DNA of 64,000 nucleotides from TPA_inf: Saccharomyces (taxonomy: Eukaryota). A program made the translations under genes and the position numbers. The stretch lies in the NCBI GenBank assembly GCA_000146045.2, contig BK006947.3, positions 256,001 through 320,000 on the forward strand, written 5' to 3'. Of this stretch, positions 1-64,000 are shown in pieces (position 1 is the stretch's first letter; each line of letters starts with the position of its first letter). The notes under the pieces were generated by a model. The model was not told where the DNA came from. It saw only the letters and a list, made by a program, of their open reading frames with translations, and did no database searches.

Positions 1-630
1 ATCGTTGATCTAGCAAATAGCGGACTTATCCATTGTGATTTTAATGAGTTTAATATTATGATAAAGGACAAACTAGAGGATGAAAACGATTGTGGGTTCG
101 TAGTTATTGATTTTCCACAATGTATATCTATTCAACACCAAGACGCCGACTATTATTTCCAAAGGGATGTTGACTGTATTCGTCGTTTCTTCAAAAAGAA
201 ACTGAAGTACGAACCAAAACCTGATTCATCAATGCTCGACACTGAAGGTTTCGGCGATGGTTATAAATATGCGTATCCAGATTTCAAAAGGGACGTTAAA
301 AGAACCGACAATTTGGATGAATTGGTGCAGGCTTCCGGATTTAGCAAAAAGCATCCAGGAGATAGGGGCCTGGAAACTGCCGTTGAAAGCATGAGAAATG
401 CTGTTTATAATTCAGATGACGATATGTCTAATGACGAGGCCGAAGAAGAAAATGGGGAGGGCGATTATTCAGAGGAGGATGAATACTATGACTCCGAACT
501 TGATAATGAAAGTTCTGAAGATGACAGTGAAGATGCACAAGAAGAGGAGAACGAACGTATTATAGAGGCGCTTTCCAGTGGTGTTGAAAATCTAAAAATG
601 GATAAACTAGGAAACTATATACTAGAGTAG
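1..630 (+). CDS. RIO2: RIO2 (YNL207W) 3' portion, RIO-type Ser/Thr kinase; partial, N-terminus lies left of the window
   Basis: Frame 1 is open from base 1. It translates IVDLANSGLIHCDFNEFNIM..., the RIO-kinase catalytic loop and DFN metal-binding region, followed by an acidic S/D/E-rich tail and a stop at 628-630. It sits directly upstream of RTT106 as on chrXIV. The track's M at 58 is an internal Met. Confidence 0.8.
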   Translation: MVDLANSGLIHCDFNEFNIMIKDKLEDENDCGFVVIDFPQCISIQHQDADYYFQRDVDCIRRFFKKKLKYEPKPDSSMLDTEGFGDGYKYAYPDFKRDVKRTDNLDELVQASGFSKKHPGDRGLETAVESMRNAVYNSDDDMSNDEAEEENGEGDYSEEDEYYDSELDNESSEDDSEDAQEEENERIIEALSSGVENLKMDKLGNYILE

Positions 631-787
631 TTTAGTTTAGACGACTGCATAAATGGCCGCAAATAATCAAGTTGTTATCCATAATTTTTTTGATTTTTAA
701 GCCATGTTATTCTTCAGGATAAAAAAAGTGGTATTTATGAACTCTTACATATGCGTATTCATGCTATATTATAATATCGAATCTAAG

Positions 788-2155
788 TCAATCGTATTCT
801 ACTCCGGATCCATCCTCATCATCTTCATCGTCATCATTATCAATTTCTATCGGAATATCTTCGAGTTCTAACGGCTCCTTAAACTCTTTGTATTGGAGTT
901 CCTGTTCTGGTTGACCATTTATAGAAGCAAAACTATTATCTCTATTCAAAGCGCTTTGGCCCTTTTTGTCTTCCTCTTCATCGTCTTCTTCATCATCTTC
1001 TTCTGCTTCCTCTCCGTCTTCTGCACCGTCTGAGGATTCTTGGCCACTCCCATCGGAAAGGTCGCTCTCAGCTTCGAAATTTTGGTCATTTTCTTCATCA
1101 TCGTCTGAAAACACACCTGCCTTTTTCTCGTCTTGCATTTGACGGGTAGCTTCCTGTAGAATAGATGGCTGATCGGCTGTGCCATCAGTTGCTTGGCCTT
1201 TGCTCTTGGATTTAGCTTTCAATTCCTCAGACATAGACTTATCCTTCATTTGTTTCCTTTTAACGTAGTCGTCAATTTTAGCGTATTCAGTTTGGTCTAT
1301 CATGGAAAACTCGTATTTTTCACCATCTTTTGTCACTAAGCTTGCATTGAATGTTAATCTGGTAATAGACGAATAGGTTATAGACTCGATGTCAGAAGCG
1401 TCGAATAACAAAATGGGCTTTTTAAACCCAAAAATTATATGATCTGGTAAAAAATATAGCGTGCCTTCTTTAGTACCTCTATGACACTGCAGGTGAAATG
1501 AGTTTATTTTTTCAGCATCGGTATCCACCAGTGTACTGTTAACGAATGGGTTGGAGATTTTAAAACCCGTCAAAATGGCTTGCTTTCTTATATATTCGAC
1601 GCACTTTTCAAAGTCTGTTACATTGGAATCAAGAAGCCCTAAATTTTTAAACTGGTTTAGTGTGTTTTCTTTGTTCAAGGTCATTACCACAGGTTCAGAA
1701 AACTTGTTATCCTCGCACGATGTGTAAGTCATAAAAAGGTATATTAGATTAGGCTTTTCTGGCACTGGCAAGAACGAAGCCATTTTGATATTTTTGTTCA
1801 GCTGATAAATGCTTAATTCCCTGTCATTTCCCTTCAGTAATGTTATTACGGGAGACCCGTCAACATTGGAAAGATAGAACACCAAATCAAGCTTTTTCCT
1901 TAATGGTGACAGTACAGAAACACCTTCTAATTTGAAAATAGTATTGGTTTCCGAAATTTCATCTGTTTTAAGCAGGTCAGAAGAGACATCTATTCTGGGC
2001 TTTTTATGGCGTCCGCTTCTATCGTTGCTATTTTCATTCAATGCATATTTATACAATTCCTCAAATATTTCTAATGAGCTTGGCAGCACTCTAACCACGG
2101 TACCAATCTTTCGGCTGAGAGACTCAGGCAGTTCATCTAAGAACAATTTTGACAT
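788..2155 (-). CDS. RTT106: Histone chaperone Rtt106 (YNL206C), 455 aa
   Basis: Continuous ORF with ATG at 2153-2155; the track start at 2158 is an in-frame TTG. The length is exactly 455 aa. It has a long DDDEEEDD acidic C-terminal tail typical of histone chaperones, and its position and orientation match YNL206C. Confidence 0.85.
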   Translation of the reverse strand: MSKLFLDELPESLSRKIGTVVRVLPSSLEIFEELYKYALNENSNDRSGRHKKPRIDVSSDLLKTDEISETNTIFKLEGVSVLSPLRKKLDLVFYLSNVDGSPVITLLKGNDRELSIYQLNKNIKMASFLPVPEKPNLIYLFMTYTSCEDNKFSEPVVMTLNKENTLNQFKNLGLLDSNVTDFEKCVEYIRKQAILTGFKISNPFVNSTLVDTDAEKINSFHLQCHRGTKEGTLYFLPDHIIFGFKKPILLFDASDIESITYSSITRLTFNASLVTKDGEKYEFSMIDQTEYAKIDDYVKRKQMKDKSMSEELKAKSKSKGQATDGTADQPSILQEATRQMQDEKKAGVFSDDDEENDQNFEAESDLSDGSGQESSDGAEDGEEAEEDDEEDDEEEDKKGQSALNRDNSFASINGQPEQELQYKEFKEPLELEDIPIEIDNDDDEDDEDGSGVEYD

Positions 2156-2577
2156 CAAATCTGTAGGACTTTACGTTTGAATAGTGGCTTTTTGGTCAGC
2201 GTTTCCAGCACCTTTACATCATAGTTATTACTACACACTAATGCGCTATAGCGTATGTTAGATGAAAAAAAAAAGCACGACGCGTCATTAACTAGTGGGG
2301 TAACCCACGAAATAAAGATAAAAAAATAAAATTCGTTTATATTTAAATTTTTAAAGCATATGTTCTTATGATGTCTAATTGAATTCTGGAGGGAGAATGT
2401 CTCCCCCAGTAAAACAAGAAAAAACTGGCGAGGGTAAATGGGGCGTTTCATGCAACTTCTCGTTAAAGTGCACGAATGATCTCTTGATATCATTCGGCAA
2501 ATTCCTTTGTTGAATGTTTTCAATCGTTGGCTGAACAACCGAGCCTTTAAAGTCTTCGTATGATTTGTATAATGCAT
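2155..2577 (-). CDS. Short ORF (140 aa) overlapping the RTT106 5' end and SPS18 3' end; corresponds to the dubious ORF YNL205C and is probably non-coding
   Basis: Open frame only. The product is low-complexity and sits wholly within the RTT106/SPS18 intergenic and overlap region. I recall a dubious ORF being annotated here. Confidence 0.15.
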   Translation of the reverse strand: MHYTNHTKTLKARLFSQRLKTFNKGICRMISRDHSCTLTRSCMKRPIYPRQFFLVLLGETFSLQNSIRHHKNICFKNLNINEFYFFIFISWVTPLVNDASCFFFSSNIRYSALVCSNNYDVKVLETLTKKPLFKRKVLQI

Positions 2578-3277
2578 CTGAAAGCAACTGCCAACTTCTA
2601 GAAATGGTTCCTATGGGGTCATTTTGAAATTTTTCAATTGTTAACGTACTCGTAGCACTTGTAACGTTATTCTCGTCCAGGTTTCTTTCGGAACTCAAAC
2701 AAGCGGGAAATCTTTCGCAGTCTTGAAAATTGTCAGAGCCTAACACCTTCTCAGGTAGTACAAATTCCGCCCCTTCCGAAGCATTGCTGTTATTAGATAT
2801 TTCCCTCAACGTCCTATCTCTTATTTGGCTCGTCGCACCGTTTGTATACTGCTGGAAATTATTGAATCCCAAATACATGTTCCGATTAATATCATTACTG
2901 CGCACTTCATTGGCCAGCCTCCTCTTGTAACTTTTAGCAAACAAATTATCATATTTTTCACGCAATGGAATCCCGTTCTGCAAAATACCATTTTTGGACA
3001 AGAAGGAACCGAATCTGTTATTTCCGCTTTTCTCTACTCTTCTGACATCCTTTTCTTCAAAATTATCCATTGTTATTGACTTTACACAAAATATGTTCGT
3101 ACCCATCCCCCTCAAAAGGTTTGCGCAATTAACACATATAAATATGCCGAAGCTGCAAGAAACAAATTGTGGATTGACACTCTTGCATTCAAAACAATTG
3201 TTATTGCCGGCAGCCTTCTTGGCACGTAACAATCTCTTCCGGTTTTCCATATCTTTACTATTTTCAAACAAACGCAT
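2375..3277 (-). CDS. SPS18: Sps18, sporulation-specific ArfGAP-type zinc-finger protein (YNL204C), 300 aa
   Basis: ATG at 3275-3277 and exactly 300 aa. The N-terminus has the C4 ArfGAP zinc finger CFECKSVNPQFVSCSFGIFICVNCANLLRGMG (CxxC-x16-CxxC). It is divergent from SPS19 across a 290-bp shared promoter. Confidence 0.85.
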   Translation of the reverse strand: MRLFENSKDMENRKRLLRAKKAAGNNNCFECKSVNPQFVSCSFGIFICVNCANLLRGMGTNIFCVKSITMDNFEEKDVRRVEKSGNNRFGSFLSKNGILQNGIPLREKYDNLFAKSYKRRLANEVRSNDINRNMYLGFNNFQQYTNGATSQIRDRTLREISNNSNASEGAEFVLPEKVLGSDNFQDCERFPACLSSERNLDENNVTSATSTLTIEKFQNDPIGTISRSWQLLSDALYKSYEDFKGSVVQPTIENIQQRNLPNDIKRSFVHFNEKLHETPHLPSPVFSCFTGGDILPPEFN

Positions 3278-3376
3278 GGTCCATATATTCTTGGGTCCCT
3301 TTTATACCAGTACTCTCTTGTAGCTTGTATAATTTGTAAATTAGCGTTGTTTTTACTATGCGTTTGCTGGCCTAAC

Positions 3377-3386
3377 GTCACAAAAT
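3377..3386 (+). promoter_or_regulatory. Middle sporulation element (MSE, Ndt80/Sum1 site) GTCACAAAAT in the SPS18-SPS19 divergent promoter
   Basis: Matches the MSE consensus gNCRCAAAW. Both flanking genes are sporulation-induced. Confidence 0.6.
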
Positions 3387-3411
3387 CACTTTCAAACGGC
3401 GCGTACACTCA

Positions 3412-3435
3412 CGGCGTTAAGTATATCAAACTCCG
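3412..3435 (+). promoter_or_regulatory. Oleate response element (ORE, Pip2-Oaf1 site) CGGCGTTAAGTATATCAAACTCCG upstream of SPS19
   Basis: Fits CGG-N3-T-N-A-N12-CCG exactly. It lies about 140 bp upstream of the SPS19 ATG, and SPS19 is an oleate-induced peroxisomal beta-oxidation auxiliary enzyme. Confidence 0.65.
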
Positions 3436-3438
3436 TCA

Positions 3439-4068
3439 CTATTGGAGTTTACCAAAAAGGATAGGTATAAGAGTAAGGCTCCAAATCAAAGAAAATCTAA
3501 ATTTGAAAAGAAGTTCGTAATTTCTAATATTTACACTTTTAGAGTTTGGGAGGTCGTATGTTCGAGTCATGGATACTATGAATACAGCAAACACTTTGGA
3601 CGGCAAATTCGTTACTGAGGGTTCTTGGAGACCTGATTTATTTAAGGGTAAAGTGGCATTTGTCACTGGTGGAGCTGGCACGATATGTCGGGTACAGACA
3701 GAAGCCTTGGTTCTTCTTGGCTGTAAGGCAGCTATTGTCGGCAGGGACCAAGAAAGAACAGAACAGGCAGCAAAAGGTATTTCGCAGTTAGCAAAGGACA
3801 AAGATGCAGTCTTGGCTATTGCAAACGTCGATGTTCGCAATTTTGAACAAGTGGAGAATGCGGTTAAAAAGACCGTAGAGAAGTTCGGTAAGATCGATTT
3901 CGTCATTGCCGGTGCTGCTGGAAATTTTGTGTGCGATTTTGCGAACCTCTCTCCAAACGCCTTCAAATCTGTTGTTGACATAGATTTACTAGGAAGTTTT
4001 AATACCGCCAAGGCATGCTTGAAGGAGTTAAAAAAGTCAAAAGGTTCCATCCTTTTCGTCTCTGCCAC
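3439..4068 (-). CDS. Antisense ORF (209 aa) overlapping the SPS19 5' half; corresponds to dubious YNL203C and is probably non-coding
   Basis: Open frame on the strand opposite a clearly conserved SDR gene; no recognisable domain. Confidence 0.12.
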   Translation of the reverse strand: MAETKRMEPFDFFNSFKHALAVLKLPSKSMSTTDLKAFGERFAKSHTKFPAAPAMTKSILPNFSTVFLTAFSTCSKLRTSTFAIAKTASLSFANCEIPFAACSVLSWSLPTIAALQPRRTKASVCTRHIVPAPPVTNATLPLNKSGLQEPSVTNLPSKVFAVFIVSMTRTYDLPNSKSVNIRNYELLFKFRFSLIWSLTLIPILFGKLQ

Positions 4069-4456
4069 TTTCCATTATTATGGTGTGCCGTTTCAAGGAC
4101 ATGTGGGCGCTGCTAAAGCGGGAATAGACGCATTGGCAAAGAATTTAGCGGTTGAGTTGGGGCCTCTGGGTATACGTTCGAATTGCATTGCTCCAGGTGC
4201 TATCGATAATACGGAAGGCTTGAAGAGATTAGCCGGCAAAAAATATAAGGAAAAGGCCTTGGCAAAGATACCATTACAAAGGCTTGGATCTACACGGGAT
4301 ATAGCCGAATCTACTGTTTATATTTTTTCACCCGCCGCATCGTATGTCACCGGTACCGTCTTAGTTGTTGACGGTGGTATGTGGCATTTAGGGACCTATT
4401 TTGGACATGAGTTGTATCCAGAAGCCTTAATAAAGAGTATGACATCTAAATTATAA
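3578..4456 (+). CDS. SPS19: Sps19, peroxisomal 2,4-dienoyl-CoA reductase (SDR family), YNL202W; 292 aa from ATG 3578 (in-frame ATG also at 3569 gives 295 aa)
   Basis: Rossmann motif VTGGAGTICR. It has the SDR catalytic S-x12-Y-x3-K-like region and ends in the PTS1 tripeptide -SKL (4445-4453). From memory the annotated protein is 292 aa and begins MNTANTLDGKF, which favours the second ATG. Confidence 0.85.
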   Translation: MNTANTLDGKFVTEGSWRPDLFKGKVAFVTGGAGTICRVQTEALVLLGCKAAIVGRDQERTEQAAKGISQLAKDKDAVLAIANVDVRNFEQVENAVKKTVEKFGKIDFVIAGAAGNFVCDFANLSPNAFKSVVDIDLLGSFNTAKACLKELKKSKGSILFVSATFHYYGVPFQGHVGAAKAGIDALAKNLAVELGPLGIRSNCIAPGAIDNTEGLKRLAGKKYKEKALAKIPLQRLGSTRDIAESTVYIFSPAASYVTGTVLVVDGGMWHLGTYFGHELYPEALIKSMTSKL

Positions 4457-4626
4457 TACGTATAGGTATTGAGTACTATTATTATATGACACTTTCTCGT
4501 ATGCTTTTTGATAGTTAATTGTATATTGATGAATTTTATATACAATGAGTGCACTATCGTTGTTAAACTTCTTACAACCATGACCGTTGTGCTAGCTTTT
4601 TATTCTTCTTTCCAACAAGGAAAAAC

Positions 4627-7203
4627 TCAAGTACTTGCATTCATTTGGTCAACGCTTTTTTTAAATGCTAACTGATCACCAGAATAATGGGGGTCATTTT
4701 CAAAGTGTTCAATCTCAGAATGTAATCTTTTGACGTTTTTAATGTCAATATCTTCTAAATGATTCGAAGCAAATCCATCTGTTGACATATTTACAGAAAT
4801 GTCATTCCCCCCTTCAATGCTATTTTCAAAGCTAGAATGATCGGGTTGGTTTTCTTCCCCGGTTTCTAGCATATCCTGGATGAAAGGGATATCAGTAGCT
4901 TTTCTCAAGACATCACCATATGTTTGAACTAAGTATTTGTTTAAAATGGTAAAGTTTGTCCTATTGTTGTTCACGTTCGTTTTGACGTCATTACCGTTGC
5001 CATCATAAGAACCATTGGTTTTTTCCTTTCTGTTATGGCCATCACTTTGATAAGCTCTACATTCTGTTATAATAATGCGGAAAAAATCTTGAATGCATGA
5101 ATTTGCAAGATTATTCTTATCTATGTTCTCCTGGAAGAGTTTAAAAACCGGCGCATATAAATTTTTTGAAATCATATATCGATGATAGTATTTATCATCG
5201 AGACACATAAGGTTTTTAATGCATCTTACTGCTGTTAACCTTAGCTGCATCATATGATTACCGCCGATAAGTTTGCTAACAGAATCTAGTATACCGTTTT
5301 CTAATATGAATCTTCTGGATAAGACACGATCATGCTCAGTGCAAACAAATGATACCAATTTCACTAAATGAATTAACAAAAGATCGTCTTTTGTAACCTT
5401 TTCTATTTGCCCATCTATTTCTGCCATTTCCGTTGTGATATCCTTCTTGATTAATGGACCAAACAGTATGGGTGCGATTTTATTATAGAAATTTGCAAAA
5501 TATTCCATTACTTGAAATTCAGATTCAGATTCTGGCTCTAGATTATTCATTTCATCGCTGCTATAGTGATAGTTATTTAAATTGATTGAATCCGAGTTTA
5601 AACCATAACTGAAACTTGGGAAATCTTCAGATGTGTTCTTAGCTTCATAATTTGATCTGCCCATAAGATCATATGAACCTTCTCCATTACCCACACATCC
5701 TTCAGGGTGAAGCAAAGTATTTAGCGCTTGCACAACTTGTTCTCGCAATCCGGGACTCCTGTCGGACAGAAGAATGGTTGAAAGTATCAATAACAACTTG
5801 GAATCAGTACTGGAGCTGTAATCCTGCGGATATTTCCGATGGGAAGACTTGTCATCGGGCGCTGATTTATGTTGCCGTTTGAAAGAATCTTCATTCTGAA
5901 CGTTGTGAATTAACAAGATATCGTGTTCGATTATAGTAATGATAGTATCCGTAGCTAAAATCCTAACATTACTATCCGTCTCCATGTGAAATGCATAATC
6001 TAAAACTTTGAATAGACCCTTTCGAACAAGTGTTTTATAGAACTTAGAACGGTCAACCGCATCTAAATTGATTGACATTTGAACACACTGTTGCAACAAT
6101 CTAATCCCGTCTTTTCGTTTTTGTACAAACTTCTCCTTCTCTGAAGAGCTTTCTGGAAGGGTTTTGGTATCATAAAGCTCTATTAGTCTGTCCAAAAACG
6201 TCCCTACTTGAAGAAAGTCGATTATACACGTTTCCAGGTCCATGACAATTTCCGAGATTAAGTTGAAATTATGATCGTCTAAAAATCGTACTAATACCAC
6301 GTCTTTTAAGAACTGTAAGCGAAAACATTTTTTCATTATTATTTTTAAGTCCTCATTTTCCAATGGAATAACCTCTTTGAAATTGGGACCTTTTGATCCT
6401 AAATATTTCCTATGATTTGCCTTTGATGTAGGGTATTCAGTATCGTATTCTAAAATCCCAACTATTCCCATAATCCTATCGTCCTCCACCATTGACTCCA
6501 ATATGTCTCTTTTATTGTAAAGTATCAAAGTTTTGATGATGTTACTTAGCAAAAATAAATCCTTCGGTATCTTTTCTTCTTCTGCTTTGTGGAAATGAGA
6601 AATCAGTGTATCAATGTAATTTGACTGGAGGATAAACTCAATGGTTTCGTTTTTCAAAAAATCGAAAGAAGTATTTTCATTCAAAATCTTTAGAGCTTCT
6701 AGTAAAGTTTGACTATTCTGTTGCTGGTCGTTGGAGGGCAAGGTCACAGGGCCCGTTATAATGTCGTGAACAGACCCGAGTCCGTTGTCGCTGGATTTTA
6801 CGGTGACTAAAGAAATATTTGACTCTATGTTCCTTTGGACGTGAACAATGAATTCACATAAGGTGTCACATCCCATACTTTCTTCAAAACTCAAGGCTAT
6901 ATCTTTCCCCCCTAAATCCTTCCAAACAATAAGCGTTTCCTCCTGCCGTTGATATTCAATATTTCCTTCTAGTTTGGATTTTAGTAAAGTTTCAGTTGGG
7001 GAGTCTTCATCTGAGACAACAAGATATGCGAACTTACCTTCGTCCACCTCCCCTATACAAAACCCTGTACCTGTGTCTTTCCATTCGTTGTTCTCTAAAA
7101 TGTAAACCTTTACTCTTTTGGGTTCAGTATTAACCGAAACGGCTTGTTCAGTATCCTCATCCATCGGGGTCGGAGATGTAGTAGGTGTACCCGGTAATGA
7201 CAT
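4627..7203 (-). CDS. PSY2: Psy2, regulatory subunit (PP4R3-like) of the Pph3 protein phosphatase 4 complex (YNL201C), 858 aa
   Basis: ATG at 7201-7203 and exactly 858 aa. It is a large alpha-helical, armadillo-like protein with a position matching YNL201C. Confidence 0.85.
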
Positions 7204-7712
7204 TACTCTTACTATACGTAAATCCTAAACTTTTCAGTTAGAATTTCTGTTTCAAACACAGACCAAAAAAAATACTGTTTTCTACCGGTTTAATATGGAA
7301 TAAATGAGTTTCGATGAATTATAGTACCAGTTCAGTACACTCTTCTTTATTTTTTTTTTTTTCAGTATGCGCGGGTTTTGAAAGCACTAGGTCTTTTAGA
7401 TTTTACGTCAAAGGAGGCCGAGAAAATATTGTTAACTATGCCACTGATGCAAGCAATCTCTATTGTGCAATTCTAGTTATATCTACCTTGCAATTGCCCT
7501 TTAGAAAGTATTGGTCTTCTTTCTTTTGTTTCTTCTTCGGATGAAACACCAAAGGAAAAAAAAAAAAGACAGATAGAAAAAGAAAAGATGGCGCGTCAGA
7601 AAAAGAAACGACGGTTTTATCATCTTAAAAGAGAATCATGATGGCTATTTGTTCACAAAATAAGGGATTATATAAAAATTATGTATGGTAGTGGCATTAT
7701 AGATTTGGGCTA

Positions 7713-8453
7713 TCAGAGTTTCAATATTTGGTCTGTGGATTCATATCCAAATGGCTCAAAGCCGAATTTATTGGCGAAATCTCGAGGAATGAATCTTCCC
7801 CCCACGTAATGAGTTGTTTGATTCTCCCTTATGTGAGAGCTGCATGGCTTGGGGACAGTCAGAGATACAAGAACAGCAGGATTAATTGAGGGCTGAGAGA
7901 TCGGACCTTTGTCAACGTCCCAACCTGTGGGGACGTCCACCGAAACAATCGGGATAATGTTTTGCACTTTGCACAGTTCTTCGACAATGCCCTTGAATGG
8001 CTCTCTCATGGGAGGCTTGAAACTAAAACCAAATATTGCATCTACAATGCATAAGGTCTTTTCCGGCTTCAAATATTCCAGCCAGTTTCCCTCATCTTGA
8101 GACAGGACAGGAACTTTGAAAAAATTCAATTGGTGAACCAGCTGTTTGTAGAATTCAGTGCGCTCGCTTCTCTTGGGGTAGAAAACAACAGGGTTGTAAC
8201 CAAAAAGCTTCAAATGTCTTGCGCACACGAGACCATCCCCGCCATTGTTACCTGGCCCAGCAATAACAAATACATGTTTGCCCTTTTCCGTTTCTGTCTT
8301 GCCTCTCAGTGGAAACTGGCGACATACAGCCTGCGCGACACTAAACCCAGCTAACTCCATTAGCTGTTGTAGAGTGAATCCGATTTGAGGACCCATCAAT
8401 TCTTTGTCGATTTCAGCTGCAAGCTTTGATGAAACAACTTTCAACGTAGACAT
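7713..8453 (-). CDS. NAD(P)H-hydrate epimerase, YjeF-N domain protein (YNL200C / NNR1), 246 aa
   Basis: The track ORF is 277 aa, but the first ATG that gives MSTLKVVSSKLAAEIDKELMGPQ... is at 8451-8453 and yields 246 aa, the length I recall for YNL200C. The YjeF-N motif VIAGPGNNGGDGLV is present. Confidence 0.8.
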   Translation of the reverse strand: MSTLKVVSSKLAAEIDKELMGPQIGFTLQQLMELAGFSVAQAVCRQFPLRGKTETEKGKHVFVIAGPGNNGGDGLVCARHLKLFGYNPVVFYPKRSERTEFYKQLVHQLNFFKVPVLSQDEGNWLEYLKPEKTLCIVDAIFGFSFKPPMREPFKGIVEELCKVQNIIPIVSVDVPTGWDVDKGPISQPSINPAVLVSLTVPKPCSSHIRENQTTHYVGGRFIPRDFANKFGFEPFGYESTDQILKL

Positions 8454-8925
8454 TTTTACCTTACAATGATTTCTCTTTAATACCTGAGATTGGTGTGTTG
8501 AAATGAAAATATGTGTTGGCCCAGCAACAGACAATAATATAAGCAAGGATCCTGGTCGTTTGATATTCTTCTTGAGTTTTTTTCTTATATATGAACGTAT
8601 GTGTATATATTCACCATCCCTATTGTCTCCACCCCTTGTTCGCTCGTAGCGACGGAAACAATCAAATAAGAGGACCCACGGTAAAAGTAGCGTAAATTTT
8701 ACGGTTCTGCTGCAAAATAAAGAAACCCATTTTGTATCCTTTACATCAGGAATAACGTAAAAAGAATTATCATTAGTTCGTAGTTATATAATAACGTCTG
8801 TTCATTATAAAAGAGTACAAGAAACAGTAAGATAGTAAACGTCACTGTTAAATAGTTAATTATACCGCCAATCTACACCAGAAAATTAAAAGAGAAAGCA
8901 ATATATGTTAAACATTATTATCGTG

Positions 8926-10530
8926 TCATCTTTGTAAATCCCTTAACATACTTCTAACACAACCCATGTCTTCAATTAACATTTTCCTTAACCACTGCGT
9001 CTCTTGGCGCTGTAATTCCAATTCTCTTTCTAATTGCACAATTCTTTGGCCTTTTTCAGAAATGATTGCGTCATAAGCTTCTTTCAATGGGCGTATCACG
9101 GCTTCTGTATCTATAGGTCCCATGCTGTTTGAAGGATTTAAATCAACTTTCATTTGGGTGTTATTCGCGTTTAAATTAGTGTCCGGACCATCATTTATTA
9201 ACGCACCCTCTGCTGCAGTTGTCATCGGCCTCTGCCTCTTACTCGTATTTGTCAGTTGCAAAAGTTCTTCCACCGCTTCGTCATCCAGCGTATTAACATC
9301 TAACGATCCCAGTGACCTTCGTTTCCACGAATGGGATCCATTATTGGACATTGTATTATAGCCCATGGTATTACTGGAAGCATTGGGGTTCAGATCTGCA
9401 TGACTCAAACCAAATTCAAATCCTCCTGAGCCAGGACTGGTTGGCTGTGTATAATATCCTGTCAACGAACGAGAATTGACATCTTGTGATAGCGTTTGCA
9501 GTCGTTTTTGTAACTGTTGAGACAATGATGGATCAAAAAGCATATTGGTACCTGGGTTGCTTATTGTTGTATTACTGAATGCACTCGTATCTGTAATGCC
9601 GTTTCTCTCTTTATTACTATTTTTATTGTTTTTCCCATTTTTAGCATTTTTAGCCACCCTGGTGCCTCTTTTTTTCGTTCGGTTGTTTGGCATGTTTTTA
9701 TTTCCATAGTTCTTAATATTACTCCCATTTCCAATATTACCATTGTTCCCATTATTGTTCCCGTTGTTTATTCCCTGTAAATCTGATGGGGAGCCTTTAG
9801 TTGATGTATTTAAGGAGTTTCCCTTCCTGCGTCCTTGAGTTAGAATTTGGCCGGTCTGAGGATCGAATACTGTAAATATGCTCATTGAGACTAATCGCCA
9901 CAATTCATCGTTTTCTAATTCTGAGTCTGTCTTTATTTGCCAAAGCCTTCCATCCAACCGGCGGAAGTATTTTGCGTAAGGACTTGCGTCAAAACTCAGC
10001 TCTAGTTCCTTAATCATCTGTTGAAATCTTTGATATAGTTCGATTGCCGATTTTGGTGATGTTGATCTATCGTCAATTGACCCAGATGATAGTGTAGCGT
10101 TATATAGTTTTGATATTTTGGCGAAAAGTTGAGAATATTGCGCTTGCGTATATATTCCATTTGAGGTGGCACTAGAGCTCGCATTATTACCAGTAGTGGC
10201 AGGATTGCTTGCATTGCTAATGGCTGAGGTAGAACTTGAATTACCATTCGGCGTACCATTAGCGCTATCTGAGTTGGTTTTCGTCAGAGCATTACTACCA
10301 GTGCTAGTTATAATCTCATCGATGTTAGGTGTGCTATCAGACCCCATCAACCCTGTTGGATTAGCTATCCCTGTTCCAACCGCCCCGTTAACCATACCTG
10401 AGGGCGTGTTCGTTGTCGTCTGTGGCGAGTTTGTAACACTCTGCAAGGAAGCACCACTAATGACAGACTCGTTAGACAGTAAATTATAAGCTCTGATTAT
10501 GAATACATCTAACTTAGTTTGGTGATGCAT
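8926..10530 (-). CDS. GCR2: Gcr2, transcriptional co-activator of glycolytic genes (YNL199C), 534 aa
   Basis: The track ORF of 542 aa starts at an in-frame TTG. The first ATG at 10528-10530 gives [18 protein letters not shown]... and 534 aa. It has Asn/Ser/Thr-rich low-complexity stretches in the order expected between YNL200C and WHI3. Confidence 0.8.
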
Positions 10531-10816
10531 TATGTGAGTGTAACTTTTCGTCAAATACTCTTTGTGTTCTCAGGTTCCTTTTTGGTTTCTTGGTTGTTTT
10601 CCCATTCAGTCTAGGCGTAAGAATGTGAAGAAAGTCAAATACAGACCGCAAGCACCTTATGGATGCGTTAATGATTATTATGTCTAACGGACAACTATCG
10701 CAGAAGTCGCGGTACTTGAAGGAGAAAAGTCGTGAAAATTTTATTTTGGACAAATTGTCCAAGAAAAATAAGAAATATGACGTTATTACCCGTATTGAGA
10801 TTCCATTGAAAGACAT
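10514..10816 (-). CDS. Short ORF (100 aa) overlapping the GCR2 5' end and promoter; corresponds to dubious YNL198C and is probably non-coding
   Basis: Open frame only; the product is hydrophobic and low-complexity. Confidence 0.12.
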
Positions 10817-11607
10817 TCATAAAATTGATCAGTTCGGTCATAAACAAAGTAGAACTTCGAAATATCAAATATGTTCTTGCCACTGGTAGCCCATATTTTT
10901 TTAATCTGCTCTTGTAGCATAGGGTTGAAAATATTACATTGAAGTCGATACCGATATATACTTCTATAAAAATGAGTTCTGGAATAAAAGTAAGGCTAAT
11001 ACATATATATAGTGGGAGAATATCCAAAGGCAGAGTTTTTTAAACAAGGAAAGAATAAAAGTTGGCAGCATAAAAAAAAGATATTCTCTCTTCAAAACAT
11101 TTGTCGGATATGACCTCACCTAAGCACTTGGTGCTTTGATGACAATAATCACACTAAAGAGCGATATTCGATAGTGAGACTTTTCCCTCTCAATCTTATT
11201 CACATTAGCGCAAGCAAAATGGAATGAATGGCACATTAAAATTGAAAATAAAAGTTCTTGTTGTTGCAGAAGCGGTATAGGAGTTCGCAAAATGGTAGTT
11301 AAGAAAAAAGATGGCGGGTTTAATTCATAGTACAATTCAAATGTTAGACAGAAAAAGAAAAAATTTCTGTTATATGCACGTTGTAATGTAATAGTAAAAA
11401 GATAATTTAACGTAATTGAAGAGATAAAGTATTATCGATGTTATTCTTATTATTAGTCGGTTTAGAAAATATTATTATAACAAATAATAAAAGAAAAAGA
11501 AAAAATGCGACAGAAAATATTATTCTTATTATAGTGGGGGAAAGATGAAAAGCAATGCATATAATGTGATACATGCAAGGAAATCAGGTTTTTGCGGAAC
11601 CATTTTT

Positions 11608-13593
11608 TTAGTTTTTTATATGACCAACATTAGAATTGTAACTGGAAAGCATATTTACATTAGGATTTGGGTTACCACTGCCTCCTCTTCTGCTGTTTGG
11701 GCCCCTAACACCCAGTGGGTTTTTTGAAAAGCTTAATCTGATACCTCCCTTACTGCTCACAGTGGAGCGAGGTAACTGTCTACCATACAATTCAGCTAAC
11801 GCTCTGGTTGCAAAACTGACATCATCGAATTCAACGAAGCACATCGGTCCGTGACTATGACCATTAGATGTGGTATTCTTATTCCTGAATGATAGTCTTC
11901 TGAAGCCTTCTTGACCAGAAAATAGCTGTCTTAGTTCTTGCTCAGTAGCGTCGGAGGGTAAATTCCCTACATAAAGGGTATTACAAGGTGGATTTTGATC
12001 AGCAGGGTTGGCAGGAGGTGGAATTCTGGCTAGTAGTGACAAATCAGCCTGAGAAATCGAGGCAGATCCAGTAATATTTGAGGATAATGAGGTAGTAGAG
12101 TTATTCTTGTGTGAATTTCTACTTGAACTTAATCTTGCGGGCGGTACTTTTTGAGGAGTGTTACTTTGATTCACAGGATACATATGCTCTGGTTGGGGTT
12201 GTTGCATAAATCTGTTCTGTTTTTGAGGTGTAATGTTCATATCAGAGGTGTTTACCATATTTGAAATGTGCTGCGATTGAGAAGACATTAAACCGTATGG
12301 AGGCAATGAATTTGAAGAGGTTAGGGAAGTGTTAATCGTGTTACCAATTTGCATCATTGGTTGTTGCGAGCTGGCAGAGAGTGCCTGGTTAGCACCATTA
12401 TTGCTGGCTCCATTGTTGGAGCTGGCGTTTGCATTGGCACTGGTGTTGCTATTCGTAGGTGCAATGGCTGTCGATGCTGCAGAGGGTAAAAAGAACGAAG
12501 AACCATGTTGGGATGCAGAAGTATTTCCCCATTCTAAAGTTGGCGTAGAAGGTTGGGGAGTGCTCATGTAACCGTTGATGCTGGAAGGTATACCGCTTGT
12601 GCCCCATATCTTTTCATTAATTTCAGTGTTATCTCTCAAAAGGAAAGATTTGCCAATATCAGATGTTTGAATTGTTGATTCCACAGACAAATCTTGATGT
12701 GAATGGTTAGAATGTAACCCAATAACCTGGCCTTGAGAAGATAACGGTATTGAAGAATTCACTTGTTGTTGATTACATTGTTGTGGTGAATGTTTTTGCG
12801 TAGAGTGTTGTTGTGGCTGTTGTGGCTGTTGCTGCTGCTGTTGAGATTGCTGTTGGCTTAAAGGAGAATCATTGGAAAATGGATCGCTGAATGAAAACCT
12901 GGATCTTTGTGATAACAGACTTGGCCTTTTCATTCCCGAGTTCGATTTATTCAATCTTGAGGTGTCATTGAAAATGGCAGATGATGGGAATGAAACCAAG
13001 TTTTTTGTTGTGTCATCTATTATTTCAACGGTTGTTTTATTGGGAAAACTGGGTCCAAAGAGTTCATTTTTCGAATTCAAAATAACGGCATAATTAATAG
13101 CTAGATTCAATAACTCAAATCTGGCAATGATAAAAATATCATTCTCGTCTTCTAATGAGGCAGAAGTGATGCTTGATGAAGAGTTTTTTTTCTGTAATTC
13201 TATACTTTTCACACCTTCAGCAAGAGCGAAGATTGCATAGCATTCTCTGAGAGTAATATCCTTGGCTACATTTGACAATTTTAGGCTGTAGCTCCCCTTA
13301 ATGTTGTTATCGTGATTGCTAATGTTGCTGCTTGCAATGTCTTGGGGCATACTTCCAAGGGCAAGTGTGTTTAGCATAGAAGATATCGCTAAGGGTGAGT
13401 TTGTGTCATTCAAATACAACTCCCCACTTGCGCTTCCTCTACCCGACGCTTCGTGGGGATGAGAAGTAGTGTTCAGATTCAAACTGGAACGATGACTGGG
13501 AGAAATGTTGTGTGTGTTGGTGGTACTAGACACAACGTTGTCGCTACTGGACGCAAATGACCCTGTTTGGTCAAAATAAACTGAACTTTGCAT
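11608..13593 (-). CDS. WHI3: Whi3, RRM RNA-binding protein that regulates CLN3 mRNA and cell size (YNL197C), 661 aa
   Basis: ATG at 13591-13593 and exactly 661 aa. It has a C-terminal RRM (LYVGNLPSDATEQELRQLF ... MCFVEFDDVSFATRAL) and an internal polyQ tract QQQSQQQQQQPQQPQQ. Confidence 0.88.
   Translation of the reverse strand: MQSSVYFDQTGSFASSSDNVVSSTTNTHNISPSHRSSLNLNTTSHPHEASGRGSASGELYLNDTNSPLAISSMLNTLALGSMPQDIASSNISNHDNNIKGSYSLKLSNVAKDITLRECYAIFALAEGVKSIELQKKNSSSSITSASLEDENDIFIIARFELLNLAINYAVILNSKNELFGPSFPNKTTVEIIDDTTKNLVSFPSSAIFNDTSRLNKSNSGMKRPSLLSQRSRFSFSDPFSNDSPLSQQQSQQQQQQPQQPQQHSTQKHSPQQCNQQQVNSSIPLSSQGQVIGLHSNHSHQDLSVESTIQTSDIGKSFLLRDNTEINEKIWGTSGIPSSINGYMSTPQPSTPTLEWGNTSASQHGSSFFLPSAASTAIAPTNSNTSANANASSNNGASNNGANQALSASSQQPMMQIGNTINTSLTSSNSLPPYGLMSSQSQHISNMVNTSDMNITPQKQNRFMQQPQPEHMYPVNQSNTPQKVPPARLSSSRNSHKNNSTTSLSSNITGSASISQADLSLLARIPPPANPADQNPPCNTLYVGNLPSDATEQELRQLFSGQEGFRRLSFRNKNTTSNGHSHGPMCFVEFDDVSFATRALAELYGRQLPRSTVSSKGGIRLSFSKNPLGVRGPNSRRGGSGNPNPNVNMLSSYNSNVGHIKN
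12808..12855 (-). repeat. CAG/CAA trinucleotide tract encoding polyQ (QQQSQQQQQQPQQPQQ) inside WHI3
   Basis: On the plus strand it reads TTG/CTG repeats with interruptions. Confidence 0.85.
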
Positions 13594-14274
13594 GCTAAGA
13601 GATACAGGTTTTTCCCTCTGAAATATTGATCGATAAAGGCTGCTCTAGGTAAGTGACGCTTACAAATATTTGCAACTCACAGAAAAGTGATGACAAAGAC
13701 TTTTAACTTGAAATGATATGATCAGTTGAGAAAAAGCTGGTGAAGCAAATGAAAAATACGGGAAGAAAACAGGAACAGAAGGTTTTCAAAGTACACGACT
13801 TATTTTCTCTTTAATGCTAATTGATTGAATAAAGAGAAGACAGAAAGGAAACTGACACGTAAAATATGTGGACGGAATAAACAACTGTGCGTGAGCAGCG
13901 TTTCAAAAGCCTTTTCTTTTTGGAGGTCTGTGCTTGTTTAAAGAAGGCAATTCAATCAGGTGGTTATACTTGTTTATTCCGGCTTACTTGGTCGTGTTTG
14001 TTTTTTCTTTTGACCTCTCATGTCCGAAAAGGTCCAAAACAACGAGAAAAAAAAGCAGCAATCAGTTACCCCATTTAACGCGGGTAACAATAACGATTGT
14101 TCTAAATAGAGCAGATATCCAATAGTTGAGAACATGAAGAAGGATGGCGATAGAATCAGTGCGAAGCAGTCTAAAGAAGTTCCTTTCCCTTTCCTTTCCT
14201 TTTATTTTGCTAATAGTATTTGATATAAAGATGAAATACTATAAGAAGTTTATAAATTTTTTAAATTAGAAAAG

Positions 14275-15183
<909 letters not shown>

Positions 15184-15298
15184 TTATGTTTTTGATTTTT
15201 ACTATACTGATTAAGGTAGAAAATGGGACGATCTTGCTTTTTGTGTCCTTTCATTGAAGCACTGTTATTTATACGGTCAACTGCAGCCGGGCATAATT

Positions 15299-15308
15299 TC
15301 GGCGGCTA
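15299..15308 (+). promoter_or_regulatory. URS1 (Ume6 binding site) TCGGCGGCTA upstream of SLZ1
   Basis: A perfect 10/10 match to the URS1 core, about 130 bp upstream of the SLZ1 ATG on the minus strand. Confidence 0.65.
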
Positions 15309-15522
15309 TTCATATTGTCATCCCCGCACTCCTTCTTTGACAGCACGCAAGCACATGGAGGCTGATAATGCCCTCCCATATTGTAATAGAATATATTTAT
15401 GCAATAAAGAGAACGCAATAGCTGCATTTAACCAATAAAAAATTCGTTATGACAATAATATGTAGACAAGGATATAAAAGTATAAGGTTGGTTATAAATA
15501 AAAACTGTAGGAAAAACAAAAA

Positions 15523-16308
15523 CTACTTATGCAAGACCTTATTCTCAGGGTGCGAAATACTATGATCAGTAGCGTTTAGAACGTTAGCCGAAGGATTAGT
15601 CTCATCCATAATTTGGTTTCTTGGGACATTGTGCCGATCACCCACACCGTAGGCGTAGGTTTCCTTTTCCTCAGTTTCCTGATTGAATGATGGAATACTT
15701 GCGGGATATCCCTGCACTTTAGTGGTGTAAGAAGAAGCAGAGACGCCGCTATTTTCTTCTCTCATCATTTTCTCATTGTACCTGTCTGAGGAAGCCGTTT
15801 GGGGGTCCATCATGTCTTGGTTGTTATTATCGGCACGGCGAGAAGAAACGCTGTTCCACGCGTCGATGTGATGAGGTTGACTTTGAGGTGAACCTGCACC
15901 GGGAACATGTTGGTCGATAGGCCCATTGAAGTGCGGATCAGAGGTGTCTTGACAACCAATCGGCACGTTCTTGCTGTTCATTCTTGCCTCGGTCATTTTA
16001 CTACTATCAAAATTGGCTAGCGTAGACCTAGCGTTTTTGTTATAGTCACTGACCACTCTATTTGTGACTTTGCCACATCCCGGGATACCGATGCTACCGG
16101 CACCGGTGTTTAAAGTAGGGCCTGGGCATTCAGTTGGTAAAATTCCAGAGCGCTGTTCGTGAGACGAAGAGTGTCCGTCACGATGAGGATATTTGAGGTC
16201 GCTTGCCCTGCCACACCCTGGAACGCTGTACGTTTTATCCTTTGCCTGGTTCATATTGAGAGCATCATCACTTGCATATGCTTGAGCAGATTGGCCCAAA
16301 CCCAGCAT
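15523..16308 (-). CDS. YNL195C, uncharacterized protein, 261 aa
   Basis: ATG at 16306-16308 and exactly 261 aa. The product is hydrophilic and Ser/Asn/Gly-rich; position matches YNL195C. Confidence 0.7.
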
Positions 16309-16709
16309 CCTGTCATAAGATTTGTCAATATGGTAGCCGAAGCCGTGCTGTGTAGCAGAAGACTCTTGGTTTGTGTCTAATTCATTGCTGTCGAAATAGT
16401 GAAAAGAAAAGAAAAAGAGTTAGTAAGATGTGTATGATACATTAAAAGGAAGTTAAAATACGATTTCTTTTTATTAGATGGTATCATTACATTGTTTGAC
16501 GTATAGTATTAGTATTATTAGAGGTTGAGAATTAAAGATATTATATTTAGGGAAACATAAAAGATTAGTGGAATATCGGTGCAAAATATTAGTAATAAAT
16601 AAAATTGGTATCAACAGAGAATAGGAGAAGGCTAATCGCTGCAATTAGGTTTGTTATTATTTGTAATCCTAGCTTTAATAATAAGGGAAAAAAAAGCCTC
16701 CTTTGCACC

Positions 16710-17615
16710 CTATGATACAACAGGAACATTCTGTTCAGTATAGACGCGTTCCTCTTGAACCCGGTCTGGTTCATCGCCTGCGCTAGTCACAGTTCTCTTT
16801 TTCGTTCTCAATTTCTTAAAGAACCTATGATTCTGGTGGGATTGAGATTGTTGGACCTCAGTTACAGGCACCGAGGAAGGTATTCCTCCATTTGTTGGAA
16901 CTGGAGTTGGAGTTTGTGAGTCCACTGTCTTGGTAGAAGCGAAACTGCGGTCATAGATGTACTCGTTTCTTTTATGAGTAGCCACCATGATAGTACAGCA
17001 AATGGCGTTTACAATTAACAAAAATACTGTGGTCCAAATAAGCCCAAAATTCTTGGGACCTAGTCTAGCATCACGATTCTCATGGTGAAACGCCTTTACT
17101 GCCTTAGCGTAACATCCTGTGTACAGACAAGCGGATAGGGTTATGAAGAAAAGCGTGATCCAGCTCATTGCAGTTGCCAGAGCGGCGGTACGTCTATTGT
17201 ATCTGATTAAACTGGCAATAACCGAAACTAACGTGATTAACAAAAAGAAAAGCCCGATTAGAAGCATTGCCCAGCCCACTCTTGAAAGATAATAGTAGGC
17301 ATTTCTGTTGTTTAAAAAAGTTGAGGGCATGAGGGGGGAACTGCCAAAGTTGTCCCTTGGTGAAAACGGCTGAGCTGCCATCTTAGAAGAGCAGTTGACT
17401 GCTATTCCGCGGCTTTCCCAGCCGCACCAGTTATAATTGTACCATCTGGTTACGGAGGGCGCCGAGTTAAAGCCCGAAGTGGATGCCTGAAACCAATAAA
17501 AATTCTTCAACACTCCTGTGGTCCTGCCACCTGCTAGTATCAGAAAAAAAGTCAACAATGTAGCCCCTAGTAGAAAGAAAAGGTTAATAAAGTACACAAA
17601 CTTTTTGTAGGACAT
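16710..17615 (-). CDS. YNL194C, Sur7/PalI-family four-pass plasma-membrane (eisosome-associated) protein, 301 aa
   Basis: ATG at 17613-17615 and exactly 301 aa. The N-terminal TM is MSYKKFVYFINLFFLLGATLLTFFLILAGG, with three further hydrophobic helices and a cysteine-containing extracellular loop typical of the Sur7 family. STRE motifs lie upstream. Confidence 0.8.
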   Translation of the reverse strand: MSYKKFVYFINLFFLLGATLLTFFLILAGGRTTGVLKNFYWFQASTSGFNSAPSVTRWYNYNWCGWESRGIAVNCSSKMAAQPFSPRDNFGSSPLMPSTFLNNRNAYYYLSRVGWAMLLIGLFFLLITLVSVIASLIRYNRRTAALATAMSWITLFFITLSACLYTGCYAKAVKAFHHENRDARLGPKNFGLIWTTVFLLIVNAICCTIMVATHKRNEYIYDRSFASTKTVDSQTPTPVPTNGGIPSSVPVTEVQQSQSHQNHRFFKKLRTKKRTVTSAGDEPDRVQEERVYTEQNVPVVS

Positions 17616-17945
17616 TGATTATTAGAAACGGAAATATATGAGGTTATACTTAATGCTTATCGTGATCGCAATACAAGTAATTGTTTATGGTTGTTTGAAA
17701 ACCCTAGAAAAGTGGCTAATTTCGGATAAGAATTACAGATAGGATCTCTAACATAATATAAGTTGTTAGGGTATTTAGCTAATGTTTTTATATCGAAAGC
17801 AGGGGATAACAGCGGAGACAGAAAACAGGGAATAGTGATCTCATCTTTCCATCCGTTCATCCCACTTTTACGTCCTTGTAAATAGTACAAACTGCGGGTA
17901 GTAATGCAAGATTTGATGATATACAGGGTGCTTTTGCATTGCAAC

Positions 17946-18050
17946 CCCCTCCCTTAAAAGACGCTGGGGAGCAATTTTGTTCTAGAAGTCCCCTCTTTGT
18001 CGTCTTCCCAAATCCGACTTGTGCGGCTGTGCGGCTGTGCACTTCAGGGG
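17946..18050. promoter_or_regulatory. Cluster of three STRE (Msn2/4) motifs upstream of YNL194C: CCCCT at 17946-17950 and 17990-17994, AGGGG at 18046-18050
   Basis: The three pentamers lie within 105 bp, 330-435 bp upstream of the YNL194C ATG. A tandem GTGCGGCT x2 repeat lies adjacent (18021-18040). Confidence 0.5.
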
Positions 18051-18367
18051 GTGTCCTTGCCGTAATTTCGAGGAGTCTTTGTAAGTGATTAATTTTCTCA
18101 AAAATTCAACGTATGAAAAGGTGATAGTTTCGGCATCTGCGATATTCTTTTGGACCAGTTAGTGATGACGAAGGCCCTTAAGATTATGTTGGGAGCCAAA
18201 TTTTCGTAGTTGCATACGTAATTTTGAATTTGATTTGCTTTTTTTTCTTTTTTGCCTTGGCTTTCCGTTGATGCGGATTCTTGAGAGTTCTAAAAGTTTA
18301 TGTATACAAACACCGCATTGAATGCTTCGCCTCTTAAGCAGACAACTAGAGTATTGTAAACCAGGTA

Positions 18368-20044
18368 ATGGGACCTCCGAAAAATTTCAAGCATTTCAGT
18401 AAGAGTAATAAACACAAAAAGGAGCAGAAAGCCCTGATTACTCAAGAAGATTTCTACCTGGCAGCGATCGACTGTGAAGAACAAGCAGACCGTTGGTTGC
18501 TATCGGACATAAAGAAATGTTTGCGGTTCTATCTAAAGGCTCTAGAGCACTACGAAAATGGTCTGACTGCTTTAGATTCCACGCAGGAAGGGAAATATAA
18601 TATCTATTATAATGAAACAAGGCTTTTTTTGCAAATTTATACAGATTATCTGGCCAATAACGGCTACATTAATATCTTGCAATACGTGAAAATGGATGAT
18701 ATGCCTGATCTTTCCAATTTGGTGTTATCTCTGCCACAGATTATCCAACGGTTTGAAATTGTTTATGAGACTTTCCCAGAACAGAGAACTTGGGATCTTC
18801 AATTCAATCTATTGACATGTTATTTGACTCTCATAGAGTCCCTAGACGACACCGTTTCGCCCACCGTTGCAATGGAAGGTGCAGACATTTTAACTTTGAC
18901 AAACAAGTATATTGAAATCTTTCAACACCTGGTTAATTATCTGTTACAAGAACTACAAAACTGGAGTGAAAATGCAGAACAAGATTCCGATGACACAGAT
19001 ACGGAATTGCAAAGAGATACTTTGGATGAAGACGCGATGCAAGTTACCAGGGACGGAAGTGGTATCCGAACCAATGGACCTGTACAACCTCCAGCAGAAG
19101 TTATGGACGTTTCTGAACAAGTGACTCCGTCTTCACTTACCGAAGTACTCGCCAACTCTTTAAAGTTCAACCATGCTTTGATGGAATTGGTTATTGAGTC
19201 GAAAATATCTATTGAAAAAAATGTCGAAACGAAAATCTTGAATCCTATTCAGATTAATTTCTTGGAAGATACAACCAATAAATTCTATTTACAACTACGC
19301 GACATTATAGACTCCATTTCCGCCGCCATTCCATTAGATTTGAAGGAAATCGGTTTAGCCAAGACTTTAATTGAAGGTTTGAACATCATTAGCTCCGGAA
19401 CCTTCGAGTCATTGCAAGATTTTGTTCTGCAAACCGTCTCCTTTACCGATCTGCTTGATGAAAAAGATGTACAGGGTAAGATTGATCTTTCGTTGATTAG
19501 AGTTGATATCGTTGAATTTGCCATTCTATGTTTAAACGATTATTCTTCAGATGCATCTTGGAAACTCTCTGGGTTATTGACCAAAGTTCTTACAGAGGCT
19601 AGAACTTTATTAACAGACTATAGAAATCAAATCTTGTTTCTGAAAAATCAGACATTGAACGAACAATTGAGTCACGTAGTTTTTCAACTTTGTGATGTCT
19701 TAGTAAATTCCTCCGATAATGAACTGAGAAGGTACGCTATAAAAGAATCAACTGAAAAGTCACAAAAAACCCCCGGGGGAGCGCATACTTTAAACATATT
19801 GATGAAAAACGCTAACGTTTTTCTGAATAATGCTGTCGCTATCTCATCAAAACAGTGCGGGTTACAAGAAACGATTATTGATAAACTGAAGAGGAACTAT
19901 ATCCATAATCAAGCCAAGGAAAGACTACTTTTCTTACAGAGGCTGGAACAGAAGTCAAATGAGGATGACGGTACTTCTGCTTCGCCTACCGCAATGACGT
20001 TCGATATGCCACCAGAACACCCTTTTTATAGCCACTATCGGTAG
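18368..20044 (+). CDS. YNL193W, uncharacterized protein, 558 aa
   Basis: ATG at 18368 and exactly 558 aa. No domain is recognisable by eye; the identification rests on position and length. Confidence 0.7.
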   Translation: MGPPKNFKHFSKSNKHKKEQKALITQEDFYLAAIDCEEQADRWLLSDIKKCLRFYLKALEHYENGLTALDSTQEGKYNIYYNETRLFLQIYTDYLANNGYINILQYVKMDDMPDLSNLVLSLPQIIQRFEIVYETFPEQRTWDLQFNLLTCYLTLIESLDDTVSPTVAMEGADILTLTNKYIEIFQHLVNYLLQELQNWSENAEQDSDDTDTELQRDTLDEDAMQVTRDGSGIRTNGPVQPPAEVMDVSEQVTPSSLTEVLANSLKFNHALMELVIESKISIEKNVETKILNPIQINFLEDTTNKFYLQLRDIIDSISAAIPLDLKEIGLAKTLIEGLNIISSGTFESLQDFVLQTVSFTDLLDEKDVQGKIDLSLIRVDIVEFAILCLNDYSSDASWKLSGLLTKVLTEARTLLTDYRNQILFLKNQTLNEQLSHVVFQLCDVLVNSSDNELRRYAIKESTEKSQKTPGGAHTLNILMKNANVFLNNAVAISSKQCGLQETIIDKLKRNYIHNQAKERLLFLQRLEQKSNEDDGTSASPTAMTFDMPPEHPFYSHYR

Positions 20045-20501
20045 TGAAATTACGTACATATACATAAGTAGAAGATAATTCGTTGCGCATATGCTACAAG
20101 AACCCTTGGTGAAACGAAATTTGATACAAGTAAATACATGCAGGAAACATACATTACCTCTGAAACAAAGCCGAGACGGGGCCCAGCAGTCTTTTTTTAG
20201 AAATCGCGTGGCTTGGTAACGCGATAATGACGCGACACAGCCATTAGTGTGAAATTTGATTTTCTTGGCCAAACTAGGTATAATATTTGTTACAAATTAT
20301 TGATTTTAATATATATCTCGGGTTCATTTTTTACGTCGGTACTCCAAAGGATCAGAACACTTACATTTTGAGGCCTACCGGACCTTGCAGTACTGCTTGT
20401 TTAAATACGCAGTATACATTTCTTCTTCTTCTTCTCTCTTCTTTCCTTCCTCGAAGAGTCACTAAATTAATACTGGGAAGCCAAACCAAAAAAACTATAC
20501 A

Positions 20502-23500
20502 ATGAGTGATCAAAATAATCGATCGAGAAATGAATATCACTCAAACCGGAAGAATGAACCTTCCTATGAACTCCAAAATGCACATAGCGGGCTATTTCAC
20601 TCTTCTAATGAAGAATTAACAAACAGGAACCAAAGATATACCAATCAAAATGCCAGCATGGGTTCATTCACTCCAGTCCAATCTTTGCAATTTCCAGAAC
20701 AATCTCAGCAAACAAATATGCTTTATAACGGTGACGATGGCAATAATAATACTATCAATGATAACGAACGAGACATATATGGAGGTTTTGTCAACCACCA
20801 TCGCCAGCGTCCCCCACCAGCAACTGCAGAATACAATGACGTTTTTAATACGAATAGTCAACAGCTACCGTCGGAACATCAATACAATAACGTACCTTCA
20901 TATCCACTTCCTTCGATAAATGTGATTCAAACCACTCCAGAACTCATACATAACGGCTCACAGACTATGGCCACCCCCATCGAAAGGCCCTTCTTTAACG
21001 AAAACGACTACTATTATAATAACAGGAACTCTAGGACGTCACCGAGTATTGCTTCTAGTAGCGATGGTTATGCAGATCAGGAAGCTAGGCCCATTTTGGA
21101 GCAACCCAACAATAACATGAATAGCGGTAATATTCCTCAATACCATGACCAACCTTTTGGATACAACAATGGTTACCATGGCCTACAGGCAAAAGATTAC
21201 TATGACGATCCGGAGGGTGGTTATATTGATCAGAGAGGAGATGACTATCAGATTAATTCATATTTGGGTAGAAACGGTGAAATGGTTGATCCTTACGATT
21301 ATGAAAACAGTTTAAGACATATGACTCCTATGGAGCGTAGAGAATATCTTCATGATGATAGCAGACCCGTAAACGATGGAAAAGAAGAATTAGACAGTGT
21401 GAAAAGCGGTTACTCTCATAGAGACTTGGGGGAATATGACAAGGATGATTTTTCAAGGGATGACGAGTACGATGATCTCAACACTATTGATAAATTACAG
21501 TTTCAAGCTAATGGTGTACCTGCATCATCCTCGGTGTCTTCTATCGGATCTAAAGAATCCGACATAATAGTAAGCAATGATAACTTAACCGCAAATAGAG
21601 CACTAAAGAGAAGCGGTACTGAAATTAGGAAATTCAAACTTTGGAATGGTAATTTTGTTTTCGATTCTCCAATCAGTAAGACGCTATTGGACCAATACGC
21701 TACTACAACAGAAAATGCAAACACTTTACCAAATGAGTTTAAGTTTATGAGATATCAAGCAGTTACTTGCGAACCTAATCAACTTGCAGAGAAGAATTTC
21801 ACGGTGAGGCAGTTGAAGTATTTAACTCCAAGGGAAACGGAATTGATGCTAGTAGTCACAATGTATAATGAAGACCATATCCTGTTAGGAAGAACTTTGA
21901 AAGGTATTATGGACAATGTCAAATATATGGTGAAAAAAAAAAATTCAAGCACTTGGGGGCCGGATGCATGGAAAAAGATTGTCGTTTGTATCATTTCAGA
22001 TGGTAGATCCAAAATTAATGAACGCTCGCTAGCATTACTAAGTTCGTTAGGTTGTTACCAGGACGGGTTTGCTAAGGATGAAATTAATGAAAAAAAAGTG
22101 GCAATGCATGTCTACGAACATACGACAATGATCAACATCACAAATATTTCGGAATCAGAGGTTTCATTAGAATGCAATCAAGGTACCGTTCCAATACAAC
22201 TTTTGTTTTGTTTGAAAGAGCAAAATCAGAAAAAAATTAACTCACATAGATGGGCATTTGAAGGCTTTGCAGAATTACTGCGTCCCAATATCGTTACATT
22301 GTTAGATGCTGGTACCATGCCAGGTAAAGATTCTATTTACCAGTTATGGAGAGAGTTCAGGAATCCAAATGTTGGTGGCGCATGTGGTGAAATAAGAACT
22401 GATTTGGGTAAGAGATTTGTAAAGCTTTTGAATCCTTTAGTTGCATCACAGAATTTCGAATACAAAATGTCCAATATTTTAGACAAAACAACCGAGTCTA
22501 ACTTTGGATTTATTACTGTTCTACCGGGGGCATTCTCTGCGTATAGGTTTGAAGCTGTGAGAGGCCAACCATTACAGAAGTACTTTTATGGTGAAATTAT
22601 GGAAAATGAAGGTTTTCATTTTTTTTCTTCCAATATGTATCTTGCTGAAGATCGTATTTTATGCTTTGAAGTGGTCACAAAAAAAAATTGTAATTGGATT
22701 TTGAAATACTGCAGAAGTTCTTATGCTTCAACAGATGTACCGGAGAGGGTCCCTGAATTTATTCTTCAGAGGAGGCGTTGGTTGAATGGTTCATTTTTTG
22801 CTAGTGTATATTCCTTTTGTCATTTTTACAGAGTCTGGAGCAGTGGTCATAATATTGGTAGAAAACTCCTTTTGACGGTTGAATTTTTTTACCTTTTCTT
22901 CAATACATTGATTTCATGGTTTTCATTGAGTTCATTTTTCCTAGTCTTTAGAATTCTCACTGTTTCTATTGCACTGGCATACCATTCAGCATTTAATGTG
23001 TTGTCCGTCATATTCCTGTGGCTTTATGGGATTTGTACCTTATCAACATTCATACTGTCATTGGGTAATAAACCTAAAAGTACTGAGAAATTTTATGTTC
23101 TAACTTGCGTCATTTTTGCGGTGATGATGATTTACATGATATTCTGCAGTATATTCATGAGTGTCAAATCCTTCCAAAATATATTGAAAAACGATACCAT
23201 CAGCTTTGAGGGTTTGATTACCACAGAAGCTTTCAGGGATATTGTTATCTCTCTGGGCTCCACTTATTGTTTGTACCTAATCAGTTCAATTATCTATTTG
23301 CAGCCATGGCATATGTTGACAAGTTTTATTCAGTATATTTTATTGAGTCCTTCTTACATCAATGTTTTGAATATCTATGCATTTTGTAATGTCCACGACT
23401 TATCATGGGGTACAAAGGGTGCAATGGCAAATCCGCTGGGTAAGATTAATACTACAGAAGATGGTACGTTCAAAATGGAAGTTCTGGTCTCTAGTTCAGA

Positions 23501-23897
23501 GATTCAAGCAAACTACGATAAATATTTGAAAGTTTTAAATGACTTCGATCCAAAATCAGAATCTCGGCCTACTGAGCCATCTTATGATGAAAAAAAGACT
23601 GGCTATTATGCAAACGTTAGATCTCTCGTGATTATCTTTTGGGTCATCACAAATTTCATCATCGTTGCTGTTGTCTTAGAAACCGGTGGGATTGCAGATT
23701 ATATTGCTATGAAATCCATATCAACTGATGACACTTTAGAAACTGCAAAGAAGGCGGAAATTCCCTTAATGACCAGTAAGGCCTCAATTTATTTTAATGT
23801 AATTTTATGGTTAGTTGCATTATCGGCATTAATAAGGTTCATTGGTTGCTCAATATACATGATAGTAAGGTTTTTTAAAAAGGTTACATTTCGCTAA
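20502..23897 (+). CDS. CHS1: Chitin synthase I (YNL192W), 1131 aa
   Basis: ATG at 20502 and exactly 1131 aa. It has class I chitin synthase signatures (EDR, QRRRW in LQRRRWLNGSFFA, SWG in DLSWGTKG) and a multi-TM C-terminal half. Confidence 0.92.
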   Translation: MSDQNNRSRNEYHSNRKNEPSYELQNAHSGLFHSSNEELTNRNQRYTNQNASMGSFTPVQSLQFPEQSQQTNMLYNGDDGNNNTINDNERDIYGGFVNHHRQRPPPATAEYNDVFNTNSQQLPSEHQYNNVPSYPLPSINVIQTTPELIHNGSQTMATPIERPFFNENDYYYNNRNSRTSPSIASSSDGYADQEARPILEQPNNNMNSGNIPQYHDQPFGYNNGYHGLQAKDYYDDPEGGYIDQRGDDYQINSYLGRNGEMVDPYDYENSLRHMTPMERREYLHDDSRPVNDGKEELDSVKSGYSHRDLGEYDKDDFSRDDEYDDLNTIDKLQFQANGVPASSSVSSIGSKESDIIVSNDNLTANRALKRSGTEIRKFKLWNGNFVFDSPISKTLLDQYATTTENANTLPNEFKFMRYQAVTCEPNQLAEKNFTVRQLKYLTPRETELMLVVTMYNEDHILLGRTLKGIMDNVKYMVKKKNSSTWGPDAWKKIVVCIISDGRSKINERSLALLSSLGCYQDGFAKDEINEKKVAMHVYEHTTMINITNISESEVSLECNQGTVPIQLLFCLKEQNQKKINSHRWAFEGFAELLRPNIVTLLDAGTMPGKDSIYQLWREFRNPNVGGACGEIRTDLGKRFVKLLNPLVASQNFEYKMSNILDKTTESNFGFITVLPGAFSAYRFEAVRGQPLQKYFYGEIMENEGFHFFSSNMYLAEDRILCFEVVTKKNCNWILKYCRSSYASTDVPERVPEFILQRRRWLNGSFFASVYSFCHFYRVWSSGHNIGRKLLLTVEFFYLFFNTLISWFSLSSFFLVFRILTVSIALAYHSAFNVLSVIFLWLYGICTLSTFILSLGNKPKSTEKFYVLTCVIFAVMMIYMIFCSIFMSVKSFQNILKNDTISFEGLITTEAFRDIVISLGSTYCLYLISSIIYLQPWHMLTSFIQYILLSPSYINVLNIYAFCNVHDLSWGTKGAMANPLGKINTTEDGTFKMEVLVSSSEIQANYDKYLKVLNDFDPKSESRPTEPSYDEKKTGYYANVRSLVIIFWVITNFIIVAVVLETGGIADYIAMKSISTDDTLETAKKAEIPLMTSKASIYFNVILWLVALSALIRFIGCSIYMIVRFFKKVTFR

Positions 23898-24431
23898 GTA
23901 GATTGATTACCCCTTTGTTATAAATAAGTATATGTGTTTACTATCATATAATAATTAATTAGTTGTAAGTATGGTATTTTTCAAAGAAACATTTAGTATT
24001 ATTTTTAAAGGGTGCCTTTACCATAAAACCAAAAAAAAATGGCTTCTGAGAGAAAAACATAAATAATTGATAAAACTGAAACTCACAACACCAACTCTTC
24101 CGCTCTAAACACCCAAAGCTCAAAAAACGACATGTGCACATCTATATCCATAAACTTTCAAAAAAGTGGTTCATTCGCAAATTCATGAAGTATTATTTAA
24201 TACACAGTAATCTGGCATTTCATACTATCATTGCTCAAATTATCCGCCGGACCCTTGAAACTGTGGCGCTTTTTAAGACGCATCTCCAAAAAAAGAAAAA
24301 GAACAAAAGAAAAAAAGCTGCAAATATATATACAAAACAGATTTCACGTTTATTGCTTGGGAGTAAGGTAACGATCCGGAAGCCTTGAAGAAATTTGAAT
24401 GTATCCAACTAACTATTGAAAATCATTCGTG

Positions 24432-25505
24432 ATGTGCAGATTCTTGATTTTCAAAGGCAAACAACCGATTCGGCTATCTCATCTTTTAACAAGACCAGCT
24501 CATTCTATCATAAACCAATCATTTGATAGCAGATTACGGCTAGACAGAAGAAGGCCAATGAATGGTGATGGTTTTGGTGTCGCTTACTATCCATTGGATA
24601 CCGAGTTAAGCGAGGACGGTCCATGCCTTTTCAAAGCTATTACTCCTGCATGGAACAACCAAAATTTGAGTACATTAGCAGAAAAAACTAAATCTGATCT
24701 GGTCTTTGCGCACGTAAGAGCCTCTACATATGGTGTCCTATCTGAGACCAATTGCCATCCGTTTACATACCACAGCTTATGTTTTATGCATAATGGCGGT
24801 ATATCTAATTTCAAAGGAATCAAGAGAAAATTATTGAATCATATCAAAGACGAATACCTGAATTTTATTCAAGGGAGCACAGACTCCGAGTGCGCATTTG
24901 CATTATTCTTAGACACTTTAGACAAATTGGGTTACGACCCAAAGAAGCAGGACGGCGATTTCGGTAATGTTGCACTAAGAAAGGCAATGTTACGAACGAT
25001 TGACTACATCAGAGATTGGACTAAAGAAGCGAACAAGGACGAGGCACATGTGGAGCCATCTCTCTTAAATTTTGCTGTAACTGACGGATCCACCGTTGTC
25101 GTTTCCAGGTATATAACTTCAAAGACGGACGAGGCAGCATCTTTGCATTTCAGTTGTGGTTCCAGCTTTGTAGAAACTTCACCAGGAGAATACAGGGTAG
25201 AAAGGTTGGATAGAAACCAAGATGTAATTATGGTTGCATCGGAACCTTTGACTTTCGAGAGAGGTGATTGGACTGCAGTACCCACCAACAGCATATTGAC
25301 CATTAAGAAACAGACAATATTACTACACCCTATTATCGATGAGTACTACCAAGAAGATCCGTTATACCTAAGAAGTTCAACCCTCGCAGAAAGCAAGGGG
25401 CTCATGGGTTCTATACCACTAGCAAAAGCCGTAGAAAAGAACGTTCCTCCACTAGAAAGAGAGGGCCGTACGAGACCTCCAACCGCTGTCGCACATATAG
25501 CATGA
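24432..25505 (+). CDS. DUG3: Dug3, class-II (Ntn) glutamine amidotransferase subunit of the Dug2-Dug3 glutathione-degrading complex (YNL191W), 357 aa
   Basis: The track start at 24429 is GTG; the true ATG is at 24432. The product starts MCRFLIFKG, with the catalytic N-terminal Cys2 typical of Ntn amidotransferases, and is 357 aa. Confidence 0.82.
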   Translation: MCRFLIFKGKQPIRLSHLLTRPAHSIINQSFDSRLRLDRRRPMNGDGFGVAYYPLDTELSEDGPCLFKAITPAWNNQNLSTLAEKTKSDLVFAHVRASTYGVLSETNCHPFTYHSLCFMHNGGISNFKGIKRKLLNHIKDEYLNFIQGSTDSECAFALFLDTLDKLGYDPKKQDGDFGNVALRKAMLRTIDYIRDWTKEANKDEAHVEPSLLNFAVTDGSTVVVSRYITSKTDEAASLHFSCGSSFVETSPGEYRVERLDRNQDVIMVASEPLTFERGDWTAVPTNSILTIKKQTILLHPIIDEYYQEDPLYLRSSTLAESKGLMGSIPLAKAVEKNVPPLEREGRTRPPTAVAHIA

Positions 25506-26394
25506 GCACACGCTCTAGAGGATTGTACCATTGTCACTACTAGATATACATATAAACAAATAAGAAGCATCGACACATAACAACAACCCCAACATCATAA
25601 TTTCATAAGTATTTGGTTGGTTAGTCCATATGGCGTCTAATCCTCGAAATGAGAAGGTACCCGCCTGGTGTCTATGACAACCTTCCGGGTAATAAATGTT
25701 CATTTGAACCCATTCATCCAATTGATATCCGGGCAATCACTTCCGGAAGCGGAAATTTACAAATATCCGGTGGGTCCTACAAGGGGACTAAAGAAAAAAA
25801 ATACGTGAAAAACAGCGATGCGATATTTTTTGTATCGTCTTGTTCGAGTGTTTCTTACCACGATGACCGGGATTTTGGCCGGTGAAAAAAAAAAAATGCG
25901 CTCCCGTACGTCAGTGGCTGTTGCTGAAACGAGACAATTTCTCAATTCGTTTGTTTGTGTACTGTATTTGTTATCTTTACTATATATATGTTGTTAAGTT
26001 TCTTTTACCAATTAGTGCTCACTTCTCTCGTCTTTTATTAGGTGTGTGTGTTGTGCGTAATTTTCGTTTCGCTGATTACTTTATATAGTGTAGTTTGTTC
26101 TTGAATGTAATAAAGACTTCTGTTTTATTTTGTTTTGTTATTTAGAAACAGTCTATCTGGTTTAACTTAAACGAGTGAGCTTAAGATAATCTGACTACAA
26201 GAAAACCAAGCTTCTATTACTTTGTTTCTTTCTCTTTTTTCTTTTTTGAATAAAGAATTTTCCTTTAAGGAGTAACTTAAGCATTTAGCTGCACATTAAA
26301 CACTTTTTTTTTTACTTCTAACTCACACACTTTTGGAAGAACATTTATTTTTTCGACCTTCTTTCCCAAATACCCAGCGCTTTATAATTGAAAT

Positions 26395-27009
26395 ATGAAG
26401 TTCTCTTCTGTTACTGCTATTACTCTAGCCACCGTTGCCACCGTTGCCACTGCTAAGAAGGGTGAACATGATTTCACTACCACTTTAACTTTGTCATCGG
26501 ACGGTAGTTTAACTACTACCACCTCTACTCATACCACTCACAAGTATGGTAAGTTCAACAAGACTTCCAAGTCCAAGACCCCAAACCACACTGGTACTCA
26601 CAAGTACGGTAAGTTCAACAAGACCTCCAAGTCTAAGACCCCAAACCATACCGGTACTCACAAGTATGGTAAGTTCAACAAGACTTCCAAGTCCAAGACT
26701 CCAAACCATACCGGTACTCACAAGTACGGTAAGTTCAACAAGACCTCCAAATCCAAGACTCCAAACCACACTGGTACTCACAAGTACGGTAAGTTCAACA
26801 AGACCTCCAAGTCTAAGACCCCAAACCATACCGGTACTCACAAGTATGGTAAGTTCAACAAAACCAAACATGACACTACCACTTATGGTCCTGGTGAAAA
26901 GGCCCGTAAGAACAATGCCGCCCCTGGTCCATCTAATTTCAACTCCATAAAATTGTTTGGTGTTACCGCTGGTAGTGCTGCCGTAGCCGGTGCCTTATTA
27001 CTATTATAA
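26395..27009 (+). CDS. YNL190W, secreted/GPI-type cell-wall protein with 20-aa tandem repeats, 204 aa
   Basis: It has an N-terminal signal peptide MKFSSVTAITLATVATVATA and a C-terminal hydrophobic GPI-like tail GSAAVAGALLLL. The middle carries five and a half copies of THKYGKFNKTSKSKTPNHTG. Confidence 0.85.
   Translation: MKFSSVTAITLATVATVATAKKGEHDFTTTLTLSSDGSLTTTTSTHTTHKYGKFNKTSKSKTPNHTGTHKYGKFNKTSKSKTPNHTGTHKYGKFNKTSKSKTPNHTGTHKYGKFNKTSKSKTPNHTGTHKYGKFNKTSKSKTPNHTGTHKYGKFNKTKHDTTTYGPGEKARKNNAAPGPSNFNSIKLFGVTAGSAAVAGALLLL
26536..26862 (+). repeat. Intragenic 60-bp tandem repeat array (5 full copies plus a 27-bp partial copy) inside YNL190W
   Basis: The unit ACTCACAAGTAYGGTAAGTTCAACAAGACYTCCAARTCYAAGACYCCAAACCAYACYGGT repeats head-to-tail at 26536, 26596, 26656, 26716, 26776 and 26836. 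Copies differ only at synonymous third positions. Confidence 0.9.
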
Positions 27010-28259
27010 TAAGCTTTGAATTGGATTTGAGAAATAAAGGAAGACCTAATTTTCTCCGGTTTTATGTTTTTTACCCCCCCTACCCCCTTCATCCTGAAGT
27101 AGTAAATTCTTTTTATTATACTATTTCGACTACTATGTGTTTACGTGTGCTTGTGCAAAAGTGAAATTTATTGTGATTGTGTTCTTTTTCTCTTTTTTTT
27201 ATACAAAAAATGGAGAAAGGAAATTGGGACCTACGATTTAAAGAAGTGTTATTTCCTATTTCAACGAGTTAAATGAATGTGTGTGTTTCGTTGACTTGTA
27301 AGGATAGAGAAAGATCATCCAACTTTTAATCATGGTTTCCTTTCCTTTTTTATAGCAATCGAATGTGGAAGGAAAATAGAGCGGAGCTTGATAATTGTGT
27401 GTGTGAATGTCTTGCTTTCTCTTTTTCCTTATTTCTACGCTATACAAAAAGTGTGCTTTTTTCTTCTATTTTTTTTTCTTTAATGACTTTGTGTGTTTAT
27501 TACCCTTTAATTAATTACCAAAAAAAAAATAAACTACGTTTTTAATTTCTAATTTATCAAAATTTCTTTTTTTCACATATAACTATATATTTATATGTCA
27601 CCCTATTCAAGTTCGTTAGTTTTCTTTCAACGGTCCAAAATTTGGGATATCTTGTGTGTACTTTACTTTCTCCACTAACGATAAGACATCTGCTATTAGC
27701 CTATATTGGGCTTAATAAAAAAGGTATCTTCGTCTAGAATGATATATGTATACAATCAAAAGTTTAAAGCTAAATTTTTTATTAACAAGTTACTTTATCA
27801 AGTAGTAGTTAACTTAATCGACCGAATTAATTCAATAGTAATCAATTCCAATGCACCGAAGAGTTTGCCAGTCGAACTATCTAAGTGATACTTGTCCATT
27901 TTTCCTCGAAGCGCAAAAGAGATTACATCACCATTAACGAATTTTCTTCTTTTCTTTTTTCTTCAAGAGTTGATGGGGAAGGACTAGGAAGGAAACGGTT
28001 CAGATACGAATTTAGTGATTAATCATATTCTGCTCAAGAAGCGACTTGTAAGGTAAGGAAAACCCGCATTCACTGACGGAATAAGGAACAGGACCAACTA
28101 TAAGCCTCCTTTTACACTCACATCTTCAGGCTTTATTTTGTTAAGACTGAAACATTTCCCACTTAATTGAAGTTACATCGTTATTTTATAGAACGATCTT
28201 TCTATTTTGTTTTTTGTTCACTTGATATACCTTCCCTTCTACATAACAAATTAATAAAT

Positions 28260-29888
28260 ATGGATAATGGTACAGATTCTTCCACGAGCAAGTTCGTTCC
28301 CGAATATAGACGAACAAACTTTAAGAATAAAGGCAGATTCTCTGCAGATGAACTTCGTCGTCGTAGAGATACACAACAGGTCGAATTAAGAAAAGCAAAA
28401 AGAGATGAAGCTTTGGCCAAAAGAAGAAACTTTATTCCCCCAACTGATGGCGCTGATTCTGATGAAGAAGATGAGAGCTCCGTTTCTGCGGACCAACAAT
28501 TTTACAGCCAGTTGCAGCAAGAACTACCACAAATGACTCAGCAACTTAACTCTGATGATATGCAAGAGCAATTGAGTGCTACTGTTAAGTTTAGACAAAT
28601 TTTGTCTAGAGAACACCGCCCTCCAATTGATGTCGTCATTCAAGCCGGTGTTGTTCCAAGATTAGTAGAATTTATGCGTGAAAACCAACCTGAAATGTTA
28701 CAATTGGAGGCTGCTTGGGCTTTGACTAACATTGCATCAGGTACATCTGCTCAAACAAAAGTGGTTGTTGATGCTGACGCTGTACCTCTTTTCATTCAAC
28801 TATTATATACCGGCTCCGTTGAAGTTAAAGAACAAGCCATTTGGGCCTTAGGTAACGTTGCAGGTGATTCAACTGACTACAGAGACTACGTTTTACAATG
28901 TAATGCCATGGAGCCAATTTTGGGTCTTTTTAACTCCAATAAACCATCTTTGATCAGGACCGCTACGTGGACTTTATCCAATTTATGCAGGGGTAAAAAA
29001 CCACAACCAGATTGGTCAGTGGTCTCACAAGCGTTGCCAACCTTAGCGAAATTAATCTATTCGATGGACACTGAAACTTTAGTTGATGCTTGTTGGGCTA
29101 TCTCTTATCTATCTGACGGACCACAAGAAGCTATTCAAGCAGTGATCGATGTTAGAATTCCTAAAAGACTTGTTGAATTACTGAGCCATGAATCGACTTT
29201 AGTCCAGACTCCTGCTTTAAGAGCTGTAGGTAATATAGTCACTGGTAATGACTTACAGACTCAGGTCGTTATAAATGCTGGTGTCTTACCTGCGTTAAGA
29301 CTTCTGCTAAGCTCTCCAAAAGAAAATATCAAGAAAGAAGCGTGTTGGACCATTTCCAATATTACGGCTGGTAATACTGAACAAATTCAAGCGGTAATTG
29401 ACGCGAACTTGATTCCTCCATTAGTTAAACTTTTGGAAGTTGCAGAATATAAAACTAAAAAAGAAGCTTGTTGGGCTATTTCCAATGCCTCTTCAGGTGG
29501 TTTACAAAGACCAGATATCATAAGATATTTAGTATCTCAAGGGTGTATAAAACCATTGTGTGATTTGCTAGAAATTGCTGACAACAGAATAATTGAAGTT
29601 ACCTTAGATGCTCTTGAAAATATTTTAAAGATGGGTGAAGCTGACAAAGAAGCTCGTGGTTTGAATATCAATGAAAATGCCGATTTTATCGAAAAGGCTG
29701 GTGGTATGGAAAAGATTTTCAACTGTCAACAAAATGAAAATGACAAGATTTATGAAAAAGCATACAAAATCATTGAAACCTACTTTGGTGAAGAAGAAGA
29801 CGCCGTAGACGAAACTATGGCTCCACAAAATGCCGGTAATACTTTCGGCTTTGGTTCTAATGTCAACCAACAATTCAATTTTAACTAA
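28260..29888 (+). CDS. SRP1: Srp1/Kap60, importin-alpha (YNL189W), 542 aa
   Basis: The track ORF begins at an upstream non-ATG codon. The first ATG at 28260 gives [36 protein letters not shown] (IBB domain) and 542 aa, followed by ten armadillo repeats (e.g. [24 protein letters not shown]). Confidence 0.92.
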
Positions 29889-30307
29889 CTGAATGTGAAG
29901 AAAAAGATCAACTAAATAAGTTTATTCAGATAAATCTTCATTATCTGATCCATTATTTTTAAGTTTTTCTTTTAATGTATATAAGAAATTCTAATCTTTT
30001 AATTCGCACAATAGTATTTTCATGTACTAGTTCGTACAGTATTCTCTTTCTCTGGGGTTTTTCCCTTTTATAGAAGTTGACTTGTTCTATAGTTGTTATA
30101 TATGTATTGCTGGGTTTTTTAATCTATTTTGCGGAAGACGCCAAAAATAAGAAAAAAATTGGAAAGACACAAGAAAAAAGTAAGAATATCCACAGCTGAA
30201 AGATCTAACAGGCGTATTTTTATTTTCGAAGAAACGTCCTAAAAGGATCTGATTCAGCACATTGATAATAGCATAGGCATTTTTATCTTTCTTTTTTGAG
30301 TTCATGA

Positions 30308-31609
30308 ATGAATGTAACTTCTCCAAAAGATGGGAATCACAGTTTCTCGAAGAAAAATAGATTTAATACAAATAAACCGCGATTCCACAAACTAAATGAG
30401 CAGGCGCAGAGTATAAATTTACCAGAAGACCGTGATTCAATTGTTTCAAGTAATACAACGTCAATTATGACAGATGATGCATTTGATTACAATGAGGGCA
30501 TTGCATCGCGTACCAAAAATATTAATTCTGATAGTGATAGAAGCAATGATACCATAAAACAAAACAACTACAATAAAAGGGAGACCGGATATAACCCTTT
30601 CTACAATGGATCAGGGATCAATCAGCGATATACACAGTTTCGAAAAAGAGAGTTTGAACCAACACTTGCAGAAAACAAAGCCGAAGAGTACATATCGGAC
30701 GAAGATAATGTAAAAATTGATGAAGATAATATAGAGAACGAACTCCAGTTTACGCCGAAAATTAAAGAGGCTAGTATACTCCGATCTAGTTTACTAGGAC
30801 AAAGAAATGTTTTAAATACTCGGAATCCAAAATCAAAAGAATCACACATTAAAGTAAAACCCATCATCAATAACAAGAGCTCCTCACAAAGAAAATCTAG
30901 TGCAGCACTTCGGAAACAATTAGGAAAACCCCTACCGCTGCCGTATTTGAATAGCCCTAATAGTGATAGTACACCCACATTACAGAGAAAAGAAGAAGTA
31001 TTCACAGACGAAGTGCTTCAAAAAAAGAGAGAATTGATTGAGTCTAAATGGCATAGACTTCTCTTTCATGACAAAAAAATGGTGGAAAAAAAGCTAGAAA
31101 GTTTAAGAGAATACGAAAGGAAAAGAATGCCTCCACGAGGAACTGATGTTTCTAGCTCTGAGCAGGACAATTCTTTCAAAATATCGACGCCAACAAAATC
31201 GTATGTTTCTTTGGAGCAAAAACCCTTACCAAATCTCTCTGCTATGAATAACTTTAATGATGTTACCGACAATAAGGAGAAAGAAGAAACGAACAACAAT
31301 ATATTAAAGTTCCAAGCGCAACGAGATCCATTACAAATACTACAGTCTGAGATCGAAATGCATACTAAGAAACTTGACACGATAATAGAGTTACTAAAAG
31401 ACGATACCGATTCAAAGGAAAAAAGGAAAGTAGTGACTAATGACAACGCAGCGCCTGAACAAATGGTCAACAAAGGATGGCGGAAAAACGTGATGATGAT
31501 CTACAAAAAATCAGGAAATATTATGAAAAAGTATAGGGAATATTTCTTATGGACAATTTGTATTTTAATATTGTTATATTGCAATATATATGTGTATTAT
31601 AGGTTTTAA
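30308..31609 (+). CDS. KAR1: Kar1, spindle-pole-body half-bridge protein for SPB duplication and karyogamy (YNL188W), 433 aa
   Basis: ATG at 30308 and exactly 433 aa. The body is hydrophilic and ends in a single C-terminal hydrophobic tail anchor, FLWTICILILLYCNIYVYYRF. Confidence 0.85.
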   Translation: MNVTSPKDGNHSFSKKNRFNTNKPRFHKLNEQAQSINLPEDRDSIVSSNTTSIMTDDAFDYNEGIASRTKNINSDSDRSNDTIKQNNYNKRETGYNPFYNGSGINQRYTQFRKREFEPTLAENKAEEYISDEDNVKIDEDNIENELQFTPKIKEASILRSSLLGQRNVLNTRNPKSKESHIKVKPIINNKSSSQRKSSAALRKQLGKPLPLPYLNSPNSDSTPTLQRKEEVFTDEVLQKKRELIESKWHRLLFHDKKMVEKKLESLREYERKRMPPRGTDVSSSEQDNSFKISTPTKSYVSLEQKPLPNLSAMNNFNDVTDNKEKEETNNNILKFQAQRDPLQILQSEIEMHTKKLDTIIELLKDDTDSKEKRKVVTNDNAAPEQMVNKGWRKNVMMIYKKSGNIMKKYREYFLWTICILILLYCNIYVYYRF

Positions 31610-31993
31610 ACCATATAAAGGTTAGTACATGAAGAAGTGTGTACAGTTATGGCAATAACTGTTCTCTTCCGTTTTAAAGAGAGTATTATCACGGTCTGAA
31701 AATTAAGCAAAAAAAGAAAAGCGTGCACTTAAAAATCGGTGGTGGACAGACCGCATATTCCATAAACATAGATGGTACAAGGGCATTATGAGTCCTTGAA
31801 TAGAAAAAATGATGAAAGAATGAATGCAATTCCGTATTGCGACACTGGCGAAGTGTTCGAGGCTGACACGATAGCGAATGTATGGAAAAGAGAAGATAAG
31901 GAATGGTTAAAAAGGACTCAAAGTGATCGAAGTGGATACGAGTATCCACGACTAGGAGAATCACCATATATCAATATGACAGACGACTTCAGA

Positions 31994-33067
31994 ATGGAAA
32001 AGAAGGTAATATGTCAAGATATCTTTTGGTCATGTGATGGTACATCGTTTGTTTCTGTGCATAATGATTTTGGCATCAGACAATATTTAGTGCCGGAGGA
32101 AAGTAATACGGACAAGCTAAACAGAAACCTCCTTCTACCATTTACAAGGTTTTTTAGAAACCAGTCTATTGTTTCATGTGCAATAGACCCGTTTTACACG
32201 CTTTATAACGAGAATTCCGACAGGTTAGCTGGTGACAGAATCGTGGTTGGAGGAAAAAACTTCCCTCTACAACTATACTCTTTGATGGACGGGCAGTGTA
32301 TCCTCAGCTATGACACGATGAACAAAATAAATGGAGAATACGAAACTGTATACAGTGTGAAAATCGATGTTGAGTCTCGTGTATACACTGGCTCATGCCG
32401 TAACAAAGTGGCGATATACGACAAGAGCAGACGAGATGCCGTGTGGATGAACCAGAGTACCAAAAAAGCAAGCAAGGGAAGACAAAGCATTATATCTTGC
32501 TTTGAAGAGCAACCAATGGGAGGGCAAGCTCTCTCAAGAGGATCTCTATTGTGTGGCAGTTATGCGAATGAAATGTTTCAGGTAGACTGCCGTCATCAAC
32601 GACTAGAGAGACTGAACTACACCCGCACAGTTGCAGGTGGGATTGTACAAATCCTTACAAGCGATAACGGGCGTTACGTGTACGTTGTCAGACGCAACAG
32701 TGACGCGATTAGTATTTACGATCGGCGAAACCTGCAGCACGAGCTTAACGTATTGCGCCTACCGTTTCGGATCCACCACAACTCTGCAAAGTTGAAGGCA
32801 TATATAGATACGGCTTACGGACTAAGTATGGGGACGCCGCAGGGAACAATATTGAACTGGGGTCGAGACCTTGTGGAATTTGGAGGTGTTCCCTCACACA
32901 ATAGTGTTGAAGACCCACTAATCACGTCTATCCCGCCAGAGTCAGAGTGGCGCACTAACCTTGATTCTACTATTCCTGCCACGGTAGTGAAGAATTGTCC
33001 TGGGGATCCCGAACTGTTCGCCCTATCTCATGGGGGCACAATTTCATTATGCAGGTTCGGCGGCTAA
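31994..33067 (+). CDS. SWT21: Swt21, spliceosome-associated protein (YNL187W); 357 aa from ATG 31994 (the track ORF runs from 31772 as 431 aa)
   Basis: From memory the annotated protein is 357 aa starting MEKKVICQDIFWSC, and the ATG at 31994-31996 gives exactly that. The upstream in-frame extension lacks an obvious promoter gap after KAR1. Confidence 0.7.
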   Translation: MEKKVICQDIFWSCDGTSFVSVHNDFGIRQYLVPEESNTDKLNRNLLLPFTRFFRNQSIVSCAIDPFYTLYNENSDRLAGDRIVVGGKNFPLQLYSLMDGQCILSYDTMNKINGEYETVYSVKIDVESRVYTGSCRNKVAIYDKSRRDAVWMNQSTKKASKGRQSIISCFEEQPMGGQALSRGSLLCGSYANEMFQVDCRHQRLERLNYTRTVAGGIVQILTSDNGRYVYVVRRNSDAISIYDRRNLQHELNVLRLPFRIHHNSAKLKAYIDTAYGLSMGTPQGTILNWGRDLVEFGGVPSHNSVEDPLITSIPPESEWRTNLDSTIPATVVKNCPGDPELFALSHGGTISLCRFGG

Positions 33068-33497
33068 AAACGGCAAACCCGTATTCGTGTATCACCCGGC
33101 CAGCTTTCTCCGATGAACGCGCACAAGTAAGAAGTTAAATTGCATCCCCCAGACACCACCTCTTTTGTTCACTTCTTGCCTCATGCCGTCAAAAAATTTT
33201 TTTCGCATCGAAAAAAATCCCCAAAAGAAAAGAAAAAAGTTCTTATTTTTATATAGTGCCACCATCGGGAAAAACTTCCCTGTAAAGCATTAACAGAGTC
33301 TTCCATCCCCGCTTCTGTCCTTTATTTGTTTCATAGAAGCTATTAAGCATCATATACTGCACACAGGAGCATGCATAGTGTCTGAAGCCTCTTTTGTTCT
33401 GTACTGCACATAATATTTCATAGAAAAACTAACGGAAAGAATCTACAACTCATAGTATCTGTAAATCCGTCCTATTGTCATATCACAATCACAGACT

Positions 33498-35876
33498 ATG
33501 ACCACTCAAGAATCGATCAAACCTTTGGTAGATAGAATCCTATCAAATCCCCTGCAGTTCAATGCTGCAATGATCTCTAACAAATCGAATAATAATGATA
33601 CTTCCGCCGCGCCGGAAAATAGCTCGTATATTGTGATAGGAAAACAGCATAATAACAATAGTAATAGCACAGCTATTGCTGCAACGGCCGAATCCAAGCA
33701 AATAAAAGAAAATAACTTGATAGACAGGCCAAACGGAAAGAAAACCAACACTGTTCCTAAATCTATGGCTGAAGCTTTATTGTTGTATACTTCTAAAAAT
33801 GATAAAGATGCTGCAGATGCTACTGGTGCCAAGAAGTCAGCGGAGCTTTCTACGGAGCTTTCTACGGAGCCTCCTTCCTCTTCTTCGGAAGATGACAAAG
33901 TAGGAAAAGAGGAAGAGGAAGAGGGTGAAATATTTCATGAGGCAAGAGACTATGTAGAACCCCGAAAAGCTAGTTTGAAGGAACGCGACAACGCAGATAA
34001 GGGCGATGGTGAAGACATCGGCGAAGACATCGGTGAAGACATCGGTGAAGACATCGGTGAAGACATTGGTGAAGACATTGGTGAAAACTTGGGTTCTCCA
34101 TTAGCAACCATTGATGATTCATCTAATGAGAATGAAAAGGAAAAAAGAAAGGAACTGTCTACAAGCATTAGCAGTGATGACGAAATAGAAGACGACGAGG
34201 ATGAGGATGACATGGATTATGATTCTAGTGCTATGGAAAAAGAGCTCCCTGAAGAAGAGGAGAACGATTCCAGCTCCAAAATTTCTGAAGGCGAAAAAAA
34301 GAGTTTATATCAAGATTTAATGGAAAATAGTACAGTGGAAGTAAATCGGTACGAACCAGTAAACAACACCAAAGAAAATGGAAACAGGAATCCAAAGGGA
34401 GAGGAGGAGGAAGAAGAGGAAGAAGAGCTGAAACATAAATCTAGGTCAATCACCCCTCCGGTTACAATATCAAATCTATCAAACTTTTACCAATTCAATG
34501 AAAATATCAATGATCGTGGTTCTTTAAACTCTACTAGAATTGTTAAAAATTGGGGCGACAAATTCACCAATTTGAAGCCTCGTGGCCTTTTGAATCATGG
34601 TGTTACTTGTTACACAAATGCTGCTGTACAGGCTATGTTACACATTCCTTCGATACAACATTATCTTTTTGATATACTAATGGGGAAATACGATAGCACC
34701 ATCTCAAAAAATTCCGTTTCCTATACTTTAGCTGAAACAAGTAAAAAAATGTGGTTACCGGTCTCAAAAAACCCTAGAAAGAACGTTTCAGCTTCCTACA
34801 TTAATCCAAAACATTTGATTTCCAGATTGGATGACATTAATTGTATGATGAGCGAATGGCAGCAGGAAGATTCACATGAGTACTTCATGTCTCTGATGTC
34901 AAGATTACAGGAAGATTCTGTTCCCAAGGGTCATAAACTTATAGAATCGATAATATATGACATATTCGGTGGTCTTTTAAAGCAGATCGTTACTTGCAAA
35001 TCTTGTGGCAGTATATCTAAAACAGAACAACCATTTTACGATTTATCGTTGCACTTGAAAGGGAAGAAAAAACTTGATCCAAATTCTGACCTGTCGAGTG
35101 ATAGCATTAACGGCACTTCAGCCACCACTTCTACCACTACCTCCAATGCTGCCACAAAACCATCTCTTTCATCCTCTTCATCTGTCAATTTAAACAATGG
35201 CTCACCATTTGCCGCTGCCAGTGATTTAAGTTCAGCCAACCGCAGATTTTCTATTGAAAAATCAATTAAAGATTTCTTCAATCCCGAATTAATCAAGGTT
35301 GACAAGGAGCAAAAGGGTTACGTTTGTGAGAAGTGTCACAAGACCACGAACGCCGTGAAGCATAGTTCAATATTAAGGGCTCCTGAAACTTTACTTGTGC
35401 ATCTGAAAAAATTCAGATTCAATGGCACGTCCTCATCAAAAATGAAGCAAGCTGTTTCTTATCCTATGTTTTTAGATTTGACGGAATATTGTGAGAGTAA
35501 AGAGCTACCTGTCAAATACCAACTATTAAGCGTGGTGGTTCATGAGGGCCGCTCCCTTTCTTCAGGTCACTACATTGCCCACTGCAAGCAACCAGACGGT
35601 AGCTGGGCCACTTACGACGACGAGTATATTAATATAATATCTGAAAGGGACGTTTTAAAGGAACCCAACGCATATTATCTCCTATACACGAGGCTAACTC
35701 CAAAATCGGTTCCATTGCCATTGGCGAAATCTGCCATGGCCACTGGTAATGTTACCTCTAAATCCAAACAGGAACAGGCTGTTAACGAACCAAATAACCG
35801 CCCATTGAAGATTAATAGCAAGAAAAATAACAGAAAAAAATGGAAAAAAAATAAAAAAAGGAAGTTCACCAAATGA
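33498..35876 (+). CDS. UBP10: Ubp10/Dot4, ubiquitin-specific protease (H2B deubiquitinase), YNL186W, 792 aa
   Basis: ATG at 33498 and exactly 792 aa. It has the USP Cys box GLLNHGVTCYTNAAVQAML and His box HYIAHCK...GSWATYDDEY, plus an acidic N-terminal region containing a (GEDI)x6 repeat. Confidence 0.9.
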   Translation: MTTQESIKPLVDRILSNPLQFNAAMISNKSNNNDTSAAPENSSYIVIGKQHNNNSNSTAIAATAESKQIKENNLIDRPNGKKTNTVPKSMAEALLLYTSKNDKDAADATGAKKSAELSTELSTEPPSSSSEDDKVGKEEEEEGEIFHEARDYVEPRKASLKERDNADKGDGEDIGEDIGEDIGEDIGEDIGEDIGENLGSPLATIDDSSNENEKEKRKELSTSISSDDEIEDDEDEDDMDYDSSAMEKELPEEEENDSSSKISEGEKKSLYQDLMENSTVEVNRYEPVNNTKENGNRNPKGEEEEEEEEELKHKSRSITPPVTISNLSNFYQFNENINDRGSLNSTRIVKNWGDKFTNLKPRGLLNHGVTCYTNAAVQAMLHIPSIQHYLFDILMGKYDSTISKNSVSYTLAETSKKMWLPVSKNPRKNVSASYINPKHLISRLDDINCMMSEWQQEDSHEYFMSLMSRLQEDSVPKGHKLIESIIYDIFGGLLKQIVTCKSCGSISKTEQPFYDLSLHLKGKKKLDPNSDLSSDSINGTSATTSTTTSNAATKPSLSSSSSVNLNNGSPFAAASDLSSANRRFSIEKSIKDFFNPELIKVDKEQKGYVCEKCHKTTNAVKHSSILRAPETLLVHLKKFRFNGTSSSKMKQAVSYPMFLDLTEYCESKELPVKYQLLSVVVHEGRSLSSGHYIAHCKQPDGSWATYDDEYINIISERDVLKEPNAYYLLYTRLTPKSVPLPLAKSAMATGNVTSKSKQEQAVNEPNNRPLKINSKKNNRKKWKKNKKRKFTK
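34008..34091 (+). repeat. Intragenic 12-bp tandem repeat (GGTGAAGACATC)x6 plus a degenerate 7th copy inside UBP10, encoding (GEDI)n
   Basis: Seen directly in the sequence; the copies differ only at C/T wobble positions. A separate 12-bp duplication GGAGCTTTCTAC x2 (ELST) lies at 33842-33865. Confidence 0.9.
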
Positions 35877-36192
35877 AAAAACTCGATATTCCTGGATTTT
35901 CCTCTTTTCATAGGCATTTTTATTAGCATTTCATTTTTATTATACCAAATCAATATATACATATAAATATCCGGTCTTTATTGACTTATAAAACAACTCT
36001 CAGTATACAGAGTTGGAGAAGCGTTTACTCAGAATAGCTTCAGTACTACCGAGCTTTGCTAACATAACGGGAGAAAGAGAATTTAAAACTTATATACATA
36101 TTTACAGAATAGATCAGTAGAAAGAAGAAGGAAGGTCTGTTGAAAATTTCTCGAAATTGACGGTACTTTTTTGTCTTTTCACTACTTACAGA

Positions 36193-36669
36193 TCAAGGTA
36201 CAACCTTAATACCCATACTTTTTGCAACGCCAACTATTGATTTAACAATACCTTCCATCTCCAATAAACTATGCCTTTCATCACTCTTTTTTATCTTGGC
36301 TATTTCGTAAACGTGCTTCAGCGATAACTCTCCTAAAGCACGGGTTGGTCCCTTGGCAGGTGCACTGCCTAACATTGTCCCCACATTCGGTTGTCCATGT
36401 CCCTTGTCCATTTTAAGAGCTTTTAGCAGCAAATATCCGGTTGGTGGAGATTTCATTTCAAACGTAAATGTTCTATCAGGTTTTATTGTGATTAATACTG
36501 GAACCGGTACACCTGGCTGATAGTTTGCTGATCTTGCATTAAATTCCTTACAAAAGTCAATGGCTTTTATACCCTTGGAGCCCAATGCGGGCCCCACGGG
36601 AGGTGATGGTGCCGCTTGGCCTGCTCCTACTATTAGCTTTACTATCACGTTTTTTGCTGCCTGTGACAT
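36193..36669 (-). CDS. MRPL19: Mrpl19, mitochondrial ribosomal protein of the uL11 family (YNL185C), 158 aa
   Basis: ATG at 36667-36669 and 158 aa. The uL11 signature [35 protein letters not shown] is present. Confidence 0.88.
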
Positions 36670-36883
36670 TATGGAGACTAATAGTTCCTCTATGGTATTC
36701 GAGAGTTCGAAAGTACAACAAACAGAAATAAATACAGAAGGTTACGCTGTCGATTTGAATGTTCACGCTTTTTTTCCTTCTTATGAGTTGTAGATTTACT
36801 GCACTTTCTAAAGCTTCTTTGCTGTGAAATTTTAGAAAAGGGAATTGTCGCCTTGGTAAGACAATTAATGTTACCCGCTTCAT
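36557..36883 (-). CDS. Short ORF (108 aa) overlapping the MRPL19 5' end; corresponds to dubious YNL184C and is probably non-coding
   Basis: Open frame only. Confidence 0.12.
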
Positions 36884-37136
36884 TATTATTAATTAGTGGC
36901 GCGATATTTTAACGAACTTTTCCATTAATTATTATCATACTAAGCTTTTACATTTTTCTGATAAAATAGTAGATTATGAACAGGAGGTCAATCTATTTAG
37001 GCTTCTATAGAACGGTAAAATATGAAATTAGTTTAACAGAAGTAAATATGACATTGTATTTTAACATATACTCAAATAGGATAAAAAAAGGTTATATACA
37101 AATGCTTGGAAAAGAAATAAAAGTGGGGACGCTTAT

Positions 37137-39509
37137 TTATTGATTATTTTGCTTTTTCTTTTTCTTTTCTAGGCCTGCAATATGTGCTTCACTTTGATCC
37201 ACTTGTGTGTGATGATGGTCTTCTCCTCTAACCACTTTGAACGATAATCCATCTTCAACCAAGTGGCACATATCAATGCTACGGATCCAAGGATCTTCCA
37301 TGATTTCTTCGATATTTCCTCTGCATGCGGGCGCCAAATCAATCATACGTCCAACAATATGCTGAGTCTCTTCTGGTAATGAGTGCAACAATCTTTGTGG
37401 CCCGATATTAACATTATTAGGATCTGATACATTATTGGAAGAGCTTTCGGGTTTTTTCTTTTCTGTTGAGTGCGATTCATCGTAGGAAGGTGGATCAGGA
37501 GTTCTTGTAACCAAGCTACTTAAGGAGTCGCAATCACGTCCGGAACAAAATAGTTTGAATGAATTGTCCCTTAATTTCGGAATTTTCCATGGAAATTTCT
37601 TCAGTATCATACATGCAAAAATGATTGCAGAAGACCAAATATCTACGGGACGTGGGTCATACTTCGCAAATATACAGACTTCAGGTGCTAAATATGGATC
37701 ACTTCCAACAATTCCACTTGCTTCCACAAGATTTTTTGAGAATGGATATGAAAATACCACAGCAGCACCAAAATCGATTAATTTTACAATACCTTTTTCG
37801 TTTATAACACAATTATCTAGCTTTAGATCTCTATGAGCTAAGCCGATACTATGCAAATATTGTACACCAGTAAGTATTTGTTTGAAGCAACAACAAATCT
37901 CTTCATAGGACATTTTATTACTCATTACAATAGCAAATAAATCGTATTCACAATATTCCATAACTTGGAGAATTCTATCATTTTCATACACGATTTCAAT
38001 TGTTTCAATGATATTGGGATGATTCAAAGTTGTACCAATACAGTATTCTGATGTAATTTTCTTGACATAATCTCTTTTGGATTCATTTTCAAATTTAGTT
38101 CTAAACTCCTTCACTGCAAATATTTTGTTATCTGAAATTCTTTGAGCTAATTTGACAGAACCTCCTGCTCCAGCGCCTAAATCGGCACCGGTTTTGATGT
38201 ACCTTTTTGAGAACGGAATTCCTGAACCGCCGTGACTATGAGAATAAATAGTATCTCCATTTCCGTTATAACTAGTGGAATATGAGTTATTCCCTGCGGC
38301 AAAATGAGACGATGAATGAGAGTGTGACGGAACGGCAATTCCGCTAGAAAGAGGTGATCCGTTCGGGATCACGTTGTTACTATTCGAGGAAAGGTTACTG
38401 TTAGAACTTTTTTTGAAGAACCTCTTTAAATCACCGATGGAAGAATGTTGTGACCTTGGAACACTTTGACTTGGAGGTAAGTGGTCATGTACAGATGAGG
38501 GGGAACCGTAAAAGTTATCAGTATAGGAACCAGTTGGCTGTCTTGATGCAGAATATATGCTGCTTTGTCTTGCGCGGATAGGCTTCGGGATAGGCGTCGA
38601 ACCATTGGTAACATTGGGATTCTTAATGTTTGGAGAAGGACCATTGGAATTGGCAGAAAAAGACATGCCTGCAGAGTTAGAATTTGAAGATTCTTTTGAG
38701 TTTTTGGAAAAGAAAAAATTCCCAAGCTGTGAAGAGAATGAACCTGAACGGGATATAGATCTTGATTGAGTGGCATTTGCATTATTACTATCCATCGATG
38801 CTTTTTGGAGTTTTTGTTTGGAGATAACAAAACGTGGTTCCACGCTATCTACTTTTGGGGAGGATATAACATTTGAATCGATTGCAGAAATATTATTGGG
38901 CATACCGCCTGCATATGTTTCGAGCCACGAAGAAGACAAAGAGGAGCTGTTGCTATTCGAGCTATTGTTATCTTTGTTAGAATTTGGCACGGAGTAAGGT
39001 ATACTTGATGATAAAGAAGGAATGGCCCTTCCTGAAGTATGTGACGTGGTAGATAATCTACTTGTGATTCTGTTCTGTGCAGCAAAAGAACCACCATGTG
39101 AGGAAAGTCCTGCAGTACCTTGATCGTTTATTAAGGATCCAAATCTATCTCTACTTTGTGCACTTGTGCCGTAGAATGATGCAGTGTGAGCAAAGTTTGC
39201 ATTAAGGAAGCTGGAGGAAAACTGATTCCTATCGTCGAGAGAGGAACCGGCTGTTGATGATGAATCTTCCTCTGAGTATATTTGAGTAACAGTTGTGACA
39301 CTGCCAGGAACTGGCACGTTAGCCCTATTACGATCACTACTGCTGCTATTACTCACGCTACCAATATGACTACTACTCTTATTCCTAGAGTGAAGGTCAA
39401 GCGATTGTGACTCGGGCGTCGTGGTCAACGTATCAGCAGAAGTTCTCGGTGATGAGTTCGAAGTTTCATTTTTTCGTTTTTCCTGTAGCAATCGAGTTAA
39501 TGAAGACAT
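37137..39509 (-). CDS. NPR1: Npr1, Ser/Thr protein kinase regulating nitrogen-permease trafficking (YNL183C), 790 aa
   Basis: ATG at 39507-39509 and exactly 790 aa. It has a long Ser-rich N-terminal region and a C-terminal kinase domain (GAGAGGSVKLAQ..., HRDLKLDNCV, DFGAA, SDPYLAPE). Confidence 0.9.
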   Translation of the reverse strand: MSSLTRLLQEKRKNETSNSSPRTSADTLTTTPESQSLDLHSRNKSSSHIGSVSNSSSSDRNRANVPVPGSVTTVTQIYSEEDSSSTAGSSLDDRNQFSSSFLNANFAHTASFYGTSAQSRDRFGSLINDQGTAGLSSHGGSFAAQNRITSRLSTTSHTSGRAIPSLSSSIPYSVPNSNKDNNSSNSNSSSLSSSWLETYAGGMPNNISAIDSNVISSPKVDSVEPRFVISKQKLQKASMDSNNANATQSRSISRSGSFSSQLGNFFFSKNSKESSNSNSAGMSFSANSNGPSPNIKNPNVTNGSTPIPKPIRARQSSIYSASRQPTGSYTDNFYGSPSSVHDHLPPSQSVPRSQHSSIGDLKRFFKKSSNSNLSSNSNNVIPNGSPLSSGIAVPSHSHSSSHFAAGNNSYSTSYNGNGDTIYSHSHGGSGIPFSKRYIKTGADLGAGAGGSVKLAQRISDNKIFAVKEFRTKFENESKRDYVKKITSEYCIGTTLNHPNIIETIEIVYENDRILQVMEYCEYDLFAIVMSNKMSYEEICCCFKQILTGVQYLHSIGLAHRDLKLDNCVINEKGIVKLIDFGAAVVFSYPFSKNLVEASGIVGSDPYLAPEVCIFAKYDPRPVDIWSSAIIFACMILKKFPWKIPKLRDNSFKLFCSGRDCDSLSSLVTRTPDPPSYDESHSTEKKKPESSSNNVSDPNNVNIGPQRLLHSLPEETQHIVGRMIDLAPACRGNIEEIMEDPWIRSIDMCHLVEDGLSFKVVRGEDHHHTQVDQSEAHIAGLEKKKKKQNNQ

Positions 39510-39959
39510 AATGTTTCGTAGAGCTTTCCTTTTTTGTTTGAATGGGTATGAGCTGTTGGAAAATCAGAAATAGGAAAGAGTTAGACAAAAGTATTAATGA
39601 GTTCTGGTACAAGCCAACTAGTTTGTATGGGGTTGAAAATGACGCAAAGGAACGAGAACTCCTGTTTATTATTCTTTCAATAACAAAAGCAAGATTTTTA
39701 GTCACTGCCGATTGTTGCCACTAGGTACGCCACTGACTAATCCGTACTAACTCTATACAACTAAAGGCGGCCCATATTCTGAGATAAGCTATAAGGGTAG
39801 GAATTGTGGGATGCGTCATTGATAACGAAAAAATTCCGTAATAGATGATCAGTCAGATTGAGAATGAGATGTTTCGCACAAGTGATGAATTATATCTATC
39901 TATGCTGTATATTTTAATAACATTCCTATTTTATTGTACAAAATGCGCGACTATTCCGT

Positions 39960-41627
39960 TTATTGCTTGTCAAGCATCTGTTGGTGTTCCTCGTACAGCT
40001 TTTCGTGCATGTCACGTAACTCCTTGTAGGCATGAGTTAATGCTTCTATGTTGGTCTTAAGTTCTGTAATTTCCTCATCTTTAGCGGCATTGCTGTCTAA
40101 AGATGAAGTGGCGTCGATTTTATTGTCAATCACTTTTACATTGCTTGACACCTTACCGATATGTGAAAATATCGATTCTTGCGTTTTGACCTGCTCCAAA
40201 TAGGCATTAAAGTCGTTAAGTGGTAATGCGAGGTTAGGATCTGTCTCTGCTTCTGGTTCTCCTATCTGATACCAAATATCGTGTAAATGGCCTTTGTTTT
40301 TACCATCAAAGATAACTCTTTGTAAGTTTGGTATCTTCATAAAATTGTGACCATTATTATTACTAGGTTGTTTGCCTTTGGATTCTCCTTCAAAAAGTAA
40401 ATTTCCACGTTCGAGTCTGTAAGGGTTGGTTAAGAGATTGGTCACTTCTCCAACTGAATCCTGTGATGTAGTTAAAGTTTGGATAGTTCTAATGATTTGT
40501 TTTGAGTAAATTTCCGCAATAGAAACTTTCCCCTCCGTATCACCGATCAATAATAATGTACCATCCATTGATATTTCTAGGCATGACACATTTGAATTTA
40601 GGACATTCTCACAGACAAGTTGGCCCATTGCATATAGTGCATCCAAATCTTCATTTTCGCCGCCAGTTAGTGAGTTACGTTGCACTAGGGAAAAAACCCT
40701 ACCTTTTTGAACTGTGTTTACTCCGGCGGACTGTAGCAGATTAACGATAGCATTACCCTTTAGTTTATAAAATAAATTCAATGAAAAACAACCTTCCGCA
40801 GTACCAATATAGCATGCTCTGTCAGCAGGATCCAGTACAATGGATTTGATAGAATAAGGAGTTGTAAATGTCGCAAGCAATACTGGGGTCTTACCAATAC
40901 TAACGTCATTTTCGTTTGCCTTCTGCTTCTTTTTGCTGCCTATTAAACTCAAATCATAGCATCTAATGGTAGCATCTTGAGATACTGTGAAGAGTTTCGT
41001 ATCAGTACATGATAAAAATTTTCCTTGACTAGAAGAAACTTGGAAATCTGTCACGGGTAGAGTATGATCGTGAAGGATACATAAAGGCTTAGGATCATCA
41101 TTGGACGCTGATACCAAGTCAACAGTTTGCCATATAATAACTCTCGAATCGTTACCAGAAGTAATAATATACTTGCCGTTTAAAATGGACTTAATCTTGG
41201 TGATACTTTGGTAATGAGCCATAGGCTTCACGTTCAATAAAATCCCTGAATTTAACTCCCATATGTACAATTTACCCGATTCGGTGGAGCCAAGTAAAAG
41301 GTACGGAAGATTGAAGTCTGGTAAATTATGATTGACACCTTGAATTCTATCATACTGCACACCATCATTTTCAACTACTTCCAGACATTTTAGGATTTCA
41401 GGTAATGGTAAGCGCTGTTCAACAGATTCTCTTTTGAAAGAACCTGACAGATTGTAGACATTGATTAATGCTTTTTGTGCTTGAGCAATAAAAAGGTATT
41501 TATTTCCTACTTGAACACAGCTATTTCTTGATTGAGTGGAGCATTGCCTCAAATTTATCTGTTCAAATGAGTGTACAGAAGCTATTGTTCCTGAGGTATT
41601 TGTTGTAAAAATAACTTGCTCATCCAT
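39960..41627 (-). CDS. IPI3: Ipi3, WD40 subunit of the Rix1-Ipi1-Ipi3 pre-60S processing complex (YNL182C), 555 aa
   Basis: It is exactly 555 aa and starts [15 protein letters not shown]-repeat features are present ([16 protein letters not shown]; [11 protein letters not shown]). Confidence 0.85.
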
Positions 41628-42334
41628 TTTATCGTCCCTTGAAAGATCCTGTTTTATGAATATTGAACAATCAATCTTAACGCATATGCCCTTGTCAGAG
41701 CCGTCCTTCGAATAAGCATATTTGGAATGGGCATCGATTTAAAATTTTCATTTAGTGGGATGTAAAAAAAAATTTTAGTTCGCGCGTACAGTTTTTCAAC
41801 ATTTGCCATATGATGTAGAATGGCGCTATCAAATCATCACTCTTATTACAGGTGAATCGCGCGCTAACACTTCAATTACAGACACATACTCCTGAATGGG
41901 TGCTTTCAAATCCCCTCTCCCCCAAGATCAAGTCCTATTTCAACTTCTCCTCTCAAAAACCCTCTATGTGACGCTGTGTATTCTTTGTTGTAGTTATGCT
42001 CCACGATACAGTGGCTGCTCATGAGCTTTCCTAGGAGCTCAGCACGTAAATGTATAGCGTACATGCTATAAGCGTGGCAGTTATTATAATAGTTCACACG
42101 GTATCTTACCGTATTAATTTATCAAAGTTTGCAGTTATCCATTCTGTGCCCGCGTTTCTTTTCAGTTTATAGACGCGATCGAATGTGCCTTAAAAATTTG
42201 GAAGAAGAGAGAGAAGGATGCATAAGTAATAGAACATTACGAGAAAATAGTTTACAGAAACAACTGGCTGCCCTGAAAGGCTTTTTTGGAGAGGAACAGA
42301 AACAAAGAACAAAAATTTTTAGAAAAAAAAAGAA

Positions 42335-43558
42335 ATGCCTTTGAATATTATTGGGACGGCTCTCCTAGACGGGACTGACAAGATTCCTTACTATCAAACA
42401 ATCAAAAAGGTGGCACCTTATGTGCTAGCGACTGGTGCCATTAAATATTGGTCGAGAGGGCCATCAAATACATGGGAAAGAAAGTTGCACGGTAAAGTTT
42501 ACTTGGTTACTGGCGCTACCTCTCAAGGAATGGGAACATCCGTGGCTTATAAAATGGCAGAGTTAGGTGCACAATTAATCATCTTGACTAGGGAAGTAGA
42601 TGAATGGGTTACTGAATGGTGCGAAGAATTACGTGAAAAGACAAAGAACGAGTTGATTTTTGTAGAAAAATGTGATTTGAGCAATTTGTGGGAGATTCGT
42701 AAGTTTGCCACAAGTTGGTTAGACAATTCGCCACCTAGAAGATTAGATGGCGTTATTGTCATGTCCGGTGATATGGAACCATGGGGTATCCCGAAAATAT
42801 CTTTGCCACAGAGGAGATCATCTAAGGATGGGCTGGAATTGCAAATTGCTACAAACTATGTAGCAATTTTCCATCTTTTAAACTTATTACAGCCTAGTTT
42901 CAAGGCTCAACCGCCTGATAGAGATGTAAGAATAATTCTTGCCACCTGCTGGTTACAAGTTGTTGGTGATATTAATATAGAAGATCCGTTGTGGCAAAAT
43001 GCCAAATACAAAAGCGCCTTGAAGTTTTTCGCAAGCAGCAAGCTACAATTGGGATTGAGTATGATGGAATTGCAAAGAAGACTTACCGAAGACATAAAAA
43101 ACCAAAAGACGAATGGCGCTGAAAGAACAGGAAAAAATGTTACCATTACTATGGTTCAACCTGGAACTATGAGATCAAATAGCCTACGCCGCGTCATTAG
43201 TAATGGTTCGGTGGTATTGTTAATAATACTTTACTGTATTCTGTTGTACCCCATATTGTGGCTGTTTACCAAGAGTGGTCGTCGTGGTGATCAAAGTTTC
43301 TTGTACGCTTTAATGACACCGGAATTGGAGGAAGTAAACTTAAAAGACACGAAGGTTAAGTATATCTCAGACTGTTCAATTGTGAAATTTGCTCGTAAAG
43401 AATTTGATGACGAGGAATTACAGAAGAAACTATTTGATAATACGGAAAGAGATATTTTACAATTGGAAAAGAAAGTCGCGGCAAAGAGAAATGCCAATAA
43501 GACCGGGAATCAAAATTCTAAAAAGAAGAGTCAGAACAAGAGTAGAAAAGATGATTAG
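42335..43558 (+). CDS. YNL181W (Pbr1), putative ER-associated short-chain dehydrogenase/reductase, essential, 407 aa
   Basis: ATG at 42335 and exactly 407 aa. It has the SDR Rossmann motif VYLVTGATSQGMG and a hydrophobic segment (VVLLIILYCILLYPILWLF). Confidence 0.8.
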   Translation: MPLNIIGTALLDGTDKIPYYQTIKKVAPYVLATGAIKYWSRGPSNTWERKLHGKVYLVTGATSQGMGTSVAYKMAELGAQLIILTREVDEWVTEWCEELREKTKNELIFVEKCDLSNLWEIRKFATSWLDNSPPRRLDGVIVMSGDMEPWGIPKISLPQRRSSKDGLELQIATNYVAIFHLLNLLQPSFKAQPPDRDVRIILATCWLQVVGDINIEDPLWQNAKYKSALKFFASSKLQLGLSMMELQRRLTEDIKNQKTNGAERTGKNVTITMVQPGTMRSNSLRRVISNGSVVLLIILYCILLYPILWLFTKSGRRGDQSFLYALMTPELEEVNLKDTKVKYISDCSIVKFARKEFDDEELQKKLFDNTERDILQLEKKVAAKRNANKTGNQNSKKKSQNKSRKDD

Positions 43559-43653
43559 AAATGAGAACGTAAATATATGTGTAGATTTCTTTTTTTCTTA
43601 TTTATGATATCGGTATATGTAATTATTTATTTACTTTTTCTGCCTCCTTGATA

Positions 43654-44649
43654 TTAAAGTATTACACACTTTGACTTCTTTTTCTTCTTGTCGTTTCTCG
43701 TCTTTGGTTTAGCTTGCTTGTTGTGATGATTATTTGAGGCAATTTTACTACCTTTGCTTTTTGATTGCTCGTGAATTTTGTCTTTTTGTCCCTTTTTTGT
43801 GGGTTTGATATTGAGAGCTTCCTTCTCCTGCTGTAAGCTTCCTTTCGGAAGAGTACTATCTGTACTATTATTATGGTGTGGTTGCTGTTTTTGTTCTCGA
43901 ATATTTTTATCTCCATTGGTGTTGGTTGTTGCAGTCGTTAATTCATCAGTTAGAGTATGATTTGCTGATTTTTGGTTAGGGGATTCTGGTTCGTAGATAG
44001 CGTACCTCACCGCCTGTTCAAAGACTTCCCGGACACCTGCTTGGGTAGCAGCTGAACATTCGGTATAGCCCATAAACCCACATCTTTGTACGAGTTCATC
44101 TATTTCCTCTTGAGACACGTAATCGGAGTTTGCTTCCTGCAATTTTTTCTGAGTTGCCGGATCATCTCTTAGGTCACTTTTGGTGCCTACCAATAGAATT
44201 GGATACTTCCCTAATTTAGTATAAAGAGAGGTACCTTCAATATTGGAAGTCTGCTTCAGTTCAGGTAGCCATTTTTCTGTGACATTGGCAAAACTAGCAT
44301 GTTCGCTTACTGAGAAACATATTAAAAAAATATCTGTTTGGGGATAACATAACGGTCTTAAACGATCGTAATCTTCCTGTCCTGCAGTGTCCCATAAATT
44401 GATTTTATATAGTTTTCTGTCCGTACTTGGTGAAGAACTGGCAGATGAAAGTGAACCTCTTTTATCATTACCATTGTCAAGCTCTAGGGGGCTACTCGCA
44501 GTTCCGTTCGGGATAGCTATCGTAGTAGAATAATTATCAAAAACCGTTGGAACATAGTCTGTTGGGAACGAATTGGTAGTATATGATATTAGAAGTGACG
44601 TTTTACCTACTGCACCATCACCAATTATCACACATTTAATAGACCTCAT
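43654..44649 (-). CDS. RHO5: Rho5, Rho-family small GTPase (YNL180C), 331 aa
   Basis: ATG at 44647-44649 and exactly 331 aa. It has the P-loop GDGAVGKTSL, DTAGQE and TKSDL motifs, a long insert before a polybasic stretch KTRNDKKKKKSK, and the C-terminal CAAX box CVIL. Confidence 0.9.
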   Translation of the reverse strand: MRSIKCVIIGDGAVGKTSLLISYTTNSFPTDYVPTVFDNYSTTIAIPNGTASSPLELDNGNDKRGSLSSASSSPSTDRKLYKINLWDTAGQEDYDRLRPLCYPQTDIFLICFSVSEHASFANVTEKWLPELKQTSNIEGTSLYTKLGKYPILLVGTKSDLRDDPATQKKLQEANSDYVSQEEIDELVQRCGFMGYTECSAATQAGVREVFEQAVRYAIYEPESPNQKSANHTLTDELTTATTNTNGDKNIREQKQQPHHNNSTDSTLPKGSLQQEKEALNIKPTKKGQKDKIHEQSKSKGSKIASNNHHNKQAKPKTRNDKKKKKSKCVIL

Positions 44650-44665
44650 CAGACTTATTAGTATA

Positions 44666-45103
44666 CTATATTGTATTTAATAAATATTTCGGCGTGTGCT
44701 TTGTGGGTGCCACCTGTCTTGTATTTCCTATCCAACTGAATATTCTGGATATTGTCTTGTGCAATAGACCGGAAAAAAAAAAGTGAATGTTCCAACGCTT
44801 TGGAATACAATGATGGGTCAAGGATCGTGCTTTTGTTCGTTGGTGGATCGGCCGTACGTGTTTAGTGAGGGTACTATTTAAACTTACTTTAAATAGCAAA
44901 ATAGGAAAAGCTACGAGAAACTGAAAAGTAAAAAAAAAAAAAAAAAATAAAAAAAAAAGAAAAAAAAAGGAGAAACATGATTGCCAGTACTCGCAAGAAC
45001 TAAGATAGAGAGAAAAAGGACGATATATCAAGAAATAAAAGGGAAGGTAATTCAAGTAAGCACTGCTTAGCTGTCTGCATAGGAGCCTTCTGCAATTACT
45101 CAT
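44666..45103 (-). CDS. Short ORF (145 aa) in the RHO5 promoter region; corresponds to dubious YNL179C and is probably non-coding
   Basis: The frame is open through a poly(dA:dT) tract, so the product contains an FFFLFFLFFFFFF run. Confidence 0.1.
   Translation of the reverse strand: MSNCRRLLCRQLSSAYLNYLPFYFLIYRPFSLYLSSCEYWQSCFSFFFLFFLFFFFFFTFQFLVAFPILLFKVSLNSTLTKHVRPIHQRTKARSLTHHCIPKRWNIHFFFSGLLHKTISRIFSWIGNTRQVAPTKHTPKYLLNTI
44930..44968. promoter_or_regulatory. 39-nt poly(dA:dT) tract (37 of 39 A) in the RHO5 upstream region
   Basis: It starts with a run of 18 consecutive A, followed by A8 and A8 blocks, about 280 bp upstream of the RHO5 ATG. Tracts like this usually act as nucleosome-excluding promoter elements in yeast. 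Confidence 0.5.
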
Positions 45104-46420
45104 CTCATCGTATTCGTCATAACCCGTTACGTAACTGATTTGACCAAGAAGCGTAATGAAAATTTTGAGCGGACGCCGAAACGTTGTTTTTTTTTTGCTT
45201 TAGTCCAGATAATAACCTTTTATAATTTTCTTTTTAGGGAGGAAGACCGGTCTAAGCTCTTAGAGGTTCTCGCATACCCAAGTAAAAGCTAAGACCGAAG
45301 CAAACACGCAGGATAATTTTCCGGTTTACTCTCACTGCAGCTTTAGTATAGATGCAGATCTGGTATTGAGAGAGGGGGGCCGGAACGAAAAGATTCAGGG
45401 GAGAGAAAGGCCCGGGCGTCGGGGAACAAAACCACTTTTGCACACCTTAATTTTTTAGCTACTCTGTTTCTCCGGGCTTGTATGGCACATAAATAAAATT
45501 CTGCTACTTTCCATTATCTGGTCATCACTTACCGATGTGGAGAGCCTTGCCCTTGAAAAATAAGATAAGACCTCCGATTAGGGTATTTGAAATTAACCGC
45601 TGTAGAATGAAATAAGGACGCTTGTTTGACATTTTTTAGTTGCTTTCTCTATCTACCACCATTTGCATCTTGATTTATGTCTTGTTTGAGGAGATTTCGG
45701 ATAAATATTCTTCGAGGGGAAAATGTCGTAAAAATAAAAACAATAAAGAAACAAAACGATTAAAAGAAAAACTCAACCATCCTCAAAAGTCCTCCTCTTT
45801 TTTTTCACGTGCTGCGCTGATGTAAGCAGCAGGACATGGCAGGAAGAAAATCGGAGAATTGTGGCCGCGACACCTGACAAACAATCCTCAGGCAAATGTA
45901 AAATTGTACATGAAAGGCTGCGTAGTCAATGTCTTAGAAGGCCGGCCCGCATGATCCAGAAGCAGACCATAAAAAAAATAAAAATTCGCGGTCTGGCAGC
46001 AGGCATAAGATGCATAGCGTTATCCTAAATGACATCACGATGATAAATCCTCCGCCGCATGATGCTTTTGATTTGCCTAAGGGCCTGCCATCGTGCTGGC
46101 TCAAACTATTGAGGGTCAACATACCTTGAAAATCCAAGTAAAAGGATGGATATCGTTATACTAAAAGCAACACAGAAAAGGTCCACGTCAGTTCCACACA
46201 ATAACATTTACGTAGTGTTCACGCGAAGCAGTTACATCTCAACTAACATAATTGCTGGTGAGCCTACAACACTGCATGCGTAAACGTCAACGGGATTACG
46301 TTAGTATTTTTGGCCGCCGGTAAATTCTCTTGTTTTTTTTTCTTGATTTCACTTCTTTTCATGTTCCTTTGGAATAATCTAATTCCTCATGATTAAATGA
46401 GACTGTTTTTTGTTTCCGTA

Positions 46421-46434
46421 ACATCCATACCTTT
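46421..46434 (+). promoter_or_regulatory. Rap1/HOMOL1-like element ACATCCATACCTTT in the RPS3 promoter, followed by T-rich tracts
   Basis: It matches the ribosomal-protein-gene HOMOL1 variant AACATCYRTRCA at 11/12 and the Rap1 consensus ACACCCRYACAYM at 12/14. It lies about 250 bp upstream of the RPS3 ATG, with T-rich stretches at 46450-46500. Confidence 0.4.
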
Positions 46435-46679
46435 CCTGTATAATATTCTTGCTGTAAAGTTTGTTTTTTTTATGAAAAAAACATTTTCTTTTCTTGAGAT
46501 GAGGCGCCGCGAGCCTTTCTCCCATGGGCAGTGGTAAATTTTCCAAATCAATGCAGCTCTTTGAAATACAACAGCATTTTTCATACATTTTAAGCAATTT
46601 CTAGTTTGTAGATATTGTTAGATTAGTTTTTGAACATTGTTTTGATAACTGAAAATAAAACAGCAAACAAACTACAAAA

Positions 46680-47402
46680 ATGGTCGCTTTAATCTCTAAG
46701 AAAAGAAAGCTAGTCGCTGACGGTGTCTTCTACGCTGAATTGAACGAATTCTTCACCAGAGAATTAGCTGAAGAAGGTTACTCCGGTGTTGAAGTCCGTG
46801 TCACTCCAACCAAGACCGAAGTTATCATCAGAGCTACCAGAACTCAAGATGTTTTGGGTGAAAACGGTAGAAGAATCAACGAATTAACTTTGTTGGTTCA
46901 AAAGAGATTCAAGTACGCTCCAGGTACTATTGTCTTATATGCTGAAAGAGTTCAAGACCGTGGTTTGTCCGCTGTCGCTCAAGCTGAATCTATGAAATTC
47001 AAATTGTTGAACGGTTTGGCTATCAGAAGAGCTGCTTACGGTGTCGTCAGATACGTTATGGAATCTGGTGCTAAGGGTTGTGAAGTTGTTGTTTCCGGTA
47101 AACTAAGAGCTGCCAGAGCTAAGGCTATGAAATTTGCTGACGGTTTCTTGATTCACTCTGGTCAACCAGTCAACGACTTCATTGACACTGCTACTAGACA
47201 CGTCTTGATGAGACAAGGTGTTTTGGGTATCAAGGTTAAGATTATGAGAGACCCAGCTAAGAGCAGAACTGGTCCAAAGGCTTTGCCAGATGCTGTCACC
47301 ATCATTGAACCAAAAGAAGAAGAACCAATTCTTGCTCCATCTGTCAAGGACTACAGACCAGCTGAAGAAACTGAAGCTCAAGCTGAACCAGTTGAAGCTT
47401 AG
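46680..47402 (+). CDS. RPS3: Ribosomal protein S3 (uS3), YNL178W, 240 aa
   Basis: ATG at 46680 and exactly 240 aa. It has the KH-domain region ...[29 protein letters not shown]... and strong yeast codon bias. It is intronless, as RPS3 is known to be. Confidence 0.95.
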
Positions 47403-47685
47403 ATTTAATTATTAAATACATAAATAAACTATAAGTACAATAATTTCTTCTATTCTAGTGCACTTAATTGTTGCGGTTTCTTGCATATTGCCGTGTTTAG
47501 TCAGGAGGGTGCACGTTGAAGCAGTGCGTTGAAACTAGTTGTTATTTACAGAATCACAATATTATATAATCAAAAGAAAAGTTTTGTACAACACAACTGT
47601 GAATATAGGTTAAGAAGTGAGTAGCAGTTCATCTTTCTCAGCTTACAGGACGATTTCTCGGATATGAATGAGTTCGCTATCGTTT

Positions 47686-48660
<975 letters not shown>

Positions 48661-49069
48661 CTATGCGGCTCCTAATGGCGTATGTTAAAATGCCTTCCAG
48701 ATTGGATAGTTGACTTTTATTCAAAATCCCGAGTACAGTGAAGGCTTAGTTACCCCGCCCACAGAAGATTAATAGAATATCATGAGTACTGTTCAAGCAG
48801 CAAGCAGGAGAAAAGACTGAAAGAGTTTCGTATAATTTAGTATTTATTTATTTAGGAGAACTAAAATATTTTCTTTATACACAAAGAACAAAGTTTTCTT
48901 TTTTTTTCATTGCAGAATGGTATCATTGTTTTTTATGCCTTTTAAAAGGCCTTGTCGTTCTTCACTATTGGCAATAAAGATGTTTTTATGATTTTTAATA
49001 GTAGTGTTATTCAGCAAGAGCTGATTTTGCTTAATTAGTAAACATCATACTAATAGACTGAAGTCATCG

Positions 49070-50980
49070 TCATATAATTTCCCTCAAGAACCCTTGTGAA
49101 TTGTTCTGAACTGTATTTCTCTCATCATGAGAGATGTCATTATCTAAACCACGTCCGAGTCGTATCGAATTTGAAGATAAAGTAGAAAAGCCACCTTGAG
49201 TAGATGAACCCAATGACGAATATGTAAATGAAGAGCCATAGGAAAATCTGTTTTCCTGGTCCATGAAATTACTCCGCATATTTTGAAAGGAGCCATTCAT
49301 TGCGGTAACATTCCTTGGTGGTGGCACTGGAGGAGGATTTCCTCTTGCCTTAAAATTGAATTCGTTGCTGAACGGATTATTAGCAGAAGCAGTCTCGGTG
49401 TTTCGTTGCTGTGATCCCGAGTCTTGAGCTTGAAGTGACGCCTCTTTTGCTTGGGCAGTTGTTGGGAATCCCGTTCTGCGCCCAATCTCGTGACAGAAGG
49501 AATCGTTTTCCTTGAAATGCCTCTTTGCCTTCCTTTTTCTAACCAGCATGAACCAAACTACTAGTACACATATAAGAATACCACCGACGCTTCCTACCAC
49601 ACTTCCAACAATGGTACCAGTATTTGTCTTTGAAGTGCCTTGGTTTTTGTTATTATCCAAACTGCCATCAAGCCAGTGCTGATAGAAAGACATGTCAGCT
49701 GTGATCGTCGAAGATGGAGCGGAAAATGAGGTTACCTCACTTTTTGCAACTGCTATGGTCGTAGGTAATCCCGTCACGAACGTTGTAGAGGAGTCAGTAA
49801 TATCATATGTTTGGGTATAGAAATAATAAATAGTTTTTGAATCTTCGGAGCTTGAAATGGCTACCGTATTGAAGACCTGACTGGATGTTGGTATGGGAGA
49901 CGTAGAAATCGTACTAGTGCTGGGTGTTTGAGTGGTGGGTGGTATACTGCTGCTAGTAGTAGATTGTAAGGACTGAAAAGTATACGTGCTTGAGTAAGCA
50001 CTTGTTGTATCATCTGATGATGATGATGATGAAGGACGGTTTGAAGGTACTTTACTGCTGGATGAGCTAACAGAACTTGACGTTGGCACGGAAATCGTGC
50101 TTATGGAAACTGTCGAAGATGAAGCTGATGGACTGAGTTTCGATGATTTGCTTATGGTTGAAAAATCGTTCGTCGATGAAAGCGATGAACTGTAAAACGA
50201 TGTGGAAGTATTCCGACTGGAACTTGGGAATGTGGTATCTTTATTTGATATCGTAGAAGGAGAAGAAATTGTTGAGAACCAACTAGAAGAGAGTTCTGAA
50301 GTGGTACTAATTTGAAATGAAGTTGCAGATATGGAAGACAAGTATGTGTAACTAGGGGATATTACGGTGGGTGTTGATGGTGAGAAAATAGAAGATCTGC
50401 TGTCGAACGAAAACAATTTAGTGTCTGAATATGATGAAGATAGTGATAATGACAACGAGGACGATACCAGTAACGAAGATGGTGATGATAACGACGACCA
50501 TGATGATGACAGCGATGTAGCTGATGACGATAACGTTGGTGTTGTTGATGTTAACGATGACCATTCCGACGTTATTGACGACGATGATGACATTGGTGAC
50601 GTCGATGAGAAAATGGACATGGATGGTGTAATTATTGAGTATGAGGAGGTAGCTGGGTCATATTGGGAACTATACGTATCTTGCTCGCTCGATGAACTGC
50701 TGTCGGTAGATGATACTAAAGTACTTGTCGAAGATACATCAATGGATGTATGCAAAGTCTCATCATATGTTAAGCTTGTAGAATAATATGTAGGAGTAGC
50801 TGTACTAGACACGGGCGGTAATGAGGTCAGACTTCCTTGTTGGGGTACTAAAGTTGAAGTAGATGCGAAGACAACATCCGTTGATCGTGAATTCAGACTG
50901 CTACTTGGTTCACTGAATGACAGGGATATCGTATCAGATTCTCCAAGGGTGGTCCTTCCGATGGTACTATTGGAGTTCAT
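49070..50980 (-). CDS. TDA7: Tda7, Ser/Thr-rich single-pass membrane glycoprotein (YNL176C), 636 aa
   Basis: ATG at 50978-50980 and exactly 636 aa. About 450 aa are extremely S/T-rich (mucin-like), followed by one TM helix [24 protein letters not shown] and a basic stop-transfer RKRKAKRH. Confidence 0.85.
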
Positions 50981-51400
50981 ACGATGGCCAAAATAATTAC
51001 TCTATCCAGCTTTTCTTTTAGATTTCCTTCAGATATCGACGGATGGGGATTGAAATACTAAATGTGTGTCTTAAGCGAAAGTGTGCCAACAACCAGTCCA
51101 AAAAACGGATCAGTAGTGTTTCGGTACCTGGTGAGTAGTTTAGGATTTTATGAGTGTACGGCGATTATCAGTGTATTACTAATATGCGAACCGCTCCTAA
51201 AGATCTTGTTTACCTCATTTCTTTCTTCTTTTTTTTTTTTTTTTCCGTGCGTTCTCCCCGTGCCTTGATAAGCAATAATGGAAAAAATAAAAATAGCAGC
51301 AATTGGTTATACAATGTATATATAAAACATGAATGATTGAATAATTTACAAGCGAAATAATCGCATTATATACGTGGCACCTACAGTCAGTTCACGCTGA

Positions 51401-52612
51401 TTAGTCAAACTTCACTTTCTTACCTTGTGATGGGACAATAGCTGCAGAACCTCTCTGAGCAGTGGCTAAAGCTACACTGCTCTTAGTTCGGTTATTGGAA
51501 TCTACAGGTGGACGTCTGTTGGCGTTGGACCGCTTGTATTCGGGTTTGCTGCCGTTATCCTGTCCCGCACGATCGTATCCTTTGTTGTTAGAGATATCAA
51601 ATGATGAGGAATTGTTTCTGGATACATTTTCAACCTTCTTACGAACTTGTCTTTTACTTCTATCTTCACCGTATTCCATTCGCAATGGCCTTCCGGCAAT
51701 TTTTCTACAACTTTTATCCTTTAATGCATTAGTAGATCCTTCTTCATTCTTGAAGTCGATAAATGCGAATCCTTTACATTTACCACTATCTTCGAATGTT
51801 GCCATGCGGATTTTCACGATATCACCACAATGTTGGAAGTGTTTTCTTAACAGATCATCTGTGACATCGAATGACAAATTACCGACAAATAGAATCCTTG
51901 ACGGTGGATTTTTGGACATGGCAACTAAATCGTCCTTGTCTGGCCTACCTGAATAATTTTCGGAGTCCTTGATTAGCATATTCCTTCCGTTTAAATGAGA
52001 TTCAGATAATTCTAAGACCGCTTTCATCTGCTCGACGTTCTTGAAAAACATGTAGCAAAATCCCTTATTTTTCATGGCGTTAGAGTTCTTGGCAGCAACA
52101 CGAGGCATGGATAACCTGGTTATGTCTTGTTCGGTGACTCTGCTCTTTTCATCTTCGTTGTCTTTTGTTTTAGCAATAAAAAATCTTACTAAATCGTCCT
52201 TTGTGGTGTCGAAGGATAAGTTACCAATCCAAACACCATATTTATTTTCATCTTTCTTCTTCTTTTTTACAACCTCGCCAGATTCATCTCCTGTTGGAGT
52301 GTTGATTGTAGATTCTTCACCCTGGGCGTCTTTCTCAGAAGCACCAGACTTTTTCTTTTCAGCATCTTCTTTGTATTCCTCGATTGACTTAGGGTCGATA
52401 TTGTACTTCGCATTCAACTCCTCTAGAGTAACTTTACCTCTTCTCAAGAGACGTTTCTGTTTTTTTGATAGGGGAATGGAGCTTTTCAGGTCAATCTCAA
52501 TTTCATCTTCAGCTTTTCTCTTTTTTGTTGGATCGAGTAAAGCCTTCTTGACTTGTTCCTCGTTATCCTTTTTTGTAACAGCATCTTCTTTCGACAGTTC
52601 TGTTTCTGACAT
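51401..52612 (-). CDS. NOP13: Nop13, nucleolar RRM protein (YNL175C), 403 aa
   Basis: ATG at 52610-52612 and exactly 403 aa. It has two RRMs (GVWIGNLSFDTTKDDLVRFF...; ILFVGNLSFDVTDDLLRKHF...KGFAFIDFKNEE), and a PAC plus RRPE motif pair lies in the promoter. Confidence 0.88.
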   Translation of the reverse strand: MSETELSKEDAVTKKDNEEQVKKALLDPTKKRKAEDEIEIDLKSSIPLSKKQKRLLRRGKVTLEELNAKYNIDPKSIEEYKEDAEKKKSGASEKDAQGEESTINTPTGDESGEVVKKKKKDENKYGVWIGNLSFDTTKDDLVRFFIAKTKDNEDEKSRVTEQDITRLSMPRVAAKNSNAMKNKGFCYMFFKNVEQMKAVLELSESHLNGRNMLIKDSENYSGRPDKDDLVAMSKNPPSRILFVGNLSFDVTDDLLRKHFQHCGDIVKIRMATFEDSGKCKGFAFIDFKNEEGSTNALKDKSCRKIAGRPLRMEYGEDRSKRQVRKKVENVSRNNSSSFDISNNKGYDRAGQDNGSKPEYKRSNANRRPPVDSNNRTKSSVALATAQRGSAAIVPSQGKKVKFD

Positions 52613-52646
52613 TCTATCTCAAATTATAGAAAGTTGTTGGGTTTAG
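52074..52646 (+). CDS. Antisense ORF (190 aa) overlapping the NOP13 5' half; corresponds to dubious YNL174W and is probably non-coding
   Basis: Open frame opposite a conserved RRM gene; the product is low-complexity S/F-rich. Confidence 0.1.
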   Translation: MALEFLAATRGMDNLVMSCSVTLLFSSSLSFVLAIKNLTKSSFVVSKDKLPIQTPYLFSSFFFFFTTSPDSSPVGVLIVDSSPWASFSEAPDFFFSASSLYSSIDLGSILYFAFNSSRVTLPLLKRRFCFFDRGMELFRSISISSSAFLFFVGSSKAFLTCSSLSFFVTASSFDSSVSDILSQIIESCWV

Positions 52647-52705
52647 GTAATGTTCTGTGGGGAAAAGGATTTCTCTTTGTTGTATGGTTAAATTTATCAT
52701 CTATG

Positions 52706-52741
52706 CTCATCGCAATTTTTTCTTTCAGACTGAAAAATTTC
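52706..52741 (-). promoter_or_regulatory. PAC (GCGATGAG, 52706-52713 on the gene strand) plus RRPE (TGAAAAATTTC, 52731-52741) pair in the NOP13 promoter
   Basis: There is an exact PAC octamer about 95 bp, and an RRPE core AAAAATTT about 120 bp, upstream of the NOP13 ATG. The spacing is about 20 bp, the arrangement typical of ribosome-biogenesis regulon genes. Confidence 0.6.
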
Positions 52742-52956
52742 AGGTTTTTGCATTTCAACGGGAAACGTGACTCCTACAGAATTTTCTGAGCAAAGGCGTA
52801 CAAGCGAAATACAAAGACAAGCATGTGCTTTCGGCAAAAGTGCGATCCTACATCAGAGTTTACATACAACATGGTATTGTTATTAATACATAATTAGGTT
52901 TTACATAGTTAGGTATGGCGAGTACGTCATATATTTAGGTATTCTCCTGATTGTTT

Positions 52957-54057
52957 TCACTTCAAAAGCTGGGCCAACTTTTTAAAGAACCCTCCATTCT
53001 TAGCAGGGTTCTTTTGGACACCTTTATTTGGTGTTTCTTTCGTGCCCTTAGGTTTCGAAGGTCTAGTAGCTTTCTTAGCTTCGATTTTTTTTGCGGCAGC
53101 GGTAGGAGCGCCCTGTTTCGTCTCGTAAGTTTGAGTCTCAGTCGCAACCTTGCCGGTTGGTTTCACAGAAGTCTCTTTAGCATGGCTTGTAATTGAGCTT
53201 ACAGGTACTTTTTCTTCCGGTTTTTCAAATTTAGCGGATTTACTTAATGGTTCCTTATTTTGATCTTCTGAAGCTTCAGCGTCTGCACTTGTACTGGTGT
53301 CCTTACCGCCGCCTTTATCTTCGTCCTCTTCCTCTTCTTCCTTTTCAAGATCTTCGGCCGATAGTTCATATAATCTAGACTCAGAAGATTGCGTCTTACC
53401 CAAACCGTCCGTAACATATCCTTCACTCTTAACTAGATTAACTTTGGGGTGATTCTCTTCATACGGCTTGATTGCTTTTTCCTCGTTTACACCAACATTA
53501 TTCTCAATTATCGTTGTAGTACCGCTTAAGCCATCCGCATTCTTGCCCGTTTTGTTCACCTGCTGGGTTTCATCCTCGCTATCGGGCAATTCAACCACTT
53601 CTTGGGAAAATATCGACCTTTCTCCGGTTTGTTTATTTGTCTTGATCACTCTCTTGATCTTGAACTTTCTTAATTTTTTTGCACGTTTTTCAGCTTCTGG
53701 TTCGATAAGAGGGGCATTCTTTGAAACAGCTAATCCGGCACTTTCAGGTACCAGCGTGCTAGAGCCATTTTCGCGTTGCTTTATTACGTCTTCCTCGGTA
53801 ATAAAGTTGTTTTCCACTCCCTCGTCGATGTTCACCTTGTAGTCTTTGCTTGGCAGCCATTGGCCATCAACAATAAACTTGAAATAAAACTTGCTGCTAG
53901 GGCTATCAAACGTTACTGGCAGCGTTATTTCGAAGGCGCCACTGGGGTCCTTCACCATCGGCAAAGTACCTTTCCAGTCGTCGAACGTGCCTGTCAGAAT
54001 AATTGCTTCGGGTCCTTTGGGCCATTTGAACGTAAATTGAGGTAAGCTCGATTGCAT
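52957..54057 (-). CDS. MDG1: Mdg1, plasma-membrane protein with an AMPK-beta-like glycogen-binding (CBM48) domain, pheromone-pathway multicopy suppressor (YNL173C), 366 aa
   Basis: ATG at 54055-54057 and exactly 366 aa. The N-terminal CBM48-like region is FKWPKGPEAIILTGTFDDWKGTLPMVKDPSGAFEITLPV, followed by a KEEEEEDEDK acidic stretch. Confidence 0.82.
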   Translation of the reverse strand: MQSSLPQFTFKWPKGPEAIILTGTFDDWKGTLPMVKDPSGAFEITLPVTFDSPSSKFYFKFIVDGQWLPSKDYKVNIDEGVENNFITEEDVIKQRENGSSTLVPESAGLAVSKNAPLIEPEAEKRAKKLRKFKIKRVIKTNKQTGERSIFSQEVVELPDSEDETQQVNKTGKNADGLSGTTTIIENNVGVNEEKAIKPYEENHPKVNLVKSEGYVTDGLGKTQSSESRLYELSAEDLEKEEEEEDEDKGGGKDTSTSADAEASEDQNKEPLSKSAKFEKPEEKVPVSSITSHAKETSVKPTGKVATETQTYETKQGAPTAAAKKIEAKKATRPSKPKGTKETPNKGVQKNPAKNGGFFKKLAQLLK

Positions 54058-54635
54058 TCTAGAAACACTTTCCCTTTAATATTATCTTATAATGCTTAGA
54101 AAGTTAAATACCATCAAGAGAAAGAAAATTAGGTAATACAGAGGACAGAAGGACAGAAGTCGTTTCTATATTACATAAAAATCGGCCACCTTTTATTTTT
54201 TTAAACCACAAGAGAGGGGGAGAATGATGGATGTAAAACCTTAACCATGTCAATGCAAGGGCTCCCGCCCCAAAAGTTCCTATCGGGCCCCTTCGCTTCG
54301 CTGCCCCAGATATTTGCGGAAAAGGCCAGCCTCGCAGTATTTCACCAATGCCCTTACTTTGATAGTATGTATTTTGACTACTTTTTTTCATTTTTATCGC
54401 TTCTTTTTACTTTGTGCGGTGTAAACCCTACACAAAATAGGGCTTTCATTTAGTATTTACATTTGCACAAAAGTAGAGAAGATACGTAATAGTCATTGAA
54501 AGCATCGACATTTTTGGTGCTTGCTGACAAATTCACGGTGACAAAGTGAGCTAGAATATTGCTTATCGATAATCAGTGTGTTATAGCAGCGTTTTAATCT
54601 GTTTTTCCTTTCTTTAGTTTCTAGCGTTATAACTT

Positions 54636-57600
54636 ATGACTTCTAAGCCGTCTACTAGAAATGATTATTTACCAAGGGAAACTCACAATGGCGAATATAC
54701 TGGTGATTCTCCCGAATGGCAGTTGCAGATTAATATCACAAACAAAATAGGTGGTATAAATGGAGATATTTGGTTGTCAAGGGACGGAAGGAGTGTTAAA
54801 TGGTGTATTGAAGACCAGTGCTTACGTCAGTTTACTTATAATCAAAAGATCATCAAAGCTGGGTACATTGATTTTGAAAAGACACCAGATTGTTTTGTGG
54901 TAGTTCTCTCTGATATTGCGCATGTATATATGTTGAAAAATGGGGGTTCTACGACTGTATGTTTCCCATTCCAGATAGGTAATGCATTCTGGTATGCAAA
55001 TGGAGTAATTTTAGAGAGAGAGACTTCAGCGTCCTTCATGGATGGTGGCTACGATTTAAAACCCATTGAGTTCGATTTAAAACATAAATACATCACTTTG
55101 ACGGATCCGATGGCGCCTTTCGGCTTGATTTCGATCACAAATACCTTTAAAGGCGGTATAAATAGCGCTTCAGGTAACAAAACGGATATCCTGCAAGACT
55201 TTCAGCTCGTGCTCTTCCCGAGTGACAAGGACAAGTGTATAGCTGTTTTTTTAGATCGAAATTCCAAAGTGTTGCGATTTTATTACAGTAGAATTCTATC
55301 ATCAGATCAGTCACGGAAGGGAGAGCTAACAATTTCCTCGACCAAAAAAACAGGTTTGGACGCAGCAGGCAATAGCCAAAAGAGTGGCGGGATTAGCAAA
55401 GATTTGCGTAAGTTTTCACATTTGACGCGCCGGTCGACGTCTATAAACTCTAACTCTCATGATTTCAATGCAGCCGAAAGAGTACTTAGTGGCAATGTTG
55501 GCAACGCTTCAGGCAGAACAGATATTTTCGCTTTACCTTCTTCTTGTTCAAGAAGGAGCTTATCTGCGACCCTAGATAGAATGGGGAACAATATTGCCCC
55601 GACCAATAGAGCTGCACCTTCTGGATTTTTTGACTCGTCATCAGCAAATACTGCTACTCACTCTAATATAACGCCTGTATCACAACCAATGCAACAGCAA
55701 CAGCAAGAATATTTGAACCAAACAGCGACCTCTTCTAAGGATATTGTTTTGACGGAAATATCGTCTTTGAAATTACCGGATGATATCATTTTTACTTCAC
55801 GACGCTTGAGCTCTATTTTAAGTAAATTAAAGTTCCTATCGTTGAGATTTGAACGTCGAGAAGGACTTTTAATATTTCATGAGCCCACACATTTCTGCAA
55901 AATCTGGTTGATTGATCTTTTACCCGATGTTCTGGATTCTATTCCATTCAAAATATACGGGAACTCTCCGCAAAACATGATCAGACTAGAGAACTTAAAG
56001 CTTAAGGAACCCTCAAGAATACAAGCTATGTATATTCATGAACTCCTTGAAAGTTGCCTGATTTTGGTGTCGGAGGGACAGAATAAGGAAGAATACAAAG
56101 CATGTCTATATGACCCCTTCGTTAAAATTACATCCCCTTCCAAAAATATCTCCGAAGAGCTCACTAAACAAAATTCTCTTCCTTCCTTACAGAAACTATT
56201 CCCTTATCCCGAGACTAGTTTCACCAAACTGTGCTTCGAAGCCGTCAAGTATATTACTTCTCCTGCATTCAATATTTCATTTATATTTCTATGGCAATCT
56301 GCATATTCGATACTTCTTTCAAGGGCTAACGACGACGTAGTTGGGGGTTTGAAAATGGAGCACGATGCTTTTTCACTGGTTCTTTCATTGCTGATTTTAC
56401 CGATACCTAGCTCCTCTGCTCAAGAATACCAGGAGTACAAAGAAATATATGAACGCGACCTGTTTCAGCATTTAAAGCAGGACTCAGAAATAACAAGCTC
56501 TGTGCTACCAAGAATTGTTATTGGATTGCATTTAATAAGGGAGGAATATTCCCTGAATGTATTGTGTCGAAATGAGCATGCGTTGTTAGGACAGTTTCTA
56601 AGATTCGCTACTGCCGCGATGGGCTGGCCTGATCTGTGGCAATCTTACTATGTACCGAAAATGGATTCAGAATCGAAAACTTTCCTACATCCAAGGGAAC
56701 AAAATTCCACTTTTTTTCATCCCTTAGATGAACCGCCATCGATTACCAAGTCGTTATACAGCATAACTGAAAACAGTTCAATACCATTATGTCCGTTCAT
56801 TAGTTTCTCGAGACTTGTTGCAACCGATACACAGGTCGAATTACGCATTACTCCAAGAAGTTTCAAAATCTTGGGCTTGTATGAACTCGTACACTCTCCA
56901 AATTTTTTACCGGATTATGTTTTAGGCATCCTTTCCAGCTTTAAAGTGGATAAAGACGAGTTACAAACATATCCCTTAGGCATTTTGGTGCCTTTACAAA
57001 ACATTTTAAAAATTCTGGAAGATAAGCTATCTGAAGTAAGAGACAACTTGGAGTTATTAGATAGGGCCGATTTACAAAGGTGTAGTGCCATTATCAATAG
57101 TATAAGAAGTGATTCTAAAGAAGTTCTCAAAAGAGGCCAAAGAGATAGTTATATGTTATGCAAAGTGCCACTCGCCAAGAACAGAAGCTCTTTGTCTAAG
57201 AAGCCCAGTGACATATATTCAATATTATCCGAGATTGTGAAAAGTGCAAGTCAAGTTCCACTGGATGGATCAGCTATGAGGATGTCGAATATTCAGGATG
57301 ATGAAGATATTGATGAAGGTCGATCTCTCAAATTAAATGCAGGACTGATTTTTTCAGAAGATAAAAGATTTACTCATGTTGTATCACTATTAGCTTATTA
57401 CAGGCCCACAAAAACTCAATTTTTTACCACCAAGACAGAATATGCCCAGATACTAGCTCAAAAGAAATATTTCGCTAAAATCATGGCTTTGAGGACATGT
57501 ACAAATGGTGTTGGCTGGGGTGCAGTGGCATATGCAACAGAAAAACCAATATCTACCCAAAAATGGGTCATTCAACCCCTCAACTTAATTTCCGTGTTTC

Positions 57601-59882
57601 CTGATGACACAAAGATAACTGTGAAAGCTCCAGAAGATATAGCACACGATATTGTGGAGTGGGGGCAATTTCATGCCGGTGTTAGCTCCGGCCTCCGTAT
57701 CTCAAAGAAGGCAACTGGAATTACAGGTAGTTGGATTGCATTTAATAAGCCAAAAGAACTAGATGCTTATCACGGTGGTTTCCTTCTCGGACTGGGACTT
57801 AATGGGCATTTGAAGAATTTAGAGGAATGGCATATATACAATTATCTAAGCCCCAGAAATACTCACATAAGTATTGGGTTACTTTTGGGAATGAGTTCAA
57901 GTATGAAAGGTAGTATGGACTCTAAACTAATCAAAGTTATTAGTGTACACCTAGTGGCCTTTCTTCCAAGCGGATCTAGCGATTTGAATATAGATCTAAA
58001 ACTACAAACTGCTGGTATTATAGGGATGGGTATGTTATATTTAAACTCAAGGCATAAACGAATGAGCGATTCAATTTTTGCCCAGCTGGTGTCACTGCTC
58101 AATGTAAATGATGAAATGGTTGCTGACGAAGAATATCGATTAGCAGCGGGTATATCGCTGGGCCTCATAAACCTAGGGGCTGGTCAGACGAAACTGAGAA
58201 AGTGGGATTCATCATTGTTGGGCTTGGGGGACGATCTTCCGGAAGATGTTTATGACTCTAGTGATGTTGAACAAAATGTAATGTATGAAGACCTGACTAC
58301 GAAGTTATTAGAGATCGTCACAAGCACATATGATGTAGAAAACGATTGGATACCAGAGAATTCGCAAATTGGCGCAGTAATTGCAATCATGTTTTTATTT
58401 TTGAAGTCAAACAATTTTGGAATTTCCAACATGCTTAAAGTTGACTTAAAGGAAATATTAAAAGCAAATATTAACACCCGCCCTGAATTATTAATGTACC
58501 GAGAATGGGCATCCAATATGATTTTATGGGAATTTATAGGCGACGACCTATCGTTCATCATGAAAGATGTTGATATTGGAGTAAAATTTAGTGAACTTAA
58601 TACCGATTTGCTTCCTATATATTACACTATGGCGGGTAGGATCTTAGCCATGGGTATTAGATTTGCCTCTACTGGAAATTTGAAAATTCGGAATATACTG
58701 CTTTCTCTCGTTGATAAGTTTCTGCCTCTTTATCAGTACCCAGGAAAGCAGAATCTAGACTTTAGGTTGACAATTTCTGTTATTAACGTTTTAACTAATG
58801 TCATCGTTGTTTCTTTGAGCATGGTTATGTGTGCCAGTGGCGATTTAGAAGTTTTGAGGAGGGTCAAATATCTTCATGAAGTTGCATCTGGTCCATATTC
58901 AGACTTATTTCAAGAAATTCCTAGTTCTAAAAGTGATGTTTCAGGTGTAACACAGGTGACTTCAAACACTAACACGCCTGGAAATAGTGATCGTGAAAGG
59001 GTTGATGAGACCGCTGCTTCTCTCGATGACGAAAGGTCCTCAAATGGCAGTGATATTAGTGATCCAACAGCATATCTAGAAGACAAAAAGGATATAGATG
59101 ACCATTACGGTAAGTTTATTTCGACAAATCTTGCACTGGGTTTTCTTTTCCTTGGGTCTGGACAATACGCTCTCAATACTTCTACTTTAGAATCTATCGC
59201 TTTCTTAAGCATGTCCGTTTTACCCACATATACAACTCCACATCCCTTACAAGAATTGAAGCATTTCTGGAGCATGGCTGTAGAGCCTCGTTGCCTTGTT
59301 ATAAAGGACATTTCCACTGGTGACGCAGTAAACAACGTTCCTATTGAATTGGTGGTCGAGGAAGACGTCGAAAAAGAAGAAGTAATAAGAGAGATATCAA
59401 CACCTTGCCTGCTTCCTGATTTCTCCAAAATTAAATCTATTAGGGTAAAAATGCATGGTTACTTTCCACTGGAAGTAAATTTCACTAAGGACTACTCAGC
59501 TTCTGATTTTTTTAGTGGCGGTACAATTATTTATATACAAAGAAAATCCGAAAGTGTTTTCGAGAACAAAGCCTCTTTTAGGAACGTAGAAGATATTCAT
59601 GTGGCACTCAAAAGAAAGGCAGCAGAATCTAAAAATTATTCAAGATTAAACCTAAAAAATGAACAAGGAAATACCACCTCTTCGCAACTGGTTGAAAGTT
59701 TGGGTATTCAAGATTTGACAATGGTGGAACTCGATACTCTTTTGAGTGCAGGAAATAATACAGCATTAACGGATTCAGAATCTTATAATTTAGGTTTGCT
59801 GTGTTCAGATAAAAACAGTGGAGATATTTTGGATTGCCAACTCGAATTGTGGTACAAAAGCTTTGGACCACATGATGAATAA
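54636..59882 (+). CDS. APC1: Apc1, largest subunit of the anaphase-promoting complex/cyclosome (YNL172W), 1748 aa
   Basis: ATG at 54636 and exactly 1748 aa. A single uninterrupted ORF of this size at this position matches APC1, and PC-repeat-like LGLGL...G segments are present. Confidence 0.9.
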   Translation: MTSKPSTRNDYLPRETHNGEYTGDSPEWQLQINITNKIGGINGDIWLSRDGRSVKWCIEDQCLRQFTYNQKIIKAGYIDFEKTPDCFVVVLSDIAHVYMLKNGGSTTVCFPFQIGNAFWYANGVILERETSASFMDGGYDLKPIEFDLKHKYITLTDPMAPFGLISITNTFKGGINSASGNKTDILQDFQLVLFPSDKDKCIAVFLDRNSKVLRFYYSRILSSDQSRKGELTISSTKKTGLDAAGNSQKSGGISKDLRKFSHLTRRSTSINSNSHDFNAAERVLSGNVGNASGRTDIFALPSSCSRRSLSATLDRMGNNIAPTNRAAPSGFFDSSSANTATHSNITPVSQPMQQQQQEYLNQTATSSKDIVLTEISSLKLPDDIIFTSRRLSSILSKLKFLSLRFERREGLLIFHEPTHFCKIWLIDLLPDVLDSIPFKIYGNSPQNMIRLENLKLKEPSRIQAMYIHELLESCLILVSEGQNKEEYKACLYDPFVKITSPSKNISEELTKQNSLPSLQKLFPYPETSFTKLCFEAVKYITSPAFNISFIFLWQSAYSILLSRANDDVVGGLKMEHDAFSLVLSLLILPIPSSSAQEYQEYKEIYERDLFQHLKQDSEITSSVLPRIVIGLHLIREEYSLNVLCRNEHALLGQFLRFATAAMGWPDLWQSYYVPKMDSESKTFLHPREQNSTFFHPLDEPPSITKSLYSITENSSIPLCPFISFSRLVATDTQVELRITPRSFKILGLYELVHSPNFLPDYVLGILSSFKVDKDELQTYPLGILVPLQNILKILEDKLSEVRDNLELLDRADLQRCSAIINSIRSDSKEVLKRGQRDSYMLCKVPLAKNRSSLSKKPSDIYSILSEIVKSASQVPLDGSAMRMSNIQDDEDIDEGRSLKLNAGLIFSEDKRFTHVVSLLAYYRPTKTQFFTTKTEYAQILAQKKYFAKIMALRTCTNGVGWGAVAYATEKPISTQKWVIQPLNLISVFPDDTKITVKAPEDIAHDIVEWGQFHAGVSSGLRISKKATGITGSWIAFNKPKELDAYHGGFLLGLGLNGHLKNLEEWHIYNYLSPRNTHISIGLLLGMSSSMKGSMDSKLIKVISVHLVAFLPSGSSDLNIDLKLQTAGIIGMGMLYLNSRHKRMSDSIFAQLVSLLNVNDEMVADEEYRLAAGISLGLINLGAGQTKLRKWDSSLLGLGDDLPEDVYDSSDVEQNVMYEDLTTKLLEIVTSTYDVENDWIPENSQIGAVIAIMFLFLKSNNFGISNMLKVDLKEILKANINTRPELLMYREWASNMILWEFIGDDLSFIMKDVDIGVKFSELNTDLLPIYYTMAGRILAMGIRFASTGNLKIRNILLSLVDKFLPLYQYPGKQNLDFRLTISVINVLTNVIVVSLSMVMCASGDLEVLRRVKYLHEVASGPYSDLFQEIPSSKSDVSGVTQVTSNTNTPGNSDRERVDETAASLDDERSSNGSDISDPTAYLEDKKDIDDHYGKFISTNLALGFLFLGSGQYALNTSTLESIAFLSMSVLPTYTTPHPLQELKHFWSMAVEPRCLVIKDISTGDAVNNVPIELVVEEDVEKEEVIREISTPCLLPDFSKIKSIRVKMHGYFPLEVNFTKDYSASDFFSGGTIIYIQRKSESVFENKASFRNVEDIHVALKRKAAESKNYSRLNLKNEQGNTTSSQLVESLGIQDLTMVELDTLLSAGNNTALTDSESYNLGLLCSDKNSGDILDCQLELWYKSFGPHDE

Positions 59883-59997
59883 TGCAAAACTCAAGAATAT
59901 TTATTTGGGTATCTAAGACTAGCTTTAAAAGGTTCCAAAACTGGGGTAAGGTGTAATCTTTGTGTATAACTTGGTTTATGAAAGGGGTACATGACAT
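59629..59997 (-). CDS. Short ORF (122 aa) overlapping the APC1 3' end; corresponds to dubious YNL171C and is probably non-coding
   Basis: Open frame only. Confidence 0.1.
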   Translation of the reverse strand: MSCTPFINQVIHKDYTLPQFWNLLKLVLDTQINILEFCIIHHVVQSFCTTIRVGNPKYLHCFYLNTANLNYKILNPLMLYYFLHSKEYRVPPLSNLEYPNFQPVAKRWYFLVHFLGLILNNF

Positions 59998-60373
59998 GGC
60001 TAAAATTCTTCAGACGAACATCTTTAATCTAAAGTTTACATCTAACAAGTCCAATCTGAAAAATGTACAGCGTATAATTTTACATACCTCCAAAAGAAGA
60101 ATTAAATCAAAGTGTGCAGATAATACTATATACAGCAAAATAAATGCTAACTTTACATATGATTGCTTTCATTTTAAATCATTCTTTCCAATTATGCCTA
60201 ATTTCTGTCCCATCTTAACCTTATCACCAACCCTAACATCGAACTTAAATTCAGTGGGAGCTTCAAAACAAAGTACAACAGTGCTACCCAATTCAAAGCC
60301 ACCCATTTCTTCACCCTTAACCAAAGGCATCCCTCCCAATATTTTACTTGCATTCTCATATACTGCCTGGTAG
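59960..60373 (+). CDS. Short ORF overlapping the PSD1 3' end; corresponds to dubious YNL170W and is probably non-coding
   Basis: Open frame opposite the conserved PSD1 C-terminus. Confidence 0.1.
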   Translation: MCITWFMKGVHDMAKILQTNIFNLKFTSNKSNLKNVQRIILHTSKRRIKSKCADNTIYSKINANFTYDCFHFKSFFPIMPNFCPILTLSPTLTSNLNSVGASKQSTTVLPNSKPPISSPLTKGIPPNILLAFSYTAW

Positions 60374-61671
60374 CAGGTATGTGGTTCCAAGTGTTTGTCG
60401 CTCTTTGAATTTGTCACAAATTCTTGATCAAAATTCAACTTGATTGAACCAACATTTGTTGCACCAACAGGAGTCATGCTAAAAAATCCGTACTTCCAAC
60501 TACCCAACAAAGCAACTCTTTCATTTAGAACGAAAAGATTAGGGAAGTTACGCTGGAAATAAGGTGCCACGGAGAATAAATCACCTGGGAAATGGCGGCG
60601 AACCTTACAAACCCAGTCAACTGGAGAGTGGAAATGATGGTAATCACCGGGAGCCAAATAAATGACGGCAAAGAAAAGTTCCGTATCATGAGGCTCAGAG
60701 CACGAAAACCCATTAGAGAAGTAGTTTAAAGAAAGTTGACTTAAAAGATGTATATTTTTGGACACACTTGGTTTGAACTCTCGAACAGATTGATCGCCCT
60801 CGTTTTTAAAGTTAAGAAGAGGCTGTTCAGTGTCTTCGGAACCCGCTAATTGTATTCTATTTACCCTGGCGAATTCTCTATGCTTTTCCTCATCAGAAGT
60901 CAAATCTAGACTAGATGCACTCTTAGACATCAAGGGGTGGGAGTGAGTGCCAAGGAATTCTTTGATGGAATATGTCATTCCCTTGACTTGTTCGATTTCG
61001 CCAGTTTCAGAGTTGATTATACCAACTTGTAAAATCTTTCCATCACTTGGAGAAGCTATAACGTCTTCGCCTTGTGCTACTGGACGTGTGCCTGGTTTTA
61101 TGTTACGATAGAAAAATTCGGATAAATTTGCATAATGTGTCAAATCAGGATCTTCCATCTCGTCCAAGTTAACTCCAAAAAGGAAAGAATATAACCTGTA
61201 ACCCCATGGTCTAACCCAAATGGGTAACGTAAGAGAATTTACTTGGCCCCATAATCGAGACATCGCATTCAGCGGTAAAGTAGAATAGCAGAAAAAGAGC
61301 CAATTATTGTTAAATATTTTGATTTTTCTTGTCCTTCTCCCTTTTTTGCCCTCTGTAGCATCCTCCTCTGTACTATCATTCCTTGACACTAGTAAAATGG
61401 TTCCTAGAACAATGGTGAAACTAGTTAAAACAACCCATTTCATGGAGACCTGTTTTCTTCCGCTATTTGCGGCAGCAGCTTTGGCACGATCCACAATCTC
61501 TCCAGAACTGCGTCGTTGCTGAACGAAAAGACGCGTGGAAAACTTTCTATTCCATAGCACCGCAGTTCTATTTCTTAATTGCATTCTTGTAGAAAACTTT
61601 ACAGCAGGCATCCTCCCCATGAGGAGCGTCCTCCCTTGCGCCAAGGCGTTCTTAACTGGCATAATTGACAT
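60169..61671 (-). CDS. PSD1: Psd1, mitochondrial phosphatidylserine decarboxylase proenzyme (YNL169C), 500 aa
   Basis: ATG at 61669-61671 and exactly 500 aa. It has an N-terminal mitochondrial presequence, a TM segment, and the LGST autocatalytic cleavage motif near the C-terminus (GFELGSTVVL). Confidence 0.9.
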   Translation of the reverse strand: MSIMPVKNALAQGRTLLMGRMPAVKFSTRMQLRNRTAVLWNRKFSTRLFVQQRRSSGEIVDRAKAAAANSGRKQVSMKWVVLTSFTIVLGTILLVSRNDSTEEDATEGKKGRRTRKIKIFNNNWLFFCYSTLPLNAMSRLWGQVNSLTLPIWVRPWGYRLYSFLFGVNLDEMEDPDLTHYANLSEFFYRNIKPGTRPVAQGEDVIASPSDGKILQVGIINSETGEIEQVKGMTYSIKEFLGTHSHPLMSKSASSLDLTSDEEKHREFARVNRIQLAGSEDTEQPLLNFKNEGDQSVREFKPSVSKNIHLLSQLSLNYFSNGFSCSEPHDTELFFAVIYLAPGDYHHFHSPVDWVCKVRRHFPGDLFSVAPYFQRNFPNLFVLNERVALLGSWKYGFFSMTPVGATNVGSIKLNFDQEFVTNSKSDKHLEPHTCYQAVYENASKILGGMPLVKGEEMGGFELGSTVVLCFEAPTEFKFDVRVGDKVKMGQKLGIIGKNDLK

Positions 61672-61836
61672 GCTGGCTTTGCTTTTCCTTCTTCTTCAAA
61701 AAATAACGACCAAGAAGGATTTGAGCGATCTGCTAACAACTGGCTGAAGAGTCCTTAAAGCGCTACGTACCTCTAGGCGTCTCTTTTGTGAGTAAGCTGT
61801 TTTATATTATAGGTGAAGAACAAATTTTCCACATGC

Positions 61837-61915
61837 TTGTGCCTGCTTTAGATGTCCCTTGACCTCGAGATTTGAAAAAACACCAAAAAGGTGCTGGTTA
61901 CCCTGCATGTGATAT
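61837..61915. promoter_or_regulatory. Two UASINO/ICRE-like elements (Ino2-Ino4 sites) in the PSD1 promoter: CATGTGATAT at 61906-61915 and GCATGTGGAA (rc) at 61837-61846
   Basis: They match the consensus CATGTGAAAT at 9/10 and 8/10, with a CATGTG E-box core. They lie 165-245 bp upstream of the PSD1 ATG, and PSD1 is a phospholipid-biosynthesis gene. Confidence 0.5.
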
Positions 61916-62029
61916 GTGATTACATAGCGTAGCGTATACAGAAGCACAATTGGTCGTATATGTGCCAAGCTTGTAGGAAATTAGTAACGCATAACGTGTT
62001 ATCTGCGACAAGCGTGAATGCGACAGACA

Positions 62030-62809
62030 TTATGTTTCTCTAAATTCATATGGTCCCGGCCGATTTTCACATTCGAAGTTCATGTCGACAATATTGTCAT
62101 TATTCTGCAATAGCTCACAGTGAACACGGTCACCAGGCTTTAACTCGCCTACACCTGCAGGTGTACCAGTCAAAATGATATCACCCGGTTCCAGAGATAT
62201 CATGGTAGATATGTGTTGCAGTATTTTATGGAGTGGGTGCAACATGAGGTTAGTACCACCATCTTGTCTCAACTGTCCGTTAACAGAGCACTTGACTCTG
62301 AAAATATCCTGTAAGTTTGATTTGTAGGATGAGAACTTCTCGCGGGAGACTATAGCAGAGATTGGCATGAAGGTGTCAAAACCCTTGCTTATAGTCCAAG
62401 GTAGCCCCTTCTTTTTGGCTTCATCTTGGACATTTCTTGCTGTAAGATCCAATGCTAGAGCTACACCACTAATAGAGTCATAGACTTCTTCGGGTTTCAT
62501 CTTAGTGACATTGGACAAATGTTTGCTCACAATCAATGCCAACTCAATTTCGTGATGAACCTTCACACCGCGTGGGATAAAAATGGGCCCGGGGTTAGTT
62601 CCGTCTTCATTTAAACCATTGAAAGTCGAGTTTGCAGGTCTAGTGGTCTTGACCAATGATGAAGACAATGGTGTCACAATACTCGAGGTTGGTTTTAGGA
62701 AAAAAAACGGTTGTTTTGGAGTTGAATTGTTCAGCTCTTTGATATGCGCTGCGTAATTACGCCCAATGCATATAATTTTTCTAGCTGCCTTCAAATAATT
62801 GTAGCTCAT
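62030..62809 (-). CDS. FMP41: Fmp41, mitochondrial fumarylacetoacetate-hydrolase (FAH)-family protein (YNL168C), 259 aa
   Basis: ATG at 62807-62809 and exactly 259 aa. FAH-fold motifs are present (HHEIELALIV..., GDIILTGTPAGVG). Confidence 0.82.
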   Translation of the reverse strand: MSYNYLKAARKIICIGRNYAAHIKELNNSTPKQPFFFLKPTSSIVTPLSSSLVKTTRPANSTFNGLNEDGTNPGPIFIPRGVKVHHEIELALIVSKHLSNVTKMKPEEVYDSISGVALALDLTARNVQDEAKKKGLPWTISKGFDTFMPISAIVSREKFSSYKSNLQDIFRVKCSVNGQLRQDGGTNLMLHPLHKILQHISTMISLEPGDIILTGTPAGVGELKPGDRVHCELLQNNDNIVDMNFECENRPGPYEFRET

Positions 62810-63415
62810 AACGTTTTGGCAATTTCCTGAGTCTTTACTCGATAGCTTTCAGAATATTTCTATATAGGAAGTTCTGGCTGAAACGTTTTTCCTTATCAGT
62901 TAGAGAACGGTGACCATCTCTTGAAAGCGAACAAAAAAACGTGAGGCTAAGGAAGCTATTTAGGAAAATAGACGAAAAAGGAATGGCAAAAGAAGGAATG
63001 GCCCTTTCAAAATAGGTATAAGCAGCACAGCTTGATACATGCTAGGGTTGCAGCAGTATAACTGTACTCTCTTTATGAGCGTAGTGAAAAGACGGTGAAA
63101 TTATAACGGTATGCTCTATGAAGAATAAATGCTGTAGGAAAATTTACGATAATAAAGCCTTTATTGTTGTTGATCAACAAAAGGAGGCTTAAGCAATTGA
63201 TAAACTTCTGAAAAGAAGAACCCTATTAAAGTTTATATCAAATATAGAAAAAAAAATCTTGAAGTTACATAAATACAGAAAAAAGCGGGAGAATAAAAGG
63301 GATTTCCTCTTAAAAGGAACTTTATAGTGGAATATTTGCAATGAGAAAAGCGGACAGGTTGAAGAGTACGAAAGCATCAGATAGAAGACTATTTAAGAAC
63401 CCCGTCGCTATCTCG

Positions 63416-64000
63416 TCAATTATTGTGAGGTAGAGTGGATAGTACATCATGCTTATTAGTATCATGGGTATCGGAATTTGCATTTATTACCAATGGATTA
63501 GTAACAGAGTAGCATGAATTGATTATATTCTGTGCACTATTTCCCACATTATTAGTAGTTGTGTTACTTTTGCTGATATTTGCTCCAGAGTTCAGTGAGT
63601 ATTTTTTATCTAGAATTATTGGTCTTGAATTAACGGAAGGATAGCCCGCATTTTCGCTTTTGACAACGTTAGTGTCCTTATTGAAGCTGTCTTCTTGGCC
63701 ATCCATGTCGTCCCTTGGGTTTTTGCCTCCCCTTCGGTAAAAATTCGTTTCACATATCAATTGCTTCATGTTTGATAATACTGACATTGCACTTGAATAA
63801 TCACTCCTTGAAATGCTACTCTCTAACAATGCTATTAAAGATGTAGATGGTGGTGATGATGATGACGGAGTTGAAACATTCACATTGAATTGGGAATTCG
63901 AGGAGCTTGAGGGTATTATGCCGCATAGCTTCCCAATGACCTGAGTTAGATCGTCATATTCAGATTCATAGAATTGTAGATCATTTTCAATTTTCTTGAT
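63416..64000 (-). CDS. SKO1: SKO1 (YNL167C) C-terminal portion, bZIP (ATF/CREB-type) transcription factor; partial, 5' part lies right of the window
   Basis: The minus-strand frame stays open to the window edge; the track M at 63883 is actually an in-frame GTG. The product is Ser/Asn-rich and its position after FMP41 matches SKO1. The bZIP domain itself would lie beyond the window, so this call rests mainly on synteny. Confidence 0.6.
   Translation of the reverse strand: MKKIENDLQFYESEYDDLTQVIGKLCGIIPSSSSNSQFNVNVSTPSSSSPPSTSLIALLESSISRSDYSSAMSVLSNMKQLICETNFYRRGGKNPRDDMDGQEDSFNKDTNVVKSENAGYPSVNSRPIILDKKYSLNSGANISKSNTTTNNVGNSAQNIINSCYSVTNPLVINANSDTHDTNKHDVLSTLPHNN

What the first reader, a model, noticed from the sequence alone, without database searches (positions are those of the whole stretch)
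26395..27009. YNL190W is a small secreted/GPI-type protein built around a near-perfect 60-bp minisatellite
Five and a half head-to-tail copies of a 60-bp unit (20 aa, THKYGKFNKTSKSKTPNHTG) lie between a signal peptide and a hydrophobic GPI-like tail. The copies differ only at synonymous positions, which implies recent expansion or homogenisation by replication slippage or unequal recombination. Such arrays commonly vary in copy number between strains and change cell-surface properties. The repeats also create long spurious ORFs in other frames and on the opposite strand.
Basis: partly seen in the sequence, partly recalled or inferred. Interest (0 to 1): 0.5.

Follow-up and report, generated by a model that had tools for sequence, protein, structure and literature searches.

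The report
Known yeast wall protein, fixed-length repeat
This is the already-annotated yeast gene YNL190W, a small secreted, GPI-signal cell-wall protein made mostly of five and a half copies of a 20-residue unit; unlike most yeast wall-gene repeats, its copy number is almost fixed across strains and sister species.

Summary
ORF 26395-27009 (+) encodes 204 aa. It has a signal peptide, a 60-bp x 5.5 in-frame array (26536-26865) and a GPI-type C-terminus. Published YNL190W cloning primers match both ends of the ORF exactly.

The five full units encode identical peptides. All 7 variable DNA columns are synonymous third-position transitions. Codon bias (Fop 0.83; 0.94 in the repeat) supports the annotated frame. 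The other-frame ORF (Fop 0.29) and the antisense ORF (Fop 0.40) are by-products of the repeat.

- **Not recent.** Units differ at synonymous sites (pS about 0.32) about as much as the gene's unique 5' part differs between sister species.
- **Not length-variable in my sample.** Twenty of 21 flank-anchored S. cerevisiae alleles keep the 5.5-copy array, as do S. mikatae, S. kudriavzevii, S. uvarum and S. eubayanus. The one exception is a short-read metagenome contig.
- **Homogenisation is real.** Species-specific synonymous bases, and a 19-aa variant unit in S. eubayanus, have spread across units without changing their number.

More distant yeasts have 1-6 motifs with a conserved core T-H-x-[YW]-G-[RK]-F-[DN]-K-T. 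No Pfam family matches. The gene and its repeats are already known, so interest is low to moderate.

The parts
26395..27009 (+). YNL190W coding sequence (204 codons plus TAA)
   Evidence: ORF listed. Published YNL190w cloning primers match both ends. Fop 0.83 against 0.35-0.59 for neighbouring ORFs. The exact protein is on record in 168 blocks of public assemblies, mostly chromosome-size contigs.
26395..26454 (+). Signal peptide, residues 1-20 (MKFSSVTAITLATVATVATA, predicted cleavage after A-T-A)
   Evidence: Kyte-Doolittle windows above 1.0 at residues 1-8 and the A-x-A rule read from the sequence. A 64-aa N-terminal fragment was recovered as a secretion fusion partner in PMC4508530. Conserved in the family alignment.
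26455..26535 (+). Short Thr-rich N-terminal segment, residues 21-47, ending TSTHT
   Evidence: Translation. It contains the best-modelled stretch of the AlphaFold model (10-residue block means peak at 78 for residues 31-40; predicted beta-hairpin).
26536..26835 (+). Five full 60-bp units (26536, 26596, 26656, 26716, 26776), each encoding THKYGKFNKTSKSKTPNHTG with two N-x-T sequons
   Evidence: Seven variable columns, all synonymous. Units 2 and 5 are identical. Fop 0.94. Sequons listed.
26836..26895 (+). Sixth, terminal unit: the first 10 codons (to 26865) keep the core THKYGKFNKT, the rest diverges (KHDTTTYGPG)
   Evidence: The same truncated terminal unit (THKYGKFNKTK[HR]...) closes the array in the orthologues.
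26914..27006 (+). GPI-attachment signal: predicted omega site N174 (N-A-A), spacer, hydrophobic tail L187-L204 (26953-27006)
   Evidence: A fungal GPI consensus pattern, recalled from de Groot et al. 2003, matches once with omega at N174; hydropathy windows 184-204. The N-[AGS]-[AGST] column and the tail are conserved in the family. The pattern matches 28 of 32 family members.
26546..26950 (+). Spurious 134-aa ORF in another frame, created by the repeat
   Evidence: Fop 0.29. A 1-bp deletion allele reads into this frame.
26509..26871 (-). Spurious 120-aa antisense ORF, created by the repeat
   Evidence: Fop 0.40.

Best explanation
The region is S. cerevisiae YNL190W, a short, strongly codon-biased gene.

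**The product.** It has a cleavable signal peptide, a mature part of about 150 residues and a C-terminal GPI-attachment signal. The mature part is almost entirely a tandem array of a 20-residue unit. That unit is very basic and rich in Thr, Lys and His. The mature part is hydrophilic (pI about 10.3, GRAVY -1.7), is not modelled with confidence as a fold, and carries 11 N-x-T sequons and 33% Ser+Thr.

**Inferred pathway.** By analogy with fungal GPI wall proteins, it enters the ER, is N- and O-glycosylated and receives a GPI anchor at N174. It is then displayed at the plasma membrane or transferred to wall beta-1,6-glucan. There it would act as a hydrated, positively charged glycoprotein filler that affects wall permeability and water retention.

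**Forces acting on the array.**
1. Strong purifying selection on the peptide, above all on the core T-H-x-[YW]-G-[RK]-F-[DN]-K-T.
2. Slow concerted evolution by exchange between units that preserves length, most simply gene conversion.
3. A constraint on unit number. The count is six motifs across the genus Saccharomyces and never more than six in the family.

**Shown versus inferred.** Shown: the anatomy, the reading frame, the selection, the homogenisation and the copy-number constancy. Inferred: glycosylation, wall linkage and physiological role.
For: **Identity and anatomy**
- Sequence, array and ORF. Primer match. Signals and composition.
- Frame: Fop 0.83, and 0.94 in the repeat, against 0.29 and 0.40 for the alternative ORFs.

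**Selection**
- 7 of 7 variable columns are synonymous (P 2e-5 to 5e-4).
- Across four species, 15 of 16 variable columns are third-position. pN is 0-0.013 against pS 0.18-0.32.

**Concerted evolution**
- Within-species unit identity is 0.92-0.96; between species it is 0.85-0.91.
- There is no positional orthology: same-position identity equals different-position identity.
- Some synonymous bases are fixed in all five units of one species only.
- A 19-aa variant fills units 1-4 of S. eubayanus.
- Four-gamete mosaics occur among units.
- S. cerevisiae alleles carry clustered multi-site changes within one unit, and one allele has the same new TCA codon in two adjacent units.

**Constant number**
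- Five species each have six motifs.
- 20 of 21 flank-anchored S. cerevisiae alleles keep the full array, in 12 distinct array haplotypes.

**Old family**
- Syntenic CHS1-DUG3-gene-SRP1 orthologues.
- About 32 representatives with 1-6 motifs of 18-22 aa period.
- Source names come from Komagataella, Ogataea, Kuraishia, Wickerhamomyces, Spathaspora, Metschnikowia and others.

**Literature**
- Secretion fusion partner (PMC4508530).
- Detected among cell-wall and anchored proteins in a flor proteome (PMC5412306).
- mRNA bound by wall-related RNA-binding proteins (PMC8783092).
- Deletion lowers desiccation survival from about 35% to 13% (PMC3306391).
- The paper reports that deleting the K. phaffii gene it calls YNL190W roughly doubles antibody secretion (PMC13343958).
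Against: - The physiological role is unsettled. A strain lacking eight hydrophilins, including ynl190w, still shows robust desiccation tolerance (PMC6054528).
- GPI anchoring, wall linkage and glycosylation were not tested here. The primary localisation papers were not available in the library.
- The omega-minus region contains R171-K172. By the published rule, recalled from memory, basic residues there favour plasma-membrane retention over wall transfer.
- The N-x-T sequons are not conserved in the family (F-D-K-T in many members). N-glycosylation therefore cannot explain conservation of the core.
- One 2.5-copy allele exists (L020/L030). If it is real, copy number is not strictly fixed.
- S. 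paradoxus, S. arboricola and S. jurei were not sampled. Only 21 S. cerevisiae alleles were examined.
Confidence: 0.8

Rival explanations
1. Contingency-type variable minisatellite. On this view the array expanded recently and changes length often by slippage or unequal recombination, and strains use different copy numbers to tune surface properties, as with FLO1, FLO11 or HPF1.
For: - Yeast wall genes often carry length-variable minisatellites (PMC2566889; the title and abstract of PMC7263189).
- Copy number differs among distant yeasts, from 1 to 6 motifs.
- One S. cerevisiae-type contig has 2.5 copies, missing exactly the 180 bp between identical units 2 and 5.
- The 101-bp perfect identity around units 2 and 5 is a plausible recombination substrate.
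Against: - 20 of 21 flank-anchored S. cerevisiae alleles, in 12 distinct haplotypes, keep the full array.
- Five Saccharomyces species all have six motifs.
- Units are as diverged at synonymous sites as sister species are in the gene's unique part.
- The single short allele comes from a short-read metagenome assembly. Other short-read contigs break about 30 nt into the array, so a collapse is plausible.
Confidence: 0.1
2. The conserved core T-H-x-[YW]-G-[RK]-F-[DN]-K-T is a specific functional module repeated up to six times. It might bind or cross-link wall polysaccharide, as PIR repeats do, or bind a metal or ligand through His and Tyr. On this view the array is a multivalent device rather than a generic glycosylated spacer.
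For: - Core positions T1, F7 and T10 are invariant, and H2, G5, K9 and G20 nearly so, in one unit from each of 25 proteins.
- Between proteins the 10-residue spacer is only 33% identical, against 74% for the core.
- The period is held at 20 aa in most members.
- The number is capped at six.
- The AlphaFold model places a weak beta-hairpin at each unit.
Against: - No binding or cross-linking data exist.
- The protein contains no Gln, so it cannot use the PIR chemistry.
- Model confidence is low (mean pLDDT 58).
- No relative was found in Pfam or the PDB.
- Conservation could instead reflect requirements of secretion, glycosylation or processing.
Confidence: 0.25
3. Polyprotein precursor. The tandem identical basic units would be cleaved by Kex2 or yapsins into free cationic, His-rich peptides, by analogy with the alpha-factor precursor.
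For: - Tandem identical peptides follow a signal peptide.
- Each unit holds several Lys residues.
- Many orthologues have K-K in the spacer.
Against: - No K-R or R-R occurs at unit borders in S. cerevisiae.
- Dibasic sites are not conserved in the family; for example P0006 and P0010 have none in their repeat units.
- The GPI signal is conserved in 28 of 32 members. That signal tethers the product rather than releasing it.
- The protein is listed among wall and anchored proteins.
Confidence: 0.03

Closest known systems
Fungal GPI-anchored cell-wall mannoproteins with internal repeats (for example Sed1, Cwp1, Tir and Fit proteins)
   Same: Signal peptide, Ser/Thr-rich repetitive mature part, C-terminal GPI signal, high expression, and an mRNA bound by wall-related RNA-binding proteins.
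   Different: The mature part is strongly basic (32 K+R against 5 D+E, 14 His, pI 10.3). By my recollection, yeast wall mannoproteins are typically acidic and Ser/Thr-rich. It is very small. The repeat has a sharply conserved core motif shared across yeast orders.
Length-variable coding minisatellites of yeast adhesin and wall genes (FLO1, FLO11, HPF1; C. glabrata mini- and megasatellites)
   Same: An in-frame head-to-tail array with a unit of tens of base pairs in a wall-protein gene. Units are homogenised within a species.
   Different: Copy number is essentially invariant in the alleles and Saccharomyces species sampled. The repeat is also conserved in orthologues of distant yeasts. [quoted passage not shown]
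Hydrophilins (Garay-Arroyo criteria), such as Sip18, Stf2 and Hsp12
   Same: Meets the composition criteria as quoted in PMC3306391: Gly 9.3% (above 6%) and mean hydropathy -1.04. It is listed as one of 12 yeast hydrophilins, and the deletion lowers desiccation survival.
   Different: It has a signal peptide and a GPI signal, so it is routed to the cell surface. Its contribution to desiccation tolerance is disputed (PMC6054528). Hydrophilin is a composition class, not a homology family.
PIR repeat proteins (Pir1-4, Hsp150)
   Same: Secreted wall proteins with a short conserved motif repeated in tandem.
   Different: Ynl190w has no Gln at all, so it lacks the PIR consensus as I recall it (Q[IV]xDGQ[IVP]Q). 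It has a GPI signal and no Kex2 pro-region.

Membership tests
S. cerevisiae gene YNL190W | Sequence identity with the annotated gene | tested here: met
   The gene-specific parts of the YNL190wFw and YNL190wRv primers in PMC3306391 match 26395-26413 and the reverse complement of 26989-27009. The exact protein is on record in many chromosome-size NCBI contigs.
S. cerevisiae gene YNL190W | Chromosomal context CHS1 - DUG3 - YNL190W - SRP1 | tested here: met
   ORFs of 1131, 357, 204 and 542 aa lie in this order. Pfam families of the neighbours are given. The DUG3 protein cluster is named Dug3p [Saccharomyces cerevisiae].
Fungal GPI-anchored wall or membrane protein | N-terminal cleavable signal peptide | tested here: met
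   Hydrophobic residues 3-20 and A-T-A before K21. The N-terminal 64 aa work as a secretion partner (PMC4508530).
Fungal GPI-anchored wall or membrane protein | C-terminal omega site with small residues, a spacer and a hydrophobic tail at the very C-terminus | tested here: met
   The consensus pattern (recalled from de Groot et al. 2003) matches with omega at N174 (N-A-A). The tail is L187-L204. The feature is conserved in 28 of 32 family members.
Fungal GPI-anchored wall or membrane protein | Omega-minus residues that favour wall transfer (no basic pair just upstream of omega) | tested here: inconclusive
   R171-K172 lie at omega-3 and omega-2 in S. cerevisiae, whereas S. uvarum has V-V there. 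The rule itself is recalled from memory, not checked in a paper.
Fungal GPI-anchored wall or membrane protein | Biochemical proof of the anchor or of glucan linkage | not testable with these tools
   Only annotation-level statements were found: 'putative GPI-attachment site' (PMC4528334) and GO-based listing in a proteome.
Length-variable coding minisatellite | Head-to-tail array, unit 10-100 bp, a multiple of 3, in frame | tested here: met
   Period 60, 5.5 copies, no indels, codon register 0.
Length-variable coding minisatellite | Copy-number polymorphism among strains | tested here: not met
   20 of 21 flank-anchored alleles have a 330-bp array; one of the 20 is 329 bp through a 1-bp deletion. 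One short-read metagenome contig has 150 bp. The sample is small and the exception is ambiguous.
Length-variable coding minisatellite | Copy-number difference between species | tested here: inconclusive
   Not met within Saccharomyces, where five species each have six motifs. Met among distant yeasts, with 1-6 motifs.
Hydrophilin (composition class) | Gly above 6% and hydrophilicity index above 1 | tested here: met
   Gly 9.3% and GRAVY -1.04 for the precursor, -1.69 for residues 21-170. Criteria as quoted in PMC3306391.
Hydrophilin (composition class) | Contribution to desiccation tolerance | not testable with these tools
   The literature conflicts: PMC3306391 reports lower survival for the deletion, while PMC6054528 reports no defect in an eight-fold deletion.
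PIR repeat proteins | Gln-containing PIR motif | tested here: not met
   The 204-aa protein contains no Gln (composition).
Any Pfam family or solved structure | Score above the curated threshold | tested here: not met
   Only DUF3251 at 17.4 bits, below its cutoff of 23. Hits across 26 family members are inconsistent. The best PDB match has E = 0.37.

The most novel reading that the evidence does not exclude
YNL190W may represent an old repeat family of budding-yeast GPI surface proteins that has no match in Pfam. Its 20-residue unit has a conserved core, T-H-x-[YW]-G-[RK]-F-[DN]-K-T. The core would be a specific functional module for wall-polymer or ligand binding, repeated at most six times. 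The array stays uniform through exchange between units that preserves length, while unit number is under stabilising selection. That would make it a counter-example to the usual picture of yeast wall-gene minisatellites as short-lived and length-variable.
Probability: 0.3. Interest if true: 0.45.

Novelty: already known. Interest (0 to 1): 0.22.

Why it matters
The gene, its internal repeats and its predicted GPI and wall nature are already annotated, so the finding as stated adds nothing new.

This check adds three modest points.
- **An exception to the expected behaviour.** Intragenic repeats in yeast wall genes are expected to vary in length. Here the array shows concerted evolution of its sequence while keeping a fixed number of units across a genus.
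- **A family-wide motif.** The repeat core is conserved across several yeast orders although the spacer is free to change. This gives a concrete handle on the function of an uncharacterised wall protein.
- **A practical warning.** The array breaks or may collapse short-read assemblies, so length alleles from such data should not be trusted.

Tried and rejected
- **Bacterial promoter and terminator scan.** Not applicable to a yeast nuclear gene, so ignored.
- **tRNA scan.** Found nothing.
- **Pfam DUF3251 hit.** Below threshold and seen in only 3 of 26 members. Treated as compositional noise.
- **AlphaFold model.** Mean pLDDT 58, so I ran no fold search because the matches would be meaningless.
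- **L009 from the metagenome scan.** A chance 21-mer match inside what looks like a bacterial truA-type (pseudouridine synthase) gene, judged from the translation. Discarded.
- **The 184-aa 'allele' in GCA_012275245.1.** It looked like a one-unit loss but is a 1-bp deletion in the CCAAAC run of unit 5. The DNA array is otherwise full length.
- **The 180-bp higher-order period reported by TRF.** It rests on units 2 and 5 being identical in the reference-type haplotype. In at least five other haplotypes unit 5 differs at four or more sites. It therefore looks like a conversion event in one haplotype rather than a stable 3-unit super-repeat.
- **Literature.** Verstrepen et al. 2005, tried under the id PMC1462868, is not held. 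The supplements of the HPF1 repeat paper do not mention YNL190W. I could not find a published copy-number survey for this gene.
- **Homology search.** It did not return the S. cerevisiae protein itself or sister-species proteins. I reached those indirectly through DUG3 cluster members and flanking DNA.

Full report
**1. Observation**

The stretch 26395-27009 (+) is an ATG-to-TAA ORF of 204 codons. Tandem Repeats Finder reports one array at 26536-26865: period 60, 5.5 copies, 92% matches, no indels, score 555. A second row gives period 180 at 97%. It is the highest-scoring tandem array in the 64-kb window; only one other array scores 80 or more.

The array starts in codon register. Units 1-5 each encode THKYGKFNKTSKSKTPNHTG. 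The sixth unit keeps the first ten codons and then diverges. Among units 1-5 there are seven variable columns. All are third-position synonymous transitions, and units 2 and 5 are identical in DNA.

For this unit, 21% of all single changes are synonymous, and 33% of transitions. Seven of seven being synonymous therefore has probability about 2e-5 or 5e-4.

**2. Identity and reading frame**

The gene-specific parts of the published YNL190w cloning primers match the first 19 and last 21 bases of the ORF. The neighbours are a 1131-aa chitin synthase, a 357-aa GATase (DUG3) and a 542-aa importin-alpha (SRP1). The exact 204-aa protein is on record in 168 blocks of public assemblies, mostly chromosome-size contigs.

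I scored the fraction of optimal codons (Fop) with the classical set of preferred yeast codons, which is established knowledge.

| Sequence | Fop |
|---|---|
| YNL190W ORF | 0.83 |
| Repeat units only | 0.94 |
| Eight neighbouring ORFs | 0.35-0.59 |
| Other-frame ORF | 0.29 |
| Antisense ORF | 0.40 |

The annotated frame is the translated one and the other two ORFs are by-products of the repeat. The protein has also been listed in a flor-yeast proteome (PMC5412306).

**3. Anatomy of the product**

- Residues 1-20 form a typical signal peptide (MKFSSVTAITLATVATVATA|KK).
- The C-terminus matches a fungal GPI consensus pattern, recalled from de Groot et al. 2003, once. The omega site is N174 (N-A-A) and the hydrophobic tail is L187-L204.
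- Residues 21-170 have pI 10.3, GRAVY -1.69, 32 K+R against 5 D+E, 14 His and 33% Ser+Thr.
- The precursor has 11 N-x-T sequons, two per full unit.
- It meets the hydrophilin composition criteria quoted in PMC3306391 (Gly 9.3%, hydropathy -1.04).
- The protein has no Gln, so it has no PIR motif.
- No Pfam family reaches threshold for it or for 25 relatives. No PDB relative was found.
- An AlphaFold model built on the family alignment has mean pLDDT 58, with only weak hairpins at each unit. This fits a largely extended or disordered glycoprotein, so I ran no fold search.

**4. Is the array recent, and does it vary in length?**

I fetched alleles by flanking sequence, so the sample is not conditioned on the array itself. 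The anchors were a unique 21-mer in the 5' coding part and exact look-ups of the neighbouring SRP1 and DUG3 proteins and two DUG3 variants. This gave 21 S. cerevisiae-type alleles.

- Nineteen have a 330-bp array.
- One has 329 bp, from a 1-bp deletion in the CCAAAC run of unit 5 in GCA_012275245.1. This is either a frameshift allele or a sequencing error.
- One has 150 bp, in a contig named k141_57835 (a short-read assembler style) from ERZ27275366, with units 1, 2/5 and 6.

The short allele lacks exactly the 180 bp between the identical units 2 and 5. By my count from the unit sequences, the perfect match around them is 101 bp. Several other short-read contigs stop about 30 nt into unit 1. 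The short allele may therefore be an assembly collapse. The full-length alleles fall into 11 distinct array haplotypes (12 haplotypes in all, counting the 150-bp one), so the sample is not one clone.

Through members of the DUG3 protein cluster I fetched the syntenic gene from four sister species.

| Species | Length (aa) | Core motifs |
|---|---|---|
| S. mikatae | 204 | 6 |
| S. kudriavzevii | 204 | 6 |
| S. uvarum | 203 | 6 |
| S. eubayanus | 200 | 6 |

Each has five full units plus the truncated terminal one. The unit peptide is identical in S. cerevisiae, S. mikatae and S. uvarum.

Synonymous divergence between units within a species is pS 0.18-0.32. The unique 5' part of the same gene differs between species by pS 0.19-0.45. 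pN among units is 0-0.013. The array is therefore old, its length is conserved across the genus, and the absence of amino-acid differences reflects purifying selection rather than youth.

**5. Homogenisation is nevertheless real**

- Units are more alike within a species (0.92-0.96 identity) than between species (0.85-0.91).
- Same-position units are no closer than different-position units, for example 0.910 against 0.910 for S. cerevisiae and S. mikatae.
- Several synonymous bases are fixed in all five units of one species only: column 33 G and column 57 A in S. mikatae, and column 48 T in S. uvarum, which also has C at column 54 and T at column 57 in all five units. Column 42 is A in four of five S. 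kudriavzevii units.
- In S. eubayanus a 19-aa variant unit (THKYGKFNKTSKTKTHRTG) occupies units 1-4, while unit 5 keeps the ancestral form.
- Within S. cerevisiae, columns 12/30, 45 and 54/57 show all four gametes among units.
- Allelic differences cluster in one unit: four to five sites in unit 5, including an N-to-D change that removes a sequon. One haplotype has the same new TCA codon in two adjacent units.

Together this is concerted evolution without change in unit number. The simplest inferred mechanism is gene conversion between units. Balanced gain and loss under selection for six motifs is an alternative.

**6. The wider family**

A full HMMER scan of 1.84 billion representatives found 46 hits, of which about 30 have the same architecture. 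Three of them sit between CHS1/DUG3 and SRP1, as in the window.

Motif counts range from 1 to 6 and the period is 20 aa in most members (range 18-22). Within a protein, units are 89% identical. Between proteins they are 53% identical, split as 74% for the ten core residues and 33% for the spacer. Taking one unit per protein, T1, F7 and T10 are invariant, and H2, G5, K9 and G20 nearly so.

Source names place members in Kuraishia, Ogataea, Komagataella, Wickerhamomyces, Spathaspora, Metschnikowia, Suhomyces and Maudiozyma. [quoted passage not shown] This one is conserved.

Many members have F-D-K-T instead of F-N-K-T. N-glycosylation therefore cannot be the reason for conservation of the core.

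**7. Function**

- Shown by others: the N-terminal 64 aa drive secretion of a fusion (PMC4508530).
- The mRNA is bound by several wall-related RNA-binding proteins (PMC8783092).
- The deletion lowered desiccation survival from about 35% to 13% (PMC3306391).
- A strain lacking eight hydrophilins, including this one, remained desiccation-tolerant (PMC6054528).
- The paper reports that deleting the K. phaffii gene it calls YNL190W about doubled antibody secretion (PMC13343958).

My best reading is partly inferred. It is a small, abundant, heavily glycosylated, positively charged GPI-routed surface protein that modulates wall hydration and permeability, with an array held at six motifs. I could not test the GPI anchor, the wall linkage or the glycosylation.

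**8. Verdict**

The evolutionary reading is only partly right. There is homogenisation, but no recent expansion and, in my sample, no strain-level copy-number variation.

The feature is already known at the level claimed. The constant-length concerted evolution and the conserved core motif are modest additions.

Noticed in passing
window 34008-34085: A second in-frame tandem repeat: 12 bp x 6.5 copies (GGTGAAGACATC) encoding GEDI repeated six times, then GENL. It lies inside the 792-aa ORF 33498-35876. From memory of the chromosome order this would be UBP10, but I did not verify that.
   Followed up: partly
L043 and L044, 4950-5552 (S. eubayanus): Units 1-4 carry a derived 19-aa unit (THKYGKFNKTSKTKTHRTG, one codon shorter), while unit 5 keeps the ancestral 20-aa form. 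The two strains differ by P/T in unit 5. This is a clear case of a variant unit spreading through the array without changing unit number.
   Followed up: yes
L025/L033 (GCA_012275245.1), array unit 5: A 1-bp deletion in the CCAAAC run shifts the frame into the repeat's spurious second-frame ORF and gives a 184-aa product with no GPI signal. It is either a natural null allele or a homopolymer sequencing error.
   Followed up: partly
L047-L050 and L052 (Logan short-read contigs): The contigs end about 30 nt into unit 1 of the array, so the minisatellite acts as an assembly breakpoint in short-read data. This casts doubt on the 2.5-copy allele in the contig k141_57835 (L020/L030).
   Followed up: partly
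family representatives P0001-P0038: Motif counts across the family peak at 2 (10 proteins) and 6 (10 proteins), with none above 6. I found no explanation for an upper limit of six.
   Followed up: no
S. cerevisiae alleles L008, L024, L026, L031, L034-L036, L045, L046; unit 5, column 49: A shared AAC-to-GAC (N-to-D) polymorphism in unit 5 removes one N-H-T sequon. It occurs in at least six array haplotypes and travels with a block of synonymous differences, which suggests that unit 5 in the reference-type haplotype was converted by unit 2, or the reverse.
   Followed up: partly
L012, L015, L018 (NCBI assemblies), gene upstream of YNL190W: The called gene models fuse the chitin synthase and the DUG3-like GATase into single products of 1342-1477 aa. 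These are probably annotation artefacts in those assemblies.
   Followed up: no
window 24429 and 28167: The mechanical ORF list starts the DUG3-like and SRP1-like ORFs at GTG and TTG. The ATG starts at 24432 (357 aa) and 28260 (542 aa) give proteins that match public gene calls exactly.
   Followed up: yes
YNL190W mRNA (window 26395-27009): PMC7270185 treats several regions of this mRNA as evolutionarily conserved RNA folds with different protein interactors. In a tandem repeat under strong codon and peptide constraint, apparent structural conservation could be a side-effect. I did not examine this.
   Followed up: no
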